From: a virus
Taxonomy: Duplodnaviria > Caudoviricetes
IMG/VR virus record: IMGVR_UViG_3300032330_001719
Location: 1 to 54,364 of that record
Direction: 5' to 3' (one strand)
Length of the DNA stretch: 54,364 nt
The number at the start of each line of letters is the position of its first letter. Position 1 is the stretch's first letter. The translations under genes were made by a program, and so were the position numbers. This document shows positions 1 through 54,364 of this stretch, one piece after another. The notes beneath the pieces were generated by a model. The model worked only from the letters and a program-made list of their open reading frames with translations. It did no database searches and was not told the DNA's origin.

Positions 1-2
1 AT

Positions 3-101
3 GAGGATTACGCAATATTCAGTGATGGTGGTTTATATTTTGAATGTATTGGGAAATACAAACAAATCTCGGATGGTTGGATGATTACAAAAAAAATATA
101 A
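3..101 (+). CDS. 3' end of a hypothetical protein, truncated by the window start
   Basis: Open frame EDYAIFSDGGLYFECIGKYKQISDGWMITKKI ending in TAA just before a promoter. Confidence 0.5.
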   Translation, partial: EDYAIFSDGGLYFECIGKYKQISDGWMITKKI

Positions 102-118
102 AAAAATTTCAAAATAAA

Positions 119-149
119 TTTGGCAGAACAAAAAATAGTCGTATCTTTG
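119..149 (+). promoter_or_regulatory. Bacteroidota primary-sigma (-33/-7) promoter
   Basis: TTTG (119-122), 19 nt spacer, TATCTTTG (142-149), upstream of ATG 171. Confidence 0.8.
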
Positions 150-170
150 TACTCACAAAACGGATAAATT

Positions 171-425
171 ATGGCAAAAGAGAAATTGTATAGAAGTGTT
201 AACGGAGACTATTTGTATTTATTTAATTGGATTGGTGGTGGATTCAACGATGTTTGGGCACCAAGTAAAAGAGAGGCGTATGCTCGTGTGATGAGAGAAC
301 AAAAAGAGCACGAGAAGAAATACCCAACTCACTCTAAGTTGAGACCTGATTATAAGTCAATGAGAAAATGTACTTATTCTCAGTATCAAGAACAGAACCG
401 AATGGGTTGGATGATGAGTATGTAA
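171..425 (+). CDS. hypothetical phage protein (84 aa)
   Basis: ORF directly downstream of a promoter, A-rich leader. Confidence 0.75.
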   Translation: MAKEKLYRSVNGDYLYLFNWIGGGFNDVWAPSKREAYARVMREQKEHEKKYPTHSKLRPDYKSMRKCTYSQYQEQNRMGWMMSM

Positions 426-427
426 TT

Positions 428-901
428 ATGGATAATAGTCAAAAATCTAGTGTAATAGCATATCAACGATTATTCCCTGAGGAGAAAGTGTATAAATGGG
501 AAAGTAAGATTAGTAAAGATTTTATTTTATTCAAAGTTAAAGGATTTACTGATTTTTACAAAGACATTACGGTTCGTGTTGAGATTATTGACTATCGTTA
601 TAATGATATTAGCAAGAGAATGGTTGATGGGTCAACAATGGTGATGTTCAAACAAAGAATGAAAATCCCATTAAGAATTGATTTTTCAATTTGTTCGATT
701 AATAACTTTGATATTTTAGTGATTAATGATAGTAAATTTATTATACCGGAGAAACGAAAGTCGTCTAAACCGGAATTTAAGATTTACACCGGAAGAACGG
801 GATTTGACACTTTAAGAGAATCTTCGTATCTTTTTAATGACGATAGGGATGATGATATAATGTCTTATACGAGATTGTTAGGAACAAACAGATTTAGATA
901 A
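428..901 (+). CDS. hypothetical protein
   Basis: ORF 368..901; ATG 428 (MDNSQK) just after the previous stop is the likelier start. Confidence 0.65.
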   Translation: MDNSQKSSVIAYQRLFPEEKVYKWESKISKDFILFKVKGFTDFYKDITVRVEIIDYRYNDISKRMVDGSTMVMFKQRMKIPLRIDFSICSINNFDILVINDSKFIIPEKRKSSKPEFKIYTGRTGFDTLRESSYLFNDDRDDDIMSYTRLLGTNRFR

Positions 902-904
902 AAA

Positions 905-1000
905 CTACTTGAGTAAGCGGGAGTGGTCAATCAACAACCCGAAGAAGGTTCAGGTAAATCAATATGACACGGGATGGCCGAGCCCATATAGGTAAGTAGG
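905..1000 (+). ncRNA. unknown structured RNA candidate
   Basis: GC-richer non-coding tract; CTACTT/AAGTAG closing stem, GTCA/TGAC inner stem, AACC-CGAAGAA-GGTT hairpin. Confidence 0.3.
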
Positions 1001-1051
1001 AAGTTAGTGTTTTTTAGGAGGATTGAATCAGTTTTTAACATTAACGAAAAT

Positions 1052-1125
1052 AGTCAGGTGGCGGAATTGGTAGACGCAATCTGTGTAGTGGGCTAAAGTT
1101 ACAGGTTCGAATCCTGTTCTGACTA
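1052..1125 (+). ncRNA. tRNA-Leu-like scaffold element 1 (no pairable anticodon arm)
   Basis: Acceptor AGTCAGG/TCTGACT-A, Leu-type D arm GCGGAATTGGTAGACGC, T arm ACAGG-TTCGAAT-CCTGT; the central 23 nt form no anticodon stem. Confidence 0.7.
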
Positions 1126-1135
1126 CTTAGCAAGG

Positions 1136-1268
1136 TGTAAACGATAAGGAAAATTCGTCACAGGTTTACATTAAGTTGCAGACGAACCGAAATGCTTACG
1201 GTTAACAGGGCTTAACTCATAAAGTCCAGAGAGCATAATCTAACGAGTGACAGATTGGAAAGACAATC
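1136..1268 (+). ncRNA. unknown structured RNA with a potential double pseudoknot
   Basis: Hairpins TGTAAAC/GTTTACA, AACCG/CGGTT, GGGCTT/AAGTCC and GATTG/CAATC; loop ATGCTT can pair with GAGCAT and loop ACTC with GAGT. Confidence 0.4.
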
Positions 1269-1274
1269 AAATTT

Positions 1275-1376
1275 AGTCAGGAGACCATTGGTTGGTGGCA
1301 CCTCCCCAAGGTTGAGTAACGATAAGGTCGACTCTTTATGGCAAAGCTGAAGCGGGTTCGAATCCTGTCCTGACTA
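1275..1376 (+). ncRNA. tRNA-like scaffold element 2
   Basis: Acceptor AGTCAGG/CCTGACT-A, T arm GCGGG-TTCGAAT-CCTGT, divergent D arm ACCA-TTGGT-TGGT, multi-hairpin centre. Confidence 0.65.
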
Positions 1377-1434
1377 CTCTAATTAAACTAGTTTATGAAC
1401 AGTCTTTGAGGTGAGATGCTCTCGTTAGAACGGA

Positions 1435-1623
1435 AGTCAGGTGGCGGAATTGGAAGACGCTAATGGAGATATAGTCAAATCAGCGAGATAACACGGACAA
1501 GTGGCTCTATGTCGTGAGGGGAATTGCAAACCCTCGGTGGATTATCTAAACCAAGTGGCTATGGGTGAATAGGTGTACAACTATGAACTCTAAATCGTAC
1601 AGGTTCGAATCCTGTCCTGACTA
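1435..1623 (+). ncRNA. tRNA-Leu-like scaffold element 3 with a 138-nt insert
   Basis: AGTCAGG-TG-GCGGAATTGGAAGACGC, insert 1461-1598, then ACAGGTTCGAATCCTGT-CCTGACT-A. Confidence 0.7.
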
Positions 1624-1701
1624 CAAATGTTCCATAGTGGTAATTACGGGTCCGTCCCCTTGCCTGGAAATATACACTGAACAAATTAAGGGGGACAACA
1701 G

Positions 1702-1815
1702 AGTCAGGTGGCGGAATGGTAAACGCTCACAGGTTGGTATTGTAAAAGAGGAATTGACCCCCATCTCCACGATTTTAGTGGTTATACCTTACAGGTTCGA
1801 ATCCTGTCCTGACTA
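1702..1815 (+). ncRNA. tRNA-Leu-like scaffold element 4 with a 64-nt insert
   Basis: AGTCAGG-TG-GCGGAATGGTAAACGC, insert 1727-1790, then ACAGGTTCGAATCCTGT-CCTGACT-A. Confidence 0.7.
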
Positions 1816-1837
1816 CAAACATTAAATTATAAAAATT

Positions 1838-1993
1838 ATGGCAGTATTATTAGTACAATTAGGGTTAATGGGGTTAAACATATACTCGGCAAAATCTATG
1901 GAGAGACAAAGTAGAAATCCGGGATTCCAATATTTCGTAGCGGGATTATGTTGTATGGGAGCTATTCACGAATTAATTAAATTACTTGTGTAA
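1838..1993 (+). CDS. small membrane protein (51 aa, not in the ORF track)
   Basis: MAVLLVQLGLMGLNIYSAKSMERQSRNPGFQYFVAGLCCMGAIHELIKLLV; two hydrophobic segments; TAATG overlap with the next gene. Confidence 0.65.
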   Translation: MAVLLVQLGLMGLNIYSAKSMERQSRNPGFQYFVAGLCCMGAIHELIKLLV

Positions 1994-2499
1994 TGAAGAA
2001 GGTATTATTATCCATATCGTTATTATTGGCGTTAAACACGTCCTATTCACAAAATAGAAAAGTTGTTATTGATAAATGTATCAATAAATCTGAGATTTAC
2101 GGACCAACCGGAATTGTTTGTTCTAATCTGAATAAAACCAAATGGTTTACAATGACTCCGGTATATCGATTAGATGGTAATAGATTGTCTTGTGATGGGT
2201 TATGGGTGATTAGAATGGATATTGGTAATTTAAGTAAAGAAGACCAAATATTCATAACATTTGCTGACGGTAATAAATTACGTTTGGAATCCGGAATTGA
2301 ATTGACTTCAGACAAATCAATATATTTCAAATTATCTGATTTGGAATTTACACTTTTGAAAAGTAAGGAAATTCAATCTGCCCGATATATAAATGGAAAT
2401 GATTTTTGTTCATTCCAATATAATATGACCGGTGATGAAAAAACGTATTTCACAAATTTATTCACCAATTATTATATCCGAGATGTATATTGTGATTAA
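1993..2499 (+). CDS. exported hypothetical protein with a Sec signal peptide
   Basis: MKKVLLSISLLLALNTSYS-Q, a Bacteroidota-style signal peptide followed by Gln. Confidence 0.75.
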   Translation: MKKVLLSISLLLALNTSYSQNRKVVIDKCINKSEIYGPTGIVCSNLNKTKWFTMTPVYRLDGNRLSCDGLWVIRMDIGNLSKEDQIFITFADGNKLRLESGIELTSDKSIYFKLSDLEFTLLKSKEIQSARYINGNDFCSFQYNMTGDEKTYFTNLFTNYYIRDVYCD

Positions 2500-2521
2500 A
2501 TAAAAAAAAAGTAAAAAAAAG

Positions 2522-2553
2522 TTTGACAGATAAAAATAAATGTCTTATCTTTG
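2522..2553 (+). promoter_or_regulatory. Bacteroidota-type promoter driving the ncRNA cluster
   Basis: TTTG(ACA), 20 nt spacer, TATCTTTG; A-tract upstream. Confidence 0.8.
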
Positions 2554-2589
2554 TACAAGAATTAAAGTTCTTAAAAATATTGAAAAATA

Positions 2590-2675
2590 GGTGAGTGTTG
2601 TGTCGACGGTTAAATTCCTGTCCTTGTGTATCTTGATGAAAAGCAAGTAGCTCAGTGTTAGAGCATACACTCACT
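2590..2675 (+). ncRNA. circularly permuted tRNA-like RNA (YrlA-like topology)
   Basis: Terminal stem GTGAGTGT/ACACTCAC enclosing, in order, variable GTGTC, T arm GACGG..CTGTC, loop-closed acceptor-like stem CTTGT/GCAAG, D arm TA-GCTC-AGTGTTA-GAGC. Confidence 0.55.
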
Positions 2676-2685
2676 AAAATATAAT

Positions 2686-2776
2686 GGTATTGTAGCTCAG
2701 TGGGAGATTCGTCTTCCTTGGTAGAGCAGGAGTAACGAAAGACTCTGTGCCGTAGGTTCGAACCCTGCCGATACCA
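2686..2776 (+). tRNA. atypical tRNA-Phe(GAA)-like with a D-loop hairpin insertion and an 8-nt anticodon loop
   Basis: Acceptor GGTATTG/CGATACC-A; GCTC/GAGC D stem with GGGAGA-TTCG-TCTTCC inserted; anticodon stem GGAGT/ACTCT, loop AACGAAAG; T arm GTAGG-TTCGAAC-CCTGC. Confidence 0.65.
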
Positions 2777-2781
2777 CAAAA

Positions 2782-2915
2782 GTAAACCATAATTTGGTGG
2801 GGGATGGAACTACGAATTTATTTGTAGTAAAGTTTCGTCGGGTGAGAGACCCGGATGGATAGAAGGTAGACAAGTAATCCTACACACGCCCACAGATTCC
2901 TTCTCTAGGGTTTAC
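2782..2915 (+). ncRNA. unknown pseudoknotted RNA
   Basis: GTAAACC/GGTTTAC closing stem, GTGGG/CCCAC, GATGGAAC/GTTTCGTC, CGGGT/ACCCG, crossing pair AGAAGG/CCTTCT. Confidence 0.45.
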
Positions 2916-2916
2916 A

Positions 2917-2994
2917 TTATTAGTTAATAGGGTTAATCAGGCGTAAATGGTTAACATAAAACAGGAGTGAGGCTCAACACCTAAAAACTAATAA
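2917..2994 (+). ncRNA. three-way-junction RNA candidate
   Basis: TTATTAGTT/AACTAATAA stem enclosing GTTAATCA/TGGTTAAC and AGG(AG)TG/CACCT hairpins. Confidence 0.3.
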
Positions 2995-3012
2995 AAAAAA
3001 ATTAAAAAAAAG

Positions 3013-3044
3013 TTTGACAATTCAAATAAGTTTACTTACCTTTG
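3013..3044 (+). promoter_or_regulatory. Bacteroidota-type promoter
   Basis: TTTG(ACA), 20 nt spacer, TACCTTTG. Confidence 0.75.
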
Positions 3045-3051
3045 TCAAACA

Positions 3052-3108
3052 TTTGAGAAACAGGTTGACCGGAGTCGTAAAACGTTGTATAGTTTCCCTC
3101 TTCTCAAA
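3052..3108 (+). ncRNA. small RNA candidate with its own promoter
   Basis: TTTGAGAA/TTCTCAAA stem starting just after the predicted start site; no ORF. Confidence 0.35.
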
Positions 3109-3137
3109 AAAAAAATAAAAAAAAGTTACACAAAGTG

Positions 3138-3168
3138 CTTGACAAATGAAAAAAATCACTTATCTTTG
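3138..3168 (+). promoter_or_regulatory. Bacteroidota-type promoter of the large ncRNA
   Basis: CTTG(ACA), 19 nt spacer, TATCTTTG. Confidence 0.75.
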
Positions 3169-3199
3169 TATAACAATTGAGGAAAACCTCAAAACGTTC

Positions 3200-4055
3200 T
3201 TAGAAATTTTAGATTATCCTTTACCCACTTAGGTGGTGTAAAAAAAAGATAATGGGTGGTATATCATCCTTAAATAAACCGGGAAACCGGGATAAAGTGG
3301 AATCATTAGTGTTATTGGTTCTGCGGCTTCTGAAAGGGAGCTCGAGTATACAAGTCGGATATCACCTGACCTTCAGTATTGAGGGCAACGCTTTAGAGAA
3401 AGTGGTTGGGTGACCGGGCGATGTGGGTCGTCAGGTTGAGGTGGGAACACCAATAAGAATAACCGATAGGAATCAAGTAAGAAATAGGGTCATCCAACCT
3501 TATAATTACGGGTTCCAATATCAGAGGGGACTTAAAACCGAAAGGTAAGTTAGAGAACGAGTGGTGTCGCTACTAACCTTACGAAACATCTACCAAGATG
3601 TCAGTTTGAAGTAATCTTAAAATATGAGAGTGGGGACACTCTACCGAGTAGGTTGGTATTTCTTCGTCCAAAAGATGATGAAGCCTAAGACAGACCTCTA
3701 CTTGGACACATCCACAACACGTTAACTATTTTCAATATGGTGAAAAACTAAACAGAAAAGAGCAAAAGTGTCTGTCAGGTATCGTCGACAAGTTGCCTAC
3801 ATAGTAACGAGCCGTTCGTTGCACAGGATGACCGCAAGTCTGAATGTATTCTCGCCAAAAACCTCTACGGAGTCGAATCCGGAGTCAGTTCGCAAGATTG
3901 AAGAGAGTTGAATAATGAGAGAGTAGATGATATCTCAAGGAGTGATTGGTCTAACCAATCGGCAATGAGGATTACCATTCAAAAGATGGTGGAAAAGAAG
4001 CGAAAAAATAATGCTTCCGAAGATTCTCAATAAGACGAGTATTCTCATCGTATTA
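3200..4055 (+). ncRNA. large structured ncRNA, GOLLD-like
   Basis: ~850 nt ORF-free, GC-enriched tract between a promoter and a terminator; many GNRA-capped hairpins (CCGG-GAAA-CCGG, GGTG-GGAA-CACC, ACC-GAAA-GGT, GAGTG-GGGA-CACTC); next to tRNAs; 3' part resembles the GOLLD 3' domain from memory. Confidence 0.65.
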
Positions 4056-4059
4056 AGCC

Positions 4060-4093
4060 AAAAAGGTGTTACAGAAATGTGACACCTTTTTTT
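4060..4093. terminator. bidirectional intrinsic terminator
   Basis: AAAAAGGTGTTACA-GAAA-TGTGACACCTTTTTTT between convergent units. Confidence 0.85.
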
Positions 4094-4095
4094 GT

Positions 4096-4770
4096 TTATA
4101 ATATTTTATTTGATTTTTTTAAATTGTCTTCCGCCCATAGTGGTTGAAGATTTGAGTAATGACAAAGTTTAAAAACTTCTTCTTCTGTTTTTGCTGATGA
4201 CAATGGTATAATGTGGTCAATATGAATATGTTTACCCATTAAATCCCAAGTCATTCCTTCGGTAAATTGTTTTTCAAGGTGTTCTTTAAGAAATTCCTGA
4301 TTACATCCAACAATTTCAAATGTTTTATTATTTTTTGATATATTCTTTAATTTTAAAAAAGTGGATATTCTACTCCTAATATTCGAAGTTAAACTATAAA
4401 ATGGGTCAAAATTCCTTCTTTTCTTTTTATACTCTGAATTATATTTGAGTATTTTTTTTAAATTTTTATCACGATAATTTTTATTAGATATCACTAATTT
4501 TTCCTTATTTTGTTCTTTATATTTTTTATGGTAATTAGATACTTCTTCAGGGTTAGATTGTTTCCGATTCTTATAATATTCATTTCTTTTATCTGTATTT
4601 TTCTTATTATAATTTTTATGATACTCTAATACGTGTTCTCGATTATTTAATCTCCACTCTTTTTTACAATTTTTACATTGAGGATGATACCCATCCTTTC
4701 TACTTGAGTTCTTACTAAACTCACAAACTTCTTTTTCTTCCTTACACTTACTACAAACTTTTTTTTCCAT
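4096..4770 (-). CDS. HNH endonuclease (free-standing homing type) with an N-terminal CxxC..CxxC zinc ribbon
   Basis: CSKC...CKNC; C-terminal HIDHIIPLS...HYSNLQPLWAEDNLKKSNK. Confidence 0.85.
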   Translation of the reverse strand: MEKKVCSKCKEEKEVCEFSKNSSRKDGYHPQCKNCKKEWRLNNREHVLEYHKNYNKKNTDKRNEYYKNRKQSNPEEVSNYHKKYKEQNKEKLVISNKNYRDKNLKKILKYNSEYKKKRRNFDPFYSLTSNIRSRISTFLKLKNISKNNKTFEIVGCNQEFLKEHLEKQFTEGMTWDLMGKHIHIDHIIPLSSAKTEEEVFKLCHYSNLQPLWAEDNLKKSNKIL

Positions 4771-4903
4771 AATGTTCTTTCAATAATGTTTCAATCAGAC
4801 GAGATTTGTTAATCATCTCATCTTCCATTTTTTTGTAAATTACCGGGTCAACACAGATTCCAAATTTTACTTTTTTATCTTCTTCTTTTTTTCTTGGGTT
4901 CAT
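4751..4903 (-). CDS. small ribbon-helix-helix-like DNA-binding protein (50 aa, not in the ORF track)
   Basis: MNPRKKEEDKKVKFGICVDPVIYKKMEDEMINKSRLIETLLKEHYGKKSL; overlaps the HNH start; TATTTATA upstream (4917-4924). Confidence 0.6.
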   Translation of the reverse strand: MNPRKKEEDKKVKFGICVDPVIYKKMEDEMINKSRLIETLLKEHYGKKSL

Positions 4904-4968
4904 AATATCTATTTATTATAAATATCTCAAAAAGTATAAAAAGTCATAATTATTAGAAAAAAAATCAT

Positions 4969-4976
4969 TATCTTTG
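4969..4976 (+). promoter_or_regulatory. -7 promoter element for smpB (probably a leaderless mRNA)
   Basis: TATCTTTG ending 5 nt before ATG 4981. Confidence 0.65.
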
Positions 4977-4980
4977 TCGT

Positions 4981-5418
4981 ATGAAAAAATCAATTAACAT
5001 AGTCAATAAGAAAGCCAAGTTTGAATATTCATTCTTGGAAACTTTAATTGTGGGAATCCAACTAGTTGGTTCAGAGGTGAAGTCCATTCGTCAGGGGAAG
5101 GTCTCCATATCTGAGGGGTATTGTTATTTTAATAATGGTGAGTTGTTTATAAAAGGTATGAACATCTCCGATTATGGTTATGGTTCATTCCACGAGACCG
5201 TTAAGGATAGAAAACTATTAGCTAAGAGAAAAGAACTGAATAAGTTGGAAAGTGAGTTAATCAACGGGACAACCATCATTCCTTATCGTGTCTTCATAAA
5301 TGACACCGGATTGGTTAAGATGGAGATTGCTCTTGCCAAAGGTAAAAAACTCCACGATAAACGAGATAGTATAAAATCTCGGGATATTGATAGAGATATG
5401 AAAAGGGACTTGAAGTAA
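4981..5418 (+). CDS. smpB: SsrA-binding protein SmpB
   Basis: NKKAKFEY..GIQLVGSEVKSIRQGK..RKLLAKRKE..LAKGKKLHDKRDSIK motifs. Confidence 0.97.
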   Translation: MKKSINIVNKKAKFEYSFLETLIVGIQLVGSEVKSIRQGKVSISEGYCYFNNGELFIKGMNISDYGYGSFHETVKDRKLLAKRKELNKLESELINGTTIIPYRVFINDTGLVKMEIALAKGKKLHDKRDSIKSRDIDRDMKRDLK

Positions 5419-5461
5419 TTTTTTTTTAATTTTAATATATTTATAATAAAAAACTAATAAT

Positions 5462-5980
5462 ATGAAAAATTTGTTAAATAACATTTCTCAAGAAGAGAAA
5501 AATAGAATCCTTGAGATGCACTCATTCAAGAAAAAAGTAATTACTGAAGAATTTGAAGACAAATTTGCTTTGGCTATGGTTTTCTTAGGTGGGTTAGCAC
5601 CATTTATGAGATATTTTGGGGGTAAATTAGGTGATTTTATAATTCATTCAAGTTTAACACATCACGATAAAAAAGCGTTCAAAAAATTATTCACAGAAAT
5701 TGAATCTAATCCGGATGACTTTAAGTTAACATATGAAAAATCAGAAGGTCAAATTAATATGTTAATTGAATCTAATGGTGATATAGAACTTGACCATTAC
5801 AACAATATTGAATTACCAATTTCTTTTAGTATAAATGATAATGGTGGTGTTGAGGTAACATATGTGTCTACTGATGGGGAACAAAAAGAAATTTCGTTTA
5901 ATATGGGCGAAAAAGCGTATCATCGTGTTGAACAACTTATTGAAAAATTTGGTGAAGAAATGTCTGATGACGAAAAATAA
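5462..5980 (+). CDS. putative head-packaged protein with an EEKNRILEMH propeptide
   Basis: N-terminal ISQEEKNRILEMH...ITEE shared with 32014 and 33372; TATTTATA at 5438-5445. Confidence 0.65.
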   Translation: MKNLLNNISQEEKNRILEMHSFKKKVITEEFEDKFALAMVFLGGLAPFMRYFGGKLGDFIIHSSLTHHDKKAFKKLFTEIESNPDDFKLTYEKSEGQINMLIESNGDIELDHYNNIELPISFSINDNGGVEVTYVSTDGEQKEISFNMGEKAYHRVEQLIEKFGEEMSDDEK

Positions 5981-6004
5981 AATAATAAAAACTAATACAA
6001 TATT

Positions 6005-6032
6005 AAAGGGACTTGAAATAGTCCCTTTTTTT
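6005..6032 (+). terminator. intrinsic terminator
   Basis: AAAGGGAC-TTGAAATA-GTCCCTTTTTTT. Confidence 0.8.
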
Positions 6033-6082
6033 ATTATACTTAATTATCAGTTCAAATAAACAAATTAAAAAACACAAAAATT

Positions 6083-6418
6083 ATGATTATAGGAATTTTT
6101 TTAGGTATGGTTATGGTTCTCGGGATACTGGGAATTATAGTTATGGTTAGGATGTATTCAGACATCAAAAAATTGAAAAGATTGGTTAAATCTCAAGAAG
6201 AAGTAATTAGAGAGACTGACCATAGTATTCATCGTCGTATTGATGGTGAAATTGAAAGAACAAATAAATTATACGAAGACCTTAGTAGATATATCACTTC
6301 TAGAATGGAAGACACTTCAAGAAATTTTGGTGAGGTATATCAACAAATGGATTCAAGATTAGATAAATTAGCAAATAAATTAAGTAAACCTGTTAAAAAG
6401 GATTTACTACAAGATTAA
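6083..6418 (+). CDS. membrane-anchored coiled-coil protein
   Basis: N-terminal hydrophobic helix followed by a heptad-like charged region. Confidence 0.7.
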   Translation: MIIGIFLGMVMVLGILGIIVMVRMYSDIKKLKRLVKSQEEVIRETDHSIHRRIDGEIERTNKLYEDLSRYITSRMEDTSRNFGEVYQQMDSRLDKLANKLSKPVKKDLLQD

Positions 6419-6440
6419 AAAATAAACTTTGAACTGATAA

Positions 6441-6473
6441 CAAAAAACCCATCGTAATGATGGGTTTTTGTTT
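6441..6473. terminator. bidirectional terminator
   Basis: AAAAAACCCATC-GTAAT-GATGGGTTTTTG between the 6083 gene and the tmRNA 3' end. Confidence 0.8.
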
Positions 6474-6869
6474 TGGTGGAAGTGCGGGGACTCGAACCCC
6501 GGTGTTACTTGTATTACCTATTAAGGACTACACGTTTAGGTCATTGTTTAAGCTAACAATCCGAAATTTCACAATTCCCTTATTTTTAGAGTGGTTCGGT
6601 TTACTGAGAACTAATCCTCCACTTGTACCTTTTCGGATAGGTACCACACCTTTGTAGGGACTTCTGTTGCAAGGTTATATGTCCACCGACCCCGTGTTGT
6701 GTTTCCGCTTAGGCTACTACAACTTCCTCAGCACGGATTAAACCGATAGCTGACATTTTGTCTAAAACGTTTCCGTTTACTTTTCGTATTCCGTAGATTT
6801 AAGTGATAGGAAACTTCTCACTACGTGCCCCGAATAACCATTACCAATAGTCAATTCCGTGTCACTCCC
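6474..6869 (-). ncRNA. ssrA: tmRNA (SsrA), tag (A)GNVLDKMSAIGLIRAEEVVVA
   Basis: 5' GGGAGTGACACGGAATTGAC; 3' CGGGGTTCGAGTCCCCG-CACTTCC-ACCA with G3.U70 and encoded CCA; tag ORF 6774-6709 after AAAAGTAAAC; smpB nearby. Confidence 0.93.
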
Positions 6870-6883
6870 ATATTTTGATACCA

Positions 6884-6914
6884 CAAAGATAATATATAAA
6901 TTGGAAAAACCAAA
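6884..6914 (-). promoter_or_regulatory. Bacteroidota-type promoter of tmRNA
   Basis: Minus strand TTTG (6914-6911), 19 nt spacer, TATCTTTG (6891-6884). Confidence 0.8.
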
Positions 6915-6946
6915 CTTTTTTTATATTTATATTAAAATAAATATCT

Positions 6947-8644
6947 ATGCCTGATACAAAGGACTTTCACGGAATGAAAAACATATTATTAGATAATGAC
7001 GATTGGATGGTTGTAGACCCCTTGGACTACGATTCCTTTGTTTATTACGCACCTGAAAACTATAAAGATAGTTGGAACCAATATAGAGATGGTGACACTT
7101 ACTTTGTTATAGATAAAGATAAAGACCCAATTCAAACATCAATTATTCATAAAGAAGATGGTAAAATAGAATATTATGGTAGTGAAGCTCAAAGACATAG
7201 GAAATTAAATAGATTTGAGTTTGAGTCAAATTTACCGGATGAGGTTAAATCTGTCGTTGGTGAGATTATAGGTCATTCAGATATATACAAATTATTAGTT
7301 AAGGTTATGTCAGGTGAAGAAGTATCTTCAAGAAGTATGGAAAATGCTGACGACTTAATTTACGATTTCAAATTCAATAAATCAAATCCGGCAAAAAGTT
7401 TAGTTAGAATATCATTTTCTAATATGGATGAATATGTAAATCTATTTGGTTTAGATGATGATGACAAATGGTTTGTTGATATTATGTTTAGTCATTATGA
7501 TAGTTATGAGTTCCAAGACAGTGGTTATGCAAGTGATGAATGGTTGGAGGGATATTTGATTGGTTGGTTTAATGATGAAAATCGTGAAAAACTTAGAGAA
7601 ATTGTTAGTCTAGTTGCTCCCCAATATGCAAATTTAAGTAGTGATGATGAAAATAGTGGAGCTGCCAAACTTTTAGATGAAATGTTCCCAAGAGAAGTTG
7701 AGGAAATTTATGATGATTGGGTGAATGAATATAATGCTTGTAAGAACCGAGCCGGTAAGGAATCAGTTATACAAGATTTATGTGGGGTATTTAATAACTA
7801 TGGTATTGTGGAGAAAACTTGTTTTAGTGACTATTACACAACCGTTGGTATTTTAGTATCTCTTTATAAACAAGAAAAAGATACCACTTTTAGTATATCT
7901 GAATTATTATCATCAATTCTTAAAAGAAAAGAATATGGTAATTGGTATGAATATATGTATGAGATTGAATGTTATGATTTTGATTATGATTCATTTCATA
8001 ATTGGACCGAAAGACAATTAGATAAAATATACGAAAAATTAGAAGATTCTGATGAATTTACTAATGTTAACGAATATTCTAGAATATATCGTCAAGTTCA
8101 AAGTAAATACCCTAAAGATGAAAGACATAAAACCAAATCCGGTAGAGAATTTTTCTTTAGAGGTGTTGACCCTAAAAACAATAGAATCTTAATTCAAGTT
8201 TTTAGTGGTAATGGATTGGAGGATAGAAGTTATAGTGAGGATGAATTTAATAACTTTATTGTGTCACCGGAATTATTTGAAAGTAAAAAAAGAAGAAAAG
8301 TAATTTCAGAACAGGCAACGGGTAATGAATCGGTTAATTTTATAACATCACTTTCAAAAACAGACCCAACCGTATTCAATACAAAAAAACCATTAATGTT
8401 TTTGCAAAATAAGTTATCAGAATATAACTCAAAAAACCCTGGTGTTAACTTAAATATGGATACATTGGTAAAACAATTATCATTACCAAGTTCACCATTT
8501 AAGTTTACGACATTCAATATTCAAACATATGAACCAAAACGTGTAAGTACTTTGGATGTTAACTTAAAGAATATTGGATTCACTTTAACTAAAAGTGATA
8601 TTGACCCAATGACCGTTCAGGGTGGTGTTAAATTAAAATTTTAA
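6947..8644 (+). CDS. hypothetical acidic protein (565 aa), possibly virion-associated
   Basis: Long ORF; TATTTATA at 6924-6931; internal LFE..VISEQ segment like the propeptide junctions. Confidence 0.7.
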   Translation: MPDTKDFHGMKNILLDNDDWMVVDPLDYDSFVYYAPENYKDSWNQYRDGDTYFVIDKDKDPIQTSIIHKEDGKIEYYGSEAQRHRKLNRFEFESNLPDEVKSVVGEIIGHSDIYKLLVKVMSGEEVSSRSMENADDLIYDFKFNKSNPAKSLVRISFSNMDEYVNLFGLDDDDKWFVDIMFSHYDSYEFQDSGYASDEWLEGYLIGWFNDENREKLREIVSLVAPQYANLSSDDENSGAAKLLDEMFPREVEEIYDDWVNEYNACKNRAGKESVIQDLCGVFNNYGIVEKTCFSDYYTTVGILVSLYKQEKDTTFSISELLSSILKRKEYGNWYEYMYEIECYDFDYDSFHNWTERQLDKIYEKLEDSDEFTNVNEYSRIYRQVQSKYPKDERHKTKSGREFFFRGVDPKNNRILIQVFSGNGLEDRSYSEDEFNNFIVSPELFESKKRRKVISEQATGNESVNFITSLSKTDPTVFNTKKPLMFLQNKLSEYNSKNPGVNLNMDTLVKQLSLPSSPFKFTTFNIQTYEPKRVSTLDVNLKNIGFTLTKSDIDPMTVQGGVKLKF

Positions 8645-8676
8645 GAAAATTGTATTAACATTCTAATAATTTTTTG

Positions 8677-8684
8677 TATCTTTG
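8677..8684 (+). promoter_or_regulatory. -7 promoter element (probably a leaderless mRNA)
   Basis: TATCTTTG ending 5 nt before ATG 8689. Confidence 0.6.
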
Positions 8685-8688
8685 CTAA

Positions 8689-9510
8689 ATGGAAAGAGAC
8701 TATCAATTATTAAAAGACGTTTTGTCGGTTCCGACTAAAACATATCAAGAAGACCTTATGGTTGAATTTCTAATCAATTGGTTAGAAGAAAATGGGATTC
8801 CCTTCAATGTGGATGAACATAAAAATATTTACGCAATAAAACAAACTGATGAGTTTGTAGATTACTTCCCTTGTGTAATTGCCCACACCGATACGGTTCA
8901 CTCACTAGATAACATTATCGTTACTGAAGAATTATTATTAAACGAACAGGGAGAAGAAAAACCATCGTTAAAAGCATATAATCATTTTGGACACCCAACC
9001 GGAATTGGTGGTGATGATAAATGTGGTGTTTATGCTTGTTTGGAATTACTAAAAGAATTACCAAATTTGAAAGCAGCATTTTTTGTGTCAGAAGAAACCG
9101 GATGTCACGGGTCCAAAAAAGCCGACCCAAATTTCTTTATGAATGTTGGATACGGAATTCAATTTGATGCTCCCGGGAATACAATGGTAACAGAATATTG
9201 TATGGGAACAAAGTTATTTGATAGAGATAGTGATTTCTTCAAAACTTGTGATGAGGTATTAACTGAGAACTTTACCAATGGTCAGGTTTATCATTCTAAT
9301 CCGTACACCGATGTATACGCGTTGAAAAACACTTTTGATTTTGCTTGTATCAATTTTGCTATCGGGTATTACAATTACCACACACCGAGAGAGTATGTTG
9401 TTGTTGAAGATGTTTACAACGGGATTAAAACCGGTAAACAAATGATTGAGAAACTAGGTAATCAAAAATACCAATATGTTGCAGAATCAAAATATTACAA
9501 ATTGTTTTAA
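8689..9510 (+). CDS. zinc metallopeptidase, M20/M28/M42 clan
   Basis: AHTDTV, GGDDKCG, SEETGCHGS, QFD and YHT metal-binding motifs. Confidence 0.85.
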   Translation: MERDYQLLKDVLSVPTKTYQEDLMVEFLINWLEENGIPFNVDEHKNIYAIKQTDEFVDYFPCVIAHTDTVHSLDNIIVTEELLLNEQGEEKPSLKAYNHFGHPTGIGGDDKCGVYACLELLKELPNLKAAFFVSEETGCHGSKKADPNFFMNVGYGIQFDAPGNTMVTEYCMGTKLFDRDSDFFKTCDEVLTENFTNGQVYHSNPYTDVYALKNTFDFACINFAIGYYNYHTPREYVVVEDVYNGIKTGKQMIEKLGNQKYQYVAESKYYKLF

Positions 9511-9513
9511 TTA

Positions 9514-9547
9514 AAAACCCCTCCTGAAAAGAAGGGGTTATTTTTTT
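9514..9547. terminator. terminator between convergent genes
   Basis: AACCCCT..AGGGGTT hairpin flanked by A and T tracts. Confidence 0.6.
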
Positions 9548-9563
9548 ATATAAAAAAAGAGGA

Positions 9564-11606
9564 CTATTGGTCCTCTTTCTTTTTTCTTGTTTTCTTAGGT
9601 GTCTCTTGGAACTTAACTTCCTTATCAACCGATACAAGTGAATATGGTGTGTTTTCCACCACGTTTCCTTTGATAATCTCCTCAGATACAAAATCCTCAA
9701 GTTTATCTTGTATTGCTCGTTTAATTGGTCTTGCTCCATAGGTCTCATCAAATCCAACCTCTGAGATTAATTCTAAAATAGATTCATCAAATGAGATGTT
9801 ATAATTTAGACCAACAAGTCTGTTAGATAATTTATCCAACTCTAATTTCACAATTTTCTTAACATCTTCTTTTCCTAAAGAATTAAAAATAACCACTTCA
9901 TCAATTCTGTTTAAGAATTCCGGAGTGAAGAATTTTTTAAGTTCTTTTTTAAGAGTCTCACGTTTGTATTCCTCTTCGGCGTAAGAACTATTACCCGTTT
10001 TGAATCCAACACCCGAACCAAAATCCTGTAATTTTTTAACTCCCACGTTTGATGTCATAATGATAACACAATTTTTGAAGTTAATCTTTCTCCCCATACC
10101 ATCGGTAAGGTGACCGTCGTCTAATACTTGAAGAAGTGTTGAGAAAATGTCTTTGTTTGCTTTCTCAATCTCGTCAAATAGAATTACAGAATAAGGTTTG
10201 TTTTTCACTTGTTCGGTTAATTGTCCACCTTCATCGTATCCAACGTATCCCGGAGGTGCTCCAATTAATCTTGAAATGGTGTGTTTTTCTTGGTACTCGG
10301 ACATATCCACACGAATCATATTATCTTCACTACCAAACATTTGTTTTGCTAGTTGTTTTGCCAAGTATGTTTTACCAACACCTGTTGAACCTAAGAAGAT
10401 GAATGAACCGATTGGTTTGTTCGGGTCTTTGATTCCGATTCTGTTTCTACGAATTGATTTAACAATTTTAGAAACTGCTTCAGATTGTCCGATAACTTTA
10501 TCAGATAGATTTGTTTCCATCTCAGATAGAGTTTTGGTTTCATCGGCATTTAATTTGGTTACCGGAATTTTGGTCATATTGGACACAACTTCATAAACCA
10601 AATCTAATGTGATTTCTTTTTTGTGAGTAAGAAGTTCTTCCTCAAACTTTTTCTTTTCAGTCTCAAGTTTGGTTAAGATACGTTTTTCTTTATCACGTAG
10701 GTTTGCGGCCTCCTCATATCGTTGTTGTTTAACAACATTTACCTTCTCTTGTTTGATATCGGCAGCTTGTTGTTTCAACTTCTCAATTGATTCCGGCATT
10801 TTTACTTCCACCTGACTCCTTGCTCCAACCTCATCAATAATATCAAATGCCTTATCCGGGAATTCTCTATCGGTGATATAACGGTCTGCTAAATCAACAC
10901 ATACTGACAATACTTCATCCGTATAAGTTACCTTATGGAAGTTCTCGTATTTGTCTTTCACATTTTTAAGGATTTCTAATGTTTCTGCTTTGGTTGCTGC
11001 GTCCACAACAACTTTTTGGAAACGTCTTTCTAACGCTCCGTCTTTTTCAAAGTTTTTTCTGTACTCATCTAATGTGGTTGCTCCAACACATTGAATTTCC
11101 CCACGAGCAAGTGCCGGTTTGAAAATGTTGGATGCGTCCATTGAACCTGATGAGTTTCCTGCTCCAACGATTGTGTGGATTTCATCAATGAATACAATGA
11201 TATTGGGTGCGTTCTGAAGTTCTTCAATAATAACTTTCATTCTCTCTTCAAATTGTCCTCGGTATTTGGTTCCGGCAACAATTGATGTCATATCTAATGA
11301 TACGATACGTTTGTCCATTAAGTTTCTTGGACATTCCCCATTATAAATCATAATGGCAAGACCTTCAACGATTGCGGTTTTACCACAACCAGGTTCACCA
11401 ATAATGATTGGGTTATTTTTCTTTCTACGTGAAAGGATTTGTGCGATACGAGTGATTTCTCTTTCTCTACCAATTACCGGGTCAAGTTTACCTTCCTCGG
11501 CTAATTTAATAAGGTCTCGACTAAAATTGTCTAAAACCGGAGTTGATGAATCAGTTTTTACTGATTTATTACCACCATTACTTCCACCATCCATAGATTC
11601 TGTCAT
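9564..11606 (-). CDS. clpC: ClpC-like AAA+ chaperone/protease ATPase lacking the N-terminal Clp repeat domain
   Basis: Two AAA modules ([30 protein letters not shown]), UVR-like [18 protein letters not shown]; starts directly at [11 protein letters not shown]. Confidence 0.92.
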
Positions 11607-11663
11607 ATTTTATTTGTTTTAATTAAGTATAAGTATTTTTTTCTTATTTTCAAATGAACGGGA

Positions 11664-11694
11664 CAAAAGTAATATATTATTTTGGATTGACAAA
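11664..11694 (-). promoter_or_regulatory. Bacteroidota-type promoter of clpC
   Basis: Minus strand TTTG, 19 nt spacer, TACTTTTG. Confidence 0.7.
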
Positions 11695-11719
11695 ACAATT
11701 TTCAAATATATTTATAACT

Positions 11720-12052
11720 ATGGAACACAAAAAAGCTTGGGAAAAATATGTTGACAAATTAAATCCGGATAAGGAACTACAAAACACTTATCGTAAATTA
11801 CGTCACGCTTTTAATAGAGAAGGATGGACTGAAGAAGATTTGGTGAGTCCACCATATTATCCACAAGATATTATGAGTAATTTTCAAAAATTTAGTGATT
11901 TAAGAAATAAATTGTTTCACGAACTAAAAACTTACTTCGATATCATTGACCATAATGAGTTTAGCGATTATATTGGTAATAGATTAAAATTAATAGATAT
12001 AGAAATACCTTTAGAAAATGGCGGTAAAAAAAGAAACAATAGACGGGACTAA
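11720..12052 (+). CDS. hypothetical protein
   Basis: ORF 11654..12052; start moved to ATG 11720, after TATTTATA at 11709-11716. Confidence 0.6.
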   Translation: MEHKKAWEKYVDKLNPDKELQNTYRKLRHAFNREGWTEEDLVSPPYYPQDIMSNFQKFSDLRNKLFHELKTYFDIIDHNEFSDYIGNRLKLIDIEIPLENGGKKRNNRRD

Positions 12053-12260
12053 AATCATCAACGAGATTGAGTCAACAAATATCGTAAGAACAGAATACGA
12101 TACTACAACTAGAAAATTAGTTGCGGAATTTAAGAATGGTACAAAATATGAATACGATGAAGTACCTCATAATGTTTACACAAGATTTAGAATGGCTGAA
12201 TCACAGGGTAAATTCTTCACAACAGACATTTCAAAAAAATTCAAATACAAAAAACTTTAA
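12018..12260 (+). CDS. KTSC domain protein
   Basis: ESTNIVRTEYD...LVAEFKNGTKYEYDEVP..VY..F..AESQGKFF pattern. Confidence 0.85.
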   Translation: MAVKKETIDGTKIINEIESTNIVRTEYDTTTRKLVAEFKNGTKYEYDEVPHNVYTRFRMAESQGKFFTTDISKKFKYKKL

Positions 12261-12290
12261 CAATTATACATTTTTAAGTATTTATTGTTA

Positions 12291-13064
12291 ATGAGTAATT
12301 TAGCTAGCATATTATCGAGTTTTCATTTACAAGATGAATTAAATCCTAAGATTTGGGTATTACCAAATGAAAGGTATATGTCCGACCCCAAAGGTCAGGT
12401 AGAAACAATGAAACCTAAGGTTAGAGAACGTTTGTTAGAAATTGCATACGAATTTATTGATTTTTTAGGTGTTGATGTTGTTGTATCTGATGTGGTGATG
12501 ACCGGTTCATTAGCAAATTACAATTGGTCAAAATTTTCAGATGTTGACCTACATATTATTATAGACTTCAATCAATTCTCCGAAAAAGAATTACCTTTAT
12601 ATGAAGAACTTTTCAAACTAAAAAAAACTTTATTTAATGATAGTCATAACATAACTATATTTGGTTATGATGTTGAGTTATATGCTCAAGATGATACTGA
12701 GAAACATTTTAGTAGTGGTGAATATTCTATTTTATTTGATGAATGGTTAACAGAACCTAAAAAGGATAAAACGGAGATTGATACGGAATTGATTAAGAAA
12801 AAATCAGAACAATGGATGGGGCATATTGATACGGTTATTGAGAACGCCAAAGATGAACCATTAGAAGTTGCAATTAAATTAATTGACAAATATAAAGACA
12901 AAATAAAAAAATACAGAACTGCCGGTCTTGAAAAAGGTGGTGAAATGTCAGATGAAAATCTAGTGTTTAAGGTTTTACGACGAAACGGGTACATTCAAAA
13001 ACTTTTTGACTTCAAAAATGAATTTATGGGTAAATCCCTTTCATTAAAAGAAACTGTTAAGTAA
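12291..13064 (+). CDS. Pol-beta-fold nucleotidyltransferase
   Basis: TGSLANYNWSKFSDVDLH (GS..DxD) and a downstream VELY acidic residue; ATG 12291 preferred over TTG 12285. Confidence 0.8.
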   Translation: MSNLASILSSFHLQDELNPKIWVLPNERYMSDPKGQVETMKPKVRERLLEIAYEFIDFLGVDVVVSDVVMTGSLANYNWSKFSDVDLHIIIDFNQFSEKELPLYEELFKLKKTLFNDSHNITIFGYDVELYAQDDTEKHFSSGEYSILFDEWLTEPKKDKTEIDTELIKKKSEQWMGHIDTVIENAKDEPLEVAIKLIDKYKDKIKKYRTAGLEKGGEMSDENLVFKVLRRNGYIQKLFDFKNEFMGKSLSLKETVK

Positions 13065-13127
13065 AACACGACATTTTTAATTCTGAGTATATTTATATAT
13101 AAAAATAATTTTCAAAAAAAAATCAAA

Positions 13128-14654
13128 ATGGGAAACAATTTAAGACCGATTGGTAGTGAGAAATTAGAGGGTATGGACAAAATCGCCCGTATAATGGAGA
13201 TTGCCAGATATAAAGAAAATATTCCAACACCTATCAATGAGGATAAATCTGTTGAATACAATAAAGTATTAGCCGACGGTAATAAATACCAAATCATTAA
13301 AGAAAAAAATGGTTATGTTATTAAAAGAACATTATCAGAATCTACTGAGTTGGATTATATCGAACCGATGAAAAATAGAAAATATTATTCATCATACGGA
13401 CAAGCGTTAAAAAGACTTAATTTAATTGCTAAAGAAGTAAACGTAAATGAAGGTAACGAAAGTAATGTTAACTTATTTTACGAAAGTGCTGAGGAGGCTA
13501 AAAAATATATCTTAAAAATGGGTAAAGGTGAGACAACTGAACAAGCTGCTCCCGCTCCGGCACCCGCACCTGCTCCGGCACCCGCACCTGCTCCGGCACC
13601 TGCACCCGCTCCGGTTGAAGATGAATTACCATTACCTGCTGAAGATGAGTTACCGGTAGAAGATGATGCAATGGACCAAGATGATAACGAACCATTAACT
13701 TTGAAAACTATTCAAAAATTAACAGGTAAGTTAGCTCAAAAACTAAGAACTTTCCAAGACCAAGCTGCTGAAGGAGAAGAAGAAATGACTTCTAAAGACA
13801 CAAAATATGTAATCAATTCAATTTTATCGGCATTAGATTTAGAAAATCTTGATGATGAAGATAAAGAAGAGATTGTTACTAAATTTGAAGGTGATGATAT
13901 GGGTACTGAAGATATGGGTACTGAAGATTTAGGTGGTGAACCATCCGGTGAAGAATTTAGTGATGAAGAATTAGGTATCGGTGGTGGTACTGAAGGTGGT
14001 GAAATGGGTGAAGGTTTTGACGATTTTGAAACAAAAAGTAAATTCTCAGATTATGATGATGACGATTTTGAAGAAATTGACTTACACAAACATTTTGGTA
14101 AACACCATCCAAAACACGATATTGAAGATGAAGATGAGTTTGATTTAGAAATGGGTGAAGGATATCGTTATGATGACGTTGATGATGTTAATCCTGACGA
14201 TGTTGAAGATGATATGGAAGTTGGTAAAGATATGATTGATGATATCTTTAGTGAAGAAGAGGATATGGAGTCAAATCCACCAAGACACAGAGGAAGAAAA
14301 AATGCTTACGGTATGAAACCACATCACGCTGACCATTTAGAAAGTATGATTGAAGGTTTATTTACAGAATCAAAAGTGGATACTATCTTAAAAGGATATT
14401 TCAAAATTGATAGTAATGAAAAACAATTAATGGAAGAGAAGAAAAATTCTCAAAAATTAATTAAAGAAGAGAAAAAACAAAAAATTAGTAAAATCAAATC
14501 TTTATCTGAAAGTATTTCTCAAGAAGTTGGTGCAACTAAATTCTTAAATAGTAATCCAACCGCTAAATTAGTTGGTAAAACAAACAAGAAAAATTTAGTG
14601 TTTGAAATGAATAACGAACAAATAAGAGTTAATACTAAAGGACAGATTTTATGA
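13128..14654 (+). CDS. acidic head-associated protein with a Pro-Ala repeat
   Basis: TATTTATA 13090-13097; many (I/L)xE sites; located in the head module. Confidence 0.7.
   Translation: MGNNLRPIGSEKLEGMDKIARIMEIARYKENIPTPINEDKSVEYNKVLADGNKYQIIKEKNGYVIKRTLSESTELDYIEPMKNRKYYSSYGQALKRLNLIAKEVNVNEGNESNVNLFYESAEEAKKYILKMGKGETTEQAAPAPAPAPAPAPAPAPAPAPAPVEDELPLPAEDELPVEDDAMDQDDNEPLTLKTIQKLTGKLAQKLRTFQDQAAEGEEEMTSKDTKYVINSILSALDLENLDDEDKEEIVTKFEGDDMGTEDMGTEDLGGEPSGEEFSDEELGIGGGTEGGEMGEGFDDFETKSKFSDYDDDDFEEIDLHKHFGKHHPKHDIEDEDEFDLEMGEGYRYDDVDDVNPDDVEDDMEVGKDMIDDIFSEEEDMESNPPRHRGRKNAYGMKPHHADHLESMIEGLFTESKVDTILKGYFKIDSNEKQLMEEKKNSQKLIKEEKKQKISKIKSLSESISQEVGATKFLNSNPTAKLVGKTNKKNLVFEMNNEQIRVNTKGQIL
13545..13613 (+). 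repeat. (Ala-Pro)n coding repeat, 18-nt period
   Basis: gctccggcacccgcacct units encoding AAPAPAPAP... Confidence 0.9.
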
Positions 14655-15061
14655 GTTATTTAATATATGTTAATGAATTAGGTCCAAACTATAAAGGAGA
14701 TAACATATATGAATTCATATTTTCAGACAGTTCTAAAGACATTTGGGGAGAATCTTGGGAATCAAAACCGGCAAACGGTTACCCACTTCCACCGGACTTA
14801 GAACATATTAAAAAAGTAGGAGTTTTGAAGAATGACCTAATCACTATGTCAGTAATTCAAAACTCTGACTATTTTTCAATGATAGATGCAATGGATGATA
14901 TTATTGCTTTAGCGTTTGAAAATGACAATGAAGACGTTGATTTTGAACATCAAAAAAGATTGGTCTTCAAGTTTGGGGAAACAGAACAATCTGTTAAAGA
15001 TAAATTATACGAACGAGATATCGTTTTAGAATTTGAAAAAAAAATTGAGTATGAACACTAA
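14651..15061 (+). CDS. hypothetical protein
   Basis: ATGA-coupled ORF in the operon. Confidence 0.8.
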   Translation: MSYLIYVNELGPNYKGDNIYEFIFSDSSKDIWGESWESKPANGYPLPPDLEHIKKVGVLKNDLITMSVIQNSDYFSMIDAMDDIIALAFENDNEDVDFEHQKRLVFKFGETEQSVKDKLYERDIVLEFEKKIEYEH

Positions 15062-16061
15062 TCAAAAAAAATTGAAACTTATTGGTCACGGATTAAAAAC
15101 TTCTACCTTAAATAACTTGACTGAAAGTCAGGTTGATATATTGTTCGGTAAATTACAAGAACAAATTACTACAACAACTAAACAAGTTAAAACTATTAAG
15201 GTTCCTCAAAATGTTGCAAAAACTACAGGGGCAGACATTGGTAATATAAATGTTAAAACAGACGCTAATGGTAATGTAATTGCGACTGAAATGCAAGAAA
15301 ATGAGATTGGTGAAGATGATACTGTTGATGTAGTTCAAGACCCTGATGCAAGTGCTGACGGGATGGGTATGTTTGAAGAAAAAGAAATTGACGAAAAATT
15401 TGAGTCAAAAAAACAACAAAAATATTTCTTCGCTAAATGTGGTGACGGAAAAACAAAAGAACAAAAAAAATGGTGTAAAATGGCTGATGAATTTGCAAAA
15501 AAGACTAACTTTGCCAAACTTCCTGAAAAGAAGAAAGAAACCAAAGAAGAATTTAACTTTGGTGACTATGGTAAGAAAGTTGTTAGTACCGTTACAAAAC
15601 TTAATAGTGATAACTTAAATAAAGTTAATCCTGTTGTAACAGGTATGGGTAACCCGACTACTGATGTATTTAGTGAAAGTGAAATTGAAAAACAAATTAT
15701 GAGATTAGTAGAAAAACACATTACACCTAAGATGTCGAAACAAGACTTCTTAAACCTAATTGAAGGTGACACTAAAACTGCACCTGCAAAACCAAAAGAA
15801 AAAGAAAAAGTAAAACCTGGACATCCGTTCAAACCGGACCCTGATAAGAAAGGTGCACCAAAAGCGATGAAATCAGAAGTTGGTGAAGGTGATACTAAAA
15901 CTGCTCCGGCAAAACCAAAAGTTAGTCCGGGTACAAAACCAAAACACCCATTCCAACCGGACCCTGATAAAAAAGGTGCCCCAAAGGCGGTGAAAAAAGA
16001 AGTTGATGAAACTTCATTACCAAATTTTTTAACATTTAACGCGTTAGGTCTTAACAAATAA
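15051..16061 (+). CDS. hypothetical head-module protein with a duplicated 35-aa basic/Pro repeat
   Basis: ATG 15051; FESKKQQKYFF...LPEKK segment (DUF3008-like, from memory); two EGDTKTAPAKPK..HPF.PDPDKKGAPKA copies. Confidence 0.7.
   Translation: MNTNQKKLKLIGHGLKTSTLNNLTESQVDILFGKLQEQITTTTKQVKTIKVPQNVAKTTGADIGNINVKTDANGNVIATEMQENEIGEDDTVDVVQDPDASADGMGMFEEKEIDEKFESKKQQKYFFAKCGDGKTKEQKKWCKMADEFAKKTNFAKLPEKKKETKEEFNFGDYGKKVVSTVTKLNSDNLNKVNPVVTGMGNPTTDVFSESEIEKQIMRLVEKHITPKMSKQDFLNLIEGDTKTAPAKPKEKEKVKPGHPFKPDPDKKGAPKAMKSEVGEGDTKTAPAKPKVSPGTKPKHPFQPDPDKKGAPKAVKKEVDETSLPNFLTFNALGLNK
15762..15989 (+). repeat. two 105-nt imperfect direct repeats (15762-15866, 15885-15989)
   Basis: Visible in both DNA and protein. 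Confidence 0.85.
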
Positions 16062-16066
16062 TAATT

Positions 16067-17431
16067 ATGAGTGCAAATCTTAAAATGGAACAAGCGATTA
16101 TCGCTAAAAAAATATTAGAAGAGAAATTAGTAAACGAAGGTTTAACTAGTAAAGAAAAACTAGTTTTAAGTGAAATTAAGACTCGTCTAAAAGAAGCTCC
16201 GGTTAGTTATGAAGGACCTGAGAGAATGGAACCGGGAATTGAGAGAAAAATTAATCAAAGACAAACTCCATATGCGGAACATCCTGCATTACCACAAGAT
16301 GGTGATAGAGATTTTATTGAGTTAGTAACATCACAAAGATTTAAGGATTCTGTTGATAAAGTAAGAAGATTTTTAGGTGATACAACACCAATTCAAGGTA
16401 ACAACGCAATGATGGGACTTATGAGTTCTATTATGGGTAGTTTACAACAAATTAAAAGATTTGAATCACAACATAAAGAATATCTTGAAAATCTAGCGGT
16501 TAATTTAGTTAAGAAAGAATTAGGTATTCCTGAGGGTCAATTACAATTTGATGTTGAATTAGTTGGTGGTGGTATGAGTGCGTCTGAAGGGATGCAAAGA
16601 CAAGCTGAAGAGCCAAGTGAAGAAGAAGTGGAAGACGCTTTCAAAGAAAGTGAAGAACACCAAGAAGAAATGGAAGACTTTATGGATTCTATGGAAAAAT
16701 TCAACTTAGAAAAGGCAAAAAGAAGAATGATTAACTCATTAGTACAAGGTGCGGCTTTCAAAGGTGGACATATGTATGTTTTAGTGAGTAACGAATTAAA
16801 TAGATTAAGTCCTGAATTATTAAACTTATATGGTGTAACACAATCATTGATGGAACACTTATATTGGTTATATCCTGATATGGAAGGTATGGCAGGTTCC
16901 GGTGGTGGTCAAATGGGACAATCAGAAGCTGACCCTGAAACTGACCCACCAACAATCCACGCTAAAGGATTTACATTCCCTCTATTAGTTCACGAAATAG
17001 TTAAAGGTATTTATTCATTATATGGTGACCAAGGATTACCAAATGACCCGGTTCAAAGAAGTATGGTTGTTGGAGCTGAGGATACATTACCTGCTGAGGT
17101 ATGGGATTCAAGATTAGGACCAATCTTTTGGGAGAAATTCAGAGATGCTTGGCCTGATAAATTATACGAAGAAGACCAAAGACACCTTCAACAATATTTA
17201 TTTATGAGATTGTCTCAATTAGAGGCGAAGGACTTCATAAATTTAGCGAAAGCTATTTTGGAGGATAAACCGGAGGCTAAGAGAGTATTAGATAGAATGG
17301 TTAATGAAATTGTTGAAATTCTGAAAAAACACGAGTATGAAACAAAAATGTCTGACGAAGACGATGATGATGATTATGGTGATGATTTTGATGATTTAGA
17401 TGATATTGATTTATCTTCTCTTGGGTTCTAA
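16067..17431 (+). CDS. hypothetical protein upstream of the terminase
   Basis: 454-aa ORF with an acidic tail. Confidence 0.8.
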   Translation: MSANLKMEQAIIAKKILEEKLVNEGLTSKEKLVLSEIKTRLKEAPVSYEGPERMEPGIERKINQRQTPYAEHPALPQDGDRDFIELVTSQRFKDSVDKVRRFLGDTTPIQGNNAMMGLMSSIMGSLQQIKRFESQHKEYLENLAVNLVKKELGIPEGQLQFDVELVGGGMSASEGMQRQAEEPSEEEVEDAFKESEEHQEEMEDFMDSMEKFNLEKAKRRMINSLVQGAAFKGGHMYVLVSNELNRLSPELLNLYGVTQSLMEHLYWLYPDMEGMAGSGGGQMGQSEADPETDPPTIHAKGFTFPLLVHEIVKGIYSLYGDQGLPNDPVQRSMVVGAEDTLPAEVWDSRLGPIFWEKFRDAWPDKLYEEDQRHLQQYLFMRLSQLEAKDFINLAKAILEDKPEAKRVLDRMVNEIVEILKKHEYETKMSDEDDDDDYGDDFDDLDDIDLSSLGF

Positions 17432-17450
17432 AAAAACCAAATGACATTAT

Positions 17451-19223
17451 ATGTCAAATTTAACAAAAGAACAAGTACTTATTGAGTACGTAAAATGTAA
17501 TAGAGATGTTGAATACGCTCTTAGAACGTACTTAGAAACATATGACAACACGGTTAAAAAATATGTTCCATTGGAACTTTTCCCTGACCAAGTTGCATTA
17601 CTTAACGACTACGAAGAATACAATGAGAATATAGCATTAAAGTACAGACAGGCCGGGGTATCCACAGTTACCGCGGCTTGGATGTCTCGTAAACTTGTAT
17701 TCGCAAGAAAAGAAGCTCCTGAAAAAATATTGATTATTGCCAATAAATTGGATACATCATTGGAGATGGCGAACAAAATTAAAGCGTTCGTTGCACAATG
17801 GCCATCTTGGACGGGTGTGGATTTTGATAAAAACAAAAATTCCCAAAAACATTATAAATTATCAAATGGGTGTGAGGTTAAAGCCGTTGCAACATCTAAG
17901 GATGCTTTGCGTGGATTTACACCTACAATACTTGTATTTGACGAGGCCGCGTTTATCGAGGCTGATAGTGATTTCTGGTCAGCCTGTATGGCATCCCTAT
18001 CTACGGGGGGTAAAGTAATTGTAGTATCAACACCTAACGGATACGACCCAATTTACTACGAAATCTATGACCAAGCATTACGTAATATGAATGACTTCAA
18101 AATTACGGAAATGTTTTGGTACCGTGACCCACGTTATACCAAAGACTTATTTTTAGTTAAAACGGATGACATTATTCATTTCTTATTAAATAAAGAAGAT
18201 TATAATCCTGATGAATTTCTTGATTGGTCTAAAATACCATATGAGAATCGGAACTATAAAGAATTACGAGTTCTTATGGATGCCGGATATAAACCTTGTT
18301 CATCTTGGTTTGAGGCGATGGTTAAGAAATTAAAATACGACAAACGTAAAGTATCTCAGGAGTTAGAGTGTAACTTCTTAGGTTCCGGAGATAACGTATT
18401 TGATTCTCTTATGATGCAAAAAATTCGTGAGAATATGATTTTGGAACCAATTCAAAAACTTATGGGTAATGCCCTTTGGATTTGGAAGGAACCGGTTGTT
18501 GGTCATAAATATATTATGGGTGTCGACGTTTCCCGTGGGGATTCTGAAGATTTTAGTTCATTCCAAATTGTGGATTTTGATACTCAAGAACAAGTTGCCG
18601 AATACGTTGGGAAACTTCCTCCGGATACAATGGCGGAAATTTGTCACAAATGGGCAACAATTTATTCTTGTTTTGTGGTTATTGATATCACCGGTGGGAT
18701 GGGTGTTTCAACATCACGAAAATTACAAGAGATGAATTATAAAGATTTGTATATTGATGGTGTTGATAGTGCAAACAAATGGAAGTATGACCCAAAAGCT
18801 GCCGAGAAAATTCCGGGAATCAATTTTAATAATAAACGAGTTCAAATAATTGCTTCGTTTGAAGAGGTTATGAGACACGGATTTAGAATTTATAGTTCTC
18901 GTTTGTATAACGAGATGAATACTTTCGTTTATATCAATGGTAGACCTGACCACCAAAAAGGTCACCACGATGACTTAATTATGTCAATTGCGATGGCAAC
19001 CTATGTTGCGGAGTCATCATTTAGTAAATTAACTAAAGTTACTGAACAAACCAAAGCAATGTTAGAATCTTGGGCGGTTAGTAATAATGATGTTGTTTCT
19101 AAAAATTTAGAATTTAATCCTGTTATACCAAATTATTATGGAACAAATCCAAGTCAAATGGGCCAACAAAGTATTTCACGTGAAGATTATATGAGATACG
19201 GTTGGTTATTTGGAGGTAGGTAA
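17451..19223 (+). CDS. terL: terminase large subunit (T4 gp17-like)
   Basis: LKYRQAGVST (deviant Walker A), LVFDEAAF (Walker B), STPNG, QELECNF, GVDVSRG nuclease Asp, HDDLIM. Confidence 0.95.
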   Translation: MSNLTKEQVLIEYVKCNRDVEYALRTYLETYDNTVKKYVPLELFPDQVALLNDYEEYNENIALKYRQAGVSTVTAAWMSRKLVFARKEAPEKILIIANKLDTSLEMANKIKAFVAQWPSWTGVDFDKNKNSQKHYKLSNGCEVKAVATSKDALRGFTPTILVFDEAAFIEADSDFWSACMASLSTGGKVIVVSTPNGYDPIYYEIYDQALRNMNDFKITEMFWYRDPRYTKDLFLVKTDDIIHFLLNKEDYNPDEFLDWSKIPYENRNYKELRVLMDAGYKPCSSWFEAMVKKLKYDKRKVSQELECNFLGSGDNVFDSLMMQKIRENMILEPIQKLMGNALWIWKEPVVGHKYIMGVDVSRGDSEDFSSFQIVDFDTQEQVAEYVGKLPPDTMAEICHKWATIYSCFVVIDITGGMGVSTSRKLQEMNYKDLYIDGVDSANKWKYDPKAAEKIPGINFNNKRVQIIASFEEVMRHGFRIYSSRLYNEMNTFVYINGRPDHQKGHHDDLIMSIAMATYVAESSFSKLTKVTEQTKAMLESWAVSNNDVVSKNLEFNPVIPNYYGTNPSQMGQQSISREDYMRYGWLFGGR

Positions 19224-19243
19224 TATTTATAAAATAAAACCAA

Positions 19244-20905
19244 ATGGGATTTGAACAGAGAAAAAAATCAGGTAATATATTTGCGGGGTCTAGATTAGTT
19301 GTTGATGGTCAGGGAATTTATAATGTTAAAATTATAAAACCCGGATTTGAACGACAAAAATCTCCATTGGAATACTTTAGACCTATTGTATTCCCCGGTC
19401 CTGTTCCTGCACCATTATGTGACTTTACCGGAGTTCTTTTTATGACACCAACTCCAACACCAACAAATACTGTTACACCTACTTTAACTCCGACAAATAC
19501 TATCACTCCAACACCTACTTTAACTCCAACAAATACTGTAACACCTACATCAACATTTCCATTATGTGGTATTCAATTAATTTCTGTTAATAATGTATTT
19601 GGTACAACTTGGGAATATAATTTTATTTCAGGTGTTCAATGTGGTACATTAAACGTTGAATATTCTACTGATAATGTTACTTGGAATGGTTCTGCGGGTA
19701 GTTGTGTATCACCAAGAAATTTTGATATAGGTAGTCAAACAGGGACATTATATTTTAGAATAATACAATATTGTACATCAGGTGGTCCAACAACTTCAAA
19801 TGTTGTTACTTACACATTTCCAACACCAACACCGACACCGACACTTACACCAACACCAACAACAATATTTCAATTTTTACCTGATGGGTTCTATTTTACA
19901 GATGAAGTAAATAATGATACTTTTGCCTATATCTATGGAGAATTTACAGGATACACATATAACAATACTCCGGTAAATCGTTTAGTTAAATTAAATCAAG
20001 ATTTGACAATTGATTATACCTTTACCGGTGGAACAGGGTTTAATGCCGATTTTTACGCATATCAATCAATTACTCAACAACCTGATGGTAAATTAATTGT
20101 AACGGGTAACTTTACACAATATAGCGGTGTTTCATTTAATAGAATAGTTAGATTAAATACTGATGGTTCAGTAGACACCACATTTACCGGTGGTACAGGA
20201 TTTAATAATATTTCATTAGGTTCTGCGGTTGATTCATTAGGTAGAATAGTGATTGTTGGTTATTTTAATTCTTATAACGGAAATTCCGCGCCAAGAATTG
20301 TTAGATTAAATAGTGATGGTACTTTTGATGGTACATTTACAATTGGTTCAGGATTTAATAATACTGGTATTCAGGTATTAATGAATCCGGATGATACAAT
20401 GTATATTTCAGGATATTTTGACACTTATAATGGTACTTCAGTTACTCCTCGTATAGTCAAATTATTATCAACAGGTGCTATTGACACATCATTTACCGGA
20501 GGTACCGGATTTAATACTGTTGGATATCAACCAAATGGATTTATAAGAATTTCGGGTGAAACTTCTTTTTACAATTTTGGGTATTTTACATCATATAGTG
20601 GAATTTCCGCAAATAGAATTATTAAATTAAATTCTGACGGTACACAAGATACATCATTTAATAGTGGTTCAGGGTTTAATGATTATATTATATATGGTTA
20701 TATTATTTGGACCAATAAATTATTACTATCGGGTGCATTCACTAGCTACAATGGAACATCATCAAACGGAACAATTATCTTAAATTCTGACGGTACAATT
20801 TACCAAACATTTAGTAATAATTATCAAGGTATATTCTTTATTGGTAACAAATTATTTGGACAACAAAATGCACAACCAATTGAGTTAATTGCGACATACC
20901 CATAA
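19244..20905 (+). CDS. virion surface protein with Thr-Pro repeats and delta-60 (beta-propeller) repeats
   Basis: TPTPT tracts; repeated QPDGKLIV.G.F..Y...RIVRLN.DG..D.TF..GTGFN. Confidence 0.8.
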   Translation: MGFEQRKKSGNIFAGSRLVVDGQGIYNVKIIKPGFERQKSPLEYFRPIVFPGPVPAPLCDFTGVLFMTPTPTPTNTVTPTLTPTNTITPTPTLTPTNTVTPTSTFPLCGIQLISVNNVFGTTWEYNFISGVQCGTLNVEYSTDNVTWNGSAGSCVSPRNFDIGSQTGTLYFRIIQYCTSGGPTTSNVVTYTFPTPTPTPTLTPTPTTIFQFLPDGFYFTDEVNNDTFAYIYGEFTGYTYNNTPVNRLVKLNQDLTIDYTFTGGTGFNADFYAYQSITQQPDGKLIVTGNFTQYSGVSFNRIVRLNTDGSVDTTFTGGTGFNNISLGSAVDSLGRIVIVGYFNSYNGNSAPRIVRLNSDGTFDGTFTIGSGFNNTGIQVLMNPDDTMYISGYFDTYNGTSVTPRIVKLLSTGAIDTSFTGGTGFNTVGYQPNGFIRISGETSFYNFGYFTSYSGISANRIIKLNSDGTQDTSFNSGSGFNDYIIYGYIIWTNKLLLSGAFTSYNGTSSNGTIILNSDGTIYQTFSNNYQGIFFIGNKLFGQQNAQPIELIATYP

Positions 20906-20943
20906 TCTATACAAAAAAATAAAAAAATATCTATAATTTCAAT

Positions 20944-23244
20944 ATGTCAACATATATTTTAATAACAACTGAAAACTACGATGGTCAAATGGCCGAAATA
21001 ACTTTCTATCCATCAGTGGGTGGTTCAATTTATTTGGGGTCAGTTTTGTTACCTTATGAATATTATACTGATGATTTTTATGGTACATATAGTATTTACA
21101 TTCCAAGTAAAGATGCAACTTGTGAATTAAGATTTATTACACCAACTCCAACAAAAACACCAACTCAAACCCCAACGGTAACTCCTACAAATACACCAAC
21201 AAATACGGTGACACCAACGGTTACACCAACATTAACAACAAGTCCAACTACAACACCTACAGTTACACCAACACCAAGTATATCTTGTCACGGATGTAAA
21301 TATTATAAATTATATGGGGGTATAGGTCGCGGTGGTTATACTGAATATGAGTATATACCTTGCGGTAGTAATACACCAACAACAATACAAGTAAATAAAG
21401 TTGATTATTTACCGGGATTATTTAAGTATGTTTGTATTAAATGTTCATACGGTATAATTAGATTATCAGGAAATGGTACGTATAATTTAGAAGGAGAATG
21501 TCCTACGCCAACACCTACACCAACAATAACAACAACTAGAACACCAATTCCAACTAGAACACCTACAACTACACCAACACCTACCGTTACGACAACTAGA
21601 ACTCCAATACCAACTAAAACAACGACACCTACGGTTACACCAACAATAACTCAAACTCCAACACCAACAAGTACATTAACTCCGACAGTAACACCTACAC
21701 ATACGGTAACTCCAACAAATACAAATCCATCTTGTTTATGTGTTGAAGTGGTAATTAGCCAAACCGACATTGATAATGCGGTTAAAAATACTATTGGCCC
21801 ATATGATAATATTGTATTTTTCCAAGGGTCAAAACAAAGTAATTGTGATGGTAGTGATATTATATATGAATTTACTTCTCCGGGAACTTATCATTTCTGT
21901 GTTAAAAGTAGTATGATAAACACATTGAGTTTATTTTATTACTTTGAAAATGTTCCACAATATTATCCATCAATTGATAGTACCGTTACTATTAGTACTA
22001 CCGGATGTAGTGTTGATTCTGATTGTGGTAGCAATGTTACTCCAACCCCAACACCAACAAACACTGTAACACCAACTACAACTACGAAATATAATAGATG
22101 GTATTTAACCTCTTGTTGTGACGGTTTATCTGATGGTATTATGGATATTCCGTCCGGTTATATTGCGGGTGATGTTGTATTAGCCGATAATGGATATTGT
22201 TATGTTATGGTAGATTCGTCAATTAGACCAATAACATTAAATTACTCATCTTCATATGCCGATTGTACTACGTGTCTTTCAGAAAATAAACCTTGTCCAT
22301 CTCTAACTCCAACCCCAACAATAACCAACACTCCAAGTGTAACACCAACATCACCAGCGGCGTTTATTAGTGTTTGGAGAACAACAACCAATTCAGAAAC
22401 AATATCATTACCATTAGTTTCTAGTGGTACTTATTCGTTCTTAGTTGATTGGGGTGATGGAAATTCTAACACTATAACAACTTGGAATACGTTTGACAAA
22501 AATCATACGTATGAATTTGCCGGTGATTATACTGTTACAATTTCAGGTGTAATTAATGGGTGGTCATTCCAAACTAGTACATCGTCAAATACTAAATTTA
22601 TCAGTGTTATTAAATGGGGTGTATTACAAATTGGTAATACCGGTGGAGCATTTTTTGGATGTACCAATTTAGATTTATCAACCGTAACAGATACTCTTAA
22701 TTTAAGTGGAGTTATTAGTTTAGCAAGTATGTTCAGGAATTGTTCATCATTAACAACAATTAATAATATAAATCTATGGAATACCTCAACAGTTACAACC
22801 ACAACATTAATGTTTTGGGGAGCAACCAATTTTGATGATAATATTGGTGGTTGGAATATGGGTCAAGTAACCAATACTACAAATATGTTCTTTAATGCAA
22901 CTAGTTTTAATAATGGAGGTAGTTCAACAATTAATGATTGGAACGTTGGTAATTTACAAAATGCTACAGGAATGTTTAGAAACGCAATCGCATTTGAACA
23001 ACAAATTGATACTTGGAATATTGTTAATTTACTTACAGCACCATATTTTATGTCAGGTAAAAGTACTGCGGATTATCCGGCAACATTAAACCAACTATTT
23101 AACTCTTGGTCAACATTAACAGTTAAACCAAATGTGTCAATTAATTTTGGTTCAATCAATTATACATCGGTGGGAGCTCCGGGATATGGAATTTTAACAA
23201 ATTTAACAAATAATTGGAGTATTGGTACCGGAGGGCAAATATAA
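20944..23244 (+). CDS. Thr-Pro/Cys-rich protein with PKD-like and BspA/DUF285 LRR domains
   Basis: TPT tracts, VDWGDG PKD motif, repeated W..S.VT....MF..A..F. Confidence 0.8.
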   Translation: MSTYILITTENYDGQMAEITFYPSVGGSIYLGSVLLPYEYYTDDFYGTYSIYIPSKDATCELRFITPTPTKTPTQTPTVTPTNTPTNTVTPTVTPTLTTSPTTTPTVTPTPSISCHGCKYYKLYGGIGRGGYTEYEYIPCGSNTPTTIQVNKVDYLPGLFKYVCIKCSYGIIRLSGNGTYNLEGECPTPTPTPTITTTRTPIPTRTPTTTPTPTVTTTRTPIPTKTTTPTVTPTITQTPTPTSTLTPTVTPTHTVTPTNTNPSCLCVEVVISQTDIDNAVKNTIGPYDNIVFFQGSKQSNCDGSDIIYEFTSPGTYHFCVKSSMINTLSLFYYFENVPQYYPSIDSTVTISTTGCSVDSDCGSNVTPTPTPTNTVTPTTTTKYNRWYLTSCCDGLSDGIMDIPSGYIAGDVVLADNGYCYVMVDSSIRPITLNYSSSYADCTTCLSENKPCPSLTPTPTITNTPSVTPTSPAAFISVWRTTTNSETISLPLVSSGTYSFLVDWGDGNSNTITTWNTFDKNHTYEFAGDYTVTISGVINGWSFQTSTSSNTKFISVIKWGVLQIGNTGGAFFGCTNLDLSTVTDTLNLSGVISLASMFRNCSSLTTINNINLWNTSTVTTTTLMFWGATNFDDNIGGWNMGQVTNTTNMFFNATSFNNGGSSTINDWNVGNLQNATGMFRNAIAFEQQIDTWNIVNLLTAPYFMSGKSTADYPATLNQLFNSWSTLTVKPNVSINFGSINYTSVGAPGYGILTNLTNNWSIGTGGQI

Positions 23245-23290
23245 TAATACAAAGTATTTATTAAAGGATAATAAGATTTAGATTTTTAAT

Positions 23291-25210
23291 ATGGAAAATA
23301 ATCAGAATAATAATTTGACAGTATGGCAACGTTTATCAAGTGCCTTTGGACCTAACGCTCAATTAGGTCAAGATTATCCTGTCTACAAATTAGATAAGAA
23401 GGAGTTGTTAAAAACAACTTCTCAAGCAGAATACGAAAGAGAAAAATTACAAGCACAACAAACTTACTACTTAGCCAATCAATGGACTAAGATTGAAAGT
23501 AATTTATATACCCAAGCCGTTTATTACGAACCAACACGTTTAGCCTCATTCTATGATTATGAATCTATGGAATATACTCCGGAGATATCGGCAGCATTAG
23601 ACATTTATGGTGAAGAATCAACAACAGTAGACCAAAATGGTTTTATGTTACAGATTTATTCTGAATCAAAAAGGGTTAAAGGTATTTTAGCCGACTTATT
23701 CAATAACGTTTTAGATGTTAATACAAACTTACCTATGTGGACAAGAAATACTTGTAAATATGGGGATAACTTTGTTTACCTAAAACTAGATGCTGAAAAA
23801 GGTATTATTGGATGTATGCAATTACCAAACATTGAAATTGAACGTTTGGAAAGAGGTATGGCTGCAAAATCTGCAAACCTTGAAGAACCAATTGAGAATA
23901 AAGGTTTACGTTTCAAATGGAAAGTTAAAGATATGGAGTTTAACTCTTGGGAGATTGCTCATTTCCGTTTATTAGGTGATGATAGAAAACTTCCTTATGG
24001 TACTTCTATGTTGGAAAAAGCGAGACGTATTTGGAAACAGTTATTATTATCTGAAGATGCAATGTTAATTTATAGAACATCAAGAGCACCGGAAAGACGT
24101 GTGTTCAAAGTATTTGTTGGTAATATGGATGACAAAGATGTTGAACCATATGTACAACGTGTTGCAAACAAATTCAAAAGAGACCAAGTTGTTGATGGTA
24201 AAACAGGAAACGTGGATATGAGATTTAATCAAATGGCGGTTGACCAAGATTATTTCATCCCGGTTCGTGACCCAGCAGCCGCATCACCAATTGATACATT
24301 ACCGGGAGCACAAAACTTAGCAGAGATTGCCGATATCGAATACATCCAAAAGAAATTATTAACTGCGTTAAGAGTTCCAAAAGCATTCTTAGGTTTTGAA
24401 GAAACAACCGGTGATGGTAAAAATTTATCTTTAATGGATATTCGTTTTGCAAGAACTATTAACAGAATCCAAAAATGTATGGTTGCAGAATTAAATAAAA
24501 TCGCCATCATCCATTTATTCTTATTAGGATTTGAAGATGAATTATCAAATTTTACACTAGGACTTACAAATCCATCTTCTCAAGCTGACTTATTAAAAGT
24601 TGACTTATGGAAAGAGAAAATTTTATTATACAAGGATGCGGTAACCGCTATTGAAGGTATTGCTCCTGTATCAGTATCGTGGGCTAAGAAACACGTATTA
24701 GGATTCTCTGATGAAGAAATTAAACTTGATTTACAACAACAACGTATTGAGAAAGCGGTTGGCGCTGAATTAACCAATACTGCGACAATCATTACTCACA
24801 CAGGTATATTTGATAACATTGATAAATTATATGGAAACCCTGCATCCGGAACAACCGCAGGAGCCCCTGCACCTCCTGAAGGTGGTGGAGGTGGTGGAGG
24901 AAGTTTCTCTAGCTTAGGTGGAGGAGGTTCTGAATTTGGTGGTGGACCTGAATTAGGTGGAGCACCGGGTGGAGGACCTGAATTAGGTGGAGCCCCTGAA
25001 GAAGGAGGTGCCCCTGAAGAAGCACCGGCACCGGGAGCAGCACCGGCACCCGAAGAAGAAACAATACCTGAAACATTTACAAGAGATAACTTAAAGATTT
25101 TAGTGGAAAGAGGGTCAATGATTGAAGAAGAATCGTACATTGATTTATCTAAAGGAAAAAATTCTTTGGGAGAAATTGAGGAACAATTAGGAAAACTTCT
25201 AAAAGATTGA
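23291..25210 (+). CDS. portal protein (T4 gp20-like)
   Basis: YESMEYTPEISAALDIY, IAHFRL, EDAMLIYRTSRAPERRVFK, DYFIPVR, IDTLPG; Gly/Pro-rich tail. Confidence 0.93.
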   Translation: MENNQNNNLTVWQRLSSAFGPNAQLGQDYPVYKLDKKELLKTTSQAEYEREKLQAQQTYYLANQWTKIESNLYTQAVYYEPTRLASFYDYESMEYTPEISAALDIYGEESTTVDQNGFMLQIYSESKRVKGILADLFNNVLDVNTNLPMWTRNTCKYGDNFVYLKLDAEKGIIGCMQLPNIEIERLERGMAAKSANLEEPIENKGLRFKWKVKDMEFNSWEIAHFRLLGDDRKLPYGTSMLEKARRIWKQLLLSEDAMLIYRTSRAPERRVFKVFVGNMDDKDVEPYVQRVANKFKRDQVVDGKTGNVDMRFNQMAVDQDYFIPVRDPAAASPIDTLPGAQNLAEIADIEYIQKKLLTALRVPKAFLGFEETTGDGKNLSLMDIRFARTINRIQKCMVAELNKIAIIHLFLLGFEDELSNFTLGLTNPSSQADLLKVDLWKEKILLYKDAVTAIEGIAPVSVSWAKKHVLGFSDEEIKLDLQQQRIEKAVGAELTNTATIITHTGIFDNIDKLYGNPASGTTAGAPAPPEGGGGGGGSFSSLGGGGSEFGGGPELGGAPGGGPELGGAPEEGGAPEEAPAPGAAPAPEEETIPETFTRDNLKILVERGSMIEEESYIDLSKGKNSLGEIEEQLGKLLKD

Positions 25211-25218
25211 TATTTATA
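25211..25218 (+). promoter_or_regulatory. representative TATTTATA putative phage late promoter (14 exact upstream copies found)
   Basis: Exact copies upstream of starts at 5438, 6924, 11709, 13090, 19224, 25211, 26707, 27819, 31291, 31993, 35120 (+) and 4917, 42071, 47711 (-). Confidence 0.7.
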
Positions 25219-25232
25219 TTAAAAAACAAATT

Positions 25233-25949
25233 ATGAAATTCGGTATATTAAAATCAAAAATAGAAAATGTGTTATTGGAATCATACAAAAACAACACATT
25301 CAAAGATGAATTAAAAACATTCAAAAAACTTGTTATTGAGAACAAAAATGTTGCAAAAATATTTTATCTATATGATGAGTTAAATTCTCCAAAAGGATTA
25401 AATGAATCTTATGTTAATGAATTTATTAATGAGTCTATTAAGTTATATGAAAAATCAATTTCTAAAATAACTAAAGCTGAATTAAAAGGATTACACGAGT
25501 GGGTTAAAAATTCTACTGCGGAAAATTCTTATTCTAATATTGATGATTTATTCACTAGCGATGTGTTAACTATCGAATCAAGAATTAAAAGTAAAAAAAT
25601 TATTTCTGAATCACTTAGAAAATTACCAATTACTACTACCAAAGGTATTGAATTACCATTGAGTACTATGGTAAGTGTTGCAAACAAAACTATTAAAAAC
25701 TACATTGACGGATTAAACGAATCAGATAGAGAAGAAATTATTAAATTATTATCAGAAGATGATTCGGCGTTAACTGAAAAATATAATACTCTAAAAGAAA
25801 GTGTTGTTGAGAAGTTAAAAACTATGAAGGAATCATCAGACGATAATTCAGTGAAGAGCAGAATTGATGAGACCTTACACAAGGTACTTTCTGAGAAGTT
25901 TGACAAGTTATCTTATTTTAAGTTAAAAGGTCTGAACGAAAATCTTTAA
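25233..25949 (+). CDS. hypothetical head-module protein
   Basis: 238-aa ORF after TATTTATA at 25211-25218. Confidence 0.8.
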   Translation: MKFGILKSKIENVLLESYKNNTFKDELKTFKKLVIENKNVAKIFYLYDELNSPKGLNESYVNEFINESIKLYEKSISKITKAELKGLHEWVKNSTAENSYSNIDDLFTSDVLTIESRIKSKKIISESLRKLPITTTKGIELPLSTMVSVANKTIKNYIDGLNESDREEIIKLLSEDDSALTEKYNTLKESVVEKLKTMKESSDDNSVKSRIDETLHKVLSEKFDKLSYFKLKGLNENL

Positions 25950-26140
25950 TCGTTATCTGAATAAAACTTTTTTTGAACGTGGATTGCTTTGGCAATCTCC
26001 GTTCTTCTTACAACAGAAGGTTTTTTAAATTCTTTTCTTTTTACCAATTCAGAACTTTGTCTTGTTTTGATAACTTTACTTTTATAAAGTTTCAAAGCTT
26101 TCTCAATCGTCGTGTTTTTATCTAATTTTACTATTAACAT
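25946..26140 (-). CDS. rpsU: 30S ribosomal protein bS21 (phage-encoded)
   Basis: MLIV...IEKALKLYK.K..KT...EL..RKEFKKPSVVRR..I.KA; Bacteroidota-type bS21, antisense within the head module. Confidence 0.92.
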   Translation of the reverse strand: MLIVKLDKNTTIEKALKLYKSKVIKTRQSSELVKRKEFKKPSVVRRTEIAKAIHVQKKFYSDND

Positions 26141-26235
26141 ATACTAACATATATCTTCTTCCTACAAAAAAGTTTTGACTACTACAAATATTTCCCTTAT
26201 TTTTATTGAAAATAAACAGGAAATTATGAAATTGA

Positions 26236-26706
26236 ATGAAAAAGGGGAAGACCTCTAACATTACGGGATTCAAAACCGCTAAGATTATTTATGGAACAGT
26301 AGATTCCGTAGAATTAAAATCACTTTACTTAAACATCCAAACTTGGGTGGAACCAATTGTCGACAATGATAATTGGACACGGACAGTTCTCAATCTGAGC
26401 AGAACCATAAAACATTCCATATATGATTCTTTAAACGAAAAAATATTTGACACTAAATTTATTGTTGATTTAGATTTAAGGTCAAGTGGATTAAAGTACG
26501 GAAAAAAATCATTTATGAATTTAGAAATCAATTTTTTTATTATTCAACCCGGTATGGATTTCAAAGATAATGAAATAAAAGATTCATTAATAGATATTAC
26601 TACCAAAATTTTTAAAGATAACTTTAACATCAACGAATATTTTAATTTTTATTTAACCAAAAAAAGCAAATATACCAAAGAAACGACACAATTTGAGAAA
26701 GTTTAA
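26236..26706 (+). CDS. hypothetical protein
   Basis: 156-aa ORF divergent from bS21. Confidence 0.75.
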   Translation: MKKGKTSNITGFKTAKIIYGTVDSVELKSLYLNIQTWVEPIVDNDNWTRTVLNLSRTIKHSIYDSLNEKIFDTKFIVDLDLRSSGLKYGKKSFMNLEINFFIIQPGMDFKDNEIKDSLIDITTKIFKDNFNINEYFNFYLTKKSKYTKETTQFEKV

Positions 26707-26729
26707 TATTTATAAATAAAACATTTAAG

Positions 26730-27455
26730 ATGAATTTGAAAATATTAAATCCAACAGAAGTTGGTAAAGGTATATTAGTTGAATACGATGCAGGATATGT
26801 TAACCCTACAGAAAGTCGTAATGTTGAAATCATTAAGGAATCTAAAGGGATGCTTGACCATTCAAAACCATTTGAATTCTATGCGGTTTTACAAAAATAT
26901 AATACCCCAAATAGAAATGGTAGAATATACCCTGAACGTATATTAAAAAGAGAGGCTGAGAATTATAAAAAAATGATTAATAAGGGAATTGCTCTTTCTG
27001 AGTTAAATCACCCGGAATCGTCTTTAATTGATTTAGATAGAGTATCACACGCTATCACCGATGTATGGTGGGAAGGAAATGTATTAATGGGAAAGATTAA
27101 ATTACTTACATCCCCGGGATTCCACGAAAGTGGAGTTTGTTCAACAAAGGGTGATTTAGCTGCAAATTATTTAAGACAAGGTGTTACATTAGGTATCTCA
27201 TCAAGAGGTGTCGGTTCCCTAAAAAAGGTGGGAGAACAAAATGAAGTACAAGATGATTTTGAATTAATTTGTTTTGACTTAGTATCATCACCTTCAACTC
27301 CGGGAGCATACCTTTTTCAAAATCCTGAGGATAGATTCAACTATGAAGAAAACTTAGAAGAGGAAAAACAAATGAAGGTTGAGAGACAAGTTGGTGAAAA
27401 TGGCAACAAATCTCTTGACTTAATGAAAAAATTAAACGATTATTTAGGATATTAA
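26730..27455 (+). CDS. prohead core protease (T4 gp21-like)
   Basis: NRNGRIYP, ELNHP, VSH, GISSRGVGS, FDLVSSPSTPGA. Confidence 0.93.
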   Translation: MNLKILNPTEVGKGILVEYDAGYVNPTESRNVEIIKESKGMLDHSKPFEFYAVLQKYNTPNRNGRIYPERILKREAENYKKMINKGIALSELNHPESSLIDLDRVSHAITDVWWEGNVLMGKIKLLTSPGFHESGVCSTKGDLAANYLRQGVTLGISSRGVGSLKKVGEQNEVQDDFELICFDLVSSPSTPGAYLFQNPEDRFNYEENLEEEKQMKVERQVGENGNKSLDLMKKLNDYLGY

Positions 27456-27471
27456 CTTAAATAAAAAAAAT

Positions 27472-27681
27472 ATGGACGAAAAGTATTTCATTGCAAAAAT
27501 TACGTTAGACTCAGTTGATGAGGCGACAGGAAAGATTAAAAAATTAAGAGAAGAAAAATTAGTTAGTGGTTATAACCCAACCGATGTAGAGGCAAAAGTT
27601 ACCAAAGTTTTTGAAAACTACACTATGGAGTGGAGAATCACTGCGATTGTTGAAAGTAAAATTGATGAAGTGATAGAATAA
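27472..27681 (+). CDS. small hypothetical protein (DUF4494-like)
   Basis: YFIAKI...GKIKKLREEKLV...TDVEAKV pattern; family recalled from memory. Confidence 0.6.
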   Translation: MDEKYFIAKITLDSVDEATGKIKKLREEKLVSGYNPTDVEAKVTKVFENYTMEWRITAIVESKIDEVIE

Positions 27682-27703
27682 GATTTATATTCAATAATTA
27701 ACT

Positions 27704-27730
27704 AAGGAGACAGAAATGTCTCCTTTTTTT
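27704..27730 (+). terminator. intrinsic terminator
   Basis: AAGGAGACA-GAAA-TGTCTCCTTTTTTT. Confidence 0.85.
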
Positions 27731-27848
27731 GTGCTTTTATTTTTTTGGTAATATTTATGATTATAATAAAAACCTGTTATGAAATTAGTAAAAATTAAAC
27801 TTTTTTCATAATGGGAGATATTTATATATTAAAATAACGTAAACAAAA

Positions 27849-29297
27849 ATGGCAAAAGAAAAATCTTTAGTTGAAGAAGCTATCATCCAAATGAAAAATT
27901 TGGAAGAGGCGGTAGCGGAAAACGCAAAAGGAATACTTGCTTCGACAATGTCGCAAGAAATCAAAGAACTAGTAAAGGAATCTCTAACTGAACAAGATGA
28001 CGAGATTGAAACAGACATTGATGTTGAAGAACCGGAAGGTTCAGAAGATATCGCCGATATTGATATGGGTGATGATGAATCTGACGAAGAAGGTGACGAT
28101 ACAGATATGGATAACATTGATATGGATATGGACGACGAAGAAGATATGGACGACGATGATATGGAAGATATGGACGACGATGATATGGACGACGAAGAAG
28201 ATACCATTGACCTTACTGACGTTGACGACGACGAAGAAATTCTAAGAGTTTTTCAATTGATGGGACCGGATGATAATATTGTTGTAACAAAAGACGACAA
28301 AGGAAACACTCACCTAAAAGATGAAGAAACAGGAAAAGAATATATGATTGTTGGAGAAGGCGAAGAAGAAGAAGGTGAAATGTTTGAAGAATGGGACGAA
28401 TCTGAAGAAATGGATGAATCTGAAGAAATGGAAGAATCTATCGAATCTATTGTAGAAAGAATGTTCGGTTCTGACGACGAGGAAGAAGAAGATATGGACG
28501 AAGAAATCGTTTATGAAATCCAAATGGATGAAGAAGACGAAGAAGAAGAAGAAGAAATGGATGAATCTATTTCTGAATCTAAAAAAATGTCAATCAAACC
28601 TAAAGGAGTTGGAATGGGAAGTCCTAAATTCAAATACGATGCAAAACCTAACCAAGGTTCAGGATTCAAAACAAAAATGAAACAAGGTCCTAAAACTATG
28701 GGTACAGGTAAAGCTAAATTTGAATACAAAGAAGGTGAGAACTTAGATGGTAAAACCAAAGAAGTAAAAAAATCACCGGTTAAAAAAGTGGAAACTAAAG
28801 AAGCTGCAAGAACATTAGGAAATGGTTCTAATTTTAGAAAAGGTGGTTTACCAAAACCAAAAGCACACTCTACAGTTAATTCTGCAATCAAAGAAAGTAC
28901 AACTAACAAAGAAGTACAAATTCTTAGAGAGAAAAACGAAGAGTACAGAAAAGCACTTAATATTTTCCGTAATAAATTAAATGAGGTTGCGGTTTTCAAT
29001 TCAAACTTGGCTTACGCTACACGTTTGTTCACTGAACACACAACATCAAAACAAGAAAAAATTAACATTTTAAGAAGATTTGATAGTGTTGAAACTATTA
29101 AAGAATCTAAAAATTTATATCAGTCCCTTAAAAATGAATTATCTGCGGGAACTAAATCTCAACCTATGAACGAATCTCTTGAGAACAAAATCGCTAAAGC
29201 ACCTGCTACAGGTTCAGCGGTTAACTTAATTGAGTCTAAAACATATGAGAATCCACAGTTCTTGAGAATGAAAGATTTAATGGCAAAATTAAAATAA
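27849..29297 (+). CDS. prohead scaffold/core protein
   Basis: Highly acidic D/E/M repeats and coiled-coil C-terminus, between protease and major capsid genes. Confidence 0.8.
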   Translation: MAKEKSLVEEAIIQMKNLEEAVAENAKGILASTMSQEIKELVKESLTEQDDEIETDIDVEEPEGSEDIADIDMGDDESDEEGDDTDMDNIDMDMDDEEDMDDDDMEDMDDDDMDDEEDTIDLTDVDDDEEILRVFQLMGPDDNIVVTKDDKGNTHLKDEETGKEYMIVGEGEEEEGEMFEEWDESEEMDESEEMEESIESIVERMFGSDDEEEEDMDEEIVYEIQMDEEDEEEEEEMDESISESKKMSIKPKGVGMGSPKFKYDAKPNQGSGFKTKMKQGPKTMGTGKAKFEYKEGENLDGKTKEVKKSPVKKVETKEAARTLGNGSNFRKGGLPKPKAHSTVNSAIKESTTNKEVQILREKNEEYRKALNIFRNKLNEVAVFNSNLAYATRLFTEHTTSKQEKINILRRFDSVETIKESKNLYQSLKNELSAGTKSQPMNESLENKIAKAPATGSAVNLIESKTYENPQFLRMKDLMAKLK

Positions 29298-29330
29298 AAA
29301 TAAACTAAAAACAAATAAAAACCAAAAAAA

Positions 29331-31208
29331 ATGGGAGCATTATTAGAATCAGGTCTTGTTGGTAACATTGGGTTAAAACACCTTAAAGTTATTAAAGAAG
29401 ATACTATTAACAAATGGGATAAATTAGGATTCCTAGAAGGTCTTAAAGGACACTTAAAAGAAAACGTAGCTCAATTATATGAGAACCAAGCGTCTTTCTT
29501 AATTAACGAAGCTACTTCAGATGGTTCATCAGGTTCATTCGAAACTGTTGTATTCCCTATCGTAAGAAGAGTTTTCTCTAAATTATTAGCTAACGATATC
29601 GTATCTGTACAAGCTATGAACTTACCAATCGGTAAATTATTTTACTTCATTCCAAAAATCCAAGGATATCAAAGTGGAGACCAAAATATGATTCAAAATC
29701 AAGGTGGTGGTACTCACTACGCACCAATCGGAGCACCAAACGGACCAACTGCGGATGATACTACAGGTGGATATGTTGCACCAAACGCTTACAAGAAAAA
29801 TCTTTATGATTTATTCTACGAAGGAACTGAAGCTGAGTTAGACCCAGCAGGTTTATTCGATTATTCGAAAGGTCAATGGTCATCAGTAACTGCTAACACT
29901 GCTGTTGTTATTTGGCAAGATGGTGAATTAACTACTACAGGTGCTGCAGCAGCTTACTCTAACAAAGTTGTTAGAAAAGTATTACTTCAAATGACAGGTT
30001 TCGCAAACTCAGGTGCAGGTAAATTAATCGGACCTGATGGAAACGAAATGGATACTGAAACTTTCTTATCTGATTTAAGAATTTTCGCTAAAAACACAAC
30101 TCCATTCACAGGAAATTCTTCTTGTTCAGGTGTTACTCACACTGACGCAAATGTTCCAAAATCATTATTGTTCAGAGTTGTAACTCAACAATATGGTAAA
30201 GGTATCGTTCAATACGGTTCAACAACTCAAACTAACTTCGGTAACCAAAACGCTTCATCTCCAATTGGAAATGGTGGTTCTTTCAATGATATCTGTGATG
30301 CTACAGGTACTATCTACTTAGAAGTTGATTTATCTTGTCCGGTATGTGCTACTTGTGGTGGTGATACTTTAGACGGATATACAGGTTCTACAATTGGAAC
30401 TATGGCATCTGATTCATTCACTGCTGTATTCAGAAGATATAAAGAAATGGAATTTGAAGATAAAATCGGTGAGGTTTCTTTCGACTTACAATCTGTAACA
30501 GTTTCTGTAACTGAAAGAAAATTAAGAGCACAATGGTCTCCTGAGTTAGCTCAAGACGTTGCGGCTTTCCACAACATCGATGCTGAAGCTGAATTAACGG
30601 CTTTATTATCTGAACAAGTTGCTGCAGAAATCGACCGTGAAATCTTGAGAGATTTACGTAAAGGTGCGGCTTGGAACTTACGTTGGGATTACAATGGTTG
30701 GAGAAGAGTAAATGGTTTAACAACTTCTTACACTCAAAAAGATTGGAACCAAACGTTGATTACAGCTATCAACCAATTGTCTGCTCAAATCCACAAATCT
30801 ACATTAAGAGGTGGTGCTAACTGGATTGTTGTTTCTTCTGAAGTTTCAGCTATCTTTGACGACTTAGAGTACTTCCACGTATCTAATGCTTCTCCTGAAC
30901 AAGACCAATATAATATGGGTATTGAAAGAGTTGGAACATTAGCAGGACGTTACCAAGTATACCGTGACCCTTATTTCCCAGCTAACCAAGTGTTAATTGG
31001 ACACAAAGGAACATCGTTACTTGATACAGGATACATCTACGCTCCGTATGTACCGTTACAATTAACACCAACAATGTACAACCCATTCAACTTTACACCG
31101 ATTAAAGGTATTATGACCCGTTACGCAAAAAAGATGGTGAATAATAGATTTTACGCGAGAATTACTGTTGATGGTGTAAGAACATTCGATTTAAGAGAAT
31201 TGAGATAA
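29331..31208 (+). CDS. major capsid protein (T4 gp23-like)
   Basis: LYENQ, PIVRRVF, VQAMNLP, RKLRAQWSPELAQD..AFHNIDAEAEL, YAPYVPL, GIMTRY. Confidence 0.96.
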   Translation: MGALLESGLVGNIGLKHLKVIKEDTINKWDKLGFLEGLKGHLKENVAQLYENQASFLINEATSDGSSGSFETVVFPIVRRVFSKLLANDIVSVQAMNLPIGKLFYFIPKIQGYQSGDQNMIQNQGGGTHYAPIGAPNGPTADDTTGGYVAPNAYKKNLYDLFYEGTEAELDPAGLFDYSKGQWSSVTANTAVVIWQDGELTTTGAAAAYSNKVVRKVLLQMTGFANSGAGKLIGPDGNEMDTETFLSDLRIFAKNTTPFTGNSSCSGVTHTDANVPKSLLFRVVTQQYGKGIVQYGSTTQTNFGNQNASSPIGNGGSFNDICDATGTIYLEVDLSCPVCATCGGDTLDGYTGSTIGTMASDSFTAVFRRYKEMEFEDKIGEVSFDLQSVTVSVTERKLRAQWSPELAQDVAAFHNIDAEAELTALLSEQVAAEIDREILRDLRKGAAWNLRWDYNGWRRVNGLTTSYTQKDWNQTLITAINQLSAQIHKSTLRGGANWIVVSSEVSAIFDDLEYFHVSNASPEQDQYNMGIERVGTLAGRYQVYRDPYFPANQVLIGHKGTSLLDTGYIYAPYVPLQLTPTMYNPFNFTPIKGIMTRYAKKMVNNRFYARITVDGVRTFDLRELR

Positions 31209-31227
31209 TCAAAATCTTAAAATAATT

Positions 31228-31257
31228 AAAAAAAAGGGACTATATGTCCCTTTTTTT
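31228..31257 (+). terminator. intrinsic terminator after the major capsid gene
   Basis: AAAGGGAC-TATAT-GTCCCTTTTTTT. Confidence 0.85.
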
Positions 31258-31302
31258 GTTTATATTTGTAAACAATCAATTTTATGATTGTATTTATAAT
31301 AT

Positions 31303-31983
31303 ATGAAAAAAATAATATTAGAAAAATCGGTTATTGATGAAATTTTAAGATTATATAATGAGGAAATGTTAGGTTCCCCATCTATATCTGAAAAATTAAA
31401 TATAACTAGACAAGTAGTGTTACGAACACTAAAAGAAAACGGTGCAGTTATTGGACCTTCAGGTAGAAAATTCAAAGGAGGTAAATCAGAATCGGATAAA
31501 AGACATTATCTAAAAAATAGAGAAAAACGATTAGAATATTTTGCGGAATGGCAAAAAAATAATCAAGAACATCGTAGAGAATACCATAAACAATGGAGGA
31601 CTGAAAATGTTGATAAGTGGAGAAAAACTAAACGTGATTACGAAAAAAATCGTAAAGATTCTGACCCTTTATACAAACTTGTTGCAAACTTTAGAACCGC
31701 TATATGGACAGTACTAAAAGAAAATAACATCACTAAATTCGGACATTACTTTGATATTTTACAATATAGTCCGGAGGAATTGATTGTTCATTTAGAAAAC
31801 CAATTTAAGGATGATATGACGTGGGATAATTACGGTGTATGGCACGTAGACCATAAATTACCTATTACATCATTTGACATACAGGAAATTGGTGATGAGG
31901 AATTTATGAAGTGTTGGTGTTTGGATAACCTTCAACCGATGTGGGGTGAGGAAAATATCCGTAAGTCGAATAAATTATTCTAA
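31303..31983 (+). CDS. HNH endonuclease with an N-terminal HTH
   Basis: WHVDHKLPI...NLQPMWGEENIRKSNK; same family as 4096..4770. Confidence 0.85.
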   Translation: MKKIILEKSVIDEILRLYNEEMLGSPSISEKLNITRQVVLRTLKENGAVIGPSGRKFKGGKSESDKRHYLKNREKRLEYFAEWQKNNQEHRREYHKQWRTENVDKWRKTKRDYEKNRKDSDPLYKLVANFRTAIWTVLKENNITKFGHYFDILQYSPEELIVHLENQFKDDMTWDNYGVWHVDHKLPITSFDIQEIGDEEFMKCWCLDNLQPMWGEENIRKSNKLF

Positions 31984-32013
31984 ATTACAAGATATTTATA
32001 AATAAAATATTTT

Positions 32014-32919
32014 ATGAAAAAATTATATTTCTTAGATGAAGAGGAAAAAAATAGAGTTTTGAGTCTTCACGAGAGTGCTACGAAGAAACAATATTTGGGT
32101 GAGAATAGAGTTGATGATTATTGGAATACATTAGATAAAACTACTCGTGATAAATTTGCGTCAATTAATGGTGGGGCAAGTGGTCCCGGTACCGATGAAG
32201 ATATGATATTAAAAGGTGTTAATTCGTTAACCAATGCTGATTTTGTTAAGTTACAAAATTTATTCAAAACAGTTGGTATGGCAGGTTATAACTCATTTGA
32301 ATCAATGGTTAATGGTGAGTTTGATAAAGATAATTGGGATTATGTTTCACAAATTATTAACAAATTAAAATCTATTGGTGTTAACGCAACTGCAATTAAA
32401 GATAATATTAATGATTATAGAGTTGGGTCTTTTAAGATTTCTGCTCAACCTGCAGCATCTGCGACAACTAATACTCTTAATCCAAAATTTACAGATACGA
32501 CAACAGCTTGTATTAAACAATTTGGTGGTGATATTAAAAATTCCTCAACACCAGGATATTCTTATGTAGATTTAACTGATGGTTCTACTTTATTTTTTAT
32601 GACTAATTATGGTGTAAAATATGAAAATAAAGATAAATCTATAATAGATGGTAACTGGTCTTGTAAAGGTGGTATTTTGAATATTGTTCTAACAGATGGT
32701 TCAACTTGGTCAAAAGCACAAGGTGGTTGGAAAGGTAAAGGTTCAGGTAATCAAACGGCCGTTGTTGACCCTAAGAAAGCGTATCAAGAACGTGCTAAAC
32801 AAGTAAATCAACAAACTACCAATACGACAAAAGAAATCCAAAAATTATTGGGTCAACCTCAAACGGGTAATCTTGATGCGTTGTATGTTGAAAAACTAAT
32901 TGATTTATTAAAACAATAA
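32014..32919 (+). CDS. putative head-packaged protein with an annexin-like repeat
   Basis: EEKNRVLSLHE propeptide; GPGTDEDMILKGVNSL...SFESMVNGEF resembles the annexin GxGTDE repeat. Confidence 0.65.
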   Translation: MKKLYFLDEEEKNRVLSLHESATKKQYLGENRVDDYWNTLDKTTRDKFASINGGASGPGTDEDMILKGVNSLTNADFVKLQNLFKTVGMAGYNSFESMVNGEFDKDNWDYVSQIINKLKSIGVNATAIKDNINDYRVGSFKISAQPAASATTNTLNPKFTDTTTACIKQFGGDIKNSSTPGYSYVDLTDGSTLFFMTNYGVKYENKDKSIIDGNWSCKGGILNIVLTDGSTWSKAQGGWKGKGSGNQTAVVDPKKAYQERAKQVNQQTTNTTKEIQKLLGQPQTGNLDALYVEKLIDLLKQ

Positions 32920-32926
32920 GAAAGAG

Positions 32927-33370
32927 ATGGAAAAAAATATATTAAACGAAATAGAATCAATGAAATACCTTTTGGGGTATAAAAGAGGTGTTGTTATTTC
33001 TGAACAAGATGCTGATAATAGTGTTGACCCAAAACTTACCGCAAGTGTTGAACAACCGGCAACAACGACTCCACCGGTAGCAACAACTCAACCGGCAGCA
33101 ACAACTGATGAAACACCTAACCCAACAATTAAAATGGGTGTTGAAAATCCAAGAGTAAAATATTTACAACAACTATTAAATCAAAAATTTCAATCAGGAT
33201 TGGTTGACGATGGAAAATATGGTCCAAAAACGGCTGATGCAATTTATAAAAATATTGTTGCAATTAGTAAAACTCAACTTAAACCGGTTGAAACTGTTTC
33301 CTCAACACAACAAGTTGTTCAACAACCGGCAGCGGCACCTGTTGCGGCACCTGTACAAATAAAACAATAA
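32927..33370 (+). CDS. peptidoglycan-binding domain protein
   Basis: IKMG....VKYLQQLLN......DGKYGPKT.DAI (PG_binding_1). Confidence 0.8.
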   Translation: MEKNILNEIESMKYLLGYKRGVVISEQDADNSVDPKLTASVEQPATTTPPVATTQPAATTDETPNPTIKMGVENPRVKYLQQLLNQKFQSGLVDDGKYGPKTADAIYKNIVAISKTQLKPVETVSSTQQVVQQPAAAPVAAPVQIKQ

Positions 33371-33371
33371 T

Positions 33372-34505
33372 ATGAACGATTTATTTTTAATTAACGAAGA
33401 AGAAAGAAATAGAATTCTTGGAATGCACGAAACGGCGACTAAGAATCATTATTTATCTGAACAAGGTTTAGATTTGGGACAACCAACTCAACCGGTTGCG
33501 GGTCCTCAAACATTGCAAGATACTTCAGGGACCGTGGTTAAAAAAGGTTTAGAGGGTGACCCCTACGTTTATGCCAAATTAGGAAATGATTTTTATTATG
33601 GTAAAGCATCTGATGGGGATTATCCTAATTGGATTTTGGCGACTAATCCAAATGCAATTAATTCAATTAAAGGTAAAATTTATAACGAGAAAGTTCCTCC
33701 TGTAAATACAGTTAAGGCACCTGTTAAAGGTAAGACAAAGGTACAACCTGTTAAATCTACAACAAAAACAACGACTAAACCAAAAACTTCAACAACAACT
33801 GTTCCGGGTGATGAGAAATTCAAACTTAAACCAAGAACTGACGTTGTTGGTAAAGATAAATTCAAATTAAAACCTGAGGTAAACACAGTTGCAATTGATA
33901 ACACAAGAGTTGGTAATGGTAGAGAGAAAAAAATAACGGATATTAAAAAAGTACTAAATGATTTAGGTCCTTCTAAAAAATCTATTTTACCTCTACATTT
34001 GAGAGCGGTTTGGGATTATATGGTAGGTAGAACTGAACCATTTACTTCTGCGGATTTAACAAGAGAAGAACAAAAATACTTAAAACAAGTTGTACTTGCG
34101 AATCCTAAAAAAGGATTAAACTATGGTGTATGGAAAGCAAACGGTGCAGGAAATTTACCAACGGCAATGGGAACAGGTTCATCGGCTGAATCTGAACGAT
34201 TGAAACAAAAAGGTGGTAGCGGTAGTTTACTTAACCCTGAACTTGGTGGTCAATATATGTATTTTCTTGGTGATGTGGCTCCGTCAAATGTGAAAACATC
34301 TCCTGATAAAAAGACTGTAGTTGTAAATGACAATTATGATATGAATAATACTAAATTACCTAAAGATGAAATACTAAAAGATTTTGCAAAACAAGTTGGT
34401 AGATTTGCCTTAGGTGATGCAACTCTTTATAGTGTTATTAGACGTACTGCAGGTCTTAGAGAACTTACCGGATATAAGGGATACCCGGTTAATCTTACTG
34501 TTTAA
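33372..34505 (+). CDS. putative head-packaged protein with an EERNRILGMH propeptide
   Basis: INEEERNRILGMHETATKNHYLSEQ N-terminus. Confidence 0.7.
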   Translation: MNDLFLINEEERNRILGMHETATKNHYLSEQGLDLGQPTQPVAGPQTLQDTSGTVVKKGLEGDPYVYAKLGNDFYYGKASDGDYPNWILATNPNAINSIKGKIYNEKVPPVNTVKAPVKGKTKVQPVKSTTKTTTKPKTSTTTVPGDEKFKLKPRTDVVGKDKFKLKPEVNTVAIDNTRVGNGREKKITDIKKVLNDLGPSKKSILPLHLRAVWDYMVGRTEPFTSADLTREEQKYLKQVVLANPKKGLNYGVWKANGAGNLPTAMGTGSSAESERLKQKGGSGSLLNPELGGQYMYFLGDVAPSNVKTSPDKKTVVVNDNYDMNNTKLPKDEILKDFAKQVGRFALGDATLYSVIRRTAGLRELTGYKGYPVNLTV

Positions 34506-34833
34506 TCTTTTGTTTTAATTTATAATATTGATACACACATACTGTGAAAAAATAAAAGATTAAAGCGGGTTGTAATATTATAAAAAGAATAATATTAAAT
34601 TCTTCATAAGAATAACCTAATTTATCCGCATAATATTGAATACAATCACAACACCATAGGAATAATCCGTTGGTGTTTTTTTGTTTTAATAACGACCCAA
34701 ATAGCTCTGAATGAGTATATGATTTGTTAATTAAATAATAGTGAGTTCTATGTACCACGTCAGAAGAAAACTTTGACATAGCATAGATTACGATTGTCCA
34801 AAAAATACCTGTGTAAACTAAAAATTTTTTCAT
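34495..34833 (-). CDS. membrane protein
   Basis: Two hydrophobic helices; ATG 34833; minus-strand TATCTTTG at 34852-34859. Confidence 0.7.
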   Translation of the reverse strand: MKKFLVYTGIFWTIVIYAMSKFSSDVVHRTHYYLINKSYTHSELFGSLLKQKNTNGLFLWCCDCIQYYADKLGYSYEEFNIILFIILQPALIFYFFTVCVYQYYKLKQKIKQ

Positions 34834-34866
34834 ATCAATTAATTTAGAATACAAAGATATAAAAAA

Positions 34867-35103
34867 TTATTCTTCTGTACTAATTTTTTCTTCTTTTTTT
34901 GAGATTGTTCTGATTGCTTTAGATATAATCTCTGATTCACCGATTGTATATACCCCTGAGTGGTATGCGTGGGAAACGGCTTGGATTAAATAATAAGCTG
35001 ATTGGTCTTTATCCATTGAATCAATAATTGCATCCAAATGTGATTCATTATAAAGGGGAATTGAGTTAAATAATTTTCCGAATAATTCTTGTTCTTGTTC
35101 CAT
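34867..35103 (-). CDS. hypothetical protein
   Basis: 78-aa ORF. Confidence 0.7.
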   Translation of the reverse strand: MEQEQELFGKLFNSIPLYNESHLDAIIDSMDKDQSAYYLIQAVSHAYHSGVYTIGESEIISKAIRTISKKEEKISTEE

Positions 35104-35132
35104 ATTAAGTTATATTAGATATTTATAATAAT

Positions 35133-36134
35133 ATGAAAAAAATTAAAAAAATACAGATTAACGAGGCAACAGGTGATAGTACCGGTTCAAGAGGTTCTTA
35201 TATTGCTCCATTACAACCGGGGATTAGAGTGTTTAAGAAATCACAGATGGGTCCGTTTACTGAACCTGTATCAAAATATGATAGTCCGGAGTTAGAATTT
35301 GACAGTTATGATGGTTCAATGGATGAAACAAAGAAACAGATTAAGAAGATTGAAGCCAAAGCTGAGAAGGTAACCAATTATATTAAAAAACATCCAAACT
35401 CAACATTTAGTGATGATGATGGTAACAACATCAATCAAACCCCCGGTAAGAAGAAGGGGATAGTTCCTATTGTAACAGAATGGTTTGAGATAACACAAGA
35501 TACCATTTTGGAAGATATTGTCCCAAATGGTCTAAAAACACCCTCAAATTACGATAGGGTAATTGACTCATTCAAAAGTAGAATACCACAAGAGTATCAT
35601 CACAACCTTGATATTATGTTTGATAAGATAAAAGACTTCATCCAAGACCGTGGGTTTAATCTAAAAGTGATTAATGGATGTCAGACAGGTTATAGAGGAG
35701 TTCGTACAAGAGACGCAATCATTTTATGTTCTCCGGAATCAATTCCTAATTTGGCATCGTTTGTTTATGTATTATTTCACGAATTAAAACACGAACAACA
35801 AATGAGTGAGTTTGATTTGGCAGATTCATATATGGGGGATATTGAAGACTTTGAGGAGTTCTATAAAATTTATTGGGGTATGGAAATGGATGCCGATAGA
35901 TATGCTAAAGATTGGGTTAAGAAAATTGGTAATGTTTTAGAATTACCGGATGAGTATTATCAATTAGACCAAATGATAACAAACTATCCTATGATGTCTT
36001 CTATGGTTAAACAGATGATGACACAATTACATAATCAAGTTCAGAAATTAAAAAAAGAAGGTATGTCTTATACCGATATTAGTGATTTGGATGTTGTTAA
36101 ACAACACTTACATAGATTGGAAGATATGTTCTAA
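35133..36134 (+). CDS. protein with a C-terminal zincin-like metallopeptidase motif
   Basis: VLFHELKHEQQ (HExxH) and downstream EMDADRYA; TATTTATA 35120-35127. Confidence 0.7.
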   Translation: MKKIKKIQINEATGDSTGSRGSYIAPLQPGIRVFKKSQMGPFTEPVSKYDSPELEFDSYDGSMDETKKQIKKIEAKAEKVTNYIKKHPNSTFSDDDGNNINQTPGKKKGIVPIVTEWFEITQDTILEDIVPNGLKTPSNYDRVIDSFKSRIPQEYHHNLDIMFDKIKDFIQDRGFNLKVINGCQTGYRGVRTRDAIILCSPESIPNLASFVYVLFHELKHEQQMSEFDLADSYMGDIEDFEEFYKIYWGMEMDADRYAKDWVKKIGNVLELPDEYYQLDQMITNYPMMSSMVKQMMTQLHNQVQKLKKEGMSYTDISDLDVVKQHLHRLEDMF

Positions 36135-36137
36135 AAT

Positions 36138-36170
36138 AAAAAACCCCTTACTTAAACAGTAGGGGTTTTT
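36138..36170. terminator. bidirectional terminator
   Basis: AAAAACCCCT..AGGGGTTTTT between convergent genes. Confidence 0.7.
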
Positions 36171-36592
36171 GATTTAACTAAAATTTTGTTTTTTAGTTTG
36201 GATAATGAATATTCCACTTGGGATTTCATTTGTTCAATACGTTGCATTCTGTTTTGTTGTACTTTGTTATCGTACATATTAACCATCTTTTTCCAATCTC
36301 TATCAGTAAGGGGGATATTACTGTAATAACAAACGTGATTGATTATTGTAATTTTCTTATCATCTAAGACAATGAATACACCTAATTTTTTATTTTCTAT
36401 AATTCTATGTTCGGATAGAGGTGCAATTTCATAAACAGAATTGGTATGTTTAAGAACATTACGGAAAATGAATCTGCAATCATTGATATCGGCTAATCTT
36501 CCCGGGTCAACAACGTCGTACAATATTTGAAACTCTAAAAGTTTCTTTCTAACAGCTCTACGTTTTAATTTTCTTTTTATATACTTTATCAT
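36152..36592 (-). CDS. hypothetical protein
   Basis: 146-aa ORF with minus-strand TATCTTTG at 36613-36620. Confidence 0.7.
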   Translation of the reverse strand: MIKYIKRKLKRRAVRKKLLEFQILYDVVDPGRLADINDCRFIFRNVLKHTNSVYEIAPLSEHRIIENKKLGVFIVLDDKKITIINHVCYYSNIPLTDRDWKKMVNMYDNKVQQNRMQRIEQMKSQVEYSLSKLKNKILVKSKTPTV

Positions 36593-36653
36593 ATCCTTTT
36601 TGAATTATTGGACAAAGATAAATAAAATATTTATATAAAAAAAAATATTTAAT

Positions 36654-36683
36654 AAAAAAAAGAGGGAAAATCCCTCTTTTTTT
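36654..36683 (-). terminator. terminator of the minus-strand structural operon
   Basis: AAAAAAAAGAGGG-AAAAT-CCCTCTTTTTTT. Confidence 0.8.
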
Positions 36684-36699
36684 ATTTATTTGTTAATTC

Positions 36700-36930
36700 T
36701 TAGTTGTTTACACCGTTTACACCACCTAATACAACAGTATTTAGTTGAATTACAGCTTTACCAAACTCGTTGGTATAAACTGCGTGAGGTTGAGGTACTG
36801 AAGTCATTTCACCACCACTATTGGTACAGTCTTTACAACTTTCGTATGCCACACCTGCCTCTAATGGTTCCAATGCCTCAGGGACATCGTTAAATAATAA
36901 TTCCGGATTAATAAATGGGTTTGTTGCCAT
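36700..36930 (-). CDS. small hypothetical virion protein
   Basis: 76 aa with a YESCKDC motif, downstream of the 1703-aa gene. Confidence 0.7.
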   Translation of the reverse strand: MATNPFINPELLFNDVPEALEPLEAGVAYESCKDCTNSGGEMTSVPQPHAVYTNEFGKAVIQLNTVVLGGVNGVNN

Positions 36931-36941
36931 AATCTATTTTT

Positions 36942-39900
36942 TTAATATGTGTATTTTAATATTTCGTAACACTCAGGTCCTCTTGTTGTAAATATCGGTC
37001 CGTTTGTTAATACGTTGTTTATTGAATTTAATGTCATTTGATATGTTTCCACTTTATCAGGGTTTACTCCATCTCTAACACATAATTTTGTTGTATATGT
37101 TTGCCCACAATCATCACAATTATTATATGATGTTAAATCTGTTGCGGTAAACAATGAGAAATCATATAAATTAACAAATGGTGTTTCAGATGACCAAGTT
37201 ACGTGGTATCCTGAAATTTGATTTGATGGTATGGAATCTAAATTAACTGACGCATTTGTTAATAATCCTGTTTCATTAGTTGTTAAGAACAATAATTGTG
37301 AATTTCTAGAGTCTAACGGATATATTGGGACATTCATAGTTAACCCTACATAATAACAATCACCTTTTGTCCATCTAAAGTTTGTTATGTAACCTTCAAA
37401 TAAAGAATTAGTACCTGAATCTCCACCACCAATAACTAACGGTAAATCAACAGAAGGGTCTCCTTGGAAGTTATTAATATCAAAAGTTGTCGAACCACTA
37501 TATATTAAGACCCCATCTTGATATACTCTTATTGTTTGAGTAGCTCCTCCCAAATTTTCAGAAGTAATTGCGAAATATGACCAAACATTATAAACAGGTG
37601 TTGCTAAATTAATTGTTGTAGAACCGCTTGCTATCCATAATATAAGTGTGTTGCCATTTTCTATAGATACACCAAATTCTTCGCCAGGATTTTGACCGAT
37701 ATCAAAAACTCTTCTACAACAAGTATCTGTTGATGTATATTTTTGGTACCACTCTACAGTCCAAGGACCAAAATTTAAGTCCATTTGGTTATTATGTGCA
37801 ATTGTTACTAAACTAGTTGCACCATCAAAATACATACTACCACCAATATCTGAATTTGGATTTAAGTTTGGTGTGGTTATAACTGAACCAACTGTACCAC
37901 ATACGGCAACTCTTTCATTTATGTTTGCTTTTATTGATTTGACAGAACTAGCACTTAATCTATAAGCCTTTTCTGATGAAGTATCAAATGAGGTTACCCA
38001 AGTTGGGTCAACACCATTACTTATACCACCTGTAGGGTCATCATTACAGAAAACATTATTTTGTTCTATAATTAAATCAAAATAATTTGATTGGTCTTTA
38101 TAGAACTTAAAGTTATAAATTAAAGTAACTTCATAAGGAGAGTTAGTTGAGTTGTTATTATTTCCTTCAAATCTAATTATTGTTGTGTTACCACCATCTG
38201 TGGTACCCGTATATAAAGTAACTAATGATGAATCTAAACAAGTACCATCATCTTCTCTTGTTGATATGTATACACCTGGTAAACCTGTCTCAGAAGGAAT
38301 ATCTCCCGGTAATGGGTCAATACCATAATCTGTAGAACCATCACCAAATGTTAAATATGAGTTAGTACCAATCCATACTGAAGTATAGTTCACACCTAAG
38401 AAATTCACATCAAAATCAAACGGTAATTCTATAAGGAAATCATCATCATCATCACCACTAGCATTTTCATAAACCATATCTAAACCACTATTTGATATTG
38501 GTGAATAAGGTAATTCAGTTGCGGTTATTAATGCTCCACCACCATATTCTAATTGATAATCTGTTGGTAAGAAGATGTTTGAAGTTACACCATCACAAGT
38601 TGTAAATGAACGTAATTCATATTCTTCACCAATAAACAATTCTAATAATAAATCTTTAGGTGTTTCAAACCAACCACCAACTAATAATATTCCTGAAGAT
38701 AATAATAATACTTTATTAACATAATTATCATCTAAATCGAATGTAAATGTTTCATCTAAAGTTCCGTCAGAATTTAATCTAATTAAATATGGTAAATTAG
38801 AGTGGTCGTTATTGTTATCACCATAATAATCAAATTGTCCACCTACCATATACTTACCATTAGGTAATAATAAGATTGATAATGCAGCACCCTCGTAATT
38901 ACCATCAAATCCTCCATTATTATCCCAATCACGAGTTGTGAATGTATCGTCTATTTGGTAAATTCCATCACCATCTTTAACTAATCTAACAATATTTTGA
39001 GGAATCCAAGTGTCGTTATAATCACGAAGATAATTGCTACTACCCGAATTACCCCCACCAATAACAACTATTTTACCATCAGGTTGCATAAGTATTTGAT
39101 TTACTCTTGGTCTACCACCCTCATTAACATTAAATCCTTCACCAAAATCAGGTAATACTTCACCTGTTGGGGATAATTTAACAATACCTCCGATATTACC
39201 GTTTCCGTTATACCAATTAAACCAACCACCAACAATAATGTTTTCAGTATAAGTTACAGGTCCGTTATTATTATAGAAAGGATTATTTCTAATTGTCTCA
39301 ATATTAATTGTGAATACTTGGTCACCGTCAAAACCATCACCCATAACAAATGTTGGGTCAGGAGTACCGTCAGAATTTAATCTAACAATTTGTGGACAAT
39401 AGAAATCGTAGTAATTATTAAAATCACCACCAACAACAATTTTACCATCTCTTTGGATAGCGATAGCTCTAACTATATTATCAAACTCGGTATTAAAAGT
39501 AAATCCTGAGTCAATGGTTCCATCAGAATTTAATCTAATTATACGACCGGCATTGTATCCATCATAATTGGTGAAGTTACCACCAACTAAAATTTTACCA
39601 TCAGGTTGTAATGCAATTGCTCTAATATAACTATTGAATATACCTAAATAGAATGTTTCATCTAAAGTTCCGTCAGGATTTATTCTCATAAAATTACCAA
39701 CAGGAACTTCAAGATACTCACTGAAGTTACCACCTACTAATATTTTACCATCAGGTTGTTCCACTGTTGTATAAACTAAATCACCAGCAAACCCTGTATT
39801 TTCAAAGAATGGGTTTAATACACCTTCAGGTGCAATTTTAGATAATCCTAATGGACAATTTTCACCATCATCAATTTTTATAGTACTGAATATTTCCGGA

Positions 39901-42053
39901 GTTCCACCTGAAATAAATTCATAAGGACCATAAGGTAAGTAATCGGTTAAAACTTTAACCGGATTATCTTCTGTTGGAATTAATATTGTTGTAATACTGC
40001 TATAAAGTGTATGTATTAATGGGTATGTTGTTTCAGGTGTTAAACAAGAAGTTGCCTCATAAATAAGACCATTCGCTTCAACAGCTTCATTACAAGATGA
40101 ATATGTCACATAATTTACCGCAGGTATAGTATCCCAATATGGGCCGTCAGTTTGACTCCAATCAACTATGTCAACAATTGTTCCCGCAAATTTAACAAAA
40201 GCTGTCCCCATAGTAGTGGCCAAAAAATCAACGTATAGTATGTCACTAATTTCGTATTTGTTATCGACAGGTATATAATTAGTAAAAAAATCTTGAGGTT
40301 CATTAGTTAAACAATCAACCACAACAGCTAATTTATAATTTGAAATGTAAGCCTCTTCACAATTGACATATGAGTTTACCATAACATAATCAATAATATT
40401 GGATGGGTATGTATCAGTAATAAAACCACAAACAGTTATTGATGGGTTTTGTAAACTTTGGAAACTATATGTTGTCTCAAATTCTAACGGAGTCATAGAA
40501 CCAACCACATAAGTAACTGTCTCATCTATTAAAGGTTGAGTACAAGCTTCAACTGTGTAAGTATAAGGATAAACCGGTATTGAATTAAGTAATCTACCGA
40601 AGTAATTAAATGGATATATTAATGGGTCCGGACCGTCAAAATTATTAAAGAATCCACCAACTAAAATATTATCATCTTCTAAAATAGAGATGTATTCAAC
40701 ACCATCACTAAAAAGTGTGTCTTCATCAAAATAAAATGTATAGTCAAATGAACAGTCAGAATTAAATCTCACTAACCTATGTACGTAAACAACACTAGCG
40801 TTGTTAATTATATAAGTAGTAAAATACCCACCAACCAATATTTTACCGTCAGATTGTATTGCTAACGAATGAACTTGATTATTTAATCCGTGACCAAATA
40901 ATGTATCTAATGTACCGTTAGAATCTAATCTAACAATCTGACCATAAAATAAATCATTATTATCAAATGTGTTAAAGTATCCACCAACAATAATTTTACC
41001 ATCAGATTGTAAAGCCAATGTATAAACCTCATCATTAAAACCATTACCTATTTGAAATGTAGTATCTAAAGTACCGTTAGTGTTTAATCTTGTTATATGA
41101 TTTTGAGAAACATTTCCGTATGTGGTAAACCAACCACCAACTAATATTTTACCATCAGATTGTAGTTCAATTACATTTACATAGTTATTAAATAAAACAT
41201 TATCGTCACCAATTAAGAATGAACTATCAATACTACCATTAGAATTTAATCTAATAATTTTATAAGCAACTGTTCCGTTATATTCATAGAAATCACCACC
41301 AACTAATATTTTCCCATCAGGTTGTACGTGAATATCGTAAACATCATTATTAAATCCATCACCGGTATTAAATGTTAAATCTCTACTACCATCAGAATTT
41401 AATCTAATAATACGATTCGCGGTATTACAATTACCGTTTCTATCGAAATTTGTAAACGTTCCCCCAACTAATATTTTTCCATCGGATTGAATTTCAAGAG
41501 TATAGACTGTATCATTAAAACCACCACCATAACAATCTTCATTAAATGATATGTTAAATGTGTCATCAACAGTACCATCAGTATTTAATCTTATTAAACG
41601 ATTACTAGTATATCCACTACTATTATTATAGTATGTGGTGAAACCTCCACCAATCACATATTTTCCATCGGCATCCACCGCAATATGATATACACCACCA
41701 TTAAATCCGTCGACTTCCCATCCACCTTCTGAAGGGAATGAATAGTCAACTGTTCCCGCGGTAAATGGTACATTAACTCCCGCACCCACACTTAATGATG
41801 TACGTAACGAACGTCTATTTGATACGGATTGTTGAGTACTACCCGTTATAAGTACAGGACTAGAATTTTGAGCTCTTGACGGTCCGTTTTTTGGTGTTTT
41901 CTCAATAACCACAGGTCCTGTGATAATTTTAGAATTTGCTTGAGGTGAATTTTGAGTTCTACCACTATTATTTAACATTGATATGTCAAAAGTACTACCA
42001 CTTAATGAGTTGGTTTTACCACTCCATCCGGTAAATGTTGAATTGTTTGCCAT
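36942..42053 (-). CDS. large virion adhesin/fibre: two delta-60 beta-propeller blocks, Cys modules and a LamG-like domain
   Basis: About 13 (Q)xDGKILVGG.F...RLN.DG..D.TF repeats; GSMYFDG..WTVEWY..FEGYITNFRWTKG LamG. Confidence 0.85.
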   Translation of the reverse strand: MANNSTFTGWSGKTNSLSGSTFDISMLNNSGRTQNSPQANSKIITGPVVIEKTPKNGPSRAQNSSPVLITGSTQQSVSNRRSLRTSLSVGAGVNVPFTAGTVDYSFPSEGGWEVDGFNGGVYHIAVDADGKYVIGGGFTTYYNNSSGYTSNRLIRLNTDGTVDDTFNISFNEDCYGGGFNDTVYTLEIQSDGKILVGGTFTNFDRNGNCNTANRIIRLNSDGSRDLTFNTGDGFNNDVYDIHVQPDGKILVGGDFYEYNGTVAYKIIRLNSNGSIDSSFLIGDDNVLFNNYVNVIELQSDGKILVGGWFTTYGNVSQNHITRLNTNGTLDTTFQIGNGFNDEVYTLALQSDGKIIVGGYFNTFDNNDLFYGQIVRLDSNGTLDTLFGHGLNNQVHSLAIQSDGKILVGGYFTTYIINNASVVYVHRLVRFNSDCSFDYTFYFDEDTLFSDGVEYISILEDDNILVGGFFNNFDGPDPLIYPFNYFGRLLNSIPVYPYTYTVEACTQPLIDETVTYVVGSMTPLEFETTYSFQSLQNPSITVCGFITDTYPSNIIDYVMVNSYVNCEEAYISNYKLAVVVDCLTNEPQDFFTNYIPVDNKYEISDILYVDFLATTMGTAFVKFAGTIVDIVDWSQTDGPYWDTIPAVNYVTYSSCNEAVEANGLIYEATSCLTPETTYPLIHTLYSSITTILIPTEDNPVKVLTDYLPYGPYEFISGGTPEIFSTIKIDDGENCPLGLSKIAPEGVLNPFFENTGFAGDLVYTTVEQPDGKILVGGNFSEYLEVPVGNFMRINPDGTLDETFYLGIFNSYIRAIALQPDGKILVGGNFTNYDGYNAGRIIRLNSDGTIDSGFTFNTEFDNIVRAIAIQRDGKIVVGGDFNNYYDFYCPQIVRLNSDGTPDPTFVMGDGFDGDQVFTINIETIRNNPFYNNNGPVTYTENIIVGGWFNWYNGNGNIGGIVKLSPTGEVLPDFGEGFNVNEGGRPRVNQILMQPDGKIVVIGGGNSGSSNYLRDYNDTWIPQNIVRLVKDGDGIYQIDDTFTTRDWDNNGGFDGNYEGAALSILLLPNGKYMVGGQFDYYGDNNNDHSNLPYLIRLNSDGTLDETFTFDLDDNYVNKVLLLSSGILLVGGWFETPKDLLLELFIGEEYELRSFTTCDGVTSNIFLPTDYQLEYGGGALITATELPYSPISNSGLDMVYENASGDDDDDFLIELPFDFDVNFLGVNYTSVWIGTNSYLTFGDGSTDYGIDPLPGDIPSETGLPGVYISTREDDGTCLDSSLVTLYTGTTDGGNTTIIRFEGNNNNSTNSPYEVTLIYNFKFYKDQSNYFDLIIEQNNVFCNDDPTGGISNGVDPTWVTSFDTSSEKAYRLSASSVKSIKANINERVAVCGTVGSVITTPNLNPNSDIGGSMYFDGATSLVTIAHNNQMDLNFGPWTVEWYQKYTSTDTCCRRVFDIGQNPGEEFGVSIENGNTLILWIASGSTTINLATPVYNVWSYFAITSENLGGATQTIRVYQDGVLIYSGSTTFDINNFQGDPSVDLPLVIGGGDSGTNSLFEGYITNFRWTKGDCYYVGLTMNVPIYPLDSRNSQLLFLTTNETGLLTNASVNLDSIPSNQISGYHVTWSSETPFVNLYDFSLFTATDLTSYNNCDDCGQTYTTKLCVRDGVNPDKVETYQMTLNSINNVLTNGPIFTTRGPECYEILKYTY

Positions 42054-42083
42054 TGTCGATTTTTTTTATTTATAAATATCTAT

Positions 42084-43556
42084 TTATTCTGAATACTTCA
42101 CATTAACAATCTGAAATTTGATTTGTCTTTTGTATGTATTAACTTCCCCACTACTCTCAACTTTAATATCTATAAAGTATTCATTTGGGATTTTATCTCT
42201 CGTGTCGAACATAAAATAATATTCGTTTGGAGTTCTATTAATTTTTGTCCAATCTTGAACTTGAACTTCTGTTTGTCCTTCTCTAACATAAACTCTGTAA
42301 TAAGCACTTACAGGTCTTAATAGTTTATTGGTTGAGAACGCTTGTTTTATTATTACACCAACTTTTCTAATGTCGGTATTATAAACTTTTTCATCTTGTT
42401 TAATACCATAAAAATCAAATCCATATAATTTTGGGTCGATAGATGTTGTACCAATCTGTAATGAATGACTCAATGGATAAACATTGAATTGATTTTCAAT
42501 TTGTGGTATCATAAAACCATTAGATGTTAATTGATACCAATTATCGGTAAATGAACATAAACTATTATATCCAATGATTGCTGGAACTCTAACTTCGTAA
42601 ACACCTTTTGTTTTACGACAACTTTGAAGACCGGTAAATATTGTGGTTCCATTGTTATCTATTATGTCAACAATAGGGTCTGAGTCTAAATTAAATGGTA
42701 TACCATCATTATATAGATATAGATATAGTTTGTTAACTTTACCTTGAGTAAATGAGTTTCTATCGTCTTCAATTAAATCATTGTAAGTTGTTTCCAAATA
42801 TGGTTCGTAGAATGTTTGAGTATGTCTAGTAAAGAATTGAACTTCATAGTTAGAAGTTAATCCTGTAAGATTTTCTACTTGTGGTTTATAAGCAATTCCC
42901 CATCCTGAGTGAACCGGTGTACTACCATTTAAGATATAATTAATCTCATCGGTCATATCAAAACTGATATTTTCATCACCAAATTCAAAATGTTGTGTAT
43001 CCACAATAATCAAATCATTGTAATTAAACACCCCGTTATTTAGGTTATCGTAAATTCCCGGTTGAGTCCAAGTATCTATTGTGGTTGTTTGGAACCAATT
43101 GGATGGTCTTAATGAGAAGTTTTTATCAAAGTTACTATAATCATAAATTAAATCCGCAAAATCATAACCAACACCCTCATCCCATAATTGTTGGGTATCA
43201 GGTTCAATTGGTAAGTTTGGGATTCTAAATAAGATTAAATCAAATGAAGTTGCTCTCATTCTACCTTGTGATGTGGTTGTGTTTAACAACTCTTTATCAA
43301 AAGTAGATGTGTTAGTCATTCTTAAAGTATGTTTGACTGATGAACAGGTAGAATCAAATGCGATGGTACCATCGACAATCTTTTCATTTAATAATGTGAA
43401 ATCAATATCGAATATAAATCTACTATAACCACTTGGATAATCCAATACTGCGGTAGACCCATAAAAAATCTCAGTAACAGGGTTTCTACCCGTGTTAGTG
43501 TAACTATTTGATATGATTGTGTTGTTCTTGCTGAAATAAGAATTGTTAATTGACAT
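42084..43556 (-). CDS. hypothetical structural (baseplate-region) protein
   Basis: Long ORF between the spike and fibre genes; ATG 43556 preferred, TATTTATT at 43570-43577. Confidence 0.65.
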   Translation of the reverse strand: MSINNSYFSKNNTIISNSYTNTGRNPVTEIFYGSTAVLDYPSGYSRFIFDIDFTLLNEKIVDGTIAFDSTCSSVKHTLRMTNTSTFDKELLNTTTSQGRMRATSFDLILFRIPNLPIEPDTQQLWDEGVGYDFADLIYDYSNFDKNFSLRPSNWFQTTTIDTWTQPGIYDNLNNGVFNYNDLIIVDTQHFEFGDENISFDMTDEINYILNGSTPVHSGWGIAYKPQVENLTGLTSNYEVQFFTRHTQTFYEPYLETTYNDLIEDDRNSFTQGKVNKLYLYLYNDGIPFNLDSDPIVDIIDNNGTTIFTGLQSCRKTKGVYEVRVPAIIGYNSLCSFTDNWYQLTSNGFMIPQIENQFNVYPLSHSLQIGTTSIDPKLYGFDFYGIKQDEKVYNTDIRKVGVIIKQAFSTNKLLRPVSAYYRVYVREGQTEVQVQDWTKINRTPNEYYFMFDTRDKIPNEYFIDIKVESSGEVNTYKRQIKFQIVNVKYSE

Positions 43557-43578
43557 AAAATCTTTTAACAATAAATAT

Positions 43579-45177
43579 TTAGTTTATACGAATGTTTTGA
43601 TTTAAGATGGTATTTTCTGCCTCAGCAAGTATTGAATCAATCTCTTGAACGGTTTGACCATTACCCGATGCCACCGGGACAGGTGCCATTGTTGCGGTTG
43701 GATGAACGTGACCTGTAACGAATGAGAATATTTTTCTAATTAACTTTATCATCTCATCACCTCTAACCATTGGGTAAGTTTGTGTTGATATTGTATTCCC
43801 CGGACCAATAAATTTGTCTTGTGGAATTCCATATAAAGTATTATTTAAACTAATTTTACCTTTAGGTCCTTCGGAGTCTTGAGATAATAAGTAAACACGT
43901 TGTCCTCCTAAAACACCATAAGAGATATCTTGATTTGAATATTCTACGGGAGTTACCTCAGAAGTTTTTAAAGTTCCTTGAGGTCCAATTAAAGGTTGAC
44001 CACTTTTATTTTGTGAAACTAAAAACCAACCACTTTCTTTCATCCCTTGATTTAATTTTATTCCTTCGGAGATTCTAGTAAAATTGTTTTTATTATTAAT
44101 GTCATTTGTGATATTAAGACTAAACTTAAATGTATTACCGGTTTTATATGTTAATTTTGATGGTGTTATAACATATGGAAAAGTATTTACAGGATTAACG
44201 TGTTCTTGAGAATTAACTGCGTAATTTGGAATATCAATAAAACCGTTAAACACATTTGAATTGAATTTATTGATTAAATTCAAAACTTCTTGAAATGGTA
44301 ATCCAATAAATTTAACTTCTTCAATTGGGCCCGTATAATCAGTACCAATAGATAAATCAATAATAGTTTCCTTTTTAAAATTAGAACTATTAGTTTTAAC
44401 TGATGGTATTACATTATATAACCCAACACTTCCTGTAAAAATATCACCTGAAGTTTCTAAATTATCAATATTCCAAATAACCATTTTTTTAACCGATACA
44501 ACATTTTCAACTAATCTAGATAAACCTTCTGTTGGTTTTGTTGTTTTAGTTTGTTTAAAATTTGATATTTGTAAAAATGAACGATATTGATTTGCGGTGG
44601 GTAACGCAGTTTTAGTTAACTCTTTTGTTTTACCGGCTCTGATTAAAACACTATCTTCACCTGTATTTTTATCTTTCTTAATAATAACATCCGCAGAACC
44701 TCTACCTAATAAAGCGTTATCACCGGGCTCAGGAAAAATACCTTTACTTTCGATTTTTCTGTAAGACCCGTTTTGGTTTTTAATTGTTAAACTTTCTTTT
44801 ATTCTAGAACCGGTTAACATATGTTTTTGAGCACCTTGAAATTGCTCAAAAGGTGTTGTCATTGGAGATGAAAATGGACCTTGAATGTAAAACTTGTTAC
44901 CACTATTAACATCTTTATTATAATATATGGTATGAACATACTCACCAATTTCAGGAACAATACTAGTGTAAAATGGTAATAATGGTAAAAAGACATATGG
45001 GTCTTTGTCAGTCCATTTGTCAGTTGCCTCATTAAAATTATCTTTACTACTATCTTTTGGTTGTTCCGGATTAAAATCAGGGGTTAAAGGTTGAACTCTA
45101 AGTCTACCTAACATTGTTGGGTCCTGATTATCCAGTACTTCTCCCGGAAAAATTATTTGGTTATTTGGAAAATCCAT
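43579..45177 (-). CDS. baseplate hub/central spike (T4 gp5-like)
   Basis: N-terminal OB-fold GEVLDNQDPTMLGRLRV..VPEIGE.V; C-terminal HVH apex motif. Confidence 0.75.
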   Translation of the reverse strand: MDFPNNQIIFPGEVLDNQDPTMLGRLRVQPLTPDFNPEQPKDSSKDNFNEATDKWTDKDPYVFLPLLPFYTSIVPEIGEYVHTIYYNKDVNSGNKFYIQGPFSSPMTTPFEQFQGAQKHMLTGSRIKESLTIKNQNGSYRKIESKGIFPEPGDNALLGRGSADVIIKKDKNTGEDSVLIRAGKTKELTKTALPTANQYRSFLQISNFKQTKTTKPTEGLSRLVENVVSVKKMVIWNIDNLETSGDIFTGSVGLYNVIPSVKTNSSNFKKETIIDLSIGTDYTGPIEEVKFIGLPFQEVLNLINKFNSNVFNGFIDIPNYAVNSQEHVNPVNTFPYVITPSKLTYKTGNTFKFSLNITNDINNKNNFTRISEGIKLNQGMKESGWFLVSQNKSGQPLIGPQGTLKTSEVTPVEYSNQDISYGVLGGQRVYLLSQDSEGPKGKISLNNTLYGIPQDKFIGPGNTISTQTYPMVRGDEMIKLIRKIFSFVTGHVHPTATMAPVPVASGNGQTVQEIDSILAEAENTILNQNIRIN

Positions 45178-45389
45178 TATGTATTAGTTCTTTTTTTGTA
45201 TTCTTTTAAAATTGTATTATAGGTTACTTCTAATTTATCTAAATGTTCAGTACCTTTAATCACCATATCTTTAGTAAAATTAAAATCTTTTTGAATATAG
45301 TCCATAACAAAAATTAAATCTTTATTTGATGAACTTTTATAATCTTTAATAATTTGTTTTGCTTTTTCTGATTCAATATTAACACTCAT
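45177..45389 (-). CDS. hypothetical protein
   Basis: 70-aa coupled ORF. Confidence 0.7.
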   Translation of the reverse strand: MSVNIESEKAKQIIKDYKSSSNKDLIFVMDYIQKDFNFTKDMVIKGTEHLDKLEVTYNTILKEYKKRTNT

Positions 45390-45391
45390 AA

Positions 45392-47317
45392 TTATATCTT
45401 TTTACCATATGATTTATCCGGTATAGTAATAAATGCCGGACTCACAGCTAAAGGTCCAATTGCAATTTCTACTTTACCATTTTCAGCCTCTTCTAACGCC
45501 ATCGCTTTCATTTGACTAAATTTACTAAGAACATCTAAATTAGCACTACCATCAGGTAATAAACCGGTTGGAACACCTAAACCTTGTAATTCTTGTACCG
45601 TACCAAGAAATGCTCGTGATTCTGAATAACCATCACACATCTGAGCGGCAAACAATAATGGTAATGGTATATTTCCACCGGGCATTCCAACACCACCGGG
45701 TAAACTAATTAAACTTAGAATTGCAAATATTTCATCAACTAAACTTTTACATTGTCGATAATCACTAATTATTTGTGCGATTAATAATAATAAAGCAATT
45801 AATTTAAGAATCATTACTAATTTCTTTTTAGCCTTTTCTTTAACAATGTCTTTAATAACTCCTTGAATTAATTGTAATATGTCGGCTTTAATAAGATTAA
45901 ATAATTCTTCTACAAATATTGCACCTACTCTAGACACAACATTTATAGCAAACTGTTTGAAATTTTTTAAAAAATCATTAAATGACGCAATCAAATTAGA
46001 TATGTCATTACCTTGAGCCTTTAACATTACCATAATCGGTAAAACAACTTTAGGGGACATCATAGCACCAATAATTCCATTTGTAATTAATTTAATAAAA
46101 TTAGTATCAATTACAGGTTGTACATTAACATTTATTCCCCATTCCGGATTATTTGCCAATGTTTGTGTTAATTGGTCGGCTAAATTGTCAAAGTCAGAAC
46201 CTTCAACAAATAGGAGTTGACCTAAATTATCAATAATTTGGTCGTAATCTACCGGTACTTTTACATTACCACAATCCTCAAACTCAATAACACCATTTTT
46301 AATATTTGTAGTTCTTTGTTCAATTTCTCTCAAATCAATTTCTGTAAATTCATAGAAAGAGTCATCAACACCATCTAAAGGAGCAACTTTAGATATACCA
46401 CTAACATCAATTTCATTACCTCTACTATCAAAACATAATCCTAAAATTCTAAGAATTATTTTTTCAGCCTGACTAGATTGAGTAACTTCACCAACACCGG
46501 CATTTATTTTCATAGACACTGCACCGGTTAATGATTCCATTATTGATGTCATAATATCAACTTTCTCGGTCATCTTAATAGTGTTATAATAATCGGCCAT
46601 AAATTCACCAACATTATTAATACCACTCGCTCTTGGTTCTAAATCAACTTTAAACCAAGGACCTGTTTGTTGAAATTGGTCGACTTCTTCATAAGTTATA
46701 TTAAATAATGGTTGACCTGATTTACCGGTATATAATGTACCACCACCCAATAAAGATGAATATGGTGTACCATCATTATCCGTTAATGACTTTAAAATTC
46801 TATTTGTTGATAAAGGATATGTCCCCGGGTTAATAGGGTCTTTTTCAAATAACAATTTCCCAACACTATCATTAGGATTAAGTTTTAATCTACCAAATAA
46901 ATCAACAGATTGTACTTTAATATAAATTGGACCTGTTGTACTGTAAGTTTTATTTTCACCACAATTAATATGATGTAATTCCTCAAACACAATTTCTCTA
47001 ATTTTAGGTTCAACATTTTGTATTGTTCTAATTAGAAGTCTTTTGATATATTTTGGTGAACCGCTCCCTTTACCTCCCGAAACATTGACAATATCTAATA
47101 ATTGTTCAAGTTGGTTTTTAAGTTGTTTTTGATATCTTTTTGTTTGGTCAGAAAATCCTTGAAGACTTTGAGTGACTTTATCTTTGGCTTTCTCCATAGA
47201 GTCACCAACTCGTTTACTAGCATCATTATATTGATTTTTTAATTCACCATAATTTTTGTTAGCTTCAATTTTCTTTTTAACATTACTATAATCAACGCTT
47301 AAGTCTAATGATGCCAT
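45392..47317 (-). CDS. hypothetical structural protein with a hydrophobic C-terminal region
   Basis: 641-aa ORF in the operon. Confidence 0.75.
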   Translation of the reverse strand: MASLDLSVDYSNVKKKIEANKNYGELKNQYNDASKRVGDSMEKAKDKVTQSLQGFSDQTKRYQKQLKNQLEQLLDIVNVSGGKGSGSPKYIKRLLIRTIQNVEPKIREIVFEELHHINCGENKTYSTTGPIYIKVQSVDLFGRLKLNPNDSVGKLLFEKDPINPGTYPLSTNRILKSLTDNDGTPYSSLLGGGTLYTGKSGQPLFNITYEEVDQFQQTGPWFKVDLEPRASGINNVGEFMADYYNTIKMTEKVDIMTSIMESLTGAVSMKINAGVGEVTQSSQAEKIILRILGLCFDSRGNEIDVSGISKVAPLDGVDDSFYEFTEIDLREIEQRTTNIKNGVIEFEDCGNVKVPVDYDQIIDNLGQLLFVEGSDFDNLADQLTQTLANNPEWGINVNVQPVIDTNFIKLITNGIIGAMMSPKVVLPIMVMLKAQGNDISNLIASFNDFLKNFKQFAINVVSRVGAIFVEELFNLIKADILQLIQGVIKDIVKEKAKKKLVMILKLIALLLLIAQIISDYRQCKSLVDEIFAILSLISLPGGVGMPGGNIPLPLLFAAQMCDGYSESRAFLGTVQELQGLGVPTGLLPDGSANLDVLSKFSQMKAMALEEAENGKVEIAIGPLAVSPAFITIPDKSYGKKI

Positions 47318-47323
47318 ATTATA

Positions 47324-47707
47324 TTATTTTTTCATTTTATAAGAATCACCATCTTTTGCGATATCTTTCTCTATTAAACTTTTTAATAAACTGTCATCAT
47401 CACCTAAATCAGATATAGAAAAACCACCACCACTATCTTTGGAGTTATTTGATTTTTCCCACATTGTAGATTGGAGTTTTGAAAGTGTTAATTTTTTTTC
47501 AACACAATCATTTATTATTTTTTGTTGTTTTTCAATAACCGGACCGATAACAGTCATATCTTCCGGTTCTTTCATCATTGTCAACATTTTATTTTGTATT
47601 CTTATAGCAGTGTTTCTCTGTTCCACAAGTTCATTGTAGATTTCCTGCATCAACGATAACATTGATTCTTTACTAAGATTGATTTCTTTTTTTGTTGGTC
47701 TTGCCAT
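47324..47707 (-). CDS. hypothetical coiled-coil protein
   Basis: 127-aa ORF after minus-strand TATTTATA at 47711-47718. Confidence 0.75.
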   Translation of the reverse strand: MARPTKKEINLSKESMLSLMQEIYNELVEQRNTAIRIQNKMLTMMKEPEDMTVIGPVIEKQQKIINDCVEKKLTLSKLQSTMWEKSNNSKDSGGGFSISDLGDDDSLLKSLIEKDIAKDGDSYKMKK

Positions 47708-47732
47708 AATTATAAATATTTAACACTGAATT

Positions 47733-48482
47733 TTATTTAACCATAGTTTGTATCAGAGTATAATACATATTTTTATATTTCTTCATTGACCCCCTAATTT
47801 CTTTAGTTGATAGGTTGGTCATTTCACGTAAGGATAACAAAATGATGTTCTTATTAAATTTGTTATTATCATTACCTACAAAAATATTTTCATAATTATC
47901 AAAAATATCGTGTAAAGCTTGTCCTAATTTAATTTCGTTCTCACTTAGGTTTTCTGTTTTAATAAAATTTTCTAGTTCAATTAAAAAGTGATGAATAACT
48001 CTTTCCGAGTCTAACCCATCATTTTCTATATAATATGCGAACCCTTCGTCATTTTCTAAACTAGTGGAAATATCTTCATAAGATATTTTTCGGTTTGTTT
48101 CTTTTTGGTCTTTAATGATTTGTCCCATCAAATAATTCTTACAGATGGTTCCAAAATAAGAATAAGCCTTCTTTTCTTTAGAAGGCTTGAACTTATCTAT
48201 TTTTGTCATTAAAAACGAGTGAGTGTCTATATGGATTTCCTCAAAGTCCATATCTTTTCTATATAATTTATATCTTCTAATAATTGAAGATATCATCTTA
48301 TCTAAAGGTTTTCTCAGAAAATCATTATAAATTTTATTTTTTTCTTCATATGATGTAGATTCTAAAAATCTTACAACCGCCAATTCTTCACGAACATCAA
48401 AATAATTTGTAGTGGTTGGTTTTCTACCTTTCTTTCTTAACTCAACATTTGTATCTCCTGTTAAATTAACTAATTCAGACAT
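47733..48482 (-). CDS. phage sigma factor (gp55-like, sigma70 region 2)
   Basis: NYF..., KIDKFKPSKEKKAYSYFGTICKNYL matches the region 2.3-2.4 pattern. Confidence 0.7.
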   Translation of the reverse strand: MSELVNLTGDTNVELRKKGRKPTTTNYFDVREELAVVRFLESTSYEEKNKIYNDFLRKPLDKMISSIIRRYKLYRKDMDFEEIHIDTHSFLMTKIDKFKPSKEKKAYSYFGTICKNYLMGQIIKDQKETNRKISYEDISTSLENDEGFAYYIENDGLDSERVIHHFLIELENFIKTENLSENEIKLGQALHDIFDNYENIFVGNDNNKFNKNIILLSLREMTNLSTKEIRGSMKKYKNMYYTLIQTMVK

Positions 48483-49288
48483 TAAACTTCTTGTGGTTCG
48501 TATTTTATGGCTCTGTCATTAATAAAGAAATATTCTTTTTTCGCTGATTCAATCCAAAAACCAACTTCATCCGGAACTAATGTTGATTCACCATTTTTGT
48601 AATTCCAAAATATTGAACCTTCACGTAGATTAACGTGTTTGTAACCAATTTTAGGAATTGACATAAATTTAACTCCGTTGTGTGTTAATCTTAATAATAA
48701 TTCATAACCAAACGTCAATTTGAATGATGGTTTTAATAAACCAAAATCAATGAATGATGATTTTTTAATTACCATCCCCGAGATTTGGAAGTTTTGATAA
48801 TCTAATAAAGTTTCATTAGTTAAAATACCCATTTCCGGGGTGAAGTTTGCTGCGAATGTTGCTTCATTAGTAAATCCTACGAATGTACCTTTCTCATCAG
48901 TATCGACAACGATTGGTAAGAATGAATGAACATCCGGATATGCTTTAACATACTTATCTACATTCTCAAACCATATTGTTGAATACTCATCGTCAAATTC
49001 AAATAATGAAATCCATTGTGATTCTGAAGACCTTACACCATAATTAACTTGAGCCGAGTAATTAGGTTCTTTGGTCCATACGTGTTTTTTAACCTTTAAA
49101 TCACCAAAGTCAAAATTGTTTAAATAATCGACTAATTGACTTTCATCGGTGTGTACGATAATTAAATCATTTATTTTTAATTTTTGAGTTTTCAATGACT
49201 CAATACATTTTTCAAAATAGGTAACAAACCCTCTTGCCATTGCGGATTTGATAGGTAGTATTACTGATACGTCAAAATAGTTTTCCAT
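48482..49288 (-). CDS. glycosyltransferase family 2
   Basis: VSVILPI, QVNYGV, FEFDDEY; ATG 49288 preferred. Confidence 0.8.
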   Translation of the reverse strand: MENYFDVSVILPIKSAMARGFVTYFEKCIESLKTQKLKINDLIIVHTDESQLVDYLNNFDFGDLKVKKHVWTKEPNYSAQVNYGVRSSESQWISLFEFDDEYSTIWFENVDKYVKAYPDVHSFLPIVVDTDEKGTFVGFTNEATFAANFTPEMGILTNETLLDYQNFQISGMVIKKSSFIDFGLLKPSFKLTFGYELLLRLTHNGVKFMSIPKIGYKHVNLREGSIFWNYKNGESTLVPDEVGFWIESAKKEYFFINDRAIKYEPQEV

Positions 49289-49289
49289 A

Positions 49290-50351
49290 TTATTCTTCAA
49301 TTGTTATTAGTTTAGATAGTTGTTCAAGAAATGAGTCCATTCTTGTGTTTAGGAATTGTTCAAATAATGAAACAGATAAAGTTTCAAATTCTTCTTTAGT
49401 TGGTAATTCACTAACTGTTTTTTCCATTCCTTTATATAATTCAGGGTTAACATTATCCTCTAACCAATTTTGTAAGAAATCGGCAATAAAGTCAACTAAT
49501 TGAATTTGATTGTTAATCCAAAGTCCATTATCCTCGTTCATCCAAGTTGGTACTAAATTAGGTACTAACCCTAATACCGGTACACCGACTTTCATAGATT
49601 CCAATGGGAATGTTCCATAAGCACTTGTATCATCAATCCATACTGATAAGAAACAATCTTTAAGACCATTGGCAAATTCTTTTTCTGTTAATCCTCTCAT
49701 ATCTCTGAATGTAATCCATCTATATTGAGGGAATTTAATGTAGAACGCCTTAATGATATTAACAGCATCTCTTTGGTCTCTAGAATGAATTGCAATAATT
49801 GGTTTTGGTGGTAATGATTGTTTTTCAAAAACATCAGAGATGTAAGGTTTTAGAATGTCATAAGAAATACCTCTAAATACATTCTCAATAAATTCTTTTT
49901 GAATTTCTGAGGTTGTAATACATTTGAAAAAACCAAATTGAGACCAAGTTTCACCCGGTTGTAATGTCTCTAACATATGGTCATAAGCTTGACATAAAAC
50001 AATTTTACCACAAGGTAATTTGGCGATTTGACTCATTACAAACCCATATAATTCAGGTAGTACAATAAAATCCTCAGGAGCAATTTGTAATTGTTGACCT
50101 TCAATTGATTGGTGAGGTAATGATGATACATCATCAGTTAACCAACCTGAAACTCCGGTGTATTCCGGTTTTTCGTGTAACATTATTGGATTGAATCCAT
50201 TTTTTTGTAACGCTAATCCTAATCGATAGATGTACACGATTGACGCTTTTGCATTACCTTTAGTGTCTTGAACAAGAAGATATATTTTTGATTGTTTACT
50301 CTTCAAATTTTCAATAGACTGTTCTAATTTTAATAATTTTTCTTCTGTCAT
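49290..50351 (-). CDS. glycosyltransferase, GT-B (GT4-like)
   Basis: SAYGTFPLESMKVGVPV motif. Confidence 0.75.
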   Translation of the reverse strand: MTEEKLLKLEQSIENLKSKQSKIYLLVQDTKGNAKASIVYIYRLGLALQKNGFNPIMLHEKPEYTGVSGWLTDDVSSLPHQSIEGQQLQIAPEDFIVLPELYGFVMSQIAKLPCGKIVLCQAYDHMLETLQPGETWSQFGFFKCITTSEIQKEFIENVFRGISYDILKPYISDVFEKQSLPPKPIIAIHSRDQRDAVNIIKAFYIKFPQYRWITFRDMRGLTEKEFANGLKDCFLSVWIDDTSAYGTFPLESMKVGVPVLGLVPNLVPTWMNEDNGLWINNQIQLVDFIADFLQNWLEDNVNPELYKGMEKTVSELPTKEEFETLSVSLFEQFLNTRMDSFLEQLSKLITIEE

Positions 50352-50355
50352 TGTT

Positions 50356-50634
50356 TTATATTTTATTTAATAATTTTTTATATAAAAGGGTGTTAAACGC
50401 TATTTTGAATGGAACTGATAAATTATTGGTACCTTTAACACCTAAAGCTTCATCAAGTTCTTCCGTTTCATCCATCACAACCTCTAACATTAATTTAATA
50501 GTTTCGTATTTAATAATACTGATTGCCGTACCTTCAGTTTCACCTGATGTGGTTTCTTTTCGGTCTTTTATTTGAACGTAATCATCTATTTTGTCTAAAT
50601 CTAAATAGTAATTTTCACCTAATACTTTTAACAT
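50356..50634 (-). CDS. hypothetical protein
   Basis: 92-aa ORF in the operon. Confidence 0.75.
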   Translation of the reverse strand: MLKVLGENYYLDLDKIDDYVQIKDRKETTSGETEGTAISIIKYETIKLMLEVVMDETEELDEALGVKGTNNLSVPFKIAFNTLLYKKLLNKI

Positions 50635-51230
50635 TATAATATCTGTTTTAAGACACCTTCCAATTCTTTTAATTCAGTAATTGAATACTTAGCGTCAACT
50701 TGTTTATTGTAATCCGTATGATATTTAATTAATATTTTATCTTCCGGATGCTCTAATAATAATGCAGGGTTTGACGTAAGTAAAATGTCTATTTCGTCCC
50801 ACATAGAATTAATTGTCAAATTACTATAAAATTTTACTTTTTCTAATTGACACCCAAACTTAGAAAGGAAGAATAACGAAGCTGGTTTAGACTTTCCAAT
50901 TTCATCCGAGACGATGATTAAATCGTGTTCATCTCTTAAATTAACATATATGTCGTTTAAGTCATTGAATGAACTATATTCACTTGATTGTGAATGACCA
51001 AAAATTTCCATTGGGAATTCCTCGTATAAAAATGAATATAATTCATTGTCGTCTTGAAACTTAAAGTGTTCTTGTAATGTTAAACTAGTTACCGGTAAGT
51101 TCATTTCATACTTAAACGATTCCTCATCTTCAATACCGTCAGTTTTATCAATTAAGAATTTTTGATAGGTTTGTTCTATTTTACCGATAGTGTTTCGTAA
51201 CACCCCATTAATCTCAATTGCTATTCTCAT
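50634..51230 (-). CDS. HAD-fold 5'-nucleotidase-like protein with a degenerate catalytic motif
   Basis: RIAIEINGVLRN where DxDGV is expected; C-terminal YN...I..L.EL. Confidence 0.65.
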   Translation of the reverse strand: MRIAIEINGVLRNTIGKIEQTYQKFLIDKTDGIEDEESFKYEMNLPVTSLTLQEHFKFQDDNELYSFLYEEFPMEIFGHSQSSEYSSFNDLNDIYVNLRDEHDLIIVSDEIGKSKPASLFFLSKFGCQLEKVKFYSNLTINSMWDEIDILLTSNPALLLEHPEDKILIKYHTDYNKQVDAKYSITELKELEGVLKQIL

Positions 51231-51975
51231 CTTCTGTGTTATCGTATTTGTTTAATATTTTGGTGATTAATGGGTTCCTAACAATGTCGTTTTTATCTTT
51301 GAATTCAAAAATTGAAACATATCCACTATCTCTAAATTTTTCAATTGCGTCCCATAAACCACTATGTGTTTTATTTTTATATTTATCAGATTGTTCAACA
51401 TCTCCGGAAATAAAAAATTTACTATTAAATCCAATACGTGTTAATAGTAATTTCATTTGACTTGGTGTGGCATTTTGACCTTCTTCAAAAATTAAAATAG
51501 AATTATCAATATTCATACCTCTCATAAACGCTAAAGCAAATACTTCAATAACTTCAATTTCTTTTAGTTTTTCTCTAGACTCTTTTCCAATAATTTTATT
51601 TAATAAATAATAAGATGGGAAAATATATGGGTCTAACTTCTCTTCCACATTACCCGGTAACGAACCTAATTTTTCTTCAGCTTCAACTGCCGGTCTAACA
51701 ATAATAATTTTTTCGTAAGGTGTTGTTGGGTCTGAAAGTAAATCAATCGCGGCTTTCATTGTTATGTAACTTTTACCAACACCTGCCGGTCCTGAACAAA
51801 CAGTTATTTCACTTTCTATTAAAGTATCATAATATTTTTTTTGGTTTGTTGTTAAAAATTTTTCTTTAGTTTTTCGTTTAATTATTTGACTAATTAATTC
51901 TTTTTTACTTACCGGTTTACCGGTGGACTCCGTTGTTGGAGTTACAGTTGGTTTTCTTTTTTGACGTTCAGCCAT
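51214..51975 (-). CDS. phoH: PhoH family ATPase
   Basis: GPAGVGKS, IVRPAVE, LGSLPG, FMRG, EEGQN, GDVEQSD, DIVRN. Confidence 0.95.
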   Translation of the reverse strand: MAERQKRKPTVTPTTESTGKPVSKKELISQIIKRKTKEKFLTTNQKKYYDTLIESEITVCSGPAGVGKSYITMKAAIDLLSDPTTPYEKIIIVRPAVEAEEKLGSLPGNVEEKLDPYIFPSYYLLNKIIGKESREKLKEIEVIEVFALAFMRGMNIDNSILIFEEGQNATPSQMKLLLTRIGFNSKFFISGDVEQSDKYKNKTHSGLWDAIEKFRDSGYVSIFEFKDKNDIVRNPLITKILNKYDNTEDENSN

Positions 51976-51977
51976 TT

Positions 51978-52535
51978 TTAATAAGTGTTTATATATTTTA
52001 ATTGATTATATATAGATAACGTTTTATTTATATATTTTTTTGTGGTGGCTTTACTATAACATTCTACAGCAAAGAAACCATCGGCTTCATAGATATCTAA
52101 TCTCCATCTTGAGTTTCCTACTAAATTTGAGGAAACCATAAAATTATGACTATCTGTTCGTTGAACTCTAATAACATCACCGGTTAACCTTAAATAACCA
52201 TTATGCAATGATTGGTTGAAACTGATAAAATCTTCAGTACAATCTTTAACATTATCCCATAATTCAGGATGAATTAAAGTATCATCATCATTAAAATAAA
52301 TGTAACCCATTTTTACTAAATCTAAAGCAAAGTTACGTTGGCCGTTCCCGGATATACTATTTGGGTTTTTATGTAAATAATATTCACAATTGTTTGGAAT
52401 AAGGTTTTTATCGGGTAAAGTTAATGAATCAAAAACAACAATCCATCTATAATTATCTCTTGGAATATTTATACTTTTTGATATCATATGTAGATTTTCC
52501 GGTCTACTACAAGGTGTTATAATATTAAGGAACAT
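51978..52535 (-). CDS. glycosyltransferase family 2
   Basis: IITPCSR, QRNFAL, YFNDDD. Confidence 0.8.
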   Translation of the reverse strand: MFLNIITPCSRPENLHMISKSINIPRDNYRWIVVFDSLTLPDKNLIPNNCEYYLHKNPNSISGNGQRNFALDLVKMGYIYFNDDDTLIHPELWDNVKDCTEDFISFNQSLHNGYLRLTGDVIRVQRTDSHNFMVSSNLVGNSRWRLDIYEADGFFAVECYSKATTKKYINKTLSIYNQLKYINTY

Positions 52536-52537
52536 AA

Positions 52538-54043
52538 CTAAACTATTTTAATGTATTTATCTAAAAATTTAAAATTATTTTGAACAAATGGTAATAGAAC
52601 AAAATAATCTTTATTAAGTTTTTCTAATTTATCCGACTCATCATTTCTTGTTTGACTTTCAAAATGATATGAAACTAAACTACCATCACAAATATTATTA
52701 TAACCTAATACTTTTGTTGTAAAATTCAATTCAACGTCTTCAAAACAACTTATGTAATTTTCATTAAAATAATTACATTGTTCAAATACGGTTTTTTTAA
52801 TCATCAATAATGCTCCGGTAGAACCAATAACCTCTTTTATGGATGTTGAGTAATTGTAATAAGAATTTAATCCAATATGTCCTAATTGGAATCGTTTTTC
52901 TTTATCTATAAATGAAAGTACTCCATCGTGTTGAATTGTATTATCTTTGAAATGTAATCTACATCCGACCGTACCAACTTTAGGAGTTGTTTTGAATATT
53001 TTTAACATACCATAAACAACATTGTTTAATATTTTAATATCATTATTACAGAATAATAAAAATTCATAATCATTTGTTATATGATTTTTAACAACATCAT
53101 TATTAATTTTTGCAAAATTATAATAATCGTATTCAATAAGTTGTATGTTACCAATTGGTTGTATATTATTTTTTATCCATTCTTTTTCTTCATCTGTTGA
53201 ACCAGTGTCGGCAATGAAAATGTCAAATAAATTTGGATTACAATATTGGTAAAATGAATTAACACAATCAAATAACATTTCAATCTTACCTTTTGTTGGT
53301 ATTATTATCGCAACTTTACCAATATTTTTAATAGGTTTTTCTTTAATCTCCGGAACATAAATTTGTTGAGGTTTTAAGTCTAATGGTAATTCTGTTCCCC
53401 ACTTTTCAATAAACTTTTCTTTACTCTCCCAAAATTCTTGGTTTGGTTGTCCAACGGATTGATGAGTAATTTCAAAAGAAGATGTTACACCAATTTTAAC
53501 TCCGTCTAAATAATTTGGTACACAGAATAAGTGGTCGTAGAAATGGAACTTACCTATTGTTTCATCAAACAAATGTTTAATTTTTCTTTTATCAAATGAA
53601 ATGAATAATCCATCAATTGTTACTACGGGGATAAGGAAGGGTAATTTTGGGGAATAATTGTTTACCCATTTTTTTTGACCTTCAGGATGGTGATAAACTT
53701 GTCCAACCATTGTGTATTGCATACGTTCCCAATAAACTCCTGATTCGGGAAAATAACAAGAACCTGCTTTACCAATAATACCGTAATCAGGATTGTCGGT
53801 AAAATCTTTAATTAGTTTTTTACCCCATCCATTCTCAAGTTTAATGTCGTTATGACAACAAACAATAATATCAAATTCAGATTTGGATATTCCTTTATTA
53901 TAAATTTGAGATAAACTAAATTCATTATGGTTTACATATTCAAGTATCTGAACATTTTTTAATCCAACGGTTTGTAACAAATGTTGTCTAAATTTGTTAT
54001 TATAATTATCATCTTTATGTGTTGAGTATATTATTGTTATCAT
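52538..54043 (-). CDS. two-domain GT2 glycosyltransferase
   Basis: CCHNDI..IDGLF..FHFYD domain plus IIIPT..FCNNDI..FEDVE domain; ATG 54043 preferred. Confidence 0.85.
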   Translation of the reverse strand: MITIIYSTHKDDNYNNKFRQHLLQTVGLKNVQILEYVNHNEFSLSQIYNKGISKSEFDIIVCCHNDIKLENGWGKKLIKDFTDNPDYGIIGKAGSCYFPESGVYWERMQYTMVGQVYHHPEGQKKWVNNYSPKLPFLIPVVTIDGLFISFDKRKIKHLFDETIGKFHFYDHLFCVPNYLDGVKIGVTSSFEITHQSVGQPNQEFWESKEKFIEKWGTELPLDLKPQQIYVPEIKEKPIKNIGKVAIIIPTKGKIEMLFDCVNSFYQYCNPNLFDIFIADTGSTDEEKEWIKNNIQPIGNIQLIEYDYYNFAKINNDVVKNHITNDYEFLLFCNNDIKILNNVVYGMLKIFKTTPKVGTVGCRLHFKDNTIQHDGVLSFIDKEKRFQLGHIGLNSYYNYSTSIKEVIGSTGALLMIKKTVFEQCNYFNENYISCFEDVELNFTTKVLGYNNICDGSLVSYHFESQTRNDESDKLEKLNKDYFVLLPFVQNNFKFLDKYIKIV

Positions 54044-54044
54044 T

Positions 54045-54364
54045 CTATTCTTTAGTAATACAAAATGATGGACACCCATCTTTTGTTAGATATTTTATTT
54101 TTAATTTTCTTTCCTCACAAAATTCGTTAACAGCTCTAACTACACCTTCAAACATTATTGTCGTATAATCGTGACCACAAATATATCCACCGGTCTTAAT
54201 TTTTTGGTAAGATAGATTCAAATCATTTTTAACACCGTTATATGAATGGTCACCATCAATATAAATCATATCAAAATATTCATCATTAAAATTATTTAGA
54301 ATATCTTGACTATAACCTTTGTGAATGTATACGTTATTATTGTCATTAAAATATTTAGTAATTA
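54045..54364 (-). CDS. class I SAM-dependent methyltransferase (Methyltransf_24-like), truncated by the window end
   Basis: FDMIYIDGDHSYNGVKNDL...GGYICGHDY; frame open to the window edge. Confidence 0.85.
   Translation of the reverse strand, partial: ITKYFNDNNNVYIHKGYSQDILNNFNDEYFDMIYIDGDHSYNGVKNDLNLSYQKIKTGGYICGHDYTTIMFEGVVRAVNEFCEERKLKIKYLTKDGCPSFCITKE

What the first reader, a model, noticed from the sequence alone, without database searches (positions are those of the whole stretch)
1052..1815. Array of four tRNA-Leu scaffolds carrying variable RNA cargo instead of an anticodon arm
Seen: elements 1052-1125, 1275-1376, 1435-1623 and 1702-1815 share the acceptor stem AGTCAGG/(C/T)CTGACT, discriminator A and a T arm with GGTTCGAATCCTGT. 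Three also share the Leu-type D arm GCGGAATTGGTAGACGC (or a close variant) with A15 and U48. The segment between D and T arms differs completely (23, ~55, 138 and 64 nt), has no canonical anticodon stem-loop, and in the longer copies folds into its own hairpins. Known: RNase P, the CCA-adding enzyme and EF-Tu read the acceptor/T arm, and bacterial LeuRS relies on A73 and the core fold rather than the anticodon. Inference: a conserved frame with variable contents argues for selection rather than decay. The phage may use a tRNA chassis to process and stabilise different RNA cargos, a natural version of the tRNA-scaffold trick. Possible roles are anticodon-less decoys for host anticodon nucleases, LeuRS/EF-Tu sinks, or processing punctuation that releases the RNAs lying between the elements. 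This is my best candidate for an undescribed system.
Basis: partly seen in the sequence, partly recalled or inferred. Interest (0 to 1): 0.9.

Follow-up and report, generated by a model that had tools for sequence, protein, structure and literature searches.

The report
Phage tRNA-like scaffolds with swappable inserts
Four tRNA-shaped genes in this phage keep the top half of a leucine tRNA, have an unrelated RNA segment where the anticodon arm should be, and belong to a large family of such elements in uncultured freshwater phages.

Summary
The four elements share the frame AGTCAGG / Leu-type D arm / GGTTCGAATCCTGT / YCTGACT-A and differ completely in between.

They are not local oddities.

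When members were found by the D arm alone, 93 of 104 had a 7/7-paired acceptor stem. All seven acceptor pairs covary. An anticodon arm is missing: 3 of 98 have one at the canonical place and 9 of 287 have one anywhere.

The inserts are hyperdiverse (287 inserts fall into 229 similarity clusters), fold somewhat better than shuffles, and show compensatory changes. They are swapped: one orthologous site carries 7 insert types in 12 phages, and near-identical elements sit in unrelated flanks.

The elements lie on the coding strand between genes or beside tRNAs, at 1-8 copies per genome.

Best reading: non-decoding tRNA-Leu derivatives, cut from polycistronic RNA by RNase P and RNase Z, that display exchangeable RNA domains. 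Processing, leucylation and the role of the insert are inferred, not shown. The main rival is that only the frame matters, as a processing signal.

The parts
1052..1125 (+). F1: tRNA-Leu-like frame with a 23-nt insert (74 nt). 3' acceptor strand is TCTGACT (G7-U66 wobble), discriminator A.
   Evidence: Rfam tRNA 40.6 bits. ARAGORN calls it 'Tyr GTA', with a weak anticodon stem.
1275..1376 (+). F2: same acceptor stem and T arm, a variant D arm (ACC/GGU), and a 3-hairpin insert. This insert family is also present in L042, L115, L012 and L250.
   Evidence: Two compensatory pairs in 4 sequences.
1435..1623 (+). F3: frame with a 138-nt insert. No relative of this insert was found.
1702..1815 (+). 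F4: frame with a 64-nt insert. An ATG ORF starts 22 nt downstream (1838).
   Evidence: Rfam tRNA 40.3 bits with large skipped stretches.
900..1051 (+). U: conserved leader module lying directly 5' of a frame. In three phages the frame that follows it carries three different inserts.
   Evidence: RNA-library contig depth is 150-200 in runs X15 and X17.
1126..1274 (+). S: conserved inter-frame module ending in a hairpin with a GAAAGA loop. In L115 it precedes a tRNA-like scaffold with a different acceptor stem.
1377..1434 (+). 58-nt spacer/leader between F2 and F3. It is conserved (91-93%) in L023, L167 and L191, each time between unrelated inserts.
1624..1701 (+). 78-nt spacer between F3 and F4.
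   Evidence: An RNA-library contig of a relative covers 1599-1726.
803..835 (+). Near-consensus promoter-like site (TTGACA-17-TATCTT) about 70 nt upstream of U. It is a possible start of the array's transcript.
   Evidence: This is a consensus match only. The stricter pattern search lists no site on the + strand between 149 and 2522.
1838..2499 (+). Two small ORFs (51 and 168 aa) directly downstream of F4 on the same strand. No family match was found for either.
2686..2776 (+). Fifth tRNA-like element with another acceptor stem (GGTATTG/CGATACC), a 20-nt insert in the D loop and an 8-nt anticodon loop.
   Evidence: The region 2647-2780 is 88% identical in L042.

Best explanation
The four elements are members of a large family of phage-encoded, non-decoding RNAs derived from a class II tRNA-Leu.

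Each member keeps the parts that make the tRNA 'top half' and elbow: a 7-bp acceptor stem, U8, a host-type Leu D arm with G18G19, U48, the T arm and discriminator A73. The anticodon arm is gone. The region between the D arm and the T arm is a 20-140 nt domain that differs in almost every family member.

The elements lie on the coding strand, between genes or among tRNA genes. They are therefore transcribed within longer RNAs.

Inferred: RNase P and RNase Z cut them out, which both divides the polycistronic RNA and releases a stable L-shaped RNA that carries the variable domain. The retained features are also those that bacterial LeuRS uses, so leucylation is plausible.

I read the variable domain as a selected, exchangeable RNA module. 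The two conserved halves (26 and 30 nt) act as homology arms, through which inserts are swapped between phages and arrays grow and shrink.

Shown here: the family, the structure, the lack of an anticodon arm, the genomic context and the swapping. Inferred: processing, stability, charging, and that the insert is the working part.
For: Spread:
- Only 18 stretches were found in 185,579 species genomes. All are MAG contigs, and 9 of the 18 carry Bacteroidota labels.

Structure:
- Members were found by the D arm alone, and the 3' half was taken at the first T-loop motif with no pairing filter. Acceptor pairing was 7/7 in 93 of 104 and 6/7 in 5. The T stem was 5/5 in 100 of 104.
- Of 36 members with other acceptor sequences, 31 pair 7/7 with their own partner, against 10% with shuffled partners.
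- The count of structure pairs: 98.7% of cells paired, all 7 acceptor pairs and 3 of 5 T pairs changed on both sides, 0 of 500 shuffles reached any measure, and slid controls gave 26-46% paired.
- The D stem covaries: GCG/CGC 103, GTG/CAC 11, GCA/TGC 5, GCT/AGC 4.

No anticodon arm:
- 3 of 98 have one at the canonical place, and 2 of those 3 are true tRNA-Leu(UAA).
- 9 of 287 have one anywhere, against 4.8 expected from shuffles.
- ARAGORN of 138, with scattered anticodons.

Leu origin:
- Host tRNA-Leu(CAA) genes in 3 of 3 checked MAGs have the identical D arm.
- 216 of 401 Bacteroidota genomes match, and nearly all listed matches cover query positions 3-35.

Insert under constraint:
- Mean folding z-score is -0.76 +/- 0.07 (n=216). 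37.5% of inserts fall below -1 and 2.8% above +1.
- Compensatory changes occur in insert helices.
- One insert family is carried in an AGTCAGG frame (L053) and in a GGTCGGT frame (L012).

Exchange:
- 12 contigs share flanks that are 86-96% identical but carry 7 unrelated inserts.
- By my count from the listing, 17 of 116 homologous-insert pairs are at least 97% identical while both 200-nt flanks are at background identity of 0.65 or less. In the 11 pairs shown, homology starts at A1 and ends at A73-C, except one pair that also shares its downstream flank.
- The close relative L042 (SmpB 96.5% identical at the amino-acid level) lacks F1's insert, S, F3 and F4.

Context:
- The nearest tRNA is on the same strand in 85 of 85 cases. 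No locus has frames on both strands.
- 61 of 183 frames have an ATG ORF starting within 60 nt downstream, with a peak at 13-23 nt.
- There are 1-8 copies per genome, dispersed, with gaps of 6-20 nt to neighbouring ORFs.
- Position -1 is T in 158 of 200.

RNA:
- Contigs of 4 metatranscriptome runs contain frames joined over other inserts. Depth over the frames is 40-200, against 0-6 over the neighbouring ORFs.
Against: - No end mapping exists. Contigs cannot show 5' or 3' ends, and DNA can be present in RNA libraries.
- Depth over the frames sums all family members in the sample, so it is not a measure of this locus.
- No motif is shared among inserts: the best 6-mer occurs in 18 of 229 clusters.
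- No relative was found for the inserts of F1, F3 or F4, so for three of the four window elements the insert's constraint is untested.
- Some members have very short inserts (elements of 54-72 nt). Whatever the frame does therefore does not need a large insert.
- The single window elements do not fold better than shuffles (z from -0.1 to -1.6).
- No constant protein partner lies within about 5 kb: the commonest ORF family occurs in 15 of 121 loci.
- Identical inserts in different contexts could also arise from neutral recombination.
Confidence: 0.45

Rival explanations
1. Frame-only 'punctuation' element. The tRNA-like frame is the selected part. It serves as an RNase P / RNase Z cleavage signal and/or a structured 5' end that separates and stabilises cistrons in polycistronic phage RNA, like t-elements in plant mitochondria. 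The region that no processing enzyme reads is free to drift, grow and be replaced, so the inserts are filler.
For: - The elements sit between co-oriented ORFs, with 6-10 nt upstream and 15-20 nt downstream and no room for a promoter or terminator.
- 61 of 183 lie directly upstream of an ORF start, with a peak at 13-23 nt.
- Copies are dispersed, 1-8 per genome.
- Inserts are hyperdiverse with no shared motif, and some are very short.
- Exactly the parts that RNase P and RNase Z read are conserved.
- In the window, no Bacteroidetes-type promoter or + strand terminator was listed between 149 and 2522, so array and ORFs may form one transcript.
Against: - Phage genomes here are tightly packed, yet the median element is 102-112 nt and inserts reach 140 nt.
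- Inserts fold better than shuffles and keep helices through compensatory changes.
- One insert family is conserved across two different frames.
- Tandem arrays of 4-6 frames with only short non-coding spacers (window; L012) punctuate no ORFs.
- The host-identical Leu D arm and A73 are more than processing needs.
Confidence: 0.3
2. Aminoacylation-dependent mimic or decoy. The RNAs are charged with leucine or bind tRNA-reading host proteins. They would act as a sink for LeuRS or EF-Tu, as a leucine donor outside translation, or as uncleavable competitors for tRNA-targeting defence nucleases.
For: - The D arm is identical to host tRNA-Leu.
- A73 is present in 83 of 98, and U8, G18G19 and U48 are kept.
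- Bacterial LeuRS does not read the anticodon (recalled knowledge, not tested here).
Against: - Nothing here tests charging or binding.
- A decoy or sink does not need a hypervariable insert.
- The acceptor stem differs from the host tRNA-Leu in its first three pairs, and 36 of 104 members have other acceptor sequences.
- No LeuRS, transferase or other constant partner lies in the flanks.
Confidence: 0.12
3. No RNA function. The elements are decaying tRNA-Leu pseudogenes, or selfish or incidental repeats that persist because they serve as recombination linkers between phage genome modules.
For: - Frames lie at homology breakpoints. Several pairs share only one flank, for example 0.98 identity upstream and 0.59 downstream.
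- Arrays differ by indels between close relatives.
- GIY-YIG endonuclease-like ORF families occur in 10 and 9 of 121 loci.
Against: - Complete compensatory covariation in the acceptor, D and T stems shows selection on RNA pairing, not only on DNA identity.
- All copies are co-oriented with transcription.
- Family members are present in RNA libraries.
Confidence: 0.06
4. They are working tRNAs after all. Either the insert is an intron that is spliced out, or they are decoders with an unusual anticodon arm.
For: - ARAGORN of 138, and F1 and F4 pass the Rfam tRNA threshold.
- A few members look like real tRNA-Leu(UAA), for example L183 and L207. The 90-nt L114 type has a loop reading UAA on an extended stem.
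Against: - No flanking halves of an anticodon stem are present: 3 of 98 at the canonical place and 9 of 287 anywhere, against 4.8 expected.
- No Rfam intron or ribozyme family matches in the window array or in 7 other loci.
- The anticodons that ARAGORN calls are scattered over many amino acids.
Confidence: 0.03

Closest known systems
Class II tRNA-Leu of the Bacteroidota host, and canonical tRNA-Leu genes of the same phages
   Same: The D arm is identical (TGGCGGAATTGGTAGACGC). The last four acceptor pairs (CAGG), A73 and the T-loop consensus are shared.
   Different: The first three acceptor pairs differ (AGU against GCC). There is no anticodon arm. The anticodon and variable-arm region is replaced by 20-140 nt of unrelated sequence.
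Phage T4 species 1 RNA (rnaC), a small stable RNA in the T4 tRNA cluster
   Same: It is a phage-encoded, non-decoding RNA of 139 nt lying beside tRNA genes. It has a tRNA-type T arm (CCGGGTTCGAATCCCGG) near its 3' end, paired ends and long inserted hairpins. Its function is still unknown (passages of PMC9697503). The window phage is T4-like (Gp20, Gp23).
   Different: There is no sequence relation beyond the T loop. rnaC has no Leu-type D arm and no 7-bp canonical acceptor stem in the predicted fold. It is not known as a multi-copy family with variable inserts.
tmRNA (tRNA-like domain plus a large insert)
   Same: An acceptor stem and T arm close a large non-tRNA insert. A tmRNA and SmpB are encoded 3-5 kb away in the window.
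   Different: tmRNA has a reduced D arm, a G3-U70 alanine identity, pseudoknots and a tag reading frame (recalled). The frames have a full D arm and Leu-type features. I did not look for a tag frame in the inserts, and Rfam tmRNA does not match them.
tRNA-like processing signals: plant mitochondrial t-elements, and the mascRNA of MALAT1
   Same: These are tRNA-shaped elements inside longer transcripts that RNase P and RNase Z cut to define RNA ends (recalled). The intercistronic position here fits that pattern.
   Different: Those are eukaryotic or organellar. They are not multi-copy families with a host-identical D arm and hypervariable inserts. Cleavage has not been tested here.
Engineered 'tRNA scaffold' for expressing recombinant RNA; also the tRNA-like/miRNA units of murine gammaherpesvirus 68
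   Same: In both, a tRNA body is used to process and stabilise a foreign RNA placed in or beside it (recalled).
   Different: One is a laboratory design and the other an animal virus that uses RNA polymerase III. Here the elements are natural and bacterial, and the insert replaces the whole anticodon arm.
YrlA / bacterial Y RNA-like
   Same: It is a non-coding RNA with a tRNA-like module. A weak match lies at 2578-2689 in the same RNA island (E 0.24, 21.5 bits against a cut-off of 69).
   Different: In YrlA the tRNA-like module is permuted and closed by a Ro-binding stem (recalled). The frames have normal tRNA order and do not match the model.

Membership tests
Canonical tRNA (Rfam RF00005) | 7-bp acceptor stem, T arm with a TTCRA loop, and a discriminator base | tested here: met
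   Met in all four window elements. Family-wide pairing is 98.7% with covariation.
Canonical tRNA (Rfam RF00005) | Anticodon arm: 5-bp stem and 7-nt loop after position 26 | tested here: not met
   F2-F4 have none. F1 has only a stem with one mismatch and three G-U pairs. Family-wide, 3 of 98 have one at the canonical place and 9 of 287 have one anywhere, against 4.8 expected.
Canonical tRNA (Rfam RF00005) | Score at or above the Rfam gathering threshold (29 bits) | tested here: inconclusive
   F1 scores 40.6 and F4 scores 40.3 bits, both through local alignments that skip the insert. F2 and F3 have no hit even at E up to 10.
tRNA-Leu identity set (bacterial LeuRS substrate) | A73, a Leu-type D loop with G18G19, and A15-U48 | tested here: met
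   These sequence features are present in F1, F3 and F4, and the D arm is identical to host tRNA-Leu(CAA). That these are the identity elements is recalled knowledge.
tRNA-Leu identity set (bacterial LeuRS substrate) | Actual leucylation | not testable with these tools
   Needs an in vitro or in vivo charging assay.
tRNA gene with a group I intron | Intron of about 200 nt or more in the anticodon loop, flanked by intact stem halves, with a ribozyme core | tested here: not met
   Inserts are 23-138 nt. No Rfam intron or ribozyme match at E up to 10. No flanking stem halves.
tmRNA | Match to the tmRNA model, covering the tRNA-like domain, tag reading frame and pseudoknots | tested here: not met
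   Rfam tmRNA matches 6474-6869 but not the frames. ARAGORN's tmRNA search finds none at the frames.
Transposable repeat (MITE- or SINE-like) | Near-identical copies within a genome, target-site duplication, and empty sites in relatives | tested here: inconclusive
   Copies within one genome carry different inserts. The aligned flanks of 11 pairs show no obvious direct repeat. The empty-site test failed: 1 of 79 relatives has the element, but the upstream gene also differs.
CRISPR-like repeat-spacer array | Fixed-length direct repeats and spacers of uniform length | tested here: not met
   The conserved parts form one tRNA fold in two halves, and inserts range from 20 to 140 nt. 87 of 128 loci hold a single copy.
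tRNA-like processing signal (t-element type) | Position inside a longer transcript at cistron borders | tested here: met
   family-wide. for the window.
tRNA-like processing signal (t-element type) | Cleavage by RNase P and RNase Z at the element's ends | not testable with these tools
   Only contigs of RNA libraries were available, and they show no ends.

The most novel reading that the evidence does not exclude
Uncultured freshwater phages, apparently of Bacteroidota, maintain a natural 'RNA display' system. It would be a population-wide library of hundreds of different structured RNA modules. Each is mounted on one leucylatable tRNA chassis that provides processing and stability, and modules are exchanged between phages by recombination through the chassis halves. 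The modules would act on the host, for example as aptamers, decoys or sponges against defence or RNA-handling proteins, and their turnover would reflect an arms race.
Probability: 0.2. Interest if true: 0.95.

Novelty: new variant of a known kind. Interest (0 to 1): 0.8.

Why it matters
Non-decoding tRNA-like RNAs in phages have been known since the T4 species 1 RNA, and their function is still unknown.

This family supplies a large comparative data set for that question:
- hundreds of members with one well-defined frame;
- clear covariation in the frame;
- a defined site where the insert varies;
- natural swap experiments at orthologous loci.

If the inserts are functional, this is a new way for viruses to carry and trade small RNA tools. 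It would also be a natural precedent for the engineered tRNA scaffold.

If only the frame matters, it is the first bacterial-virus case I could find of tRNA-like punctuation of mRNAs used genome-wide.

Either result bears on how the RNA islands of large phages (tRNAs, tmRNA, GOLLD) are expressed.

Annotation pipelines currently call these elements as random tRNAs or miss them. ARAGORN of 138, and Rfam hits 2 of the 4 in the window.

Tried and rejected
Literature. Eight full-text searches found no description of a conserved tRNA-Leu frame with variable inserts in phages:
- GOLLD + tRNA-like;
- phage / tRNA-like / anticodon arm / insertion;
- phage tRNA-like noncoding RNA / tRNA cluster;
- GOLLD alone;
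- '224 candidate structured RNAs';
- tRNA-like / phage-encoded / decoy;
- T4 stable RNA / rnaC;
- structured RNAs / phage / tRNA-like / covariation.

I read passages of 10.1101/2024.12.08.627333, PMC5737381, PMC9697503 and PMC10690425. I read the abstract and one section of PMC13096335. PMC10690425 reports 8,495 candidate structured RNAs from IMG/VR, five of them tRNA-like. Its supplements were not seen and may list this family.

Constant protein partner. ORFs of 121 loci were clustered. The commonest family (DUF932) occurs in 15 loci. Terminase, GIY-YIG, T5orf172 and phosphoesterase families occur in fewer. PHROG scans of ORFs next to frames gave an RNA ligase at one site and otherwise nothing consistent.

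Link to GOLLD. GOLLD was detected in 3 of 247 family loci and in 0 of 7 loci scanned with Rfam. The link was rejected.

Link to one phage lineage. Gp23 was found in 19 of 47 long contigs, and in 5 of 17 records that are at least 90% complete. The family is therefore not confined to T4-like phages.

Host origin of the inserts. In 401 Bacteroidota genomes, the listed matches fall on the frame only, apart from one weak hit in S. 127 further matches were not listed.

Deposited phage genomes. The 3.2-kb query found only GOLLD in two huge-phage records. F4 found only partial T-arm hits to ordinary tRNAs, in 38 records at E 0.3.

Shared insert motif. None was found.

Thermodynamic stability of the single window elements. 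Not significant.

Empty-site test. It was inconclusive: 1 of 79 relatives has the element, and the upstream gene is not conserved.

Variable-arm position of the main insert helix. The evidence is only suggestive. Helices of at least 6 bp ending 1-4 nt before the T stem number 93 against 59.9 expected, of 221 inserts.

RNA libraries. Some bins of the array have little or no contig cover in some runs. Contigs give no starts or ends, so I draw nothing from holes.

No earlier findings were used.
Full report
THE OBSERVATION

The window holds four elements on the + strand: 1052-1125, 1275-1376, 1435-1623 and 1702-1815. All begin with AGTCAGG and end with GGTTCGAATCCTGT(C/T)CTGACTA. Three also share TGGCGGAAT(T)GG(T/A)A(G/A)ACGC after the acceptor strand.

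The 14-nt T-arm word occurs four times exactly. With up to 2 mismatches, 0.28 matches are expected by chance, and 0 of 100 shuffles reached the observed count.

The stretch between the D arm and the T stem is 23, 138 and 64 nt in F1, F3 and F4. The inserts share nothing with each other.

- Rfam's tRNA model reaches its threshold for F1 (40.6 bits) and F4 (40.3 bits) only by skipping the middle. It does not match F2 or F3.
- ARAGORN calls only F1, as 'tRNA-Tyr GTA'. The supposed anticodon stem has a mismatch and three G-U pairs.
- F2 has its own D-arm equivalent, which a relative keeps through an A-U to C-G change.

WHAT THE WINDOW IS

The window is a 54-kb IMG/VR virus record, rated about 18% complete. 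It encodes a T4-type portal, a major capsid protein and a terminase. It also encodes SmpB and a ClpB-like ATPase.

Positions 900-6900 form an island of RNA genes:
- the four frames with their conserved leader and spacer modules;
- a weak YrlA-like match at 2578-2689;
- a fifth odd tRNA-like element at 2686-2776;
- GOLLD at 3644-4051 (298.8 bits);
- a tmRNA at 6474-6869 on the minus strand.

Promoter-like sites of the TTTG...TAnnTTTG type lie at 119-149, 2522-2553 and 3013-3044 on the + strand. The consensus is recalled from memory; the matches come. A near-consensus site lies at 803-835. No terminator-like site was listed on the + strand between 1 and 2600.

The array is therefore probably transcribed together with the two small ORFs that follow F4 (1838-2499).

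A LARGE FAMILY

- A search for a 20-nt D-arm word that leaves the acceptor stem and T arm free also hit the limit. It added 109 new loci.
- The same 3' half occurs in only 18 stretches of one-genome-per-species bacterial and archaeal assemblies. All are MAG contigs, and 9 are labelled Bacteroidota.
- It does not occur as a whole element in 50,697 deposited phage genomes.
- Runs that hold the window's DNA are freshwater or lake metagenomes from 15 studies.
- Element lengths run from 54 to about 260 nt, with a median of 102-112.
- Of 47 long contigs that carry the frame, 19 encode a Gp23-type capsid protein. Among records at least 90% complete the figure is 5 of 17. The family therefore crosses phage lineages.
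- Of 24 genome records searched, 22 held 1-8 copies, and the copies were often far apart.

THE FRAME IS AN RNA STRUCTURE

To avoid circularity I took the 108 unique hits of the D-arm word and located the first T-loop motif downstream. I then read the stems off by position, with no pairing filter.

- The acceptor stem was 7/7 paired in 93 of 104 and 6/7 in 5.
- The T stem was 5/5 paired in 100 of 104.
- Thirty-six members have 5' strands other than AGTCAGG, such as TCCCTTG, GACAAGG, CGAGATA and GCGGATG. Thirty-one of these pair 7/7 with their own 3' strand, against 10% with shuffled partners.
- On the alignment of 94 such elements, 98.7% of cells are paired. All seven acceptor pairs and three T pairs change on both sides. 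No shuffle of 500 reaches any measure. Sliding the partner gives 26-46% pairing.
- In the other sample, the D stem covaries: GCG/CGC 103, GTG/CAC 11, GCA/TGC 5, GCT/AGC 4.
- The D arm is letter-for-letter that of host tRNA-Leu(CAA) in three of three MAGs checked. In 401 Bacteroidota genomes the listed matches fall almost only on positions 3-35 of F1. This shows that the host tRNA-Leu also shares the last four acceptor pairs.
- The discriminator is A in 83 of 98.

The frame is thus a tRNA-Leu derivative with its first three acceptor pairs changed.

THE ANTICODON ARM IS MISSING

- A 5-bp stem with a 7-nt loop at the canonical place occurs in 3 of 98 members. The distribution of pair counts equals that of shuffled inserts, and two of the three are real tRNA-Leu(UAA) genes.
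- An anticodon-arm-like hairpin anywhere in the insert occurs in 9 of 287, against 4.8 expected.
- ARAGORN of 138, with anticodons for many amino acids and some of 2 or 4 letters.
- By contrast, 168 of 231 other tRNA-shaped candidates in the same loci are ordinary tRNAs by ARAGORN.

THE INSERTS

The 287 inserts fall into 229 similarity clusters, 192 of them singletons. No k-mer is common among them. Yet they are not random:
- Their mean folding z-score against dinucleotide shuffles is -0.76 +/- 0.07 (n=216).
- Insert families with several members keep their helices through compensatory changes.
- One insert family is carried both by an AGTCAGG frame (L053) and by a GGTCGGT frame with another T stem (L012). 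Aligning the two listed sequences by eye, I count several double changes in its helices.
- A helix ending 1-4 nt before the T stem, where a class II variable arm would sit, is enriched: 93 against 59.9 expected, of 221. This hints that the insert is an overgrown variable arm plus a linker.
- Some members also carry inserts in the D loop.

For F1, F3 and F4 of the window, no relatives of the insert were found. Their inserts remain untested.

EXCHANGE

At one locus, 12 contigs share flanks that are 86-96% identical. They carry seven unrelated inserts in the same frame, and one contig has a second frame in tandem.

Conversely, among 116 pairs with homologous inserts, I count 17 that are at least 97% identical while both 200-nt flanks are at background identity. 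In the pairs shown, homology starts at A1 and ends at A73-C, apart from one pair that also shares downstream sequence. In several pairs the outer frame differs while the insert is identical. This is what crossing-over inside the conserved halves would give. Other pairs share only one flank.

The window's close relative L042 has SmpB at 96.5% and the upstream ORF at 95% amino-acid identity. In L042, the U module runs straight into F2, and the insert of F1, S, F3, F4 and the two ORFs are absent.

The leader modules are conserved in other phages next to frames that carry different inserts:
- U in L042 and L055;
- S in L115, in front of a scaffold with another acceptor stem;
- the 58-nt spacer in L023, L167 and L191.

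CONTEXT AND EXPRESSION

- In 128 loci, every frame is on the same strand as its nearest tRNA (85 of 85). No locus has frames on both strands. Forty-two loci also hold ordinary tRNAs and four hold a tmRNA.
- 61 of 183 frames have an ATG ORF of at least 50 aa starting within 60 nt downstream, with a peak at 13-23 nt. The figure for random positions is 18%, without such a peak.
- Maps of two complete genomes show the pattern gene, 6-10 nt, frame, 15-20 nt, gene.
- Position -1 is T in 158 of 200. The base after A73 is C in 194 of 200, but the listed ordinary tRNA-Leu and tRNA-Tyr genes of these phages also mostly end in ..AC.
- Contigs of four metatranscriptome runs cover the frames at summed depths of 40-200, against 0-6 over the neighbouring ORFs. 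They include joints in which the 5' and 3' halves enclose other inserts, which are other family members.

That is consistent with expression. It does not show ends, and the depth is pooled over the family.

INTERPRETATION

The parts that are kept are those that give the tRNA elbow and top half. By established knowledge (recalled, not tested here), these are what RNase P, RNase Z, the CCA-adding enzyme and bacterial LeuRS read. The part that is lost is the part needed for decoding.

Given the intercistronic, co-oriented position, cleavage out of longer transcripts is the most likely first step.

I put 0.45 on the reading that the released L-shaped RNA carries a selected, exchangeable domain. 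I put 0.30 on the frame-only punctuation reading. The rest is spread over charging-dependent mimicry, non-functional repeats and unusual working tRNAs.

The evidence that separates the first two readings is modest. For a functional insert: insert folding, compensatory changes, one insert in two frames, and the size of inserts in compact genomes. For filler: hyperdiversity, very short members, and no shared motif.

COMPARISON WITH KNOWN SYSTEMS

The nearest relative in kind is T4 species 1 RNA (rnaC), a 139-nt stable RNA in the T4 tRNA cluster. It has a tRNA-type T arm and long inserted hairpins, and its function is still called unknown.

tmRNA, YrlA, organellar t-elements, mascRNA, the gammaherpesvirus tRNA-like units and the engineered tRNA scaffold share single features.

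None of these is a multi-copy family with one frame and hundreds of inserts. My eight literature searches found no description of one. A large catalogue of candidate viral RNAs (PMC10690425, passages) may contain members in supplements that I could not read.

I rate this as a new variant of a known kind (viral tRNA-like non-coding RNA), well supported as a family, with its function open.

Noticed in passing
window 3644-4051 (+), with upstream part from about 3150-3250: GOLLD RNA (RF02032, 298.8 bits), followed by a terminator-like hairpin at 4060-4091. Contigs of four metatranscriptome runs cover 3250-4000 at summed depths up to about 39,000. Homologues are found in the huge-phage records LR756502.1 and LR745206.1, beside odd tRNA-like calls.
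   Followed up: partly
window 6474-6869 (-) and 4981-5418 (+): The phage encodes both a tmRNA (73 bits) and SmpB (161.5 bits), so it carries its own trans-translation pair. A promoter-like site at 6884-6914 (-) lies directly upstream of the tmRNA.
   Followed up: no
window 2578-2776 (+): A weak YrlA / Y RNA-like match lies at 2578-2689 (21.5 bits, E 0.24), with the T arm placed before the D arm. It abuts a tRNA-like element at 2686-2776 that has a 20-nt hairpin inserted in the D loop and an 8-nt anticodon loop. The stretch 2647-2780 is 88% identical in L042.
   Followed up: partly
window 900-1051 and 1126-1274 (+): Two conserved non-coding modules (U and S) always lie directly 5' of a tRNA-like scaffold in other phages (L042, L055, L115). 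S ends in a hairpin with a GAAAGA loop. That loop motif occurs in the 60 nt upstream of 21 of 200 frames, and the stem varies with compensation in the examples I read. U has high depth in RNA-library contigs.
   Followed up: partly
L014 7997-8152 (-), L039 2259-2426 (-), L052 585-760 (-), L091 836-992 (+): This is another scaffolded family of 156-176 nt. The acceptor stems covary (TGTCAGG/CCTGACA against TGTAGAG/CTCTACA), the discriminator is G, and there is a conserved insert that no Rfam family matched in the two loci scanned (L014, L039).
   Followed up: no
L071, second element of the 218-nt stretch shown: This looks like a chimera. The D arm and anticodon arm match an ordinary phage tRNA (loop CTTATAC, anticodon TAT), seen with acceptor GCTCTCG in L012 and L096. 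Here they are joined to an AGTCAGG-type acceptor stem. This fits recombination inside the shared T arm.
   Followed up: no
window 4096-4770 (-): This ORF matches endonuclease VII-type PHROG families (phrog_1035, 1.3e-18). It lies between GOLLD and SmpB and is absent from the close relative L042. It is probably a mobile endonuclease gene.
   Followed up: no
window 2933-3039 (+): One metatranscriptome run (X16) shows summed contig depth of about 3,980 in this bin, far above its neighbours. The stretch 2780-3110 is non-coding and unassigned.
   Followed up: no
L026, L054, L068, L105, L167 (elements listed): Some family members carry a second insertion inside the D loop, between GGAA(T) and GGTAGACGC, in addition to the main insert.
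   Followed up: no
L262 2501-3634 (= G033): In one complete 197-kb phage genome a frame sits 17 nt upstream of an RNA ligase gene (phrog_968, 4.8e-62). None of the 78 other relatives of that gene has a tRNA-like element within 450 nt upstream.
   Followed up: partly
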